Part shown: in pieces, positions 1 to 64,000 of the stretch
Position numbering within the stretch: position 1 is the stretch's first letter
Layout: each line of letters opens with the position of its first letter
Assembly: GCF_002113885.1 (NCBI RefSeq)
Contig: NW_018404123.1
Location: 307,716-371,715, forward strand
Direction: 5' to 3'
DNA length: 64,000 nt
Source of the DNA: Mizuhopecten yessoensis
Lineage: Eukaryota
Translations under genes and position numbers: made by a program
The notes under the pieces: generated by a model
What the model was told of the DNA's origin: nothing
Seen by the model: only the letters and a program-made list of their open reading frames with translations
Database searches by the model: none

Positions 1-1216
1 CCAGGCTAGGGTTTATGTTAATTTGTTAAACTTCTTGAAAAATACAAGTGAAATGATTTAGCACCTGTGTCTGGAGAAAACAATGTTGGTTTTACCTGAA
101 ACTCGTTAGGATCGACATAGTTCGGATCAATACGGTAACGATCATTGATTTATAGGTTGCTGTTTCCCCTCTACCTGACATGACACAGCTGAGCGTAATT
201 TACGTTGCAATGCTTCTCTTCTGATATAATTGATGTTACCGGACACCTTTTTTGCATGATTGAGCAACCCTTTTCTGGTATAAATGAGTTAAGTTAGTGC
301 CTCTGGTATAGAAATATAAGTACATAGTCTGTCTCTCTGGTTGTTTTTTTTAAATGAAAAAACATACCGTTAATTTGCAGGTATAGTGCACACTAAGGTA
401 TAGTGTGCAGGTATGATTTTGGAGTCAGATTTGAAGAAGAAAAAAATTGAAAATAAAAAAAAAAATCCTAAAAATAAACGGTATAAAACAGGAAAAGTAG
501 CATGAAAGGTAGCTTGGTGTTTATAACGCCGATTAATTAACGATTGATTGATTGGAGTCAACAAGCCCATGAAGGTCTCCGTCCGTACTGCTTGGAACGA
601 GTAGATCACAGGGTCATGTTACAAATGTCTGAAATACACATATGCTATACTGATATGGGTCACAACACATGTGTATGTTTATGTATTTATGCAAAAGATT
701 TATAAAAATATCATCAGTTTGATAATTTATAGACTGAATCCTTAATTTTAATACTAGTTTACCATTACTAAGTACCGAAATGTTGTCAGTCACATCCAGT
801 GTTTCCTCAGTAAGCTAGGTTGTTGGCAGATATATAATTATAATATATATATAATATTATAATATTGGATCAAAATCTAAGAAAGTGACACATTTTATTT
901 AACTTTTTTTATTTCATCTTGAGTCAATTATTCATTAACTTACATGTGTTTGGCTTCATTGCCTTCACACTATGTTTAAATCACAGTGTTTTCCATGGAC
1001 CTATATGAAGAAATTGTTCCACTAATGGATTTTCCACTTCTATAACAGTGTGTGTTGTCTCCCACTTTCTGTGTCTTTGATAACTGTTTGATTAACTCTA
1101 CTGAGCCTTTCAGGGTACTGCATTGCCTCCCTATCTCAGTGCTTTGTATTGTAAGGGGATTGGTTTAATGGTAAGTCACTTTGGGCTTTCTAGACTTGTT
1201 CTCCAGCAAGACATGT

Positions 1217-1949
1217 ACACACTGAGTCAAACAGATGTATATTGTTCTGTCACCTTCCCACCCAGACAGAGTTCTTTAGGACTTGTTTCAGGGTAATATT
1301 TATTATTTTTATACCAGCACACACTGAGTCAAACAGATGTATATTGTTCTGTCACCTTCCCACCCAGACAGAGTTCTTTAGGACTTGTATCAGGGTAATA
1401 TTTATTATTTTTATACCAGCACACACTGAGTCAAACAGATGTATATTGTTCTGTCACCTTCCCACCCAGACAGAGTTCTTTAGGACTTGTATCAGGGTAA
1501 TATTTATTATTTTTATACCAGCACACACTGAGTCAAACAGATGTATATTGTTCTGTCACCTTCCCACCCAGACAGAGTTCTTTAGGACTTGTATCAGGGT
1601 AATATTTATTATTTTTATACCAGCACACACTGAGTCAAACAGATGTATATTGTTCTGTCACCTTCCCACCCAGACAGAGTTCTTTAGGACTTGTATCAGG
1701 ATAATATTTATTATTTTTATACCAGCACACACTGAGTCAAACAGATATATATTGTTCTGTCACCTTCCCACCCAGACAGAGTTCTTTAGGACTTGTATCA
1801 GGATAATATTTATTATTTTTATACCAGCACACATTGTGTCAAACAGATATATATTGTTCTGTCACCTTCCCACCCAGACAGAGTTCTTTAGGACTTGTAT
1901 CAGGATAATATTTATTATTTTTATACCAGCACACATTGTGTCAAACAGA
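1217..1949. repeat. 105-bp tandem repeat, 7 copies
   Basis: Near-identical units; explains the 35-aa periodic ORF 1242-1988. Confidence 0.95.
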
Positions 1950-2187
1950 CCTCATGGCTTGTCATATCCTTCATACCATAAGGCCTAAGCAGTTCAAGAA
2001 GCTAGTTCAACATTCTGTCTGTAAATCAATGAAAAAGTAAGGAACTCAAATAATGTATTAAGTGTAAATGTATCATATATAAGCTAACAGGTCAGGTCTG
2101 TGTTGTGGAGTAATCCGAGAAAGGTCTAATTTTTTCTGTTGAGGGCGATAGTGATATGACCGATTTGTATTTTGTTTTCAGTGAAGA

Positions 2188-2335
2188 ATGCAGGCACCTT
2201 GTACAAATTCAGAGGCTGTCAAGCGATGTATGTCATTTCCAGACAAACCACTGTCTAGTCAGATGCGCTATATTGAACCACGGCCACCTTATGCTGCCGG
2301 AAATAATGTGGTCAAGCGTGACAGACCATATTCAG
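2188..2335 (+). CDS. LOXHD1: LOXHD1 coding exon 1 (exon 2182-2335; MQAPCTNS...KRDRPYS)
   Basis: Acceptor ttgttttcAG at 2181, in-frame TGA at 2182 then ATG at 2188, open for 49 codons, donor CAG|GTATGT at 2336. Phase 1 joins exon 9233 in frame (G+CT=Ala). Not in the ORF track. Confidence 0.72.
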
Positions 2336-5300
2336 GTATGTACATCATACTTAGGTACATTTGACCGTATTTAGTATTACATTTATTGAGATATTTTATT
2401 TGATGATTTAGGTAAATATGACCGTACTCCAGTACATTTGACCGTATTTGGTATTACATTTATTGAGATATTTTATTTGATGATTTAGGTAAATATGACC
2501 GTATTCCAGTACATTTGACCATAATTTAATACACCGCAACCATATAATCTTGAAGGGGCATATGATCATACCCAAGTATATATGGCCATACTCAGTTTGG
2601 CCATTTACCATGACGATACTCAGGTGTGTTGGTCATGTGCTCAGGTATATATGACCATACTCAGGTGATACCACATTCTGTTTGTCGTTCACTTTGATCT
2701 TACTCAGGTGAGACCACATTCTGGTTGTCGTTCACTTTGATCTTACTCAGGTGATACCTCATTCTGTTTGTCGTTCACTTTGATCTTTCTCAGGTGATAC
2801 CACATTCTGTTTGTCATTAACTTTGATCTTACTCAGGTGAGACCACATTCTGGTTGTCGTTCACTTTGATCTTACTCAGGTGAGACCATAATCTGGTTGG
2901 TGTTCACTTTGATCTTCTCAGGTGAGACCACATTCTGTTTGTCGTTCACTTTGATCTTACTCAGGTGATACCACATTCTGTATGTCGTTCACTTTGATCT
3001 TACTCAGGTGATACCATATTCTGTTTGTCGTTTACTTTGATCATACTCAGGTGAGACCATATTCTGGTTGTCATTCACTTTGATCTTACTCAGGTGAGAC
3101 CACATTCTGTTTGTCATTCACTTTGATCTTACTCAGGTTAGACCACAGTCTGTCGTTCACTTTGATCTTACTCAGGTGATACCACATTCTGTATGTCGTT
3201 CACTTTGATCTTACTCAGGTGATACCACATTCTGTTTGTCATTCACTTTGATCTTACTCAGGTGAGACCTTATTCTGGTTGCTGTTCACTTTGATCTTAC
3301 TCAGGTGAGACCGTATTCTGTTTGTCGTTCACTTTGATCTTACTCAGGTGAGACCACATTCTGGTTGTCGTTCACTTTGATCTTACTCAGGTGAGACCAT
3401 ATTCTGTTTGTCGTTTACTTTGATCTTACTCAGGTTAGACCACAGTCTGTCGTTCACTTTGATCTTACTCAGGTTAGACCACATTCTGGTTGTCGTTCAC
3501 TTTGATCTTCTCAGGTGAGACCACATTCTGTTTGTCGTTCACTTTGATCTTACTCAGGTTAGACCACAGTCTGTTTGTCGTTCACTTTGATCTTACTCAG
3601 GTGATACCACATTCTGTTTTTTGTTCACTTTGATCTTACTCAGGTGATACCACATTCTGTTTGTCGTTCACTTTGATCTTACTCAGGTGATACCATACTC
3701 TGTTTGGCGTTTACTTTGACCATACTCAGGTGAGACCATATTCTGGTTGTCTTTCACTTTGATCTTACTCAGGTGAGACCATATTCTGGTTGTCGTTTAC
3801 TTTGATCTCACTCAGGTGAGACCATATTCTGGTTGTCGTTCGCTTTGATCTTACTCAGGTGAGACCACATTCTGGTTGTCGTTCACTTTGATCTTCTCAG
3901 GTGAGACCACATTCTGTTTGTCGTTCACTTTGTTTGTCATTCACTTTGATCTTACTCAGGTGAGACCATATTCTGGTTGTCGTTTGCTTTGATCTCACTC
4001 AGGTGAGACCATATTCTTGTCATTCACTTTGATCTTACTCAGGTGAGACCTTGTTCTGGTTGCTGTTCACTTTGATCTTACTTTTGAGATATGTTCACTT
4101 TGATCTTACTCAGGTGAGACCACATTCTGGTTGTCGTTCACTTTGATCTTCTCAGGTGAGACCACATTCTGTTTGTCGTCCACTTTGATCTTACTCAGGT
4201 GATACCATACTCTGTTTGGCGTTTACTTTGACCATACTCAGGTGAGACCATATTCTGGTTGTCTTTCACTTTGATCTTACTCAGGTGAGACCACATTCTG
4301 TTTGTCGTCCACTTTGATCTTACTCAGGTGATACCATATTCTGTTTGGCGTTTACTTTGATCATACTCAGGTGAGACCATATTCTGGTTGTCGTTCGCTT
4401 TGATCTTACTCAGGTGAGACCATATTCTGGTTGTCGTTCGCTTTGATCTTACTCAGGTGAGACCACATTCTTTTTGTCGTTCACTTTGATCTTACTCAGG
4501 TGATACCACATTCTGTTTTTTGTTCACTTTGATCTTACTCAGGTGATACCATACTCTGTTTGGCGTTTACTTTGACCATACTCAGGTGAGACCATATTCT
4601 GGTTGTCGTTCGCTTTGATCTTACTCAGGTGAGACCACATTCTTTTTGTCGTTCACTTTGATCTTACTCAGGTGAGACCATATTCTGGTTGTCGTTTACT
4701 TTGATCTCACTCAGGTGAGACCAGATTCTGGTTGTCGTTTACTTTGATCTCACTCAGGTGAGACCATATTCTGGTTGTCGTTCGCTTTGATCTTACTCAG
4801 GTGAGACCACATTCTGTTTGTCGTCCACTTTGATCTTACTCAGGTGATACCATATTCTGTTTGGCGTTTACTTTGATCATACTTAGGTGAGACCATATTC
4901 TGGTTGTCGTTCACTTTGATCTTACTCAGGTGAGACCATATTCTGTTCGTTGTTCACTGTGTTCAGTGTACAATGGTCAAACTAAGGATACTTAACAATA
5001 CTCAGGTTTACCATTCACCATGACTATACTCAGATCTGTGGGTCATGTGCTCAGGTATATCTGACCATACTCTCATCAGTCATTCACTGTCATCATACTC
5101 AGGTGTTTAGAAATACTCGAGTATATTTGACCATACTCTGGTTGGTCATTACTGCGACTATACTAAGGTGTGCTGCTCATACTTGGATATACCTGACCAT
5201 ACTCTGGTATACCTGAGCATACTCTGGCTGGTCATTCACTGTGACTAAACTAAGGTGTGCTGATCATACTCTGGTATACCTGACCATACTCTGGTATACC

Positions 5301-8300
5301 TGACCATACTCTGATTGGTCATTCACTGTGACTATACTCAGGTGTGCTGATCATACTCTGGTATACCTAACCATACTCTGGTATACCTGACCATACTCTA
5401 GTTGGTCATTCACTGTGACTATACTCAGGTGTGCTGATCATACTCTGGTATACCTGACCATACTCTGGTATACCTGACCATACTCTGATTGGTCATTCAC
5501 TACAACTACACTCGTGTGTGTAAAGTATGTAGGATAGAAACCCTCTGTACATGATGTGGGGAGGTTAACGCCTAATGTACCGTAATGCAATGATATGTGG
5601 ATCATAAAACTTTCAGTATACCTTTAAATATCATAAAAATGGCTACATTTTCATTGGATAGGAGTAGATCCTTTTATAAGAAATAGTAATAAAAGGTTGT
5701 GAGACTTTAATCCACAAACTGCATGCTGATGTGTCTTAGGAATGTCCCCCATTGGTATAACAGTACAAGGTTTACACAAGCTATTGGCTGGTTTGTTTAA
5801 GGCCGAAATTTACATTAAAATGATACAGGATCAACAGGTGAGGTTTACTGGATACATAGTAGGTAGGTAGTCAAGTTCCTAATAAAACAGGTAAGACATA
5901 TTGCCAGGTAATAGATCCTCATAGTACTGTACAGGTGAGATATATTGATAGGTATATGTAGGAGCTCATAATGATATACAGGTGAGATATATTTGAGACA
6001 TGGTTCCTAATAGTTCAGCTTCTTGTGAGATTTATTTGACAGGTAGGAGATTCTGATTAGACAGGTGAGATATGTGTTACAGTAAGTATAGATGAAAGGA
6101 ATACAAGTCAGTTCTCTGTGATAGTGTTTACCTCACCAATTTGTAGAGAGGAGGGTGGGGAAGGGGGTGTTTACCTCACCAATTTGTAGAGAGGAGGGTG
6201 GGGAAGGGGGTGTTTACCTTACCAATTTGTAGAGAGGAGGGTGGGGAAGGGGGTGTTTACCTCACCAGTTTGTAGAGAGGAGGGTGGGGAAGGGGGTGTT
6301 TACCTCACCAGTTTGTAGAGAGGAGGGTGGGGAAGGGGGGTGTTTACCTCACCAATTTGTAGAGAGGATGGTGGGGAAGGGGGGTGTTTACCTCACCAGT
6401 TTGTAGAGAGGAGGGTGGGGAAGGGGGGTGTTTACCTCACCAATTTGTAGAGAGGAGGGTGGGGAAGGGGGTGTTTACCTCACCAATTTGTAGATAGGAG
6501 GGTGGGAAGGGGGAAAGCAGCCTTATTGTCAGCCCGGCCCAAATGTCTGTCAATGTTTAATTTAGTGCAAGTGTCAAATTTCATCGATATAACATTCAGT
6601 ATTTGTACCTGGATGCTGATAGCTGGCATGAAGGTTCCCTTGGAGTCCAACGTTGATGCAGTGCATTTTTTTATCTATTTTGAACATCGACTACATTTGC
6701 CAAATATCCCTATTGAAGTTTTGGTGTAAGTGCTGAAATTCAGTAATGCAGCTTCAGTATCTTCAATACCAGAATGCTGATATTTGGCATGGAGGTTCCT
6801 ATGGAGTAAAATATTGATGCAAGCATGTCAAAAGAGAAAAGTTAATTGAATTCACTATAGACACTCAATAATTCTTCTAGGATGGTGATATTAAGCATTG
6901 TGGTTTCTCAAGGGTTAAACATGGTTGTAAGGAGGCAAACAGAAATTTTGTTTATTTTAAATTTTGACCAGCTTTAGACTTATATTTTTATTCCAAAATC
7001 GTTTTTTGGTGGAAGTTTTGAAGGCAATATTTCTACCAGGATGGTAATATTTGTTATGGAGGTTTCTGAGGAATCAAACAATTTTGCTATAAAGAAAGGA
7101 AAACACTTCATTTTCAACTGTTTTTTATTTAACTATTTCAGACAATCCTTCAAATAGGCATGCTTTGGAGTTCTCAAACAGCACCCTGATTATTTAGAGT
7201 CCCCCTCTGTTAATTAATGTTTTCTTCCATTAAATCTAGCCAGCAGAAATCAAGCACCCATAGAACAAAGATGATTGAGGGTCCTCCTCTAATAATGTTT
7301 TCCATTAAAGCTAGCCAGCAGGAAACAAGCACTTGTATTTACTTCCCAGATTATTTAGGTCCCCTCTATTAATGTTTTCCATTAAATCTGGCCAGAAGAA
7401 ACCATTCTTAGCACCCAGATTATTAAGAGTCTCCATGACATTGCTCTTTCTGACATCAATGACTACTCATCATGTAAAGCATTATGTTGTTAACCTCGGT
7501 GATTTTATTGATTTTCCCTCATCAATGTTGTCTGACTGATTGGGTTATGTAATCTGTGTCGAGCCACATATAGGAACAGGTTAACTTCTAGGACATATTA
7601 AACCTGCTTTATTTGCGTAACAATTTCAAACTTCAAGTATTTCGGCTAATTTTTATGTGCACAGGTTAAAAATAACATCAATGTTTTATAACATTTATAG
7701 CATCTGTGTAAAAACAGGAGATTGAACCTGAGGCTAGTCTTGTGTACTATAGAATGACATTGCACTATTAGTGCAGAGAGTTGCATGTCAGTACATTGTG
7801 TAGTTAAGTATTGATGGCTGCCGGTGTAAGCTAGCGGTGTAAGCTAGTGTCACCTGGGGAAAACCAGGTAGATCTCTAGAGATAACCACTACATACTGGC
7901 ACTATACAGAATATCAAACCGAGAGTCCTGATAGGAGGCAGACTCCTGATTTAAGACCCTTTATCTTAATATTTCAATTCAGTGAATTTGCTAAACTATT
8001 CCTAGAGCGTGCGAAATATCCCCATTCAATAGGTTGGCAAGTGAAGTATTATGCTGATATCGAATAGTCTGATGGTGTGATATTTATTATAAAATAGATT
8101 CAAAGAATCATCTGTTTCCTATAAAGTCTGAATGAGTTTGGAATTTATGCTTGGTCGATCATTATTTTTACTTTTCCCAAGAGAATTATAAAGGACCATT
8201 TATTTTTGGTATGCATAGATTAGAAACATATTATTCGCCTCTTTTTCAAGATACTTGTTAAAATTTACCCTGCCTGCTTACTGTAGTTTGTCCAAGAATC

Positions 8301-11300
8301 TAATAGAAATTATTTGTCATGTTAATCAAAGTTAATTTTACCAGGGATACTAACTGAATTATTCCTTCAGATACACATAAGATTTTATCCAACTGATTTT
8401 CAGCAGTAATTCACTACCAGTTTTAAAAATATAAAAATGGTTTTGATAACTTTTTTCTTCCAATATCAAAGTTTAGTTCTTGATTTCCGGAAACAACATC
8501 AGATAAAGAAAATCATAAAGGAAAGTGCTAGGATAATGAAAAACAGTTTCAGTACAGTTGCATTTAGTAACATGACTCGTATCTTCCATGCTAATTATAC
8601 AGCTCATTTGATTAACAAAAACAATGTATGGCTGTGGATGTATGTATTAAATGTGCAGTAAAAGACAAAGTAAAACCTGACAACCCTTGGATTTTAGAAT
8701 AAATCTGTTGTGTATATGTACCACACAACCGCATACCACAGGTAAGCTTACAGCCTGCTGGGATGGGATTTTTAATCATATCAAAATATACTGAGATTGC
8801 TACACAATATCATACTGTGGGGACGTTATATACTTAGCTTACCGGTAAGTCAAATACCAGAAGAAAATGCATGTCAGTAATGTTTAAAAATAACAAATGA
8901 TAGTGGGAACCCATCTTTAAAACTGACCAGAATGGAAAAACAACATTAACAACATTACAGTATATGGTCGTCAACAAAATACCTATCATTGTGTATGTAG
9001 CAGATTGATGTGCCAAGGTGTGGAGGCCGGGAAACGTATGAAACTTAGACTTTGAACAGTCTCCAAAGGGAACTAATGAATTTCCATAGATTATTATTTG
9101 TAATAATATTTTATGGAAATGAAATTTTGAGTAATGATATTTGTCCTGTTCGATGTAATTGACATGTTTGATATAATTTCAACACAACTAGATTGTCTTA
9201 CTGAATAACATTGTTTTGTTACTATTTTTCAGCTCCAATGCGACGCATCACAACCAACAGTCACTCAGAACCCTGGCGTGGACCAAAGTACGACCGAGTC
9301 CCAGCCCGGCCCAATTACAATGTGTCACTCCATCACCACACATGGGATACAGAGTTCAGTCGGCGGGCCCCTTATGCACGTATGTACTTTATTTACTAGT
9401 GATGAAGCCATGCTCGATTTCAAGTCCACGCCCTGTATTTAACATCTTATACAGATGAGCGGTACTCTTGGTATCATTCTTTCTGCTACAATACTCATAC
9501 ACGATGACATGTGAAGTGTTATATTTGGGAATGAGTTAGGTACCATTTACCCCCATTGTGAAATCCCTAAAAGTCAATTTCAGTATGACCAGTATTTCTC
9601 GTAAACTGAATGACTCTTGCATGAAAAAGATGCTATGATTCATTTGTAAGTAAGATTCTATGTTTGGTACGCTGTTGAAAACTGAATTATCAAGAGTATG
9701 TATGTTTGATTGTACATTTATGTAATTATATATCATTGATTTATATGTGTGTTTACAGCCCGGAAAAAAGATGTGTATAGCAACTCCATGTATGACCCTG
9801 TAGACAGAGGGGGTAAGACGCCCCCTTTTCCACCCTATGACCCCCTCAACGACCCTCATCTCTCAGAATACTTTGATCGACGCTTTGGACTCATACAGGC
9901 AGCTGCTGCAGTGGTAAGCATTGGGAAGGGTCACATAAAGGGTCCAGATAAAAGAGCAGTTTTAAAAGCAAAACAATTATTTTACCTATACATAGTTTTA
10001 GTTCAGCAATAACTTCAGGCAACTTGCCAGTTTTACTATGTATAAAGTTGGAAAAACAAACAGAAATAAAATTCTATCATTACATGTTTATGAAAAACAT
10101 ATTTTTACTGAAATAAAACACATTGTAGCTTAGAATGTTTCTGCACAAACATTGTATGGTGTATGTTTCAAACTTTAATTTTTGTAACTAAACATTGTAC
10201 ATTGTATGACATTTTTGTTACATTGTATTACATCTTTGTTACATTGTATGTTATTTTTGTTACATTGTATAATGTACAAGTTTTAGAAAAGCTTTATATT
10301 ATGTTACGGTAACATCGTATAGTGCTTTGATACTACATTGTATTTTTGTGTACAGAAACGAGGCTGGGGGTCACGACCCTCTAGTGCCAGTAGTTACATG
10401 ACAGGAGGAAGTAAGAGATTTAAGACTGGTTCGGGAAAGTCCTCAGGAAACGAGACAGCACTCTACAAGGTTGCTGTTACCACAGGGGACCTAAAGAATG
10501 CAAGCACAGATGCCAAAGTAAGACTCATAAATATATATCTTTGTGTCAATTTTAATTTGCATGTTACTTGGGGTAGATCTGACTTTAAGTTAAGTTTATT
10601 TACCAATAGAGGATCCATAAAGATCCTCTTCACCGGACTCAAAATCATAACACTGAAATATTTAATGATAGAACAGTGTGACGTTCTTGGATCATTTTGA
10701 CTTTGCCAAAACCTAAAGTCTATGTGTAGGTTCTGACTACATGTTACTAATCCATGTGTATTCTTCTTCCATTGGCCAGGTTTTTGTCACTCTAAAAGGT
10801 CTGAAGGGTAAAATACCTAAAACAAGGCTCACCAAGAAAGCTGGTTCTGTCAAATCTAACAAAGATGTTGCCTTCCGATTCTCCCGAGATAGCACTCACA
10901 TATTCAAAATCCGTGGACAGAATGTGGGCAACCTTAAGTCTGTAGTCATTGAGGTGAGCAGAACAGTCTTAACATTGTGTAATACTTACAATAAGGATAT
11001 GGTTAGTTTGGCTAAATTGTGTAATACTTACAATAAGGATATGGTTAGTTTGAGTAAATTGTGTAATACTTACAATAAGGATATGGTTAGTGTGGCTAAA
11101 TTGTGTAATACTTACAATAAGGCTATGGTTAGTTTGGCTAAATTGTGTAATACTTACAATAAGGAAATGGTTAGTTTGGCTAAATTGTGTAATACTTACA
11201 ATAAGGATATGGTTGTTTGGCTAAATTGACACTGACATCTTTATTCTAAGGTATTAGCATTCAATTTTTTTATCGATGATGATATTTTGTCTCATAAATA

Positions 11301-14300
11301 GCACAATGGTACAAAGAAGGAGGACGCCTGGTTCCTTCGGGAGATAGAAGTCGTCCACGTCAAGAGTAAGAAGAGCTGGGTGTTTGTGTGTAATCAGTGG
11401 CTGTCCCTCGTCCACGGCGACCAACAAACACAGCGCGAACTATTCCCTCGCATGTCCCCAAATACCAGTAAGTCGTCCTACCAAATGGGAAGCATAGAGT
11501 TGTTGGCTACAGAAATCCACATAAGGACACTGATAGGACCCAAATGATTTGTTTGTTACGAGCTTTAATTATGTTCCTTATGTATCGTACATATATAAGT
11601 AAAATATCCATAAGGGGATCCAAAATAGATCCTGAGATAATATTACTCATAATGTGTAAGGCAAAACAAATTGTTGTTTTCAGTGATATCTTCAACGAGA
11701 TTCATCAGTTTGAAATATGGATCATCAAAGTTTCACTTTCAACACGAACAATGTATGTATTAAACATGTCGCGACATTTCAAGACTGACAGGTCCCTTTG
11801 TCCAGCTATGACTCAAACTCATGCTTAATGAGTCATAGCCTGACAAAGGGACAAGTCAGTCATGAAACGTTGCGACACATTTAATATGCATTTGATATTT
11901 TTATATAATAAACATATTTTACAGCACTAAAGTTTACAAGATGATGACAGTGACTAAAATCACATAGATTGTAGCTATGTTTAGTAATTGTTGTCTCGTG
12001 TTACAGCTTACGAGATCGTGACGGTGACTGGTGACAAGATGAATGGAGCAACTAACGCCAATGTGTATCTGACAATCTACGGTAGAACCGGTGCTACAGA
12101 GAAAATACCGCTCAAAAACAACACAGGCAAAACGTTTGAACGAGGCAGTAGTGACATTTTCAAAATAAAGACAAAATGTGTTGGGCCGATGCGTAAAGTG
12201 CGAATAGAGCATGATAACACAGGGATAGGAGCCGGCTGGTACCTGGAGAGGGTGAGATGTGTTTTATTTCTAACACTTGTAATAAAGAACAACTGCTCAC
12301 CTGTATGTTATGTAGTTCTGAAAATTACTTAGTTTTGAATCTTTTGTCACATATTTACAGATGTATAAATTATTCATTTTGGAGAACTTCAAATTCATTT
12401 GTATTTGCTGAACCCCTATTACGCTAACACCACTTTCCAATTCGCATAAAAATATAATCCTTTCAAAAGAAAACAAGCTAGAAATTATTATTTTCATAAA
12501 ATGTTTCTAGCTGCACAGAAAACATCAGTATCATAATTATACTCGGGCCTCTATGTCACTTGACATCATGACTTGCACTTATTGTGTCTATAACGTTTTA
12601 TTACATATCAGAACATCACAAAGTTATATTACATATGTTATAGAAACTGTGTGTAATGATGTTATACAATGGAAAACAGGATAAATGTTGGTATTTTTAA
12701 CATTTTGGCTACTTTTGTTACTAAGAATTTATTTTGTATTGACATGACGTTTAAACATTTTTCCTGTCGATAGATTGTGGTGTCTGACTTAAAACACCAG
12801 CAGTGGAAATACTTCTTCCCATGCGGACAATGGCTTGCACGAGATGAGGGAGATGGTGCCATTTCTCGTGACCTTATCGGTAGCAAGGACCCATTCGGTA
12901 TCAGAAAAGGTGGGTATTAAGTGCTTGGTTAAATAAAAGTTTTTGACTTAAATTCTTCTAAAGAATGAAAGGAAAATGTTCTTGAAACTTAAAGCTTCTT
13001 TGATGAAAAAATGTCCATAAATTATCATAAAGCTGTTAAACAATGTGTAACTGTGTTTGATGAAGATTTATGTTTGTTATATATATTTTAGGATGATTTA
13101 TTTATTTGTGTTTGGTAAATTTACTTGTCTGTTGTGATGTTATTGTTTGTATACTTATTTAGTATACATATACTTGTATGACGTGTATATTTGTTAAATA
13201 TATGTATATATTGTCCGGTATATCATATTCTGTTTGCAACTATTGTAATTATTTTTTCCCAGACAATAAGTACAAGATCACGGTTTACACCGGTGATGGG
13301 CGCGGATCTGGTACAGACGCCAATGTGTACATCACTTTGTTTGGGGAAACAGGAGACTCGGGGGAGAAACGACTCGACACAACTTCAAACAACTTCAGAC
13401 GTGGAAAGTAAGCACCCTTCATCAGTCATTCTTTCTTGAAAATTGTTTGAACCTTGATAAAAAATGGTGTATCAGAATAAGTGAAGTTAAAATGCATACA
13501 AACTACCATAGGACCTAACAAGAACTATAAGGAAAACTTCAGTATTTGAGATATCAGTATTGATAAGTTAGCCTGTTATAACTACGCATGGATAAAAATT
13601 TATTTTGAAATACCTACAAACACGTCAATTTTGTGGCTATTGTGTGTTTTTAAATGATTTTGAATTCAGATGAAATTATGAAATCAGTTTTGATTTAATG
13701 AGAAAAGCTGATGCAAAGATTTTTTAGAAAGAATTCAGTTGATGTATTGTAGACTTACCTCCCCTTACACACAAGATTTCCAAACTCTTGTCAGTAGTGT
13801 TTGCATGTCTAGTTACATAAGTAAAGTGTGAGTATGTTTCTTTCCAAAATGTTTAAGTGATGTAAACGGTATGTAACATCACCAAAATCATCGTAACCTT
13901 CCTTTTTTCTTAGATACCATAACATTATCAGTGACATAAAGTGGTTCCTCCAACTCTCACTGGTGTAGCGCTATAATAACAGTCAACTTTCACTGGTGTA
14001 GCGCTATAATAACAGTCAACTCTCACTGTTGTAGCATTATTATAACAGTCAACTTTCACTGGTGTAGCGCTATAAGAACAGTCAACTTTCACTGTTGTAG
14101 CGCTATAATAACAGTCAACTTACACTACATAAAGTGGTTCCTCCAACTCTCACTGTTGTAGCGCTATAATAACAGTCAACTCTAACTGTTGTAGCACTAT
14201 AATAACAGTCAACTCTCACTGTTGTAGCACGTAGCGCTACAATAACAGTCAACTCTCACTGTTGTAGCACGTAGCGCTACAATAACAGTCAACTCTCACT

Positions 14301-17300
14301 GTTGTAGCACTGTTATAACAGTCAACTTTCACTGGTGTAGTGTTTGCATGTCTAGTTACATAAGTAAAGTGTGAGTATGTTTCTTTCAAAAATGTTTAAG
14401 TGATGTAAACGGTATGTAACATCACCAAAATCATCGTAACCTTCCTTTTTTCTTAGATACCATAACATTATCAGTGACATAAAGGGGTTCCTCCAACTCT
14501 CACTGGTGTAGCGCTATAATAACAGTCAACTTTCACTGTTGTAGCACTATAATAACAGTTAACTTTCACTGGCGTAGCGCTATAATAACAGTCAACTTAC
14601 ACTACATAAAGTGGTTCCTCCAACTCTCCCTGGTGTAGCGCTATAATAACAGTCATCTTTCACTGGCGTAGCGCTATAATAACAGTCAACTTACACTACA
14701 TAAAGTGGTTCCTCCAACTCTCACTGGTGTAGCACTATAATAACAGTCAACTCTCACTGTTGTAGCACGTAGCGCTATAATAACAGTCAACTTTCACTGT
14801 TGTAGCACTATAATAACAGTCAACTTTCACTGGCGTAGCGCTATAATAACAGTCAACTCTCACTGTTGTAGCACTATTATAACAGTCAACTTTCACTGGT
14901 GTAGCACTATAATAACAGTCAACTCTCACTGGAATAGCGCTATGATAGCAGTCAACTCTCACTGGTGTAGCGCTATAATAACAGTCAACTCTCACTGATG
15001 TAGCACTATAATACTCACTGGTGTAGCGCTATAATAACAGTCAACTCTCACTGTTGTAGCACTATAATAACAGTCAACTCTCACTGTTCCAGCACTATAA
15101 TAACAGTCAACTTTCACTGGGGTAGCACTATAATAACAGTCAACTCTCACTGTTCCAGCACTATAATAACAGTCAACTTTCACTGGAGTAGCACTATAAT
15201 AACAGTCAACTTTCACTGGCGTAGCGCTATAATAACAGTCAACTTTCACTGGGGTAGCACTATAATAACAGTCAACTTTCACTGGCGTAGCGCTATAATA
15301 ACAGTCAACTCTCACTGATGTAGCACTATAATACTCACTGGTGGAGCGCTATAATAACAGTCAACTCTCACTGATGTAGCACTATAATACTCACTGGTGG
15401 AGCGCTATAATAACAGTCAACTCTCACTGATGTAGCACTATACTACTCACTGGTGTAGCGCTATAATAACAGTCAACTTTTACTGGTGTAGCGCTATAAT
15501 AACAGTCAACTCTCACTGATGTAGCACTATAATACTCACTGGCGTAGCGCTATAATAACAGTCAACTCTCACTGATGTAGCACTATAATACTCACTCGTG
15601 TAGCGCTATAATAACAGTCAACTCTCACTGATGTAGCACTATAATACTCACTGGTGGAGCGCTATAATAACAGTCAACTCTCACTGTTGTAGCACGTAGC
15701 GCTATAATAACAGTCAACTCTCACTGTTGTAGCACGTAGCGCTATAATAACAGTCAACTCTCACTGGCTGATGTAGCACTATAATACTCACTGGTGGAGC
15801 GCTATAATAACAGTCAACTCTCACTGTTGTAGCACGTAGCGCTATAATAACAGTCAACTGTCACTGATGTAGCACTATAATACTCACTGGTGGAGCGCTA
15901 TAATAACAGTCAACTCTCACTGGTGTAGCACTATAATAACAGACAACTTTCACTGTTGTAGCACTATCATAACAGTCAACTCTCACTGTTGTAGCACGTA
16001 GCGCTATAATAACAGTCAACTGTCACTGGTGTAGCGCTATAATAACAGTCAACTGTCACTGGTGTAGCGCTATAATAACAGTCAACTGTCACTGGTGTAG
16101 CGCTATAATAACAGTCAACTGTCACTGATGTAGCACTATAATACTCACTGGTGGAGCGCTATAATAACAGTCAACTCTCACTGATGTAGCACTATAATAC
16201 TCACTCGTGTAGCGCTATAATAACAGTCAACTCTCACTGATGTAGCACGATAATCCTCACTGGTGTAGCGCTATAATAACAGTCAACTTTCTCTGGTGTA
16301 GCACTATAATAACAGTCATCTCTCACTGGAATAGCGCTATGATAGCAGTCAACTATCACTGGTGTAGCGCTATAATAACAGTCAACTTTTACTGGTGTAG
16401 CGCTATAATAACAGTCAACTTTCACTGTTGTGGCACTATAATAACAGTCAACTCTCACTGTTGTAGCACGTAGCGCTATAATAACAGTCAACTGTCACTG
16501 ATGTAGCACTATAATACTCACTGGTGGAGCGCTATAATAACAGTCAACTCTCACTGATGTAGCACTATACTACTCACTGGTGTAGCGCTATAATAACAGT
16601 CAACTTTTACTGGTGTAGCGCTATAATAACAGTCAACTTTTACTGGTGTAGCGCTATAATAACAGTCAACTTTTACTGGTGTAGCGCTATAATAACAGTC
16701 AACTTTCACTGTTGTAGCACTATGATAACAGTCAACTCTCACTGTTGTAGCGCTATAATAACAGACAACTTTCACTGTTGTAGCACTATCATAACAGTCA
16801 ACTCTCACTGTTGTAGCACGTAGCGCTATAATAACAGTCAACTGTCACTGGTGTAGCGCTATAATAACAGTCAACTTTCTCTGGTGTAGCACTATAATAA
16901 CAGTCATCTCTCACTGGAATAGCGCTATGATAGCAGTCAACTATCACTGGTGTAGCGCTATAATAACAGTCAACTCTCACTGTTGTAGCACGTAGCGCTA
17001 TAATAACAGTCAACTTTCACTGTTGTGGCACTATAATAACAGTCAACTCTCACTGTTGTAGCACTATAATAACAGTCCACTTGGTGTTAATTTTGTTAAT
17101 TATCCTGAACCACTCCTAATATTATACTGTATCCCCTTCCAGGTCGGACGAGTTCATGTTGAAATCACCATGCTTGGGGAGGTTGGAACGTGTCCGTATC
17201 GGACATGACAACTCTGGATTTGGTCCCGGCTGGTTCTTGGACAAGGTAGGCATTGCTGTGCTGAACATCTCAGGACCACGGATGTCTGACCAAGACTCCT

Positions 17301-20300
17301 ACCTAGTTACACTGTTAACACTTTGTCCATGTACAGGAGTTTTAATTTGAGTTGATAAGTTGCAGTAGATTTATGCATGAGGATTTACTGAGTCCTAAAC
17401 ATTTACAATTAATTAAGGATGTCAAAAGAATTTGATAATTCACTGTCAAGAAAGGGGTATTTATTATACAGTCCAGAAATACCTACAACTTGCTTTAGGT
17501 TAATTTAGTGCAAATTGACCACGCAGTGACCTTTCAAGACAGCTGTATCACACATAGGCTTAGCTGTCCATGGCTGCTTTCTTTTATTGCGATTCAAACG
17601 GTTGAACCGATTGGACCAGAGTTGTTCGTTTTATGAAATAAGGTCGGACCTAGTAATCTGATGCTGCTTTCAGGCGAGCCTTGACAAGGCCTTGCAGGGC
17701 CTGCATAAACTTTTAACAGGTCTGCCAAGATTTTTACCCGATCATGTTACATTTAAAAACAGAAAAACCCATTGTTCCCCATAAACGAACAGGCTCCTTA
17801 TCTGTGGTACCAAAATTCAGCCCAATTTCTAATGAGATTAAGACAGTTTTTAATTTTAATATGATAACGAAAATCTGAAAACAGGTTTTTATTTTTAGAT
17901 TTTTAGATTTTGCCTCTAGCAGATAAGAACTCCATTTTAAGAGATGTCCTAATATACTTATATATTAACAACATGGATTTCAGAAAATCCTATATTCTTA
18001 AAAAAACTGTATAAAGAAAAAAAGAGAAAAGAAGTTTTATTGGCTGTTTGAAAATACAGATCTTCGAGCGAGAAATAACAGAACAAGAAAAATATACTGT
18101 GTGTTAATATATTGGCCAATCAGTGTTTGGTTGCTTCATCAGATTTCCAGCACAGACATAGCAGAGTTCAGGTACCATTTTTGAGAGAATTGTTTTTGGG
18201 ATAAAAGTCGTTCAGAACAACCAATAAAAGTGTCGGGGGGGGGGGGGGGGGGGGGGAAGTGATCATCAGATGTTATCATTTTTAACAGCTCTTTAATTGG
18301 TTGAAATCAGAATGATATCACGGTAATCGTAAGGTTTCAGTGTTGATTACTGTTACATAAAGCAGTTACGTAAGAAATGAGGTAAATCGTGTAGATAAAA
18401 TGTAGCCAGTGTTACAGTAGATAAGTCTCTGACAGTAACACTATGTACAAATTATGTCGGGGCTCATTAATAGGCTTGGCACGTTTTGTATAAAAATCAG
18501 TTTGTTTATGCTAATTGTTGGCTTAGTTCCAAATTTTTTAATATGGTAATGACATAACATACATGTTACTGTGAACACAAAGTTTATTAAAGATAATAAT
18601 CAAGTTTTTGTAGGTTCCATGTATTTCACATTTTTGAAAATATCTCTGAAAATACACTTGAAAAATATCAAAAGCTCAAGTACAAATGAAGTGGAGCTTC
18701 GTTAATCCTTCCACCACTAGCCTGGTTGTCCCACTGTCCAGATAGGGAATTGGGGACACATAACCATTCTTCCGGAGAAATGCAGCCATTACACGAATCA
18801 GTCTCTAGCTGGATTAACAATCTGAACTGTACACATTTATATCTAAACATAAACATTTGCATTGCTATTGCCACATGGTGCCAATATGTAATATACATTA
18901 TATTATATACATTCAATATCTCCTCCAAGTAAAAAAATACTTAAGTACACATTCAATAATTCCTGTAAGTTATACACTATGCAACACATTCAGTAACCAG
19001 CTTAATTTGATTTGCCATATAATGCCCCTTGTCCATTCCGTCACACTGCCCTTACAAATTTTAATACTATTTGATTTAATTTACCATACAATGCCCCTTG
19101 TCCATTCCGTCACACTGTCCTTACAAACTAAATCTCTCTTACACACAACTTGCAAACTCACTTCTTCATTGCTGATGAATAGGTCAGACTGGGTTTGATT
19201 ATAGTCAAGTAGATAAAATATAGACACCAAGGGAGACAACCATCAGTAAAAAAGGGATTGGAATATACAACAGATTACTGCATACCAGGAAATGTCCACC
19301 GAGTCATGTATTCCCCTTCACCCGTAAAGACCATATTCACCCTGTGTTAATTTTAACCTTCACATGTAACTTACCAACAGCATGTTGTGTACTGATACAG
19401 TCACAATAAAACCACTCTCTTAGGGAGGGCAAAAATGGTGAAAGTAAAACTGCAGTAAACATTTCCTAGTATAGAGCAATTGTTTAAAAGTGACCCCAGG
19501 TCTAGTACATGTAGTGGTAGTATAAAAGTGACCCCAGGTCTAGTACATGTAGTGGAAGTATAAAAGTGCCCCCAGGTCTAGTATATGTAGTGGTAGTATA
19601 AAAGTGACCCCAGGTCTAGTACATGTAGTGGAAGTTTAAAAGTGACCCCAGGTCTGGTACATGTAGTGGTAGTATCCAAGTTACCCCTGGTCTAGTACAT
19701 GTAGTGGAAGGATTACAGTGACCCCAGGTCTAGTACGTGTAGTGGTAGTATAAAAGGGACCCCAGGTCTAGTTCATGTAGTGGTAGTATAAAAGTGGCCC
19801 CAGGTCTAGTACACGTAGTGGTAGTATAAAAGTCCCCCCAGGTCTAGTACATGTAATGGTAGTATAAAAGTGACCCCCGGTCTAGTACATGTAGTGGAAT
19901 TATAAAAGTGACCCCAGGGCTAGTACATGTAGTGGAAGTTTAAAAGTGACCCCAGGTCTAATACATGTAGTGGAAGTATAAAAGTGACCCCAAGTCTAGT
20001 ACATGTAGTGGTAGAATAAAAGTGACCCCAGGTCTGGTACATGTAGTGGTAGTATCCAAGTTACCCCTGGTCTAGTACATGTAGTGGAAGGATTACAGTG
20101 ACCCCAGGTCTAGTACGTGTAGTGGTAGTATAAAAGGCACCCCAGGTCTAGTACATGTAATGGTAGTATAAAAGTGACCCCCGGTCTAGTACATGTAGTG
20201 GAAGGATTACAGTGACCCCAGGTCTAGTATACGTAGTGGTAGTATAAAAGTGACCCCCGGTCTAGTACATGTAGTGGAAGTTTAAAAGTGACCCCAGGTC

Positions 20301-23300
20301 TAGCACATGTAGTGGTAGTATAAACGTGACTCCAGGTCTAGTACATGTAGGGGTAGTATAAAAGTGACCCCGGGTCTAGTACATGTAGTGGAATTATAAA
20401 AGTGACCCCAGGGCTAGTACATGTAGTGGAAGTTTAAAAGTGACCCCAGGTCTAATACATGTAGTGGAAGTATAAAAGGGCCCCCAGGTCTAGTATATGT
20501 AGTGGTCGTATAAAAGTGACCCCAGGGCTAGTACATGTAGTGGAAGTTTAAAAGTGACCCCAGGTCTAGTATATGTAGTGGTAGTATAAAATTGACTCCA
20601 CGTCTAATACATGTAGTGGTAGTATATAAGTGACCCCAGGTCTAGTACGTGTAGTGGTAGTATAAAAGTGGCCCCAGGTCTAGTACACGTAGTGGTAGTA
20701 TAAAAGTTACCCCAGGTCTAGTACATGTCGTGGTAGTATAAAAGTGACACCAGGTCTAGTACATGTAGCGGTAGTATAAAAGTCACCCCAGGTCTAGTAC
20801 ATGTAGTGGTAGTATTGGTGATCAACATCATACAAAAGGCTCTGACATTAGTAACAAGGTGTTATAAAGACAAAGAAAATAGTTGTACATATGAATTATT
20901 ATTGTACATATCGCTATGTGTACGTCCCATGGAGTGATAAGATGTTCGTATGCTCGTCTCTGATAAAAGGCCTTAGTTTAGTGGCAAGTTCCTACAAAGT
21001 GACAATGTGTTTTCATGTAGTGTAAATCATCTTACCCTCTCATCCCTGTAGACTAAGCAGTGCCGAGTGTGTTTATCTAAGCTCCATCTGGTGGTGCACA
21101 TATAGCCACCAGGTGGAGCCTCTGTATTTTCAAGATGTTGACTGAGGAGAGGTATTCCTGCTGGGTCATTGTGACTATATTAATGAATTCAAGGTCATAT
21201 GAACAAAGCTGAACTGTACTAAAATCATTATTGATTTCAGAAAATATATATAGATACAGCAGAATGTTTATTTTTAATAAAAGACATATTTCAAACAGTA
21301 ATGTCTTCAGAAGTATATGCCTGTAGACAGATTAGTCTCCGTCACTAACCGTCCAATCTTCACTAAAGCCACTGGAGTTTTTGTTATTGTTTTATTGCCT
21401 TATACAGATATTTCCATATCAATCACATAAAAGAAATTTATAACAATAAAAATGTCAGTTTATGAAAACTCAGCAACACAACTTTAAAAAATATGATCTT
21501 GAATAATAATCTCTTATCTCTATGACATTCCTACCAGATCATATCATCTCTGTACATTATATAGACAACAAGGTAAGGGTCCATATACTGTGGACATAAT
21601 ATTAATATTGTATTACATTGTAATTTGCAATGAAGATTTAAGAAATTTGGTGATTTTTCTCATTAATATTTAACACATTTAAACAATAAATACACATTTT
21701 ATGAGTAATTGTTCATTTTCTCAAATTTCAATCCTTGTAAATAAGTTGTTGAACAGTTAAAAACACATTGTCAGTTTGGAAAATAAATGTTTGTCAAACA
21801 ATGATTTACAAATATCAATCTCTCCTTATCAGAAAACAAAGATAAAACAATCAATCGAACCATACAATCACAATATTTTTTTATATGAATATTTAAAAAT
21901 AAGTCAAATATGGAAACAGTGCAAAATATTCTATTCTAATATATTTTTACAATGACAGCCATTTACAAATATCCTCAGTGTCTCTATTCAGGCAACAGTT
22001 CTCAACCTTAACATTCCAGCAGGCCAAGTTCACGACCTCTACTCATTCTCCACTTCCTCAACACATCTAGAGTTATCTCCCCATAGTTTATTCATCTGTC
22101 TACACCAAACTGTACAGCTCATTAGATTGTTTGTGTCACAGAGTGATAGCCCCTCTGTGTAAACAATGAGTTATTTTTATGATACACAGATGTTTTACCA
22201 CAGTTTGAAGGCCTCTTTGTGTCAACAACAAGTGATTTTTATGACACACAGGTACTCTACCACAGAGTTATCTACTCCTGTTTAGAGTTTTTTTCCCTTG
22301 TATCACAGAGGCAACATATTTCTTCATCACATTGTTATCTTCTCCTGTAAGGGGAAAATTATATCCACTTTCTTTTGTAAGACAGAGTTATCTCCTCCTG
22401 TACAGGACAACTTCTATACACTTTACCTTCCAGAGTTCTCTCCTCTTGTATGGGAAAAGTTGTATTTTGTTTGCTTTCCATAAGTTATCTCCTTTTGTAT
22501 GGAAAGCATCGTCATCCTCGTTTTTTTCTTGTTGGTATGACAGACTAATTCTCCTGGATAGAGATCCTACTCTGTCACAGTGGGGTCAGATGACGTTGTG
22601 GCTCAGGGTATTTTGACCCCACACTCATACTCGCCCTGTCACAGTGGGGTCAGATGTAGTTGTAGCTCAGGGTATTTTGACCCCACACTCATACCATCTT
22701 GTTACTGGAGTCAAGATGGGGGATATATTTGCAATGCGGGGCTCCTGACCCCACTCTGCTCGCACATATGCTGTGAAAAGGAAATGTTCAGCTTTAAAAC
22801 ATGTCTTGCATTGTTTAAACATGTCTTGCATTGAAGATATTCCATCCTCGATCTCCAGGGGAACTACACTCACTTTTGCTCTCTGCACCCCTGGAATATG
22901 TCATAGCAAAATTGAAGGCTCTGTGTGCACCACCATGTTGATGAGACAAGAAGGCTAGTTTGATCCTTTGATATACATCAAAAGAATCTCACGGTCACGT
23001 AACAGTAAAAATTGACAGGCTTTGAAGTCGGGCATCTCTCCTTTGTAATCTTTAAAGGACAGGTATCAGCCTAGCGGTTGGTCAGTTATTTTTACCCCAG
23101 ACCAATCAAACAGCTATCTTAGTGACTTCAATTTTGCTATGACATATTCCAGGGGTGTAGAGAGCGAAAGTGGGTGTAACCCCTGGATATCGAGGATGGA
23201 GATATCATGGACACCAACTTAACTATGGTACATCTTGCCTTCTACGACCCCATTTTGAATTCTCCTCCCCCATCTTCTTTCTCCTCCCTCCTGCCACTGA

Positions 23301-26300
23301 ATTACATCAGTATATTAACAATTAAATGAATTATAAAGTGAGGCGTGAGAAGGACCCTGCTTATGACTCGAAGATGGACTGTTGTTGTCTACCTTGAGTT
23401 TTAAAGGATATATTAGAGTCTGTAAGAAAACAAAAACGATCTTACTCCTTATCAAATAATTGGGCTCCGTTTTCTGACCACTTGCCAACATATAGCCTTG
23501 AAGCTTTATAGAATGATATGTAAATTGTATTAATGTGAAACATAGCTAGCACCTGTTTATCGTTATAAACCTTCTACTTGTTTACTTTGTACCCCCTGTC
23601 TAAAACTAAACGTTAAATCTCGTCTTGTACATAGGACCACCTGTCGATCACTGATAGATTGAGAATTTACCAAGTTTTGTTTATTATAAAAACCTGCCTC
23701 CAAAGACATATTGGTTATTAAGATTCATTTTGGTTTTAACTGTGAGCAATTTATATGTTTCAATATATATTGATTAATGAGTCTTATGAGTTAACGCTAT
23801 GATACTCGAAAAGCGGAACGTTTTCTCGTGTGGAAGTGTTCTCTTTGCGACTCGTTAAACTGATGGTGGAGTGGAAACTTTTCGCAACGGAATTGATTCT
23901 GAAATTTATATATTCTACATAATTATCTAAATAGAAATGTTGGTAGGTGCTAATTTACTGTACTTAATTATAATTAGTAGTTTTGGTGCTAAATCACGTG
24001 TGAAAGATTAAAATCTATGTTACTGCATGGTGTCGTCTTTATCAGATAGGAACACGTGTACTGTGTGTAGGTAACGGAAACAAACGGGTTTTCTGTTGAT
24101 ATATATCTCGGAACTGATTGGTGTACAAACAACCACACAGGTTTGTCAGAACATCATACTTCTCACCGACAGCGCACCAACTTACAATTCAGGTGTTAAT
24201 CTGGGGTTAGGTAATAGAATGGGGGTTAGATGTGTGTGAATGTTTGGTTGTTTAGGAGCTAGTTGAAGGGGGGGGGGGGCAGTTTGACAAGTGTGAATTC
24301 TGACGGGTATAGTTTGGGGAGGGGGCTGAGGGTTAGACGTGTGTTTTACGCCATAGTCATGTTAGTATTAGGGACTGATATAACCAGGTCATATAATAAC
24401 CCGTAAATGTATCCTCATCTCTCGTTTGACTTACCAGGTATTTCATAACCATACTTTAATGTCACTTACACAAATACAGAATACAATGTTTTTCCAGACA
24501 GTTCTGTTCATTACAAAAATAGATTTGGAACAGCATTTTCTAGATTTAGGTTCCTGCATGTATGTAAGTAATATAAATGAGTCTAATTGATAAATAAGCT
24601 CTACATTAAACTTTACTACATTTGAACAAAACAGTTTTCATTTTGAGTCCTTTGACATAAATGATATTCAGGTGTCCTTACCTTTTTGTGAAGGGAAAAA
24701 CGAAAAATCTATTTCCACCGAACCATCTGCTTCACTTGACCCGCCCACAAACTCACAGTGGTCCTGACCATAGCCATGCTCATCTGCAATGTCTAGGAAG
24801 TCCTCATCCAGCGAATTTCCCAGTAAAATCTTGTATCTGTCTTCAGAACACAAAATCACGCCTACGAATCTTGCAATTGTCCCGCTACAGACGCTGTTCT
24901 GGCGGACATACTGGAGCTTGTTGCAGCTGTTCTTGATGCTGTTGTAGGTGAAGTTGTATTCCATCCAGTCTCCCGACTCCAGCTTCTTTTGGATGTACAA
25001 GTACTTCATTGTCTGTCCGTTTTTGGAGACTTTTTGTGCCATTGTTGCTTGCTTGACACCAATAATCTGAACACTGCGACTCAGATTTGTTATAACTGAA
25101 AACTTAGATTGGATACGAAGAAGATTTTGCTGAAGAGACCGGAACTTGGTTCCGATTTCCCGATCATTTTGTGCCATGGTGTCTTTGATGCGATCAAGTT
25201 TTACATCAAAAGCATTTTGCTTAAAGTCAAAGCCGCCAAAATCAGCCTCAAGGTCATTCAGCCGCATTTCCATGTCCGAGTTTTGGTTGCGTGACTTGTT
25301 GAGATGTTTGAGCTGAGACTGAACTGTGTCAATGCTCTGTTGCAGATTTGCTTGCATGTTCTGACTCTCGTTGCGATAACTCTGTAGTGTCTGCTTGAAT
25401 ATATTGAGGTAACTACTTGACATATTGTTGTTCCTCTCTTGAATAGTCATTCTTTGCTGCAGAGCTGTCATGGATGACTCAAGTCGCTCCTTCAGGTTTA
25501 CTTGAATGTGTGTCTTCAGAATGTCAAGCTCATTCTGTAAGTGTGATGCTCGCTGAAGCGTATTTTGAGGTCCATCAACCCGTCTGCTGAGAGATTCAAG
25601 ACCTGCCTTCAATTCAGACACCTGTTGTGTGACTAGGAGACTGTCCAACAGAGAGGATGTCCGGTCATTTCTAGAAATTGCTGTCAGATTATTTTTCAGT
25701 TCCAAAAAGTTTATTTCAAGTTCTGAAATTTTGGCGGTAAAGTTGCATTGAGAGCAAATTGTTGTTTCTGTGTCCTGAACCACAGTTGCTATGGTAACCT
25801 CCTCCTGTTGTTGTTGTATAGCTGCTTTAACAGTACGTTGTATTATGACCTTGAGTTGTTGTGATATTTCATTTGTTAGCTGGTCTTTTTCCTTGACTGA
25901 CAAATCGGACTGTGATATGTCCTGAGTTGTGTTACTTGATGAAGTGCCCCAGGACAATGAGTTGCTTGAAGATTCATTCTCTGCTGATGTATTGTCTGTT
26001 GAGACTTTCAGGATCTCTGACAGATCAATGCCAGCTGATGTGTTTCCTAGCTCTTGTTCATCCAACACCCTGGAGGAATTGGTGTCCACTGTTATATTGG
26101 ATTGACCCTCCTTCTCCAGCGCTGTTTCACCTTCTCCTAATTGGTCAATTGCCTTGTCATGGCTGCTAGTTAATTTTTGGAGTGATCTAGCAAGTTGGTT
26201 GATATTTACTGATTCCACCTCCAATAATTCATCACTTTCTTGATCTTTATTCCTAAAAATAGAGTTATCGCCCTTCAATGCTAAATCCTTCAATGAGGAA

Positions 26301-29300
26301 TTTTCTGAATTCTCGTCCATGTCCATGGCTGAGCCGGTATCCTCAAAGTTTCGGGAATACATATGGAAAAGTTCTTGTTCTAAACTCTGCATTAAATTTG
26401 CTTTTAGAATTTGAAACTCTGCCATCAGTAACGGTTTAATAGGGTCCAGTAGTCTATCAGAATCCTCTGTTGATTTTGAACTTAACCTGCTTAACGTTTC
26501 AATTTTGGACTCAAATTCATGATATTTTGATTCTAGATATCGGTTTTTTAATGTCATTGCACTCATTTGACTTTCCATGCTTTCAACCTTGTTTGCCAGA
26601 TCAGCGTATTGTGTCATTGCTGGTTGAATGCGCTGTGTGTCGATGACCCGTACATGGTGGCTCATCTGTCGTAGCTGGGCCTCTAACGATTGTAGTTTGG
26701 CCATGAGTGCCTCATGGTTGTCACAGTTGTTTTTTATACTGTCCTTGGGGATGACAAGGCTTAAGACGCACGTATCCTGTGCCGAGTTATAGTGCCGAGG
26801 AATCCCCCACACGGGGATGATCGCGGACCAGTAAAGTAGGAACGCTAACAGTACAGTGCACAAATATTCCATAGTGATGTCCCGGAATAACACAGAAGTG
26901 TGAATAATCACTCCACTTACTAAAGGTGATGATAAGAATGGTTGAAAGACAACTTAACAGAATTGTGAACACGCTGCCTGTTTTTATGTATCACCGAATT
27001 ATTTATCCTACAGAAAGTCTGTAAAAATGACAAAGTTGCCACATTTATGAATTCCACAAGTATTATGTATCGGTGCTGAGGTGATAACAAGCATGCTCTC
27101 CAGTGTAGTCCATATCATAAACTATCTGTTGTGCCACATGCTGGGCCAGAATTCATATCATTTTTACACGGAAATCCACACTTCCTCCAGTTTTTGTCTG
27201 TTGAGTAATCCCTCGGAACAGGCTAACAATATATCACAACCGTTAAATTCTTTTTTTTTGTTTGCTATCCAAGTTTTAACCAGATGTATTCGATTTGTAA
27301 ATACCTAGATATTCTCGGTGTATCCTGTAAACATCAGTTCTGAGTTACATTGGTGAGGCTGCAGTCTGATTGTAGTAGGAAGTTAGCTGGATCATTAGAT
27401 ATATTTCCATGCTATTTGAAGTGGGTGCTGTCTGTGGTGCGATCCCCTTGTAGTGAGAACTCCTAACTCCGCACCCTATCAGCTAACACTGATTGGCCTG
27501 GCAGCATACCACATATAATTCATTCACTGTTTACAAATGTATATAATGATCTTTATCGTCAGAACATGCCCACTTATTTGTAACGCGATGGATCATCTGC
27601 TCTGGCATAGCCGTTTGGACTCTGGTCAAAGAAAATTCCTACAGACTGAGAGATTCTTAGGGTTATTGTTTGTAAATAAATGACTGTTTTCGCTGTCAGT
27701 CCGGAAGTAAATAATTTTCGAACGAATAAACAAGTTCAATGTGATTGGGTGTAACCCAAACATCTTCACATGGTACTACAGGGGCCTGTGGTAGTGGGTG
27801 TAACCCAAACAGCTTCACATGGTACTACAGGGGCCTGTGGTAGTGGGTGTAACCCAAACATCTTCACATGGTACTACAGGGGCCTGTGGTAGTGGGTGTA
27901 ACCCAAACAGCTTCACATGGTACTACAGGGGCCTGTGGTAGTCCTCCGTGGGTACTCATCAATCTTACTCCCATCAAAGCTTAAGTTTTCTTACAAATCA
28001 AACATTTTATGGGGAAGGATAGTCACACCAACATTGATCATTGCCAATTACTCTCACATTGATAAGATGTTTCTGGTGTGACATCAGTAAGCACATACAT
28101 TTAACACACAAGATTGGCAAACTCCAAAGTTTGACTCCCAAAAAGCTTACCACCATATATCATTTTTATACCACAAACACATTGTTTCATAAAACTTGTA
28201 TGTATCATCTTATAATTTAGAACATGCATACCAGGTACCTTGGTATAAAATATACCTGAACATGCATACCAGGTACCTTTGTATAAAATATACCTTTATA
28301 CAGACTGAGAGTGTAATTTACTATACCTTTATACAGACTGAGAGTGTAATTTACTATACCTTTATACAGACTGAGAGTGTAATTAACTATACCTTTATAC
28401 ATAATGAGAGTGTAATTCACTATACCTTTATTACAGACTTAGAGTGTAATTTACGATACCTTTATACAGACTGAGAGTGTAATTTACTTCACAATATTAA
28501 CAATCAACAATCAAAAATCATGCTCATTCTTGCAAATGTATTTCTCTGTATCATTAGTCTAGATATAAGAACATTTAAAAGAGAACTATGATAGTGAGCA
28601 TCATCCATACTTGTTCTAAGTCTAAATGAAAGCTTGGGTTTATCATATGGGACAATAGGCTGTTTGCTATAAATAGATTTAATGCATATCGGAAAAGAAT
28701 GGATACATTATGTACACTATTTAATTATGTATTTCATCAGAAAATTAAATTATTTACGCATTTATTTAACAAAATAAATTCTGGAATTCCCATCCCTAAT
28801 TAATTATTAAAGGACGATGTTTGGTTTGATGTGAATATAAATATAGTAGATAAATGTTGTGTCTGTTTTTACATTCCATGATTAAATGGTCTCATTAGTA
28901 CCAAACATTAAACATGCCTAACTCATTAAATGTGCTCTCTAATGNCCCCCCCAGCAGGAGTTTGAGAACTCCTCATAGTGCTAAGACCTCTACAATACAG
29001 ATTGTGCCAGGCTGTACGAAATGGCTAAAAATCTTCAAATACAGGGCAAATAGTCCCAGGATGAATATCCTCTCCAGAGAGGACAAATAGTCCAAGGATG
29101 TACATAGTAGCTAAAAATCCTCCCCAGAGAGGGCAAATAGTCCCAGGATGTACATAGTAGCTAAAAATCCTCCCCAAAGAGGGCAAATAGTCACAGGATG
29201 TACATAGTGGCTAAAAATCCTCTCCAAAGAGGGCAAATAGTCCCAGGATGTACATAGTAGCTAAAAATCCTCCCTAGAGGGGGCAAATAGTCCCAGGATG

Positions 29301-32300
29301 TACATAGTAGCTAAAAGTCCTCCCTAGAGAGGGCAAATAGTCCCAGGATGTACATAGTGGCTAAAAATCCTCCCCAAAGAGGGCAAATAGTCCCAGGATG
29401 TACATAGTAGCTAAAAATCCTCCCTAGAGAGGGCAAATAGTCCCAGGATGTACAAAGTAGCTAAAATTCCTCCCCAGAGAGGACAAATAGTGCCAGGCTG
29501 TACATAGTAGCTAAAAATCCTCCCTAGAGAGGGGCAATAGTACCAGGCTATCCATAATAGCTAAATTCCTCCCTAGAAAGGGGAAATAGTGCCAGGCTAT
29601 ATATAGTGGCTAAAATTCCTCCCTTAAGAAGGCAAATAGTGCCAGGCTGTACATAGTGGCTAAAAATTCTCTCTCAAGAGGGGGAATAGTGCCAGGCTGT
29701 ACATAGTGGCTAAAATTCCTCCCTTAAGAAGGCAAATAGTGCCAGGCTGTACATAGTGGCTAAAAATTCTCTCTCAAGAGGGGGAATAGTGCCAGGCTGT
29801 ACATAGTGGCTAAAATTCCTCCCTTAAGAAGGCAAATAGTGCCAGGCTGTACATAGTGGCTAAAAATTCTCTCTCAAGAGGGGGAATAGTGCCAGGCTGT
29901 ACATAGTGGCTAAAATTCCTCCCTTAAGAAGGCAAATAGTGCCAGGCTGTACATAGTGGCTAAAAATTCTCTCTCAAGAGGGGGAATAGTGCCAGGCTGT
30001 ACATAGTGGCTAAAATTCCTCCCTAGAGAGGGGAAATAGTGCCAGGCTATACATAATAGCTAAATTCCTCCCTAGAGAGGGGAAATAGTGCCAGGCTATA
30101 CATAATAGCTAAATTCCTCCCTAGAGAGGGGAAATAGTGCCAGGCTATACATAGTGGCTAAAAATTCTCTCTCAAGAGGGGGAATAGTGCCAGGCTGTAC
30201 ATAGTGGCTAAAAATTCTCTCTCAAGAGGGGGAATAGTGCCAGGCTGTACATAGTGGCTAAAAATCCTTCCCTAGAGAGGGGAAATAGTGCCAGGCTATA
30301 CATAATAGCTAAATTCCTCCCTTAAGAAGGCAAATAGTGCCAGGCTGTACATAGTGGCTAACAATCCTCCCTAGAGAAGGGAAATAGTGCCAGGCTGTAC
30401 ATAGCTAGTGGCTTAAAATTCTCCCTAGAGAGGGGAAATAGTGCCAGGCTATACATAGTGGCTAAAATTCTTCCCTAGAGAGGGGAAATAGTGCCTGGCT
30501 GTACATAGTGGCTAAAAATCCTCCCTAGATAAGGGAGATAGTGGCAGGCTGTACATAGTGGCTAAAACCCCTCCTCACATTAGTAAGATTATGCCAGGCT
30601 ATACATGGTGACTTTGACTCCTCTGAAAGAGGGAAAATATTGCCAGTTATACATAATGTCTTAGACCCCTCCAATGCAGATTGCGCCTGGCTGTACATGG
30701 TGCAAAAGAAAATCTTTTATTTAAAGTTAAATAAAGGCTGTTTTACAATGTTATCAGTTTGAAATATAAAATGCAATTGTTTGTGTAAGAGATTCAATTT
30801 CTAGTACTGCAGTCCTATTTTTTTTATAATACTTTTGGGAGTCAAATCTGTGCTTACCAGCCTATTAGGGTTCAGTATGTCCCATTTTGCCAAACACTCT
30901 CTCAGTCTGATGAGAGTATACTGATGGGTGATATCAGTGTTAATATTGGAAGTAGGCTTCCTGATGTCAGGATATATAGCCTTGTACCACAGATAATTGG
31001 GTGGGGTGGGGTGGGGAGGAGGGTAGGGTGGGGTGGTGTTGAGTCCTTGAAGAGCAGTTTGATTTCTTCACCACATGGACAAAGCTCTTTAGTTTTCACA
31101 GGAATATGTGGGACGTTTTTGTTGTGGTAGAACAAGGAAGTCTGGTTTAGGGATAATGTATGTTAGTTATTTCAAATGTTATAGCAGGATAAGGGGAGAA
31201 GGCAGATGTGTGGTTTTCACGGGAATATGTGGGAGCTCTTTGTTTGGGTAGAACAAGGAAGTCTGGTTTAGGGATAAGATATTTTTTGTGCCAGCTATTA
31301 TCTTTGCATCTTAATTTTAACTATTAATTAAACAAAACTTTAAAAAGTAAAATTGATAAAATAAAAAAATGATATGTCCAATTCCTAAGGAAAAACGTGC
31401 GTTGAATTAAATAATTTCAACAAATTTTCAAATCATAGAGTTATAATCTTAAGAATTAAACTTGCCAAAACCAACCTGTATCAATCAAACCTTCGTCAAG
31501 GCCCTATTGTGTATAATTCTATGTATGGTATACATGTATTCAAGTAATTAGAAACAAATGTCTATAATTATCTTATGAGAGATATTGGTTGTTAGGTGTT
31601 TGGTCTAGACAGATTTTATTAGGTTATTAATTCAATCACAAATAAAGTAAACATACTTTGTACCTGAGGGTTGCATGCAAGGTTGTGTAACTAGCTCAAC
31701 ATGAACAGGATGAAGATTACCAGATTGGTTTTTAGGATTTAGAGGAGGGACCAGTATTGTTAAATCATGTTAATTGTCACTATTTTCCAGTGCCACAATG
31801 GTATTAAAGAGGCATTTGTTGATACGTTAAGAGAAATGTAAAGAAAAGAAGGAAATGTGACTTTTAAATACTTGAGCAATCTGGGTTTTACTGTATATAC
31901 CTCTCTGTAGTAACAATCTGTCAAAGGAAGAAAAAATATATGTAAGTAAGTGTATATTACATAATATCATGTAAGTGTCGGAAGATAGAGAACCGGGTTC
32001 AATATTCCTAAACGTGTTTCCTTACTCAAACCAACATTCTGTACTCCTGCTGAATCCTGATAAAACAGAGGAAATACCCTTTATATTTTACATTTAATTT
32101 GTTTCTAGGTCCTTAGTCTGGTAACTCAGTTCCATTCTGATATTAATATTTTCTAACTGACACTAGTGTCTTCAGTAATCAGTGGATTACATAAAAGATT
32201 TGACCACATGACTTGAGTTTAAAGCGTAAGAACTATTAAATAGGGTATACTGACGTGACACGTTTGGTTTATTAATACAACGTTTCACAAAATGGACGGT

Positions 32301-35300
32301 GGTGAAGTCACTAACACATAGTTAACCATACTTTCCAGGAGGAAAACATTGAATTTATTATACGTGAAATTTAATGGCTCAGTGGTTAATGTTCAAATGT
32401 AGTTTATCTGTTAGCAGAGTAAACAGAAATAGTTATTTTTTTAATCTTGACCTATCATATCTACCAACTGTGTTGTTAATTATATAAATAGGCTTAAGAC
32501 ACACCTGTATCATTTTCACCTATCTCTATTTCTCATCTTTGTCACTTTCATCATTTTCAGGTGATTATTGATGACACCGACAACAACATTGTGTATGAGT
32601 TTCCGTGTAATCGTTGGCTGGCTACGGACGAAGACGACGGTATGACATCCAGAGATCTCATTGTCAATGTCGGGCCAATGAACATCGCTCCAGGTATGCT
32701 GTCCGCCAGGCTACTTTATAACCCTCGCTCTCAGTATCAAAATAAGACCACTTCTAATGTAAAAAAGTTTTTCGCTAACAAAACCCTACAAACAAAAGTG
32801 ACAAGTTTTTGTAATCAAAATTTGATTTAAGAGATATTCGAAATTAAACCTATCATTTGTAGAAATTCATAAAATCTTTCTGTCAGAATTTAAAAGAATA
32901 ATATTATGGATATTGTCCACACATTTGCTATCCTCACTATTAGAAATGTTATCATTTTCTCAGGATTCCCATTTGTGATTACGGTAACAACGGGGGACAA
33001 ATCAAATGCTGGTACAGACGCCAGAGTTTTTGTGGTTATGAATGGACCACAGGGAAAAACAAGTGGAAAAGTTTGGTTGGAGACTGGGAAATTTGAAAAA
33101 GGAACGACCGATATCTTTAATGTCGACATGGTGGAGATGTTGAGCCCACTCAAGGAAATAGAGGTCGGCCATGACAACAGTGGGATTGGACCTGGCTGGT
33201 TCCTGGACCAAGTGATTGTCTTTTGTCCAAGTACAGGAATAGAACAGGTGTTTCCTTGTCAGAAGTGGTTTGCTACAGACAGTGGCGATGGTCAGATACA
33301 GCGAACTCTCAAAGAACAAAAGGCAGTCCGAAAGACCAAGGAAAAGAGTAAGTTATTAAAGAGCAGTTCCAAGGCAAAACAAAAGAGTACTTTAAAAAAA
33401 GGCCATACAACCACATAATATAGGATGTTATGCAATATACAGAAGACTATGATATTCCTGGACTTATACTTCTCATTGATTTTGAAAAAGCCTTCAATTC
33501 TGTTTCTTGGAACTTTTTACAAAAAAAACTAAAATATTTCAAATTTGGCCCAACTATACTTAATTGGATAAAACTGTTTCAACAAAATATTCACTCAGCA
33601 GTAAACATAGGGGGAAACTTATCACTTTTTTTCAGCATAGAACATGGCTGTCGTCAAGGAGATCCTGTATCTTCTTATATTTTTATTTTATGTGCAGAAA
33701 TTTTATCGATAATTTGAAGAAATAACAATAACATCAAGGGGATATTTGTACGGGATAATGAAATTATTTTATCACAAATTGCAGATGATACATCTGTTAT
33801 TTTAGATGGTTCTAAAAGATCTCTGGATGAAACCTTTAAACATCTCTCTTATTATGCAAAAATATCAGGATTAAAAATGAATTTCTCCAAGACTCAGGTA
33901 GTGTGGATTGGCAGCAAAAAATATAGTGGAAACTCTTACACAACAGATTGTAATTTACAATGGGGAAGCAATTTGCTCGGGATAGACTATGATGTAGACT
34001 TACAAAGAATTACAAAACTGAATTTTGATAAAAAACTTATAAAACTAAAATCTCTTATAGCATCATGGAATAGACGAGTACTTACATCAATAGGTAAAAT
34101 ATCAGTTATTAAAACACTACTTATATCACAGTTTAGCCATTTATTTATAGCACTACCAAATCCTGAACAAACACATATAAGAAAAATTAATAGTATTCTG
34201 TAGGAATTTTTGTGGAATGGTAAACCAGATAAAATAAAGAGAGATGTGATAATTAAAAGTTATGAAGAAGGTGGTCTGAAAATGATACATTAAAAATCTT
34301 TTATAACAGCTCTTAAAGCAACATGGATAAGATAATTATATAAAGAAGAAGGAAATTGAGCTCTTATCTTAGAAACTTATTTTGAAACATTAGCTAACTG
34401 TGGGCTTGAAAAATTAAAAGAAGAATTAAAATGTTGTAGTAACCTCTTTTGGAAAGATGTCTTAGAAGCATGGTACAATACTATTATTTCTAGCAACATA
34501 TACAATACCAATATACGTGAAAACCCTCTGTGGTTCAATAGTGAAATAAAAAACGACAGAAAATTTACATTAAAAAATTCATGGTTTAAAAAGGGAGTAC
34601 AATTTGTATATAACATTATTAAAGGATGGATCACTCTACCATTTTGAAGACTTTTTTGACATACCAAGGCCTAAAGAATGCTGTTCATCATTTTATAAGA
34701 AAAATTCATCACATTTTTACTTCAGAAAAAGCAATTAATACTTAGAAATAGTAAAGGAGCACAAGACATTTATTCAATATTAATTAAAAATAATGTTAAA
34801 CCTACTGCTCAAAGAAAATGGATCTTAAATGATAATATAGATGAAGAAACATGGAAAAAAATATATGAATGTCCTTTTAAAACCACCACCAACTCCAAAC
34901 TACAGTGGCTACAGTACAGAATAAACCACAGAATCCTCACTACAAACACATTTTTATTCAAAATTGGCAAATCACGCAATAACCTTTGCACTTTCTGTAA
35001 AATCCACCCTGAAACAATAGTTCATGTGCTATGGGATTGCGAAAAAGTTGATAGGCTAATTGACGAGCTTAAAACAAATATCATAACTAAAAACCTTACA
35101 CTAAGATTTGATAAACAAGAATTCATTTTTGGTAAACATACATATAAACATACAAAGTTTTATATAGAAAACATCATAATACTACTTATAAAACAATACA
35201 TATATAAAACTAAATGCCTAGAAATAGACCTTAATCTGACTAGTCTCAAAAACCATATGAAATTTGAATTAAAAGCACAAAAGAGCCTTGTGTCTAAACA

Positions 35301-38300
35301 GAATAAATTAATAAATAAGGATGAGTTAAACCATCAAATAGATAACTGGATGCAGTTATAATATGACTATATATATATATATGACATATTTGTTCTATAC
35401 ATATATACATCTATTGTACTTTATCGTCTCCTCACTGTAATAATAATCATCAAATTCTTCATACATTTTAATTCGCCAGGCTTAAGTTAAAATAAAATTA
35501 CCTAGGATTGCTCCCCCATCCCCTGTAATGTTTTGTTTTTGTTTTTGTTGTTGTTTCTGTTTCAGTTTATTTGGTTTTACTCTTGTGTGTTTGATGTCAT
35601 AGGTTTATATATATTGTTTTTGCATCGGTGTCTCAGTGTATGTCTTTATGTATGTACATGGCATTGGCAATTTTTTAATATCTGCTTATGATATCGGATG
35701 AAAATGATGAGATAATGATGGCTGATGATGATGATGGTGATGATGATGTCATATGATGTCATATGATGTCATATGATGTCAGATGAGAATATTAAGAAGA
35801 CTATCTTATATGATGAGGATGAGGATGAGAAAGATGATGATGGGGATGATGATNNNNNNNNNNNNNNNNNNNNNNNNNNNNNNNNNNNNNNNNNNNNNNN
35901 NNNNNNNNNNNNNNNNNNNNNNNNNNNNNNNNNNNNNNNNNNNNNNNNNNNNNNNNNNNNNNNNNNNNNNNNNNNNNNNNNNNNNNNTTGATGTCATATG
36001 ATGTCAGATGATTATGATGATAATGTTAGGAATAATATCTTATATGATGATGATGATGTCTGATGATGATGAGGATGATGATGTTAAGAATTATGCTTGT
36101 AATTGTGATGATTATGACAGATGATGATGATGATGATGATGTCTGATAATGACAATGATGATGATGTCTGATGATGTTAAGAATAATGTCAGGATGATGG
36201 TGGTTGTGATGATGATGACAGATGATGATGATGTTAAGAATAATGTCAGGATGATAGTGGTAGTGATGATGATAACAGATGATGATGATGTTGATGAATT
36301 ATGATGAGGGGGAGTGTAAAAAAAAACGTTTCCAAAACTATTTAAAACTTTATAGACACCTTGGTTTAATATGTATGAATAATCATGTACTTAGGAACAA
36401 TGTCATATATGTTTTGTCTTGTCTTGTAAAAAAAAAATATATATATATATATATACATAACCAAGGAAAAGAGTATGTTCTAAAAAAGCATTTTGTAGAC
36501 TAAATTTGATTTTAAAAGTGTGTCACCTAATAAAAGCAGGTTAAGAGCTGTTAAAAAGAATAATTGTTAGAAAGGAATGAAAATATTATTTTGTTTTGTT
36601 TGTTATTTTACATGGTGATATGTTAATCGTCAAAATATCCTCCTTTTTCTGCAGAGATCCCATGGCTTGTTGTCATATCTACTAGTGATATAAAAAGTGC
36701 GGGTACAGATGCAAATGTCTACATGGTTGCCTACGGCGACAAAGGAAAATCTGACAAGGTTACATTGGACAACAAAGGGGACAATTTTGAGAAAGGGCAG
36801 ACGGATCACTTCAAGGTGGGCATGGTGGACATCGGCAAGTTGTATAAGATACGTGTATGGCACGACAACGACGGATTAGCATCGGGCTGGCACCTCCACA
36901 AGGTCAACCTGGAGAATATGACAACAAAGGAAAAGTACAACTTCAAGTGTGACCGCTGGCTGGCTGACGACGAGGACGACAAATCGCTCATACGTGAAAT
37001 GCCAGCGGAGAGTAAAGATATCAATAAACCTTTACCTTGTAAGTTTTTTGTACATTAACACCGATCTGAAAAATATAAGAGGAGGAATCTTGGATCACTT
37101 TTCATTTTTTAATTCAATGATTAGTCCATAATTATTTTCATGCTTTCTTTTCTGAACTTGCCTCCCTTGGTCTCTGAATGCATCACCATTTTACAAGGTA
37201 AAGCCAATTAAAGACTTAATTTTGTTAAAAGACTGTACTTGAAACTTGGTTGAGTTTACCACTGTCAATTACCCTCATTTATCTCTTATATTGTATGTGT
37301 TTTTACAGTGGTGAAATACGTAGTGGAAGTTCATACAGGAAAGAAAATGAGAGGTGGAACGGACGCCAATGTGTTCGTCAACCTGTTTGGTGAACTGGGT
37401 GATACCGGCGATCGTCCTCTTAAGGAATCCAAAACCAACAGAAATAAATTTGAGAAGGGAAATGTAAGCGTTTTCTCTACACTGTGTTTCTTATTTGTTG
37501 TAGTTCTAGAAAGTTCTTACATTTACTCAACCCTACATGTCAATAGTTCAGGCGATTCTACGTCCAGGAGAAATGTCAAGGTCAATGTGTAGCAAAGGCA
37601 CTGTTGTCTAAAAGACATAAGTACCATAGCAGTATAAAGCAATTTGGATACAATTCTGTAGGTCAACTCACAATCATTGGCTACTTGTTATAGCAAAGCA
37701 AATAAAGAATTGTGATACAAAATCATTACAGTTGTCAACTAAAATATTTACGTTTTCAGACGGACATTTTTACACTAGAAGCAGTGACCTTACTCAAGTT
37801 GAACAAGATCATCATAGGGCATGATGGGAAGGGTGCAGGCTCTGGCTGGTTTCTGGACAAGGTGGTGGTCAAACAGGAGGGCAAAGACAAATACGATTGT
37901 ACATTTGAATGTGGACGGTAAGTATAAATGATGCAATTCAAATAATTGAATAAAATTACTCCTAAAAAATATTGAAATTTCTGAGAAGATCTGCATAACT
38001 ATAGATTCAAAAGATTGTCCAAAGACAAGAGGTGAAAATGATTTTTATTCTGAGAAGATGAGCAAAAAAAGCACTTGTTAGCACTTACATAGTAGGTAGA
38101 GTGATCTCCCTTGTTATGTACCCTAAGTAGGTGTCACTACAGGAAGTTTTTTTATAGATATTAAATGTATATGGATATGCTCATGATACGTCACTATGAT
38201 GTACATTTGTATTTATAAAATAACATCCTTTTTAATTAGTTACTGCCTAGATATGTTGGGGTGTTTTAAGAGTAAAAATTAATAAAATGGTTTCATTTTA

Positions 38301-41300
38301 TGAAAGTTGTTGTTGTAAAAGATTGAATTGAGAGTAGAAGAACTGAAGACTGTTTTATTTATACCTGGTGTATTATGTTTATTTATACCTGGTGTGTTAT
38401 GTTTATTTATACCTGATGTGTTACAGCTGGCTGGCCACCAGTGAGGATGACGGTCAGATTGTCCGTGAGCTAACACTTGGCTCACAAATGTTGTCCAGTA
38501 AGTATTACGTGACTGGTCCTGTAAGATATTTTTGTTTTTGTCACATAGGCACATGTGGTGATTTTAGACATCTTTCCAGATGTTATTTATTTTATTGTTA
38601 TATCAAATATAACTATAAAGCGTGTGGACAAACACAATAGTATTTTATAAAAAATCATCCGAAGTTCATTCCAGGCGAAAAATGTAATATTTTTTGCCGA
38701 ACTAAATGTTCACACTCTGACCTTTGTAAAATTGTTGATTGGGCAGAACAGAAATAAAGTTGTGGATGAAAGTTTCCATTTAGTATTAATGCCAGATCTG
38801 AAATGTGTACAGACAAATCCCCAGTTAGGCCCCACAGTAGATTACTATGTATAATCTGGAGATCAGTTTATACAAGACATCAGCTAGGACCAATGGGAGT
38901 CATTCAGCTTTAACTTATCTTCTAAATTGAAATAATGGAAATGTTGATAATAATTATATAATAATGATAGGCTTTATTCATTTTTTGATAACATATTGAG
39001 CATGAAGCTTGTCTTACATACGGTAAAGATACAATGTAAGATAAAATGTACGGTATTTACAGCTTTATTTCATTGACCCAGAGAGGTGTTCGTCTGCCAC
39101 CAAAATTACAAAAAATACAACAAATCTGATGTTTTAAACCTCTCCACCTTTCAGCTACCACATACAATGTTCATGTAACAACCGGTGACATCAGAAGTGC
39201 GGGAACAGATGCCAATGTATCAATCCAGATATTTGGGTCCAAAGGAGACACAGGAGAGCTCCAACTTCGGTCCTCAGAAAATACATCCAACAAATTTGAG
39301 AGAGGAAAAACAGACATGTTCAAACTGGAATCTGTCAACATAGGGGTGGTAAGTAGGATCAGAATCATAAAAACATCTACTGAATTTTGTTAAATTATTA
39401 ATATTTCAAGTATTGTTTTCTCTTAAACATTTCCATATTAATATTTGATACCATAGTAATTGGTTTTAGAAACCATTGAAGATTTTTGGTGCCTTTCAGA
39501 ATATATTTTCAATTAATAGCTATCACTGTTATGCACGAAATAAATGCTTTACAATAATTTGAGATTAAAAATTTAATTTGTTTGTTTTTTAAGCTAATTT
39601 GGTCCTTTTCTCCAATCAAATGGTTCCGACGTAAGATGGAAATTTCTCACTAAAACAATTTTTACGACTATACTTCATGACATTCCTGTCAATAGGACAC
39701 ACAAGACAACTTTTATACTTGCATCCTGGTAAGAAAATCTGTAATAACTTCAAAGTCCTTTCTCAGGATCATGCTCTGTGACGCGTTTGTTCATGGTAAT
39801 CCCTCCTTACAACATGTGTGCGATCCCATAATACCCAAGTAGAGGAAGGGAGGTAACTCACTGTACACTATACTTCAAGGTTGTGCTACACTATCTTTAA
39901 CCTTTTACTACAAAATCCATGATAATTTTTAATTTGTTTTATGTTTTTAGCTGAAGAAGATAAAAATAGGACATGACAACTCTAAACCTGGTGCTGGTTG
40001 GCACCTCGACGAGGTCCGTATAGATGTTCCGTCACGAGGTGAACACTATCTGTTTGCTTGTCATCGCTGGTTAGCTAAGGACGAGAAGGATGGCCTCACG
40101 ATGGTGGAGCTAGAACCCTCACACAAGGAAGATCGTGAAAAACGTAGGCCAATAATTTGTCCTTTTCAATTTTTGCACAAAAATTGCATATGTATATTTT
40201 CTGATGTGTATTTGTCGGTTATTATTTGGTTGATCATTTTGATTATCATGTGCCTTTTTTACTTTTAAATAATGTCTGCATTGATTTTTGTGTGAAGGTC
40301 TTGTGTAAGATGTGTCAGTATTTACTAACATAAAATATTTATTTCCTAAAGATTTCTTAAGTCTAACAATTAAAGAGAAACACTGTTTTGTCCTCTGTCA
40401 CACTAACATTCTATTTATTTCCACATAACTGTCGCCGGGGAGGTGACCAGTTTTCCTGGTATTGTCACCAATACTTCGGGGATTACATCATTCTTGTTGA
40501 CATATTAGCATAATGTTGGCTTAATAATTATACTATATTAACATTTCCCTTTTTATACGCCCGTCGAAGACGATACGTATTATGTTATCACGTGAGCGGG
40601 CGGGCGGGCGNNNNNNNNNNNNNNNNNNNNNNNNNNNNNNNNNNNNNNNNNNNNNNNNNNNNNNNNNNNNNNNNNNNNNNNNNNNNNNNNNNNNNNNNNN
40701 NNNNNNNNNNNNNNNNNNNNNNNNNNNNNNNNNNNNNNNNNNNNNNNNNNNNNNNNNNNNNNNNNNNNNNNNNNNNNNNNNNNNNNNNNNNNNNNNNNNN
40801 NNNNNNNNNNNNNNNNNNNNNNNNNNNNNNNNNNNNNNNNNNNNNNNNNNNNNNNNNNNNNNNNNNNNNNNNNNNNNNNNNNNNNNNNNNNNNNNNNNNN
40901 NNNNNNNNNNNNNNNNNNNNNNNNNNNNNNNNNNNNNNNNNNNNNNNNNNNNNNNNNNNNNNNNNNNNNNNNNNNNNNNNNNNNNNNNNNNNNNNNCCCT
41001 TGGTTTCATTAATGCGATGCATGCGTTCCATGATGTTGTATTGCACTCATTGATCTACCAGTTATGTTGAATGATTTCTCTTTTAATATCAATTACTCAC
41101 AAATACTTCATATATTTCAATCATACAAACAACTGCTCATTCAATGTGTGACGGGCGTATTATATACCGCTCGCGGTAACCTTGTTTTTAATTAACCTTG
41201 CTACAAATGTCACCTTCAGAAAATGAAGAATTGAATTTTCATTGAACTATAATCAGAATTGAAATTAAAGCTAACTTTTCTGAGTATGTTGTAGCAAGAT

Positions 41301-44300
41301 TGATTCGAACATTCTACTTTTTTGCTATGTACACAGTCTGGTCTTGGTCTGTTCCCTATAATAGATTATTAAATCCGAGAAGGCACATCACTTGATACAA
41401 AGTAACATGGGGGTTTTTTGGTTTTTTTTTAACTAGCTTTGTTCTATTTTGATACAGTTATCTGTTGTTTCTCTGACTACAGACTTTTAGGAACAGTAGT
41501 GTTTCACTACGTGTTACATCTTGCTGTTGGGTACATTCTACTTTAATTTCATTGTTTCACCTGATAAGAACTTTACAAGGAAAATTCAGACTCAATTGCA
41601 GACTATATTCAAGAGAGTTTATGCAAAGAAAGGAAAGTAGGAAATGATCATTTAGGATATAGATTACTGGACTTTGCAGTTTATTTTACCAGTCATCAGC
41701 CAACTTATCAAACAAATTCAACATGAAATTACCGTGTTATTTTGGTAGATAAAAAATAAATAGATTTGGACCATATAAGAGGAAAATAATTCAGTTATAT
41801 CATTGGCTTAGTTATTTTATAACTCCTGTGCTCTGTAAACAACAAGTCACATTGAAATGAAAGATTTATGTATGTTTACACTTTCATCATAAACTAACAG
41901 TCATGCTTCATTTCTAGTGTGTACTGAGATAAAAAAAAAAAAAAAAAACAACACAACATCTGTGCAGTGTACCGGTATGTCCAAAAAAGGGGTGCCGAAA
42001 ACTTCATTTTCATTTTAGAGTGAAAACTTTTATTGAAGATAATTTTACTTTGGATGAGAAAATATGCTTATCTTATTTAAATCTTAAAGCAGAAACATTA
42101 TTTTAATCTGAGGAACTTAAACTTTTAACACAACAAGCCATCAATCAGAATTCTACACAATTAAACTTTTGTCATACAACACATGGTTGACTACTGAGGT
42201 ATGTTTAACTCGCTTTGGATAGGAGCGAATAGATTACAATTCTCAAAGGCTAGCTATAGGTTGACCAATGGACTGTGAACCTCTCTACTGTGTTTTCTAT
42301 TACTGACCTTGTATTTATCTTGCACAACAAACTAGGACGCAGAGGGCCAGGTAAGCCAGATTATCTCCCTTGGGGATTGAGTTGTCTCCCCTTTTATATA
42401 TCTTGTTTCACTTGCTCCATTAAACAAAGAAATGATTAATAGCCAAAAAGAAATATGTGAAAAAAGGAAAATGTCATGAAAAAAACATTTCAGTAAAACA
42501 TGTAAAATATTCTTTTCAAATCTGATTTGTTATCATAAATATTTTTTGGGAAGAATTACTTAACACTGTTTGACATTTATTGTTATGGAGCTAGGCCTGT
42601 GCATGTCTAAACTGAATGTCTGGTGAGCTGTTATCCTCAGCCATTTGTATTGTCCATGTACTGTACAACCCCCGCTTGCCTTGTCAACGAAATTTGTTTC
42701 TATTTTGATATCTGTGTATGAACTTGATGAATTTATTTTTCAATATTAGAGAAGATATGTAGGACTTGAATTTATGTTTGTTTGGTGGCTGTGCTTGTAT
42801 AGGCAGGTAGCTAGCTGCATGGAAGAGTCCTAATGCATTGAACAGTGTTCAGTCGACTCTCATAGTCACACAAAGTTACCAGGGACTGGACAGTAGGACA
42901 GCATTAGAAGAGCATACTACATTTTTAGTTGACTGATTAGAGATACCCCTACTCTGTACTTAATGTTTTTGATAGAAATGATATGATTATTGTATAATAT
43001 ATTGTTTGCAATGAATGTTATTAGAAGTATAGAGCATGCATTAGCTATACAGGCGATGAGGCGGGTCGGGAGAGGTGGGCGTATGTTAAACTTCAGTTAT
43101 GGTAATCACATAGAGAAACATTGGTCTGTTTTGACAACTCATTAGTGATTATAGGAAGTGTTTATATGATAACAAGTCCTTGTTTATTAAACATCTTTGT
43201 GGGTTTGTCTGATGGTATAGTCATTATATTTACAACGAGGCAGACAGGCTGGGATAAAACTGATCATGTTACTGTATACAGGAAGGAGGCATCTTCCCAC
43301 TCCAGATACCACTTACACATTCCCTTTAGTCATCCTTATGTTTTTACTAGAGCCAGTTAAAAAGAGAATTCGTTTTCTAATATTCCATCTTCTGTGTTTT
43401 GCATAATTGTTTACATGAGCGCATAAACATTTCATCTGTTCTACCTTACCTTGACGTGTAAATATCCTTTACAAAATAAAAGCCTTTTCTTAACTTTCTC
43501 AATTCATGTAGAAATTAGGATGTTTTTTTGCCTGGCTTTCAACAACATCTAGTCTCGTTAACATTGGACTAGCTCCATAAACAAATCAACAGTATCACTT
43601 ACTAGTGTCCCCATATTATAGAATCAACAGTCAATGGACATCCATAGTAGAGACTCAACAGTTCATGGACATCTGCAGTACAGACTCAACAGCCCATGTA
43701 CATGAATAGTACAGACTCAACAGTCTATGGACATCAATAGTACCTACTCAACAGTCCATAGACATCCATAGTAAAGACTCAACAATCCATGGACATCCAT
43801 AGTACAGAGTCAACAATCCATGGACATCCGCAGTACAGACTCAACAGTCCATGGACATCCATAGTACAGACTCAACAGTCCATGGACATCAATAGTACAG
43901 ACTCAACAGTCCATGGACATCCATATCACAGACTCAACAGTCCATGGACATCCCTAGTACAGACTCAACAGTTCATGGACATCGCAGTACAGACTCAACA
44001 GTCCATGGACATCCATAGTACAGACTCAACAGTCCATGGACATCAATAGTACAGACTCAACAGTCTATGGACATCCATAGTACAGACTCAACAGGCCATG
44101 GACATCCATAGTACAGACTCAACAGTCCATAGACATCAATAGTACCTACTCACCAGGCCATGGACAACCATAGTACAGACTCAACAGTCCATCCATGGAC
44201 ATCCATAGTACAGACTCAACAGTCCATGGCCATCCATATTACAGACTCAACAGTCCATGGACATCCATAGAACAGACTCAATAGGCCATGGACATCCATA

Positions 44301-47300
44301 TTACAGACTCAACAGTCCATGGATATCTATCTTACAGACTCAACAGTCCGTGGACATCTGCAGTACAGACTCAACAGTCCATGGACATCCATAGTACATA
44401 CTCAACAGTCCATGGACATCCATAGTACAGACCCAACAGTCCATGAACATCCATAGTACAGACTCAACAGTCCATGGATATCTATCTTACAGACTCAACA
44501 GTCCGTGGACATCTGCAGTACAGACTCAACAGTCCATGGACAGCCATAGTACATACTCAACAGTCCATGGACATCCATAGTACAGACCCAACAGTCCATG
44601 AACATCCATAGTACAGACTCAACAGTCCATGGACATCAATAGAACCTACTCAACATGCCATGGACATCCATAGTACAGACCCAACAGTCCATGAACATCC
44701 ATAGTACAGACTCAACAGTCCATGGATATCCATAGTACAGACTCAACAGTCTATGGACATCCATAGTCCAGACTCAACAGTTTATGGACATGCATATTAC
44801 AGACTCATCAATCCATGGACATCAATAGTACAAACTCAACAGTCTATGGACATCCATAGTACAGACTCAACAGACCATGGACATCCATAGTACAGACCCA
44901 ACAGTCCATGAACATCCATAGTACAGACTCAACAGTCCATGGATATCCATAGTACAGACTCAACAGTCTATGGACATCCATAGTACAGACTCAACAGACC
45001 ATGGACATCCATAGTACAGACCCAACAGTCCATGAACATCCATAGTACAGACTCAACAGTCCATGGATATCTATCTTACAGACTCAACAGTCCGTGGACA
45101 TCTGCAGTACAGACTCAACAGTCCATGGACAGCCATAGTACATACTCAACAGTCCATGGACATCCATAGTAGAGACTCAACAGTCCATGGATATCCATAG
45201 TACAGACTCAACAGTCTATGGACATCCATAGTACAGACTCAACAGACCATGGACATCCATAGTACAGACCCAACAGTCCATGAACATCCATAGTACAGAC
45301 TCAACAGTCCATGGACATCAATAGAACCTACTCAACAGGCCATGGACATCCATAGTACAGACCCAACAGTCTATGGACATCCATAGTACAGACTCAACAG
45401 TCCATGGACATCCATAGTACAGACTCAACAGTCCATCCATGGATATCCATAGTAAAGACTCAACAGTTAATGGACATCCATAGTACAGACTCAACAGTCC
45501 ATGGACATCAATAGAACCTACTCAACAGGCCATGGACATCCATAGTACAGCCCCAACAGTCTATGGACATCCATAGTACAGACTCAACAGTCTATGGACA
45601 TCCATAGTACAGACTCAACAGTCTATGGACATCCATAGTACAGACTCAACAGTCCATGGACATCCATAGTACAGACTCAACAGTCCATGGACATCCATAG
45701 TACAGACTCAACAGTCCATGGACATCCATAGTACAGACTCAACAGTCCATGGACATCCATAGTACAGACTCAACAGTCCATGGACATCCATAGTACAGAC
45801 TCAACAGTCCATGGACATCCATAGTACAGACTCAACAGTCCATGGACATCCATAGTACAGACTCAACAGTCCATGGACATCCATAGTACAGACTCAACAG
45901 TCCATGGACATCCATAGTACAGACTCAACAGTCCATGGACATCCATAGTACAGACTCAACAGTCCATGGACATCCATAGTACAGACTCAACAGTCCATGG
46001 ACATCCATAGTACAGACTCAACAGTCCATGGACATCCATAGTACAGACTCAACAGTCCATGGACATCCATAGTACAGACTCAACAGTCCATGGACATCCA
46101 TAGTACAGACTCAACAGTCCATGGACATCCATAGTACAGACTCAACAGTCCATGGACATCCATAGTACAGACTCAACAGTCCATGGACATCCATAGTACA
46201 TACTCAACAGTCCATGGACATCCATAGTACAGACTCAACAGTCCATGGATATCCATAGTACAGACTCAACAGTCTATGGACATCAATAATACCTACTCAA
46301 CAGTACATGGACATCCATAGTACAGCCTCAACAGCCCATGGACATCCATAGTACAGACTCAACAGCCCATGGACATCCATAGTACAGACTCAACAGTCTT
46401 ACATAGGGCCTCCTTCATATGGCTGAAAGCCCCCTAACCCCATCCCCTGGATTAGTGTACAACTTACAACAGAACATCTCCCTCCCCTCATATCATCACT
46501 GGCCTAACACAACTTCAGGCAGAATGCTTAGTCCTACCCTTCACCCTCACTATGTCAGTAAATAGCTTAACTCAATCTTATCCTTCACCTATATAACTAT
46601 TTATAGCTTTATGTGCATGTCAGCCAATCAAAACACTTGCTGGTCAGTGTACCTTGTTCCAAATAGTTCACAGCAATATATTGGTTTATGGTAGAGTACA
46701 CAACTCATTTAGAATAAGGAATTTTACACATGTGAAGACTTGATAAGTTACTATGGTGATCAAGTTCCACACTTTTGCCGGTGTGAGATATCCTTGTCTC
46801 ACCTTAGGGTTGAGACGGGGGGATTCCCCTATTCACAACAATGTTATGACGTCATATCAACAATACAATGATGTCATGTCAACAATCCATCAACGTAACG
46901 TCAACCCTTACTTTTAGCCTGTAATGTTAACATTACATTATGTATATGATACACAATGGCAGAACAGGGTAAGGGAAAAAGAATCATTCACCCCCTTGAG
47001 GGTGAGATAGGGGAATCTCAACCCTCAGTGAAAGATTTTTAAGTTGCCAAACACTTGGCTTTCCCCAAGGGGGTGAATGAATCTATTATTCTACCTAACA
47101 TAGGGTGAAAATTTGACTGCAGTGAGCCTTTCCCATTGTATAGTATATAATGGAGAATGAATGAAGTACAAAAAGGGAGTCAATTTTGTAGACTTACTTC
47201 ATTTGCAGGTTGATCTTTAGATTATGAAAATTAAAATTATTAAAATCTAACACCATTGCATTTTTCAATATATTGTGATAATTAAACTTAACTCATTCAC

Positions 47301-50300
47301 CCCTGAAATTTCATAATGAATGTATTCAAACCATTGAAATGGAAGAGTTCAAATGTGTCTATAGGGGTGAATGAGTTAAGATGGGTTTGCTCTCATTTTC
47401 CATATATCTAAGCATAACCGTTAACCACCATTTCTTGTTGTTCTTCATTGAATCATTGCCATCAGGGTGAACAGTCTTTACTGAAACCTGTGGCAGCTCA
47501 TCTATAGAGTATAACCGTATGATAGATCATCTATAGAGTATAACAGTATGATAGATCATCTATAGAGTATAATAGTATGATAGATCATCTATAGAGTATA
47601 ACAGTATGATAGATTATCTATAGAGTATAACAGTATGATAGATCATCTATAGAGTATAACGGTATGATAGATCATGTATAGAGTATAACAGTATGATAGA
47701 TCATCTATAGAGTATAACGGTATGATAGATCATATAGAGTATAACAGTATGATAGATCAACTATAGAGTATAACAGTATCATAGATCATGCAATCAAAAT
47801 CACAGAATTTTATTCACCGGGAAGGCAACAAATTTATGGTAAAATTGCATGTTATTTTGGTGATGAGAATATTTTGCTGTATGATAAAAACATAGGTTGA
47901 TACAGGGTAGTTAGACAGAGATTAAACAGGGTGTATCGACTCCTGCTTAGGGTGATATTTCTGTGTCTTAAAGGTCTGCCGTACGAGGTGACAGTCTGGA
48001 CAAGCAACAAAACAAGTGCTGGAACCGACGCCAATGTCTTCCTTCAGATGTACGGTGACAGCGGCAAAACGGAGAAGGAAGTCCTCAACAACCGCTCAGA
48101 TAATTTTGAAGCCAACAAGAAGGACACGTTCAAGGTCATACGCTCATATAAAATTAGCTGAGTTCAAGGTCATACAATCATATAAAATTAGCTGAGTTCA
48201 AGGTCATAAAATATGAGATAGAGTGAGCTAAGTTTAATGTCATAATAATAGATAGAATGTTCAAGGTCATAATGATAAATAGAATGTTCAATGTCATAAT
48301 AATAGAGAGAATGTTCAAGGTCATAATAATAGATAGAATGTTCAAGGTCATAATGATTGATAGAATGTTCAAAGTCATGCAATCAAAAGGAATTGATTTT
48401 TGCCTTACAATATCACATGGAAAGAGCTATAACTAAAAATATTCAAATTGAAAATTGAAATGTCAGTAAGTACTAATGTAAATTAGGATAGTGGATGCAA
48501 TGTAATAATAATAGTTCTGAAGACGATTTCAAGATGAAAAAAGTAAGCCTTGTTGAAAGAAAGACATTGTTATTCTGTAACGTTAATATTCTGTTTTGAT
48601 CCTAAATTGATATTTTATAGAAAAGTGCCTTAAAATAACTAGAGTTGGTTTGTGATTGTTACAGATTGAAGCATCTGATGTCGGCAGGATCCAGAAGATT
48701 AGGATCGGCCACGACAGTGTTGGAATGTTTTCTGGATGGCATCTTGAAAAGGTAGGAGTTATCTTCTCTTGTTTCACATGTTTTGACCATTAACATGGAT
48801 GTTATCTGGATGACATCTTAAAAAGGTAGGAGTTATCTTCTCCTGTTTCACATCATTCACATGGATGTTTTTTGGATAACATCTTGAAAAGGTTGGAGTT
48901 ATCTTCTCCTGTTTCACATCTTTTGACCATTCACATGGATGTTTTGTGGATGGCATTTTGGAAAGGTAGGAGTTATCTTCTCCTGTTTCACATTTTTTTT
49001 ACCATTCGCCATTGCATTAATGGTCAAGCAATATTTTCATTTTAACTCAAGTTAGACTCAATGAAACTACCAAATGTTGTACATTTCATTTGCTCATGGA
49101 ATTGAACAGATTAAAATGTTGATGCATATGAGATTTTGTCTAAGTATTAATCCAACATTGCAACAATAAAAGGTTTCTTTGTATTTATTGAACATGGCTT
49201 TACTGACAAATATATAAGTCCATAATCACACTATGCTTGTGTGCTATAAAAATGGTCCATGATGTAGACTAGCACAAGTTCCAGTATATCGGGTGTATAA
49301 TGATAGACTTACACAAGTTCCAGGTTTTATTCTGATTTATATCAACAACAATCTGTTTGATTGCTGTAACAGTTTGTGTGTCTCTTACATATCAGTATAT
49401 GTGATTACTGATTGCTGTAACAGTATATGTGATTACTGATTGCTGTAACAGTATGTGTGATTACTGATTGCTGTAACAGTATATGTGATTACTGATCGCT
49501 GTAACAGAATGTGTGATTACTGACCGGTGTAACAGTATGTGTGATTACTGAATGCTGTAACAGTGTGCGTGTTTACTGATCGCTGTAACAGTGTGTGTAT
49601 TTACTGATAGCTGTAACAGTAATGAGTATGTGTGTTTACTGATAGCTGTAACAGTATGTGTGTTTACTGATTGCTGTAACAGTAAGTGTGATTACTGAAT
49701 GCTGTAACAGTATGTCTGTTTACTGATTGCTGTAACAGTATGTGTATTTACTGATAGCTGTAACGATATGTGTATTTACTGATCGCTGTAACAGTATGTG
49801 TATTAACTGATTGCTGTACCAGTATGTGTAATTACTGATCGTTGTAACAGTATGTGTGTTTACTGATCGCTGTAAAAGTATGTGTGATTACTGATCGCTG
49901 TAACAGTATGTGTGATTACTGATCGCTGTAACAGTATGTGCATTTACTGATCGCTGTAATGGTATGTGTGTTTACTGATTGCCGTAACAGTATGTGCATT
50001 TACTGATCGCTGTAAAAGTATGTGTGTTTACTCATCGCTGTAACAGTATGTGAATTTACTGATCACTGTAACGGTATGTGTGTTTACTGATTGACGTAAC
50101 AGTGTGTGTGTTTACTCATCGCTGTAACAGTATGTGTGTTTACTGATCACCGTAATGGTATGTGTGTTTACTGATTGCTGTAACAGTGTGTGTGTTTACT
50201 GATTGCTGTAACAATATGTGTGTTTACTGATCACCGGATGGTATGTGTATTTACTGATCGCTGTAACAGTATGTGTTTTTACTGATTGCTGTAACAGTAT

Positions 50301-53300
50301 GTGTTTTTACTGATCATTGTAACAGTATGTGTATTTGCTGTAACAGGTTTTGATCCAGAGACACCCAATAAAGGGAACACGTAAGACCCCCAAGCGCAAA
50401 CGAACTCCATCAGCAAATGAGCGACGGAAGTCCCTGGTGTCTGACCTACAAGAAAGAGATGAGGATTCCGACGGAAGTAACTCCTCCTCGTCTCCCACAC
50501 CTCGCCGAAGAAGAAGTTTCAAGAAACACAAAGAGCCAGAGCTAAAGACAGTGGAAGAGGAAAGTGAGGAGGATGTTTATGATGGCACAGAGACGGAGGA
50601 TTACTGGTTCTTTGTCAATGAGTGGTTTGCTCGCAGCGAAGGTGACGGAGCTATCCAAAGGGAGTTCACTCCCACCGACAAGGATGGCAAGCCACTCAAG
50701 GGGGCTCTCCAAGGTAACACATACTTTATATTTGAATTGATTATTGCAAGAATGGAAAATAGTCATCAGACACAAGCCATAAAATTGTTTTATGTATGTA
50801 CATTCCAACCTACCTTAGAGACCACATGCATATAACTACTGGTTTATGAAGTCCTCAGTTGTTTCCTTTCTTATTTCAACAACCTGTCTATACCGACCAC
50901 TTGTCCATAAAACTGTTTTTGCTTTTTCCCTGGGGTAGTCATTACAGACATTTTTGACCATGTATCACACTTATTTAAAAAATACTTGTTTCAAATATTT
51001 TATTCTTCATCATAATTCATCCACTAACGTTTCAAGTCGATATTTTCACTTACTCAACATTGTTGGAATGAAAAGCTTCTATGTCTAAAATAAATTGAAT
51101 ATTTTCCAAAAATAGCTTATATGAAAAACTTGTGTCAGATTAAAGATAATAAGGTATCAGGAGTATACATACTACGATAACCATTATGATCGTTATGTAA
51201 CCTTACGATGAAAGCTTCCGTGTGCTTGATCTTGTAGGACAAGCTAGTGGTGAGTTTAGTTATTGTACACACACAGTCACATTGATTCCTGTCACATAAC
51301 ACAAGTTTAGTTATTGTACACAGTCACATTGATTCCTGTCACATTACACAATACTTCACAAATATAAATTCCAATACAACTCTTCATCGGTTGACACACA
51401 TTTTGGCACCTTTACATTGTGTTAAGTTTTATGAAAATTTGTTTTTAAATTTGAGGGCTATGTTTTAATATGGGTGAATTTCATTATACCAGTACTTGTC
51501 AGGCCTGATTAAAAATATGGATATTTGGATATTTCATACATAACTTTACCTCCTGTTTTTACATCATCTAAACAATTACTATTATTATAATAGTTGTGTT
51601 TTAAGGAGAGATCTTGTTGTATATTGTTTACTCCAGCAGTAGTTTGAAAGCAAGTCTAGTTTGTCAGAACTGTGTCATAAGTGATTTTTCTCACCTCTCT
51701 ATTCTGGTTTTGACTGGGTCTCCCTCCCTGGGCACTCATCACCATTCGACCACAGTTGTTGGGAGGATGTTAACATACCAGCCACATCACCAAGTCAAAA
51801 AATCATTAACTACAGCTCTGTCATAAATGTACTATACACAAACACGAACACATATCTGTCGTCAGTTGTCTACATTCGGATGTCACAATGGGTGTTATCA
51901 CACAAGCTAGTGCATAACAAATTTGACTCACTGCACACCATGAAAGGTGATAAAGTAAAGTCTGTAATCATGTCTTTTTATTTGTGTTACAGATGTCGAG
52001 TATGAAATACATGTGTTTACCGGAAATGTGCGAGGTGCAGGTACAGACTCCAATGTGTTTGTCAACATATACGGGGAAAAGTTCGACTCCGGCGAAAGGC
52101 AGCTCAAAGATTCAAACAACTTAAATAAGTTTGAAAATGGCCAGGTACACAATTTGTTTTAATATGACCTGTAGTGTCACGATAAAATTAAAAACTATGG
52201 ACAATGACTGGTACATATTCTGCCATCCTTAAGGCACTTGAGACTTCTGTATACCAGGAAACTATCGCTGAGTCAAGTATTCTCCCTTCACATGTAATTA
52301 CTATTGAGGGTAAACTGTGAACTAATAGTCTCCCTTCACATGTAATTACTATTTAGGGTAAACTGTGTACTAATTGTCTCCCTTCACATGTAATTACTAT
52401 TGAGGGTAAACTGTGTACTAATAGTCTCCCTTTACATGTAATTACTATAAAGGGTAAACTGTGAACTAATAATCTCCCTTCACATGTAATTACTATAGAG
52501 GGTAAACTGTGTACTAATATTCGCTGTCATGAAAAATTCACCCTTATTGCAAAGGGCGAAAAAAGGCAAAAATGAAACTACCCGGTATAAAGTATCAAAG
52601 CTTGTTATAGTTGAGTAACACAAATTGATGTTAAGTGCAGATGCTCAGCTTTTGTACCTTTTGATCTTCTTCAAAGACCGTAGTGAGAAAAATTTGTCTT
52701 TCCGATGATACAACGTGATTGCAGAATATTGATCGTGTCATTTAGTCAACATTTTAATTATTAAAATGGTAAAATTTACTTGAATCATGCTGCTTTACAG
52801 GAGGATATTTTCAAGATGAATATTAAAGATTTGGGACGGTTAGTGAAATTGCGTATTCGCCATGACAACGCAGGAATTGGTGCCGCCTGGTACCTTGATA
52901 GAGTTGAAGTTGTTGATACGAGGAAACGACAAACGTAAGTTTAAATATCTTAAAAAATAAATAATAAAAAGCAATAAATGGAGATGTTGCTCATTCATGT
53001 TTTGTTTTAAATGTGCAGTTATTGTTCATACAAGTACAAAACAATCAGTTAATGTGAACTCTTTTGTGTTGAAGTTTCTACTTCCTGTGTCAGCGTTGGT
53101 TGGCGACAGGAGAAGATGACGGACAAATCTGTAGAGAACTGGTTCCTGTTGATAAATCATTGCTTGGTAAATCAGGAAAGGATTCTGCTAGGGCTGAGGT
53201 CGCCCTGGAAACCAAAGGTAATGTATCGTTAGTTTTATATGATAAAATGACATTGCATACTTGTATAAAATACCATCAAATCTAATACTTCCACGCACTG

Positions 53301-56300
53301 AACCTAAATTTGATTGTGACCTTAACAAGTATATTTTTGAATGATTCATAAGTTGGGGAAAAGTTTGATTCTATCTCCCTATTTGTAACTGTTTTAGAAA
53401 GGTGACAGAAAATTAGTTCAATTTAGTGCTCCATCTGCTAAAAAGATTTAAAAGATTTATTCCATTTTGTTTTCACAGCTGCCATGACAACTTACTATGT
53501 GAATGTGAAGACAGGAACAGTATGGGGGGCGGGAACTGATGCCAATGTTTATATCCTACTGTTCGGTGACAAGGACCATACAGGTGAGAGGGAGACAACT
53601 CTGGCACTCAGATATAAACAAGAGCTATGAAATGTACCGGTATCTTTGTTTTATGTCATCTAATCAGTAGTACTTTGTAAAGTCCAATTTTTAAAGCAGA
53701 TTCTGGCAAAAGGCTTAATCTTTCTTGTTCAAATTTTCATCACCTCAAATTAATGTATTGATCAATGAAAGAAAAAATACCAGGATGAGAAGTAGAATGC
53801 ATCTAGCACAGAAACTGATTTTTTTTTTGTTCAAAGAAAAGTTATACAATTTTTTGATAATTATTGTTGCTATCTTGTCTCAGACACTATCTTCCTGAAA
53901 TCATCCATGACAAACAAGAACAAGTTTGAAGGTGGACAGACAGACAAGTTCCTGGTGGAGGCTGTCAACATCGGTGAACTTAAGAAAATCAAGTGAGTAA
54001 GAGATTATGTGTCAAGTTATCCCACTCATCAAGACTTCATTTAAAACATATTTTATTTCATAATATATTTATCTAGCAGAGGAGACATCCAGTTAGTATC
54101 TGTAAAGGATTGCTATTCTACAGAATGTGGTCACCATCAAATATCTTTTAGTATTTTTTTGACATTGCCTTGTTTTTGTCACCAGGATTGGCCATGACGA
54201 TGCAGGAGGTGGCGCCCCCTGGTTCCTTGATAATGTGGTAATTGACAGCCCGTCACTAGGCAAATGTTGGGTATTCCCCTGTAATAAGTGGCTCAGCTCT
54301 AAGGATGGGGATTGTCAACTAGAGCGTGAACTCTGGCCACAGGAGCTAAACACCCAGGAGTACACACCATGTAAGTATAGCTCAATAAGGCAACTGTACA
54401 TGCAGAGAGGAAGGCGTGGATCACAGTAAACATTTACCGTACATTTCAATACCTGGTATATCTAATTAAAGTCATCTGCAGGTTTGTGCTTTAAGAAAAT
54501 AAACCAAAAATCAATTCATGATTTGTCAAGATAACAAGAGATCCCAGAGGGATCTTGGCGCCTACCATTGTACCATATTCAAAACTGAATTAATGTATTC
54601 AAAATGTATTTTATAAATTGGAAATGGATTCCTTAAAAATTTAAAGAAAAGAAAAATGCTCCTTTTTCCTTTTGAAATCCACACAAGGAGTCACATAGTA
54701 AGATGTCATGACAACTGTAAAGAGAAAACGAAAAACTGGAATAAATCAGAAATTTAATCACTAATATCTTTCTGGCAGATGAAGCACTATATTAAACTAA
54801 TCTTCTGATTAATATCTTTCAAGGAGGAAACAAGAAAGTGGGATTAATTTTGATCCTTCATATTACATAATAATGTATAAGAAATTTTCACTCAGCAATG
54901 ATGCTATGAATTCATATTACAAAATATGCCAATATGTTTGCTATGCATATTTTTAAATACATTTGTAAAAAGTTCACACGGATTGAAGATGTGACTGAGC
55001 AATGAGATGTAACCCATACTTACCTTTTCCCAGGTATCCCATACGAGATCAAAGTGTACACGTCGGACAAGTCAGGGGCGGGTACCAGTGCTGAAGTCTA
55101 CATCCAACTGTACGGCAAGGAGTTGTGCACCACTCAAAAACAGATGTGTCCCACCAAACGCGAACGAAATGACAAGTTTAAGCGCAATGCCTGTGATCTC
55201 TTCCTGCTTGAGGTAGTTATTCACATATCAGATAGACTTCAGTAATAGAAACATTTATATCCATTAACAAATTTTATCCATAAAAAAATAATTAGAAAAA
55301 GACGATCAGTTTATCACTCTTAAGAATTTTATATTTTGGCTATAATACAACCATGCTTTGTTGTAGCTGTTTGGATCATGAACTTCTTGTAAATATTGTT
55401 GAAATCATTGAAAATAAACTATAATGGAACCAAAAAAGGATTCAAATAATTCACATTTATGATATGAAATAGACTTTACCTTTGTACTGTAAAACCTGTC
55501 TATTGTGACCTCTGATACCCTCTCTAATCAGACAACAATATTTATAGTGTCAGATTATCCAGGTCTCACTGTACATATATCTCTATGCTTATCAGTGTTA
55601 ATATTCTGCCTGGGTTTGGACACACAGTAACTTTGACGTTTACAGTAGACTATATATAGTATGCTATGTACTAATGTACCTGTTTCTCATTATGGAAGAC
55701 GGAAAGTGTTAAAATTAAACTGGGATAAAAAAAATACCAGAATACTACAGGAGTTTGACGCACATATTATAAAAGACTGTGACATCATAAAAGAATGACA
55801 TGTTCCTCATTATTGTCTGGTTTTTGACAGATGGAGGATGTCGGGGACACAATAGAGAAAATCAGGATTGGACACAACAATTCAGGCTTGACGGCTGGCT
55901 GGCATCTCAATCGTGTCGAGATCCGCAAACTCCACGAAACTGGACGGGTAAGTCTGTCAGCGTATATCTGACTTCAAATAGCTCTCTGGATTGGCGGACA
56001 TTTACATTATTTAAATCAAGATGTCTGCTTCTATGTTTACATATACGTGCATTGAATTAACATGAAATGTTGAGAAATGAAACTGAGAAAAAAGGAACAA
56101 TTAACTCTGAAGTTAAATTACCATATAGTAAAATCTCGATAAAATGCCTATCTTTCCATTTGCCACCAACTCATTTCAACTCATTTCAAGGTCATATTTT
56201 TCTTTTTCGTAGGAATTCCTTTATTTATTTGGCAATAAATGTAGTTCAAAATGAAATGAGGAGAATTATAACAAGGTTTCACTGACAATAATGTTGGCCT

Positions 56301-59300
56301 CTTGTTGTGCATGTGATCACCATGATCTGAAAATATCTTGTATGCCATTATCAATGTCAAGGTCACATTAAATAACACATATCTGTTCTTTACCACTACA
56401 GGGATCACAGGTAGGTTGTCTGTTGCCGTGGTGATTAGGTGTTGCTAGTATTGTAGAAATCCTGCATGAGTTGTTATTATTAAGTTTGTTCCTTTGATTT
56501 CATCTTCGCTCACCCACAGTTGATAAGTTTGTGGGTCACCGATGATACCTTGGTTGATTGATTTTCTTCAAAGGTCAAAGGACCACCTCTATGGTCTTAT
56601 GATAAGTGGACATATAGCTTTACAGTCATCAACAAAGCTCTCAAAATAAGTTAAAGCATGTTAACTGAATCTTGAGATATAATGATTATGACACTCATTT
56701 AAGCGAACAAATGAATGTGCAGCTGCTGCAACAATTTTTAGTAAACATCAATCTGCATGTAAAATAAGACATTTTCGTTATTATTTCAAAACATGTGATT
56801 ATATGTTTTAATATATATGCATATGTTTTGAGCTAATATTTCCTGTATCCTTTTGAAAAGATATCAATTTGCATTTTCAGAGTGGAATAAAATATAGGAT
56901 TTATTGTAAAGTCACATAAATGTCTGTTGATGATTATATTTTGCCATCCTTTTTGAAATTATTTTGAAACCTTATGTATATATGTTTCAAATGAAACTAG
57001 AAAGATGAATAAAAAATCGTTAAGAAGCTCTTTTTTTCAAACAGAGGGAGCTAACTCCAAAACACGCCAAATATTTCCCAGTTATCTCCCTTGTAGGGTA
57101 CATGAAAACAATTTGTTGTCATTCCTCCAAAATATCACCTTGTCACTACATCTTTTCGTTTATACTTATTGGCCCATTGTTGTATTGTTTGTGTTAATGA
57201 TGCTTTCCAGGAGCTAATTACTTTGAGCTTGAAATTGACAAACGATCACTCTTTTAGTATACGGTTTGTTAATCCTCACTTTGAAAGGAGTACGTACCAG
57301 GTAACAAAACCATATAGAGTATAACATATTGCCGAGGATCATATGGAAGTTAATATTCCCTCAAAAAATGTCAGTGTAGACTGTAGCTTAACAAGACTAA
57401 ACATGATGTGCTTTAGAGTTCTTTGCAAGGGAGTTAACTCCCCAAGATCTACCCATTATTGGATTGCCAAAGTTATTTCAAGACTGGAAAAGTTTCTTAT
57501 TTATCTGATGTATCATTATTCAGTTTTTTTTATTTCATTTGTGAATTGCAAAAATTATTTCACTTGTGAATTGCAAAAACAACGATATGTTAAACAGAAA
57601 TCCCCCTCGTGGTACATGTAGTTATACAGCTGTATTATACATGTACTCTAAGTGATCTGGCCTCAGACTCCTCTTTGTCTTCTGTTATCAATAACTCTAC
57701 CTGTGAGAGCTAGCCTACAATATTAATTCTACATTTCAAAAGGATTGTTTTGATACCAGTGAATTTGATATGTCATTAAACATTTCTGCTTGCTCCTCAA
57801 AATTATGTGATAAACTGTACACATATTATGTAACATAAATATATTACCTCAAAGTTGACTAATTAGACACTGACTGCATGAGCATGCCAACAGATTGATG
57901 ATGGGAATGTCTAAACTTTAATTTATAACAAAAACATTAAAACAATAATTGAAAAAAACAATCTAACAACCTACATTGATATGGCGTACCAATGTGTGAT
58001 GAGCATGTAGTTGTGTGCATGTTGCTAGATTTTACAGTGTTAGTCACTAACTGTTCATTAAGTTACCATACATGTCTACCAATTGTTTGTTGACCTTTTG
58101 ACCTTCAACTGTTGTAGGGGTCAATCACATTTGTGTTTCCATGTGACCGCTGGTTGGCACGAGATGAGGACGACACAGCAATAGAGCGGGAACTCATCGC
58201 CGGCAAAGTCCATCAAGAACTCATAGGGAAAGATGGACAGGTCAAGAAAAAGGACATCAAACTCCGTGACCAGCTTCAAAGTAGGTCACACCACTAGGTC
58301 AAAGATACTTGATCCTCATAATGCTATGATTAATCATAAGAAATGTTATTCAGTAGATTTAGGCACTGTGATAATGCAATATAACAAAGCTTAAGAAAAA
58401 AGGAAAATATTTTCATCAGCCATCAATTATCATATCTAGCTGAATCTTTTGCTAATGAGACATTTGAAAACGTCTTCAAAATCAACACTAAAAAGTCTCT
58501 TTTCTTCATGTTTGCAGACAAGCATTATGTAGTGAATGTCCACACGGGAGACGTGAGTGGGGCGGGTACTGATGCTAATGTGTTCCTCACTATCTGGGGT
58601 GACCGTGGTGACAGTGGGGAGAGGAAGCTACACAAGTCAGATACCTACAGCGACAAGTTTGAACGCAACCATGTGAGTCGTCTGTGTAAATCACTCAGTA
58701 AATAAACCCTCTTAATGTCAAATTCAGAAGGTCAATACAATAGATCCTATCTTGAGAGACCAGTCTTCTGCCAATAACCTGCCTTAAGAGACCACCCCTA
58801 CTGCCAATAACCTGCCTTTAGAGACCACCCCTACTGTCAAACAGTAATGCTATTTCTCATTGATAATGATATTTTGTGTAGAGATCTGAACTGTTTTGTT
58901 AAATTTTGTTGACAGATTGATGTCTTCAAGATGGACATTGTTGATTTAGGAAACATCTACAAAATCAAAATTCGCCATGACAACTCAATGTTTAACCCAG
59001 CCTGGTATCTTGATTATGTTGAAATAATTGACCAATCAAACAACCAGAAATACATGTTTCACTGTGAGAGGTGGCTCGCTAAGAACAAGGACGACAAAAA
59101 GATACAGCGCTCCATCTATGTCAAGGTCAGTAGTTTTAAGAGTAGATGTTAGAGCTGGGAGATAGACCTCTCAGGGATTGTTACCTTATTGTGATTTGTA
59201 AAACAATACCAATACAATACTACGATAAAATGTAGTTTCATGTTATTTACCATGATTTTTATCAAATGTACTTAATTAATTTCATGACATCTGAAATTGT

Positions 59301-62300
59301 GATTTTTGTCTATTACTTATGCCCAGTGAAAGTTATTACTAATTGTTATGATAAAGGGAGGTAACCCATTAAGAATTATCTTTATAATAGGGTTTGATGA
59401 TTTCCATGATTATTGAATAATATTGGTTAATTGTAAGGGCTATGACGGTGAGATGGAGTCCAGCACAGGGACACTGGGTACGATGAAGTCCACACGCTAT
59501 GGTTCTGTGGCCAGTCTCGACTCCCTGAAGAGTACCGACCCATTCTCTAAGTCCCCCCGTCTATCACGCAAACAGCAGCTCGCTCAGGAGGAAATGCCTG
59601 ATGGTGACAGTAAGTTCAATAAGTGAATGGAGTTTATCCAGAAAATATCATTATATTAACAGTATAGCTAAAACAATCTTCCATTCCCTCATACAGGGTA
59701 ACATGGGAATTTCACAAAGATATTAGATGAAATTTAAAAAACAAGATTTTTTCTTAAATTTAGGTCTATCCTAACTGTCATTCTTCCTTCCTAGATATTT
59801 CCTCTATTTTAATAACTCATTTTGAGTGACCTGTGTTAACTGACCACTCGTCTAAACTGACCTCTTGGGGATACAGGACAGGTTTCCTGTGGATATGTAA
59901 TAAAGGTTCACATTAACCTAACTCTTTAAAAACTTGAAAACAACTGACACGCAAACCCTATTTTAGAGTGAAACCCCCCATTTTGGACCCTACATTTGGA
60001 CATATATAGTCAGTAAACTTGCTAAACTATTCCTATGTTCTAAATATTAATGATTTTATCTCAAAATATGCCATGCCATTCTAAAGTGCTATTTTTTACT
60101 TAAAGGGTTTTATATCCTGACCTTTTATACCCTGACCTTTTATATCTTGACCTTTTATACGCTGACCTTTTATATCCTGACCTTTTATATCCTGACCTTT
60201 TATACCCTGACCTTTTATACGCTGACCTTTTATTTCCTGACTTTTTATATCCTGACCTTTTATATCCTGACCTTTTATATCCTGACCTTTTATACCCTGA
60301 CCTTTTATATATGTTTCAAATTTTGAGCATGTGCAATCTCCCCCATTAGAATTTCAAATGGTCAGCAAGTATATATGTATGTTACAGTACACAGTACATG
60401 TTTAGCTTATCCATTAAAACTCTACACTTTGACACCAATATTTGCATACAAGAAATATGTGATACATAAAATGAGTAATGTTTCATTGTTACAGCAATAC
60501 CATACACGATTAAGGTGTCGACGGGGAAGGGGAAGGATGACGGCACCACTAGTAATGTGTGGGTGCGAGTCATAGGCCCGCGCAAGAGGGACACTGGCCG
60601 ACTGTTCCTAGAACTCGCTCAGAAGGATCGTTTCATGGCTGGTTCTGTAGAAACCTTCTCACTGGAGGCTGTAGACGTAGGCGAAGTCAAAAAGCTGGAG
60701 GTAAGATTGATCAAACATGTAGCTTGTATTTCCGTGGTTTGTTTTATTTTTAGCTGCTACTTATATTTGTGATTTAGAACTGCCTGGATATAAATGAATG
60801 AAATTAGTAATAAAAGACGCATATTTCCTTAAATGTTTTTGAATATTCAAGTCATGTTAGCCATTTGCAATTTTGTCTATTTTTTCCCTTTAAATGAATT
60901 ATGAGTGATGAACATTGATGGAAAGGATTGACATGGGTAATTTACAGAAGACCATAAATTGGGAAAAAAAGAAAAGAAGAAACTTGAGAAGAAACATTTT
61001 TCATATATAACTACCAGATCTATACAATAAACCTCATTATAATGCTACATACTCCTATACTGAAATACCTCAGTACAATTTTACTCATTGTCTCTGGTTG
61101 ACAGATCGGCCATGACGGTGAGGCTCCGGGAACAGGCTGGTTTGTGTGGGAGGTCAGTGTTGATGTGCCAACCAAGGGAAAGCACTATGTGTTCCAGTGT
61201 AAACAGTGGCTCGCCCGCGATAAGTCTGACGGCAAGACGGTTAGGGTGTTCACTCTGGATGATGGTGTCAGTACTGTTACATCATACAAACCAAGTAAGT
61301 GTGGTACACCATTTGATCATGGCTGTCTGAGCTTATCAGCAGAAGACGTTTTCACACCCCTTCCAACACCTTCACTGGTACACAAATTATGAATGTATAT
61401 CAATCTACAGCAATGAGGACCTACCTTCTTTCCAAGGGCTCATTAATTAACAAATGTAGATCATTATACTACATGTATATGTATTCCATATGGTAATTAG
61501 ATTGCTTGACCTCTGACCTTGTGTTATAGTGGTACAATACGAGTGTGAGGTAACAACGGGTGACATCACAGAGGCGGGCACGGACACTCAGATCACACTT
61601 ACAGTGTTTGGAGCCAAGGGCACTTCAGCTCCCATCCCTCTTGAGAAGGTTGGAGACAGATTCGAACGAGGTCACAGTGACCTCATCAAGGTATTATATT
61701 GGAACCAATAAAAGTTCTGTACATTTAAATTTCATTGCAAATTTATTTTTAGAAAGTAGCAAACATTGAGAATTTGTTTTCCCCAAAACTAGGACAGGTA
61801 ACATTGCATTTGAAAAATATTGGTAAACTTGAAAGTTTGAAAAAACACTGATGTACATGCATAATCTGGTCGATATTGCATAGGAAAGTAGAGAGAAATG
61901 AATTATATTGAGTTATTGTTTCATTGGTGGAAATAAATAAATTGTTTTGAGTAACTTGTTCACAGTTGGAAATGGAAGATGTTGCACCTATAAAGAAGAT
62001 CAGAATACAGACCAATGGCAAAGGTAGCCGACCAGAGTGGCATCTGGAAAAGGTGAGAGGTTATCAAGGTCAAGGTGAAAGGTCAACAGTGACTGTTATA
62101 TTTTCAGACTAGAATATAATGCTATCTTGTGTTATGTATTTAAAGCTCAGTTGAAAACAAGATATGTAAATACCCAATAATTTATAAATTCTCCTTTGCA
62201 TTTGTGTTGTTTCTATGGTAACAGTTTTGGATTATATTTTAAGCTGACGCTGCGTAGCTATGAGACTGATGCCCTATCCGTGTTTGAGGTCAATGATTGG

Positions 62301-62964
62301 TTTGGCAAGAAGAAGGGCGTATTAATGCGGGACATCGCTGCAAAGGAGAGAGGCAAATTTGTCATCAAAGGTGAGCGAGTGGTAACCTGCCCTGAAAACA
62401 CTGCTGTGTAATGGGAAGGTTTGTATAAAGACTACCACACAAATAGAGCAAAAACTGCCATAATAGATGTATGTCTTTGTAGACAGGTTGTCATTTTTAT
62501 AGAAAACCTGACTTAGGGTATCCTTAAGATGGTAGTCATTGACAGATGTTGTAAAAAGATAGGTGACCCTATAGGCAGGTGGTCTTTACAGATGGATGGC
62601 CTTAAGGCAGACTCACTTTACATTAATAATAATGTGCTATCCCTATATTACGGTCCTAATAATATCTCATTAACAACAACTATTATAAGTGTCTGACCTT
62701 CACATGATTTGATTTTTGATTTCCTGGTTGTAGAGACGTCCTACAAGATTTCGGTGAAGACCTCTGATGTGAGTGGCGCCGGAACAGATGCCAAGGTGTT
62801 TGTGACTTTGTTTGGAGCCAATGGTGATACAGGTGAAATCCATCTGGATAAGTCGGAAACGTACAAAGATCCATTTGAGAATAACCAGATTGATGTGTTT
62901 ACGATACAAAAGATCCTCAGTGTCGGAGAACTGTCCAAATGCCGTGTGTGGCACGACAATTCAG
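2188..62964 (+). CDS. LOXHD1: Lipoxygenase homology domain-containing protein 1 (multi-PLAT/LH2 protein); 39 coding exons in window, 3'-incomplete
   Basis: Repeated PLAT signatures (Y-x-V-x-T-G...AGTDANV...G..G...FE.G..D.F...GHDNSG...GW.L..V...F.C..WL..DDG...REL). All 38 junctions are GT-AG and phase-compatible. Repeat order and linkers (e.g. [30 protein letters not shown]) match my recollection of vertebrate LOXHD1. Confidence 0.93.
2657..4960. repeat. 43-bp minisatellite, ~50 copies, with related degenerate repeats at 2350-2660 and 4990-5510
   Basis: tactcaggtgagaccacattctggttgtcgttcactttgatct. Confidence 0.95.
6124..6514. repeat. 43-44-bp G-rich minisatellite, 9 copies
   Basis: gtgtttacctcaccaatttgtagagaggagggtggggaagggg. 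Confidence 0.95.
9233..9379 (+). CDS. LOXHD1: LOXHD1 exon 2 (APMRRITTN...RRAPYA)
   Basis: tttttcAG|, |GTATGT; phase 1-1. Confidence 0.8.
9759..9913 (+). CDS. LOXHD1: LOXHD1 exon 3 (RKKDVYS...[13 protein letters not shown]...AAAAV)
   Basis: tttacAG|, |GTAAGC; phase 1-0. Confidence 0.85.
10356..10517 (+). CDS. LOXHD1: LOXHD1 exon 4 (start of PLAT1)
   Basis: [18 protein letters not shown]; AG|, |GTAAGA; phase 0-0. Confidence 0.9.
10780..10953 (+). CDS. LOXHD1: LOXHD1 exon 5 (PLAT1)
   Basis: VFVTLKG...[10 protein letters not shown]; |GTGAGC; phase 0-0. Confidence 0.9.
10974..11228. repeat. 42-bp tandem repeat, 6 copies
   Basis: attgtgtaatacttacaataaggatatggttagtttggctaa. Confidence 0.95.
11302..11467 (+). 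CDS. LOXHD1: LOXHD1 exon 6 (end of PLAT1)
   Basis: [15 protein letters not shown]...FVCNQWL...RELFP; |GTAAGT; phase 0-1. Confidence 0.9.
11758..11887. repeat. ~130-bp imperfect palindrome (foldback/MITE-like)
   Basis: Arms of about 58 bp (…gtccctttgtccagctatgactca / tgagtcatagcctgacaaagggac…) around a 13-nt loop. Confidence 0.8.
12007..12251 (+). CDS. LOXHD1: LOXHD1 exon 7 (PLAT2)
   Basis: YEIVTVTGD...[14 protein letters not shown]; phase 1-0. Confidence 0.93.
12774..12909 (+). CDS. LOXHD1: LOXHD1 exon 8 (end of PLAT2)
   Basis: IVVSDL...[20 protein letters not shown]; phase 0-1. Confidence 0.92.
13263..13407 (+). CDS. LOXHD1: LOXHD1 exon 9 (PLAT3)
   Basis: [20 protein letters not shown]; phase 1-2. 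Confidence 0.93.
13951..17078. repeat. 30-bp minisatellite with 22- and 37-bp variants and higher-order blocks
   Basis: caactctcactggtgtagcgctataataacagt-like unit; the unique flank at 13796-13950 is recopied at about 14338-14495. Confidence 0.95.
17143..17245 (+). CDS. LOXHD1: LOXHD1 exon 10 (PLAT3)
   Basis: SDEFML...[15 protein letters not shown]; phase 2-0. Confidence 0.93.
19486..20815. repeat. 38-bp minisatellite, ~35 copies
   Basis: aaaagtgaccccaggtctagtacatgtagtggtagtat. Confidence 0.95.
22667..22770 (-). CDS. Nested gene, terminal coding exon ([34 protein letters not shown])
   Basis: Minus-strand acceptor tttccttttcacAG at 22771. Phase 1 matches the donor at 24681. Supplies the Y.R...QEP...WYECG..IP ending expected of the ABI3BP/FNDC1 C-terminal domain. 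Confidence 0.85.
22841..23200. mobile_element. MITE / non-autonomous DNA transposon, ~360 bp, with ~75-bp imperfect terminal inverted repeats
   Basis: tccatcctcgatctccagggg...cccctggaatatgtcatagcaaaattgaag is mirrored by cttcaattttgctatgacatattccagggg...cccctggatatcgaggatgga. Confidence 0.85.
24682..26872 (-). CDS. Nested gene, large coding exon: secreted coiled-coil protein with start of a TARSH/FNDC1-like C-terminal domain
   Basis: 2.2-kb open frame. ATG at 26872 starts a hydrophobic signal peptide ([23 protein letters not shown]). Heptad-rich Q/E/L/S sequence with many N-x-S/T sequons. Minus-strand donor G|GTAAGG at 24681. Upstream minus-strand acceptor tcatttttacAG at 27019, so the exon probably starts at 27018. 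Confidence 0.9.
27747..27942. repeat. 49-bp tandem repeat, 4 copies (alternating A/B variants)
   Basis: gggtgtaacccaaaca(t/g)cttcacatggtactacaggggcctgtggtagt. Confidence 0.95.
28289..28488. repeat. 33-bp tandem repeat, 6 copies
   Basis: tatacctttatacagactgagagtgtaatttac. Confidence 0.9.
29043..30700. repeat. 49-50-bp minisatellite, ~33 copies
   Basis: gggcaaatagtcccaggatgtacatagtagctaaaaatcctccccagaga, drifting to gggaatagtgccaggctgtacatagtggc variants. Confidence 0.95.
32561..32693 (+). CDS. LOXHD1: LOXHD1 exon 11 (end of PLAT3)
   Basis: VIIDD...[14 protein letters not shown] completes the PLAT begun before the 15.3-kb intron; phase 0-1. Confidence 0.93.
32964..33347 (+). CDS. LOXHD1: LOXHD1 exon 12 (whole PLAT4)
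   Basis: 384 nt, phase 1-1, |GTAAGT. Confidence 0.94.
33385..35400 (+). mobile_element. 5'-truncated, decayed non-LTR retrotransposon (L1/Tx1-like ORF2: reverse transcriptase plus CCHC tail)
   Basis: Motifs [51 protein letters not shown] and C.FC....ET..H.LWDC. In-frame stops at about 33715, 34201, 34291 and 34358. Boundaries approximate; a 3' UTR may extend to about 36540. Confidence 0.9.
35695..36310. repeat. Degenerate (GAT)n low-complexity tract around a gap
   Basis: gatgatgat runs. Confidence 0.9.
35854..35987. other. Assembly gap (N run)
   Basis: 134 N. Confidence 0.99.
36655..37038 (+). CDS. LOXHD1: LOXHD1 exon 13 (whole PLAT5)
   Basis: [21 protein letters not shown]...[11 protein letters not shown]; 384 nt, phase 1-1. 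Confidence 0.94.
37309..37463 (+). CDS. LOXHD1: LOXHD1 exon 14 (PLAT6)
   Basis: [16 protein letters not shown]; phase 1-0. Confidence 0.93.
37760..37917 (+). CDS. LOXHD1: LOXHD1 exon 15 (PLAT6)
   Basis: TDIFTLEAV...[16 protein letters not shown]; phase 0-2. Confidence 0.93.
38427..38497 (+). CDS. LOXHD1: LOXHD1 exon 16 (end of PLAT6)
   Basis: [15 protein letters not shown]; phase 2-1. Confidence 0.92.
39155..39348 (+). CDS. LOXHD1: LOXHD1 exon 17 (PLAT7)
   Basis: [20 protein letters not shown]...NKFERGKTD; phase 1-0. Confidence 0.93.
39951..40143 (+). CDS. LOXHD1: LOXHD1 exon 18 (end of PLAT7)
   Basis: [19 protein letters not shown]...[12 protein letters not shown]; phase 0-1. Confidence 0.93.
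40550..41186 (+). mobile_element. Non-autonomous Helentron/DINE-like element spanning an assembly gap
   Basis: T-run then ATACGCCCGTC (40555) with inverted copy GACGGGCGTAT (41150), (GCGG)n microsatellite, 3' hairpin TACCGC-TC-GCGGTA, terminal CTTGTT. Confidence 0.7.
40611..40996. other. Assembly gap (N run)
   Basis: 386 N. Confidence 0.99.
42336..42350 (+). CDS. LOXHD1: Candidate 15-nt microexon of LOXHD1 (adds about RRRGP to the PLAT7-8 linker)
   Basis: TACTGAC branch-like motif at 42301, pyrimidine tract, TGC, ctAG|GACGCAGAGGGCCAG|GTAAGC; frame-preserving and stop-free in phase 1. Confidence 0.55.
43619..46399. repeat. 31-bp minisatellite, ~90 copies
   Basis: acagactcaacagtccatggacatccatagt; near-perfect core at about 45640-46200. 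Confidence 0.97.
46780..47095. mobile_element. Probable decayed interspersed repeat with nested inverted repeats
   Basis: attcacccccttg / caagggggtgaat and agggttgaga..gggattcccctat / ataggggaatctcaaccct. Confidence 0.45.
47288..47379. mobile_element. Tiny TTAA-flanked MITE (92 bp including both TTAA)
   Basis: TTAA-CTCATTCACCCCT ... AGGGGTGAATGAG-TTAA, perfect inverted ends. Confidence 0.7.
47498..47789. repeat. 29-bp tandem repeat, ~10 copies
   Basis: atcatctatagagtataacagtatgatag. Confidence 0.92.
47974..48134 (+). CDS. LOXHD1: LOXHD1 exon 19 (PLAT8)
   Basis: [22 protein letters not shown]; aAG acceptor, weak GTCATA donor; phase 1-0. Confidence 0.9.
48128..48378. repeat. 27-34-bp tandem repeats starting at the exon 19 donor
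   Basis: gttcaaggtcata core repeated. Confidence 0.85.
48665..48751 (+). CDS. LOXHD1: LOXHD1 exon 20 (PLAT8)
   Basis: [29 protein letters not shown]; phase 0-0. Confidence 0.92.
48725..49006. repeat. ~70-bp tandem repeat, 4 copies, overlapping the exon 20 end
   Basis: ggatggcatcttgaaaaggtaggagttatcttctc. Confidence 0.9.
49394..50346. repeat. 28-bp minisatellite, ~34 copies, ending at the exon 21 acceptor
   Basis: actgattgctgtaacagtatgtgtgttt. Confidence 0.95.
50347..50713 (+). CDS. LOXHD1: LOXHD1 exon 21 (end of PLAT8, with charged insertion)
   Basis: VLIQRH-[basic/acidic insert][22 protein letters not shown]; phase 0-1. Confidence 0.9.
51993..52144 (+). CDS. LOXHD1: LOXHD1 exon 22 (PLAT9)
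   Basis: [20 protein letters not shown]; phase 1-0. Confidence 0.93.
52281..52518. repeat. 48-bp tandem repeat, 5 copies
   Basis: tctcccttcacatgtaattactattgagggtaaactgtgaactaatag. Confidence 0.93.
52801..52934 (+). CDS. LOXHD1: LOXHD1 exon 23 (PLAT9)
   Basis: EDIFKM...[16 protein letters not shown]; phase 0-2. Confidence 0.93.
53075..53217 (+). CDS. LOXHD1: LOXHD1 exon 24 (end of PLAT9)
   Basis: [22 protein letters not shown]; aAG acceptor required for frame; phase 2-1. Confidence 0.9.
53479..53583 (+). CDS. LOXHD1: LOXHD1 exon 25 (PLAT10)
   Basis: [22 protein letters not shown]; phase 1-1. Confidence 0.92.
53884..53992 (+). CDS. LOXHD1: LOXHD1 exon 26 (PLAT10)
   Basis: [22 protein letters not shown]; phase 1-2. 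Confidence 0.92.
54186..54370 (+). CDS. LOXHD1: LOXHD1 exon 27 (end of PLAT10)
   Basis: [15 protein letters not shown]...[15 protein letters not shown]; phase 2-1. Confidence 0.93.
54533..54570 (-). mobile_element. Helentron-like terminal remnant
   Basis: AACAAG followed by hairpin agatccc-aga-gggatct; same terminal layout as 41165-41186, in reverse. Confidence 0.35.
55034..55212 (+). CDS. LOXHD1: LOXHD1 exon 28 (PLAT11)
   Basis: [22 protein letters not shown]; phase 1-0. Confidence 0.92.
55831..55947 (+). CDS. LOXHD1: LOXHD1 exon 29 (PLAT11)
   Basis: [26 protein letters not shown]; phase 0-0. Confidence 0.92.
56402..56410 (+). CDS. LOXHD1: Candidate 9-nt microexon of LOXHD1 (GSQ, PLAT11 loop)
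   Basis: tctgttctttaccactacAG|GGATCACAG|GTAGGT; phase 0, like the host intron. Confidence 0.4.
58118..58280 (+). CDS. LOXHD1: LOXHD1 exon 30 (end of PLAT11)
   Basis: [19 protein letters not shown]; phase 0-1. Confidence 0.92.
58518..58672 (+). CDS. LOXHD1: LOXHD1 exon 31 (PLAT12)
   Basis: [20 protein letters not shown]; phase 1-0. Confidence 0.93.
58916..59125 (+). CDS. LOXHD1: LOXHD1 exon 32 (end of PLAT12)
   Basis: [13 protein letters not shown]...FHCERWLAK; phase 0-0. Confidence 0.93.
59438..59609 (+). CDS. LOXHD1: LOXHD1 exon 33 (Ser/Thr-rich linker, PLAT12-13)
   Basis: [11 protein letters not shown]...; aAG acceptor, |GTAAGT; needed to convert phase 0 to phase 1. Confidence 0.87.
60108..60310. 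repeat. 15-bp tandem repeat, ~13 copies
   Basis: ttttatatcctgacc. Confidence 0.93.
60495..60700 (+). CDS. LOXHD1: LOXHD1 exon 34 (PLAT13)
   Basis: [22 protein letters not shown]; phase 1-0. Confidence 0.92.
61105..61294 (+). CDS. LOXHD1: LOXHD1 exon 35 (end of PLAT13)
   Basis: [13 protein letters not shown]...[12 protein letters not shown]; phase 0-1. Confidence 0.92.
61530..61690 (+). CDS. LOXHD1: LOXHD1 exon 36 (PLAT14)
   Basis: [16 protein letters not shown]; phase 1-0. Confidence 0.92.
61966..62052 (+). CDS. LOXHD1: LOXHD1 exon 37 (PLAT14)
   Basis: [29 protein letters not shown]; phase 0-0. Confidence 0.92.
62244..62370 (+). CDS. LOXHD1: LOXHD1 exon 38 (end of PLAT14)
   Basis: LTLRSYET...[12 protein letters not shown]; aAG acceptor; phase 0-1. 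Confidence 0.87.
62734..62964 (+). CDS. LOXHD1: LOXHD1 exon 39 (PLAT15, continues beyond window)
   Basis: [22 protein letters not shown]...RVWHDNS|GTAAGT; phase 1-1. Confidence 0.93.
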
Positions 62965-63669
62965 GTAAGTAATACTTGATTGACATGTCTTATGTGATTC
63001 AGATGCATTGTGCTCAAGACATTTGTGAATTGTATACCGGTGTCCTATAAAATATTTATCCCCATAAGATAACTATCCGGATGAGTATTTTATGCATAAA
63101 ATATTCATCCGGATGAGTATTTTATGGGGGATGAAAATTTTATATGCCACCGGGAAATTTTCTCCCAGTCAAATATTCTCCCTTTTCCGATAAAAACCTG
63201 TTTGCTAAGTGTTAATTTTGTCCTTCACATGGAAATTTTATTTATTTTGTGTTGTGTACATAAACTTGCTGCCATGATAAGTTTGTCATCATTGGGAAGG
63301 GCGAAAACGGTATACAGTGTAGTACTAATATACCTATAGTCAATCTCTTTATGGAGGAGTTAAAAAAAAGTGGTGTTAGATCAATTAAGTCTTCATTGAG
63401 GAAGTAACATGTCACTAGGAGAACTCTTCAGTGAGAAGAAAGAAAGGTGTAGTGTGACAGAAATTCTTCAGTGAAAAAAAAAAAAGTGATGTTTTTGGAA
63501 ACATTTTCCTGCAATAAAAGAGTAATAAGGGAACACTCAGCTAAATGTCATGTAACTCTATTTGTTATCTGTAAATGTGTTTGTTTCAATATGTTTGTAA
63601 TCATGTAGTATTTGTACTAAGGACAACACAGAACTGTTGATAGTTGGACTCTATACTTAATATAAGTAT

Positions 63670-64000
63670 GGTTCAGTGTACTTATTGTTTGTCTGAAGGG
63701 TTCAGTATACTTATTGTTTGTCTGTAGGGTTCGGTATACTTATTGTTTGTCTGTAGGGTTTGGTATACTTATTGTTTGTCTGTGGGGTTCAGTTTACTTA
63801 TTGTTTGTCTGTAGGGTTCAGTATACTTATTGTTTGTCTGTAGGGTTTGGTATACTTATTGTTTGTCTGTAGGGTTTGGTATACTATTGTTTGTCTGTAG
63901 GGTTCAGTATACTTATTGTTTGTCTGTAGGGTTCAGTGTACCTATTGTTTGTCTGTAGGGTTTGGTATACTTTTGTTTGTCTGTAGGGTTTGGTATACTC
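63670..64000. repeat. 29-bp tandem repeat, at least 11 copies, truncated by window end
   Basis: ggtttggtatacttattgtttgtctgtag. Confidence 0.93.

Follow-up and report, generated by a model that had tools for sequence, protein, structure and literature searches.

The protein we describe joins an N-terminal cysteine segment and a long coiled-coil stalk to a terminal TARSH_C domain (hereafter the head), and is encoded by a two-exon gene lying antisense inside an intron of a PLAT-repeat, LOXHD1-like gene of the Yesso scallop, Mizuhopecten yessoensis. It is a member of an apparently undescribed, pan-mollusc family of stalked TARSH_C proteins. We consider it likely that the product is a secreted, N-glycosylated stalk-and-head oligomer that binds, multivalently through its heads, a partner in the matrix or on the cell surface. 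The first-pass annotation of this DNA had not recognised a described family, and in the open-access literature we found no description of the architecture, the family, the noelin-like segment, the SRCR-like fold or the nesting. Already known are the gene model, which is in RefSeq, and the domain label, which is in databases, UniProt automatically labelling relatives TARSH/FNDC1 C-terminal domain proteins.

All coordinates are those of the window, that is, the whole stretch of 64,000 nucleotides that was analysed, and the gene lies on its minus strand. Coding exon 1 (24682..26872, 2191 nt) opens with an ATG at 26872 in a strong context, encodes residues 1-730 plus one nucleotide and ends at a GT donor. 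A phase-1, GT-AG intron of 1911 nt (22771..24681) separates it from coding exon 2 (22667..22770, 104 nt), whose AG acceptor is preceded by a pyrimidine-rich tract and which encodes residues 731-764, the final third of the head, and the stop. Spliced in phase 1 by a local script, the two exons give 764 residues plus stop, identical at every residue to RefSeq XP_021377291.1 (764 aa, 'paramyosin-like'), the protein retrieved when the head region of exon 1 served as query. The nested two-exon gene read by the first-pass annotation is thereby upheld, as is its remark that the open-reading-frame track breaks the gene in two and gives it a false C-terminus: the unspliced frame stops four residues past the donor, and exon 2 falls in a separate 73-aa frame. 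Spliced sequence across 24682/22770, which that annotation had proposed to look for, is present in contigs from four runs of four studies, the RNA origin of the runs being a guess. In these contigs exactly 1911 nt are skipped, both exons are covered, the intron is almost without coverage and the junction reads CT..AC on the plus strand; contigs themselves carry no strand, and the minus strand is assigned because of the GT-AG orientation. They reach about 27500 upstream and past 22000 downstream, and their depth over the gene, a poor guide, is modest. The dN/dS ratio is 0.16 against Pecten and 0.12 against Argopecten, every region being under purifying selection. The spliced contigs, the conserved intron and the dN/dS rule out an artefactual reading frame or a joint existing in the DNA only. 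Searches from the window were run exon by exon, the steps crossing the junction using the database protein XP_021377291.1, and the runs of N (28945, 35854-35987 and 40611-40996) lie outside the gene.

The sequence around the coding exons has features of its own. The 5' region (26873..27498, minus strand) is transcribed, unspliced and conserved with Pecten and Argopecten; conserved upstream sequence occupies 26873-27762 and 28667-28762; it is transcribed to about 27500, has eleven ATGs ahead of the coding start (27044 to 27410) and is possibly a long regulatory 5' UTR. The 3' UTR (20790..22666, minus strand), whose far end is placed by the length of one contig, contains a non-coding block (20932-21258) with 74-77% identity across three scallops, near AATAAA/ATTAAA sites at 21396, 21278 and 21272; the first 65 nt of this block are tandemly repeated in Pecten. 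A 64-nt tandem duplication (22572-22694), not present in Pecten or Argopecten, has copied the gene's final codons and stop into the 3' UTR that follows them. Within the intron lies an element (22790-23200) that is highly repeated and transcribed in abundance, and at which many contigs have loose ends; it probably resembles a SINE or MITE. Minisatellite arrays at 19485-20815, 27746-27942 and 29067-30574 (units of 38, 49 and 50 nt) flank the nested gene in the host intron.

The protein starts with a probable signal peptide (26804..26872, about residues 1-23) within its one hydrophobic segment (residues 1-26), the N-termini of homologues being hydrophobic too. There follow a Cys35-x6-Pro42-x7-Cys50 segment (26723..26770), a first coiled coil (26444..26722, about residues 51-143), an acidic S/T/N-rich spacer (25883..26347, residues 176-330) that varies across species and holds 7 of the 15 N-glycosylation sequons, a second coiled coil with interrupted heptads (24983..25753, about residues 374-630) and the first two thirds of the head (24682..24967, residues 636-730), all on the minus strand. 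About half of the chain is coil; the heptad-like stretches, 43-143 and 374-604, come from a simple script that is not a validated predictor. The cysteine segment and the first coil are among the most constrained regions (dN/dS 0.06-0.08 against Pecten and Argopecten). The signal peptide, coils and sequon-rich spacer noticed at first pass are all recovered, and the CSQC motif noticed with them is indeed present in the scallop protein; as a family motif it is rejected, being confined to three scallops. The paramyosin identity implied by the RefSeq name is rejected as well, on the hydrophobic N-terminus, the TARSH_C head and the lack of a Myosin_tail match. The protein is almost certainly secreted and very probably a coiled-coil oligomer.

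The head was first recognised by a motif string recalling the end domain of ABI3BP and FNDC1, and the Pfam TARSH_C profile, PF21731, confirms that identity across both exons: exon 1 matches profile positions 1-78 (E 2.5e-26), exon 2 positions 94-127, and the whole head of XP_021377291.1 positions 1-127 of 127 with 132.4 bits (cut-off 27, E 1.9e-38). The exon-1 part contains the invariant residues C650, C675, Y680, D697 and C706; D704 is 98% conserved, and C662 is an extra cysteine of scallops only. The protein gives no olfactomedin (OLF) domain match, its head being TARSH_C, and searches of the PDB by sequence with head profiles return nothing at E<=10. The structural model of the head is confident (pLDDT 93); when its core is compared with 48,161 chains, all 20 of 20 matches are SRCR domains, at low Z (3.3-5.6), and it superposes on entire SRCR domains over 84-92 of 100 residues with an rmsd of 3.2-4.6 and 3-12% identity. 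None of 96 TARSH_C sequences matches Pfam SRCR or SRCR_2 at E<=10, and viral and ESM-Atlas fold searches with the head give nothing above noise. A fibrinogen-like or C-type-lectin fold was considered and rejected, with no structural match and no Pfam fibrinogen match. Judging by the model, the head probably has an SRCR-like fold, the SRCR fold being a curved sheet wrapped about a single helix with its termini close together; binding bridged by a cation at Asp697 is a more tentative suggestion. The class A scavenger receptors SCARA1, MARCO and SCARA5 likewise display a terminal head, the SRCR domain, on an oligomeric stalk. The TARSH_C head differs from SRCR by the low Z, the lack of a profile match, an extra N-terminal hairpin of 35 residues and two predicted disulphides, and the mollusc protein, presumably secreted, has neither the membrane anchor nor the collagen of those receptors.

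At the other end of the chain, the first-pass annotation had compared the layout with that of angiopoietins and olfactomedins. Residues 26-125 narrowly exceed the Pfam Noelin-1 cut-off (26.2 bits against 25) with a C-x14-C motif rather than CXCX9C; with a family profile of the N-terminal region noelin is the best PDB sequence match (E 7e-5), both cysteines being aligned; and a language-model search, which we treat as a lead only, places noelin at the top (0.82). The controls weaken this part of the comparison, and the relation is graded only as probable and distant because of them: a profile of the cysteine segment alone retrieves no noelin, and with a wider profile the E value is 0.18. A word-based search with the limpet N-terminus returned itself alone. 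By hhalign, the cysteine segment matches a hemichordate protein (probability 88%) and gives no match to an amphioxus CXCX9C protein. The amphioxus protein P0076 combines an exact CXCX9C, a coil and TARSH_C (Noelin-1, 28.4 bits), and hemichordate and amphioxus relatives carry a C-x-[YH]-[ST]-x3-P..C segment, which we take to resemble that of angiopoietin. The N-terminal region is therefore probably, with moderate support from sequence, a distant relative of the oligomerising region of olfactomedin-1. That region of olfactomedin-1 bears a CXCX9C motif and is required for the disulphide-linked V-shaped tetramer, oligomerisation depending on the N-terminal cysteines (PMC4463452); angiopoietin-1 has three comparable parts, a segment that clusters, a coil and a head that binds (PMC4609988). 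Olfactomedin-1/noelin, OLFM2-4 and myocilin share with the mollusc protein the signal peptide, N-terminal cysteine segment, coil and C-terminal globular head; the latter has no olfactomedin propeller and has C-x14-C in place of CXCX9C, and its stalk, which includes a glycosylated spacer, is far longer. Angiopoietins, ANGPTL and fibrinogen-related proteins (FReDs) share the short clustering segment, the coil and the terminal ligand head, which in the mollusc protein is not fibrinogen-like by Pfam or structure. Disulphide clustering through the N-terminal cysteines seems moderately probable.

Among 1.84 billion representatives the head profile matched 432 proteins, including about 25 further mollusc-type proteins with a signal peptide, the invariant Cys-x6-Pro-x7-Cys, a stalk and one terminal head. 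Named members come from scallops, Mactra, Sinanodonta, Patella, Haliotis, Aplysia, Octopus and the chiton Liolophura, with about one gene per species among the matches. In each of the nine further molluscs examined, the phase-1 head intron lies 33-34 codons ahead of the stop; two amphioxus TARSH_C genes also have it at this motif. Several homologues (P0006, P0008, P0009, P0015, P0018 and others) end soon after the helix motif of the head; these short forms are probably unspliced read-through of the conserved intron, and intron retention in cephalopod transcripts may be an alternative cause.

The genomic position is conserved as well. The plus-strand host exons encode PLAT domains, and homology places ten of them ahead of the gene, the last at 17135..17250 and the first beyond it at 32561..32696, which is consistent with the location in LOXHD1 intron 10 first assigned. 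Pecten and Argopecten have the orthologue in that same host intron, likewise antisense, and so, judged from the flanking exons, does the chiton; in limpet and abalone the orthologue lies within an annotated PLAT gene, and in Mactra it adjoins the counterpart of the next host exon. The nesting did not show up in Octopus, Aplysia or Sinanodonta, for which no host gene was called and no PLAT exon was found within 10 kb, a distance at which the nested limpet and abalone genes show none either.

Outside this family, TARSH_C occurs with PAN, Ig, CUB, MAM, LDLa, Sushi, EGF, WAP and trypsin domains, in many proteins without a stalk, and in tandem copies; by this distribution it is an extracellular module that is mobile. 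We found no paper that deals with its function. Modular serine proteases bearing CUB, MAM, LDLa, Sushi or Ig domains (P0091, P0119, P0084, P0102) carry it in a manner that recalls the SRCR of enteropeptidase-type proteases. Bacterial-type surface proteins (P0012, P0025, P0046, P0066, P0149 and others, their taxa assigned by sequence features) combine it, often in tandem, with DUF4215, FG-GAP and BNR repeats and form one side of the head tree. In Crassostrea virginica, P0026, P0027 and P0178-P0182 are PAN- or Sushi-TARSH_C-TARSH_C proteins with adjacent gene numbers, which suggests a tandem expansion; for a lectin-like role in immunity these proteins are the better candidates.

In the mechanism we propose, the signal peptide would be removed and two or three parallel chains would zip together through their coiled coils. 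In the manner of olfactomedin-1 or angiopoietin-1, the Cys35/Cys50 segment would link these stalks by disulphides into a larger cluster, and the TARSH_C heads, shown together, would bind a matrix or cell-surface partner avidly. On this reading the protein would be a multivalent ligand or an adaptor of the matrix. The company of CUB, MAM, LDLa, Sushi, PAN, Ig and trypsin modules is the pattern of extracellular binding modules and counts for this mechanism. The clustered heads could instead bind microbial polyanions or glycans, making the protein a soluble pattern-recognition molecule of haemolymph or mucus. The layout is that of collectin, FReD and C1qDC stalk-and-head proteins, the oyster PAN/Sushi-TARSH_C genes appear expanded, and SRCR domains bind microbes through cations (PMC7043408). 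Such an immune role, which would be a special case of the proposed mechanism, is nevertheless unlikely, because the copy number is low and evolution is slow: each species has about one gene among the matches, purifying selection is strong, and a single genomic position has been kept since chitons branched off. Bivalve immune lectins usually expand and diversify.

Less likely still is a structural fibre of mucus, basement membrane, shell or byssus, in which the coils would polymerise as filaments or networks and the head would only nucleate chain assembly, as the C-terminal domain of collagen does. The extent of the coil, the glycosylated spacer and the cysteines available for cross-linking would suit it; the modest contig depth speaks against it, albeit as a poor guide, and the stalkless, tandem and bacterial occurrences of TARSH_C argue that it is not a dedicated assembly domain.

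The relation to the vertebrate proteins is set by a quick head tree (133 columns, midpoint root), with the chiton protein left out. The mollusc-type proteins whose head is complete group in a single clade (SH-aLRT 96), within which scallops, cephalopods and gastropods each have a subclade, and the FN3-type ABI3BP/FNDC1 heads, whose named members are chordate, form a separate one (SH-aLRT 100) placed among amphioxus and other invertebrate heads, apart from the molluscs; P0155, a human/primate ABI3BP-like protein, appeared only in a bulk local scan and was excluded from all later analyses. ABI3BP/TARSH and FNDC1 share with the mollusc protein the signal peptide, the C-terminal TARSH_C, four invariant cysteines and the invariant Asp, and lack its coiled-coil stalk and N-terminal cysteine segment. 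That the gene is a derived ABI3BP/FNDC1 orthologue with its FN3 domains lost, as the common TARSH_C might suggest, is extremely improbable given the separation of the clades in this tree and the absence of any FN3 remnant by Pfam (no fn3 match at E<=1), FN3 repeats having been missing at first pass too. Amphioxus and hemichordates have shorter proteins made of a cysteine segment, a coil and TARSH_C; these are scattered in the tree, so that a single origin of the stalked layout is not demonstrated.

In conclusion, our observations correct the misleading database names paramyosin-like, CLIP1-like and cytospin-A-like, and suggest that a noelin/angiopoietin-type clustering stalk has been paired with a third kind of head. 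The split of chitons, gastropods and bivalves is Cambrian, and the nested pair common to them is a very old arrangement, usable as a synteny marker. TARSH_C ends two vertebrate matrix proteins, yet it has no solved relative by sequence. Could it be a branch of the SRCR fold that diverged deeply and has gone unrecognised, present in animals as well as bacteria and binding through a cation bridge at its invariant Asp? And could the mollusc protein stand for an ancient class of invertebrate multivalent ligands, noelin/angiopoietin-like and bearing this head, retained in one and the same LOXHD1 intron from the origin of molluscs onwards? We regard the two together as plausible, if short of probable. 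The SRCR resemblance of the modelled head offers the first testable idea of TARSH_C function, since the stalked display of the domain, together with a candidate SRCR-like fold in which one Asp is invariant, would allow that function to be tested by a point mutant.
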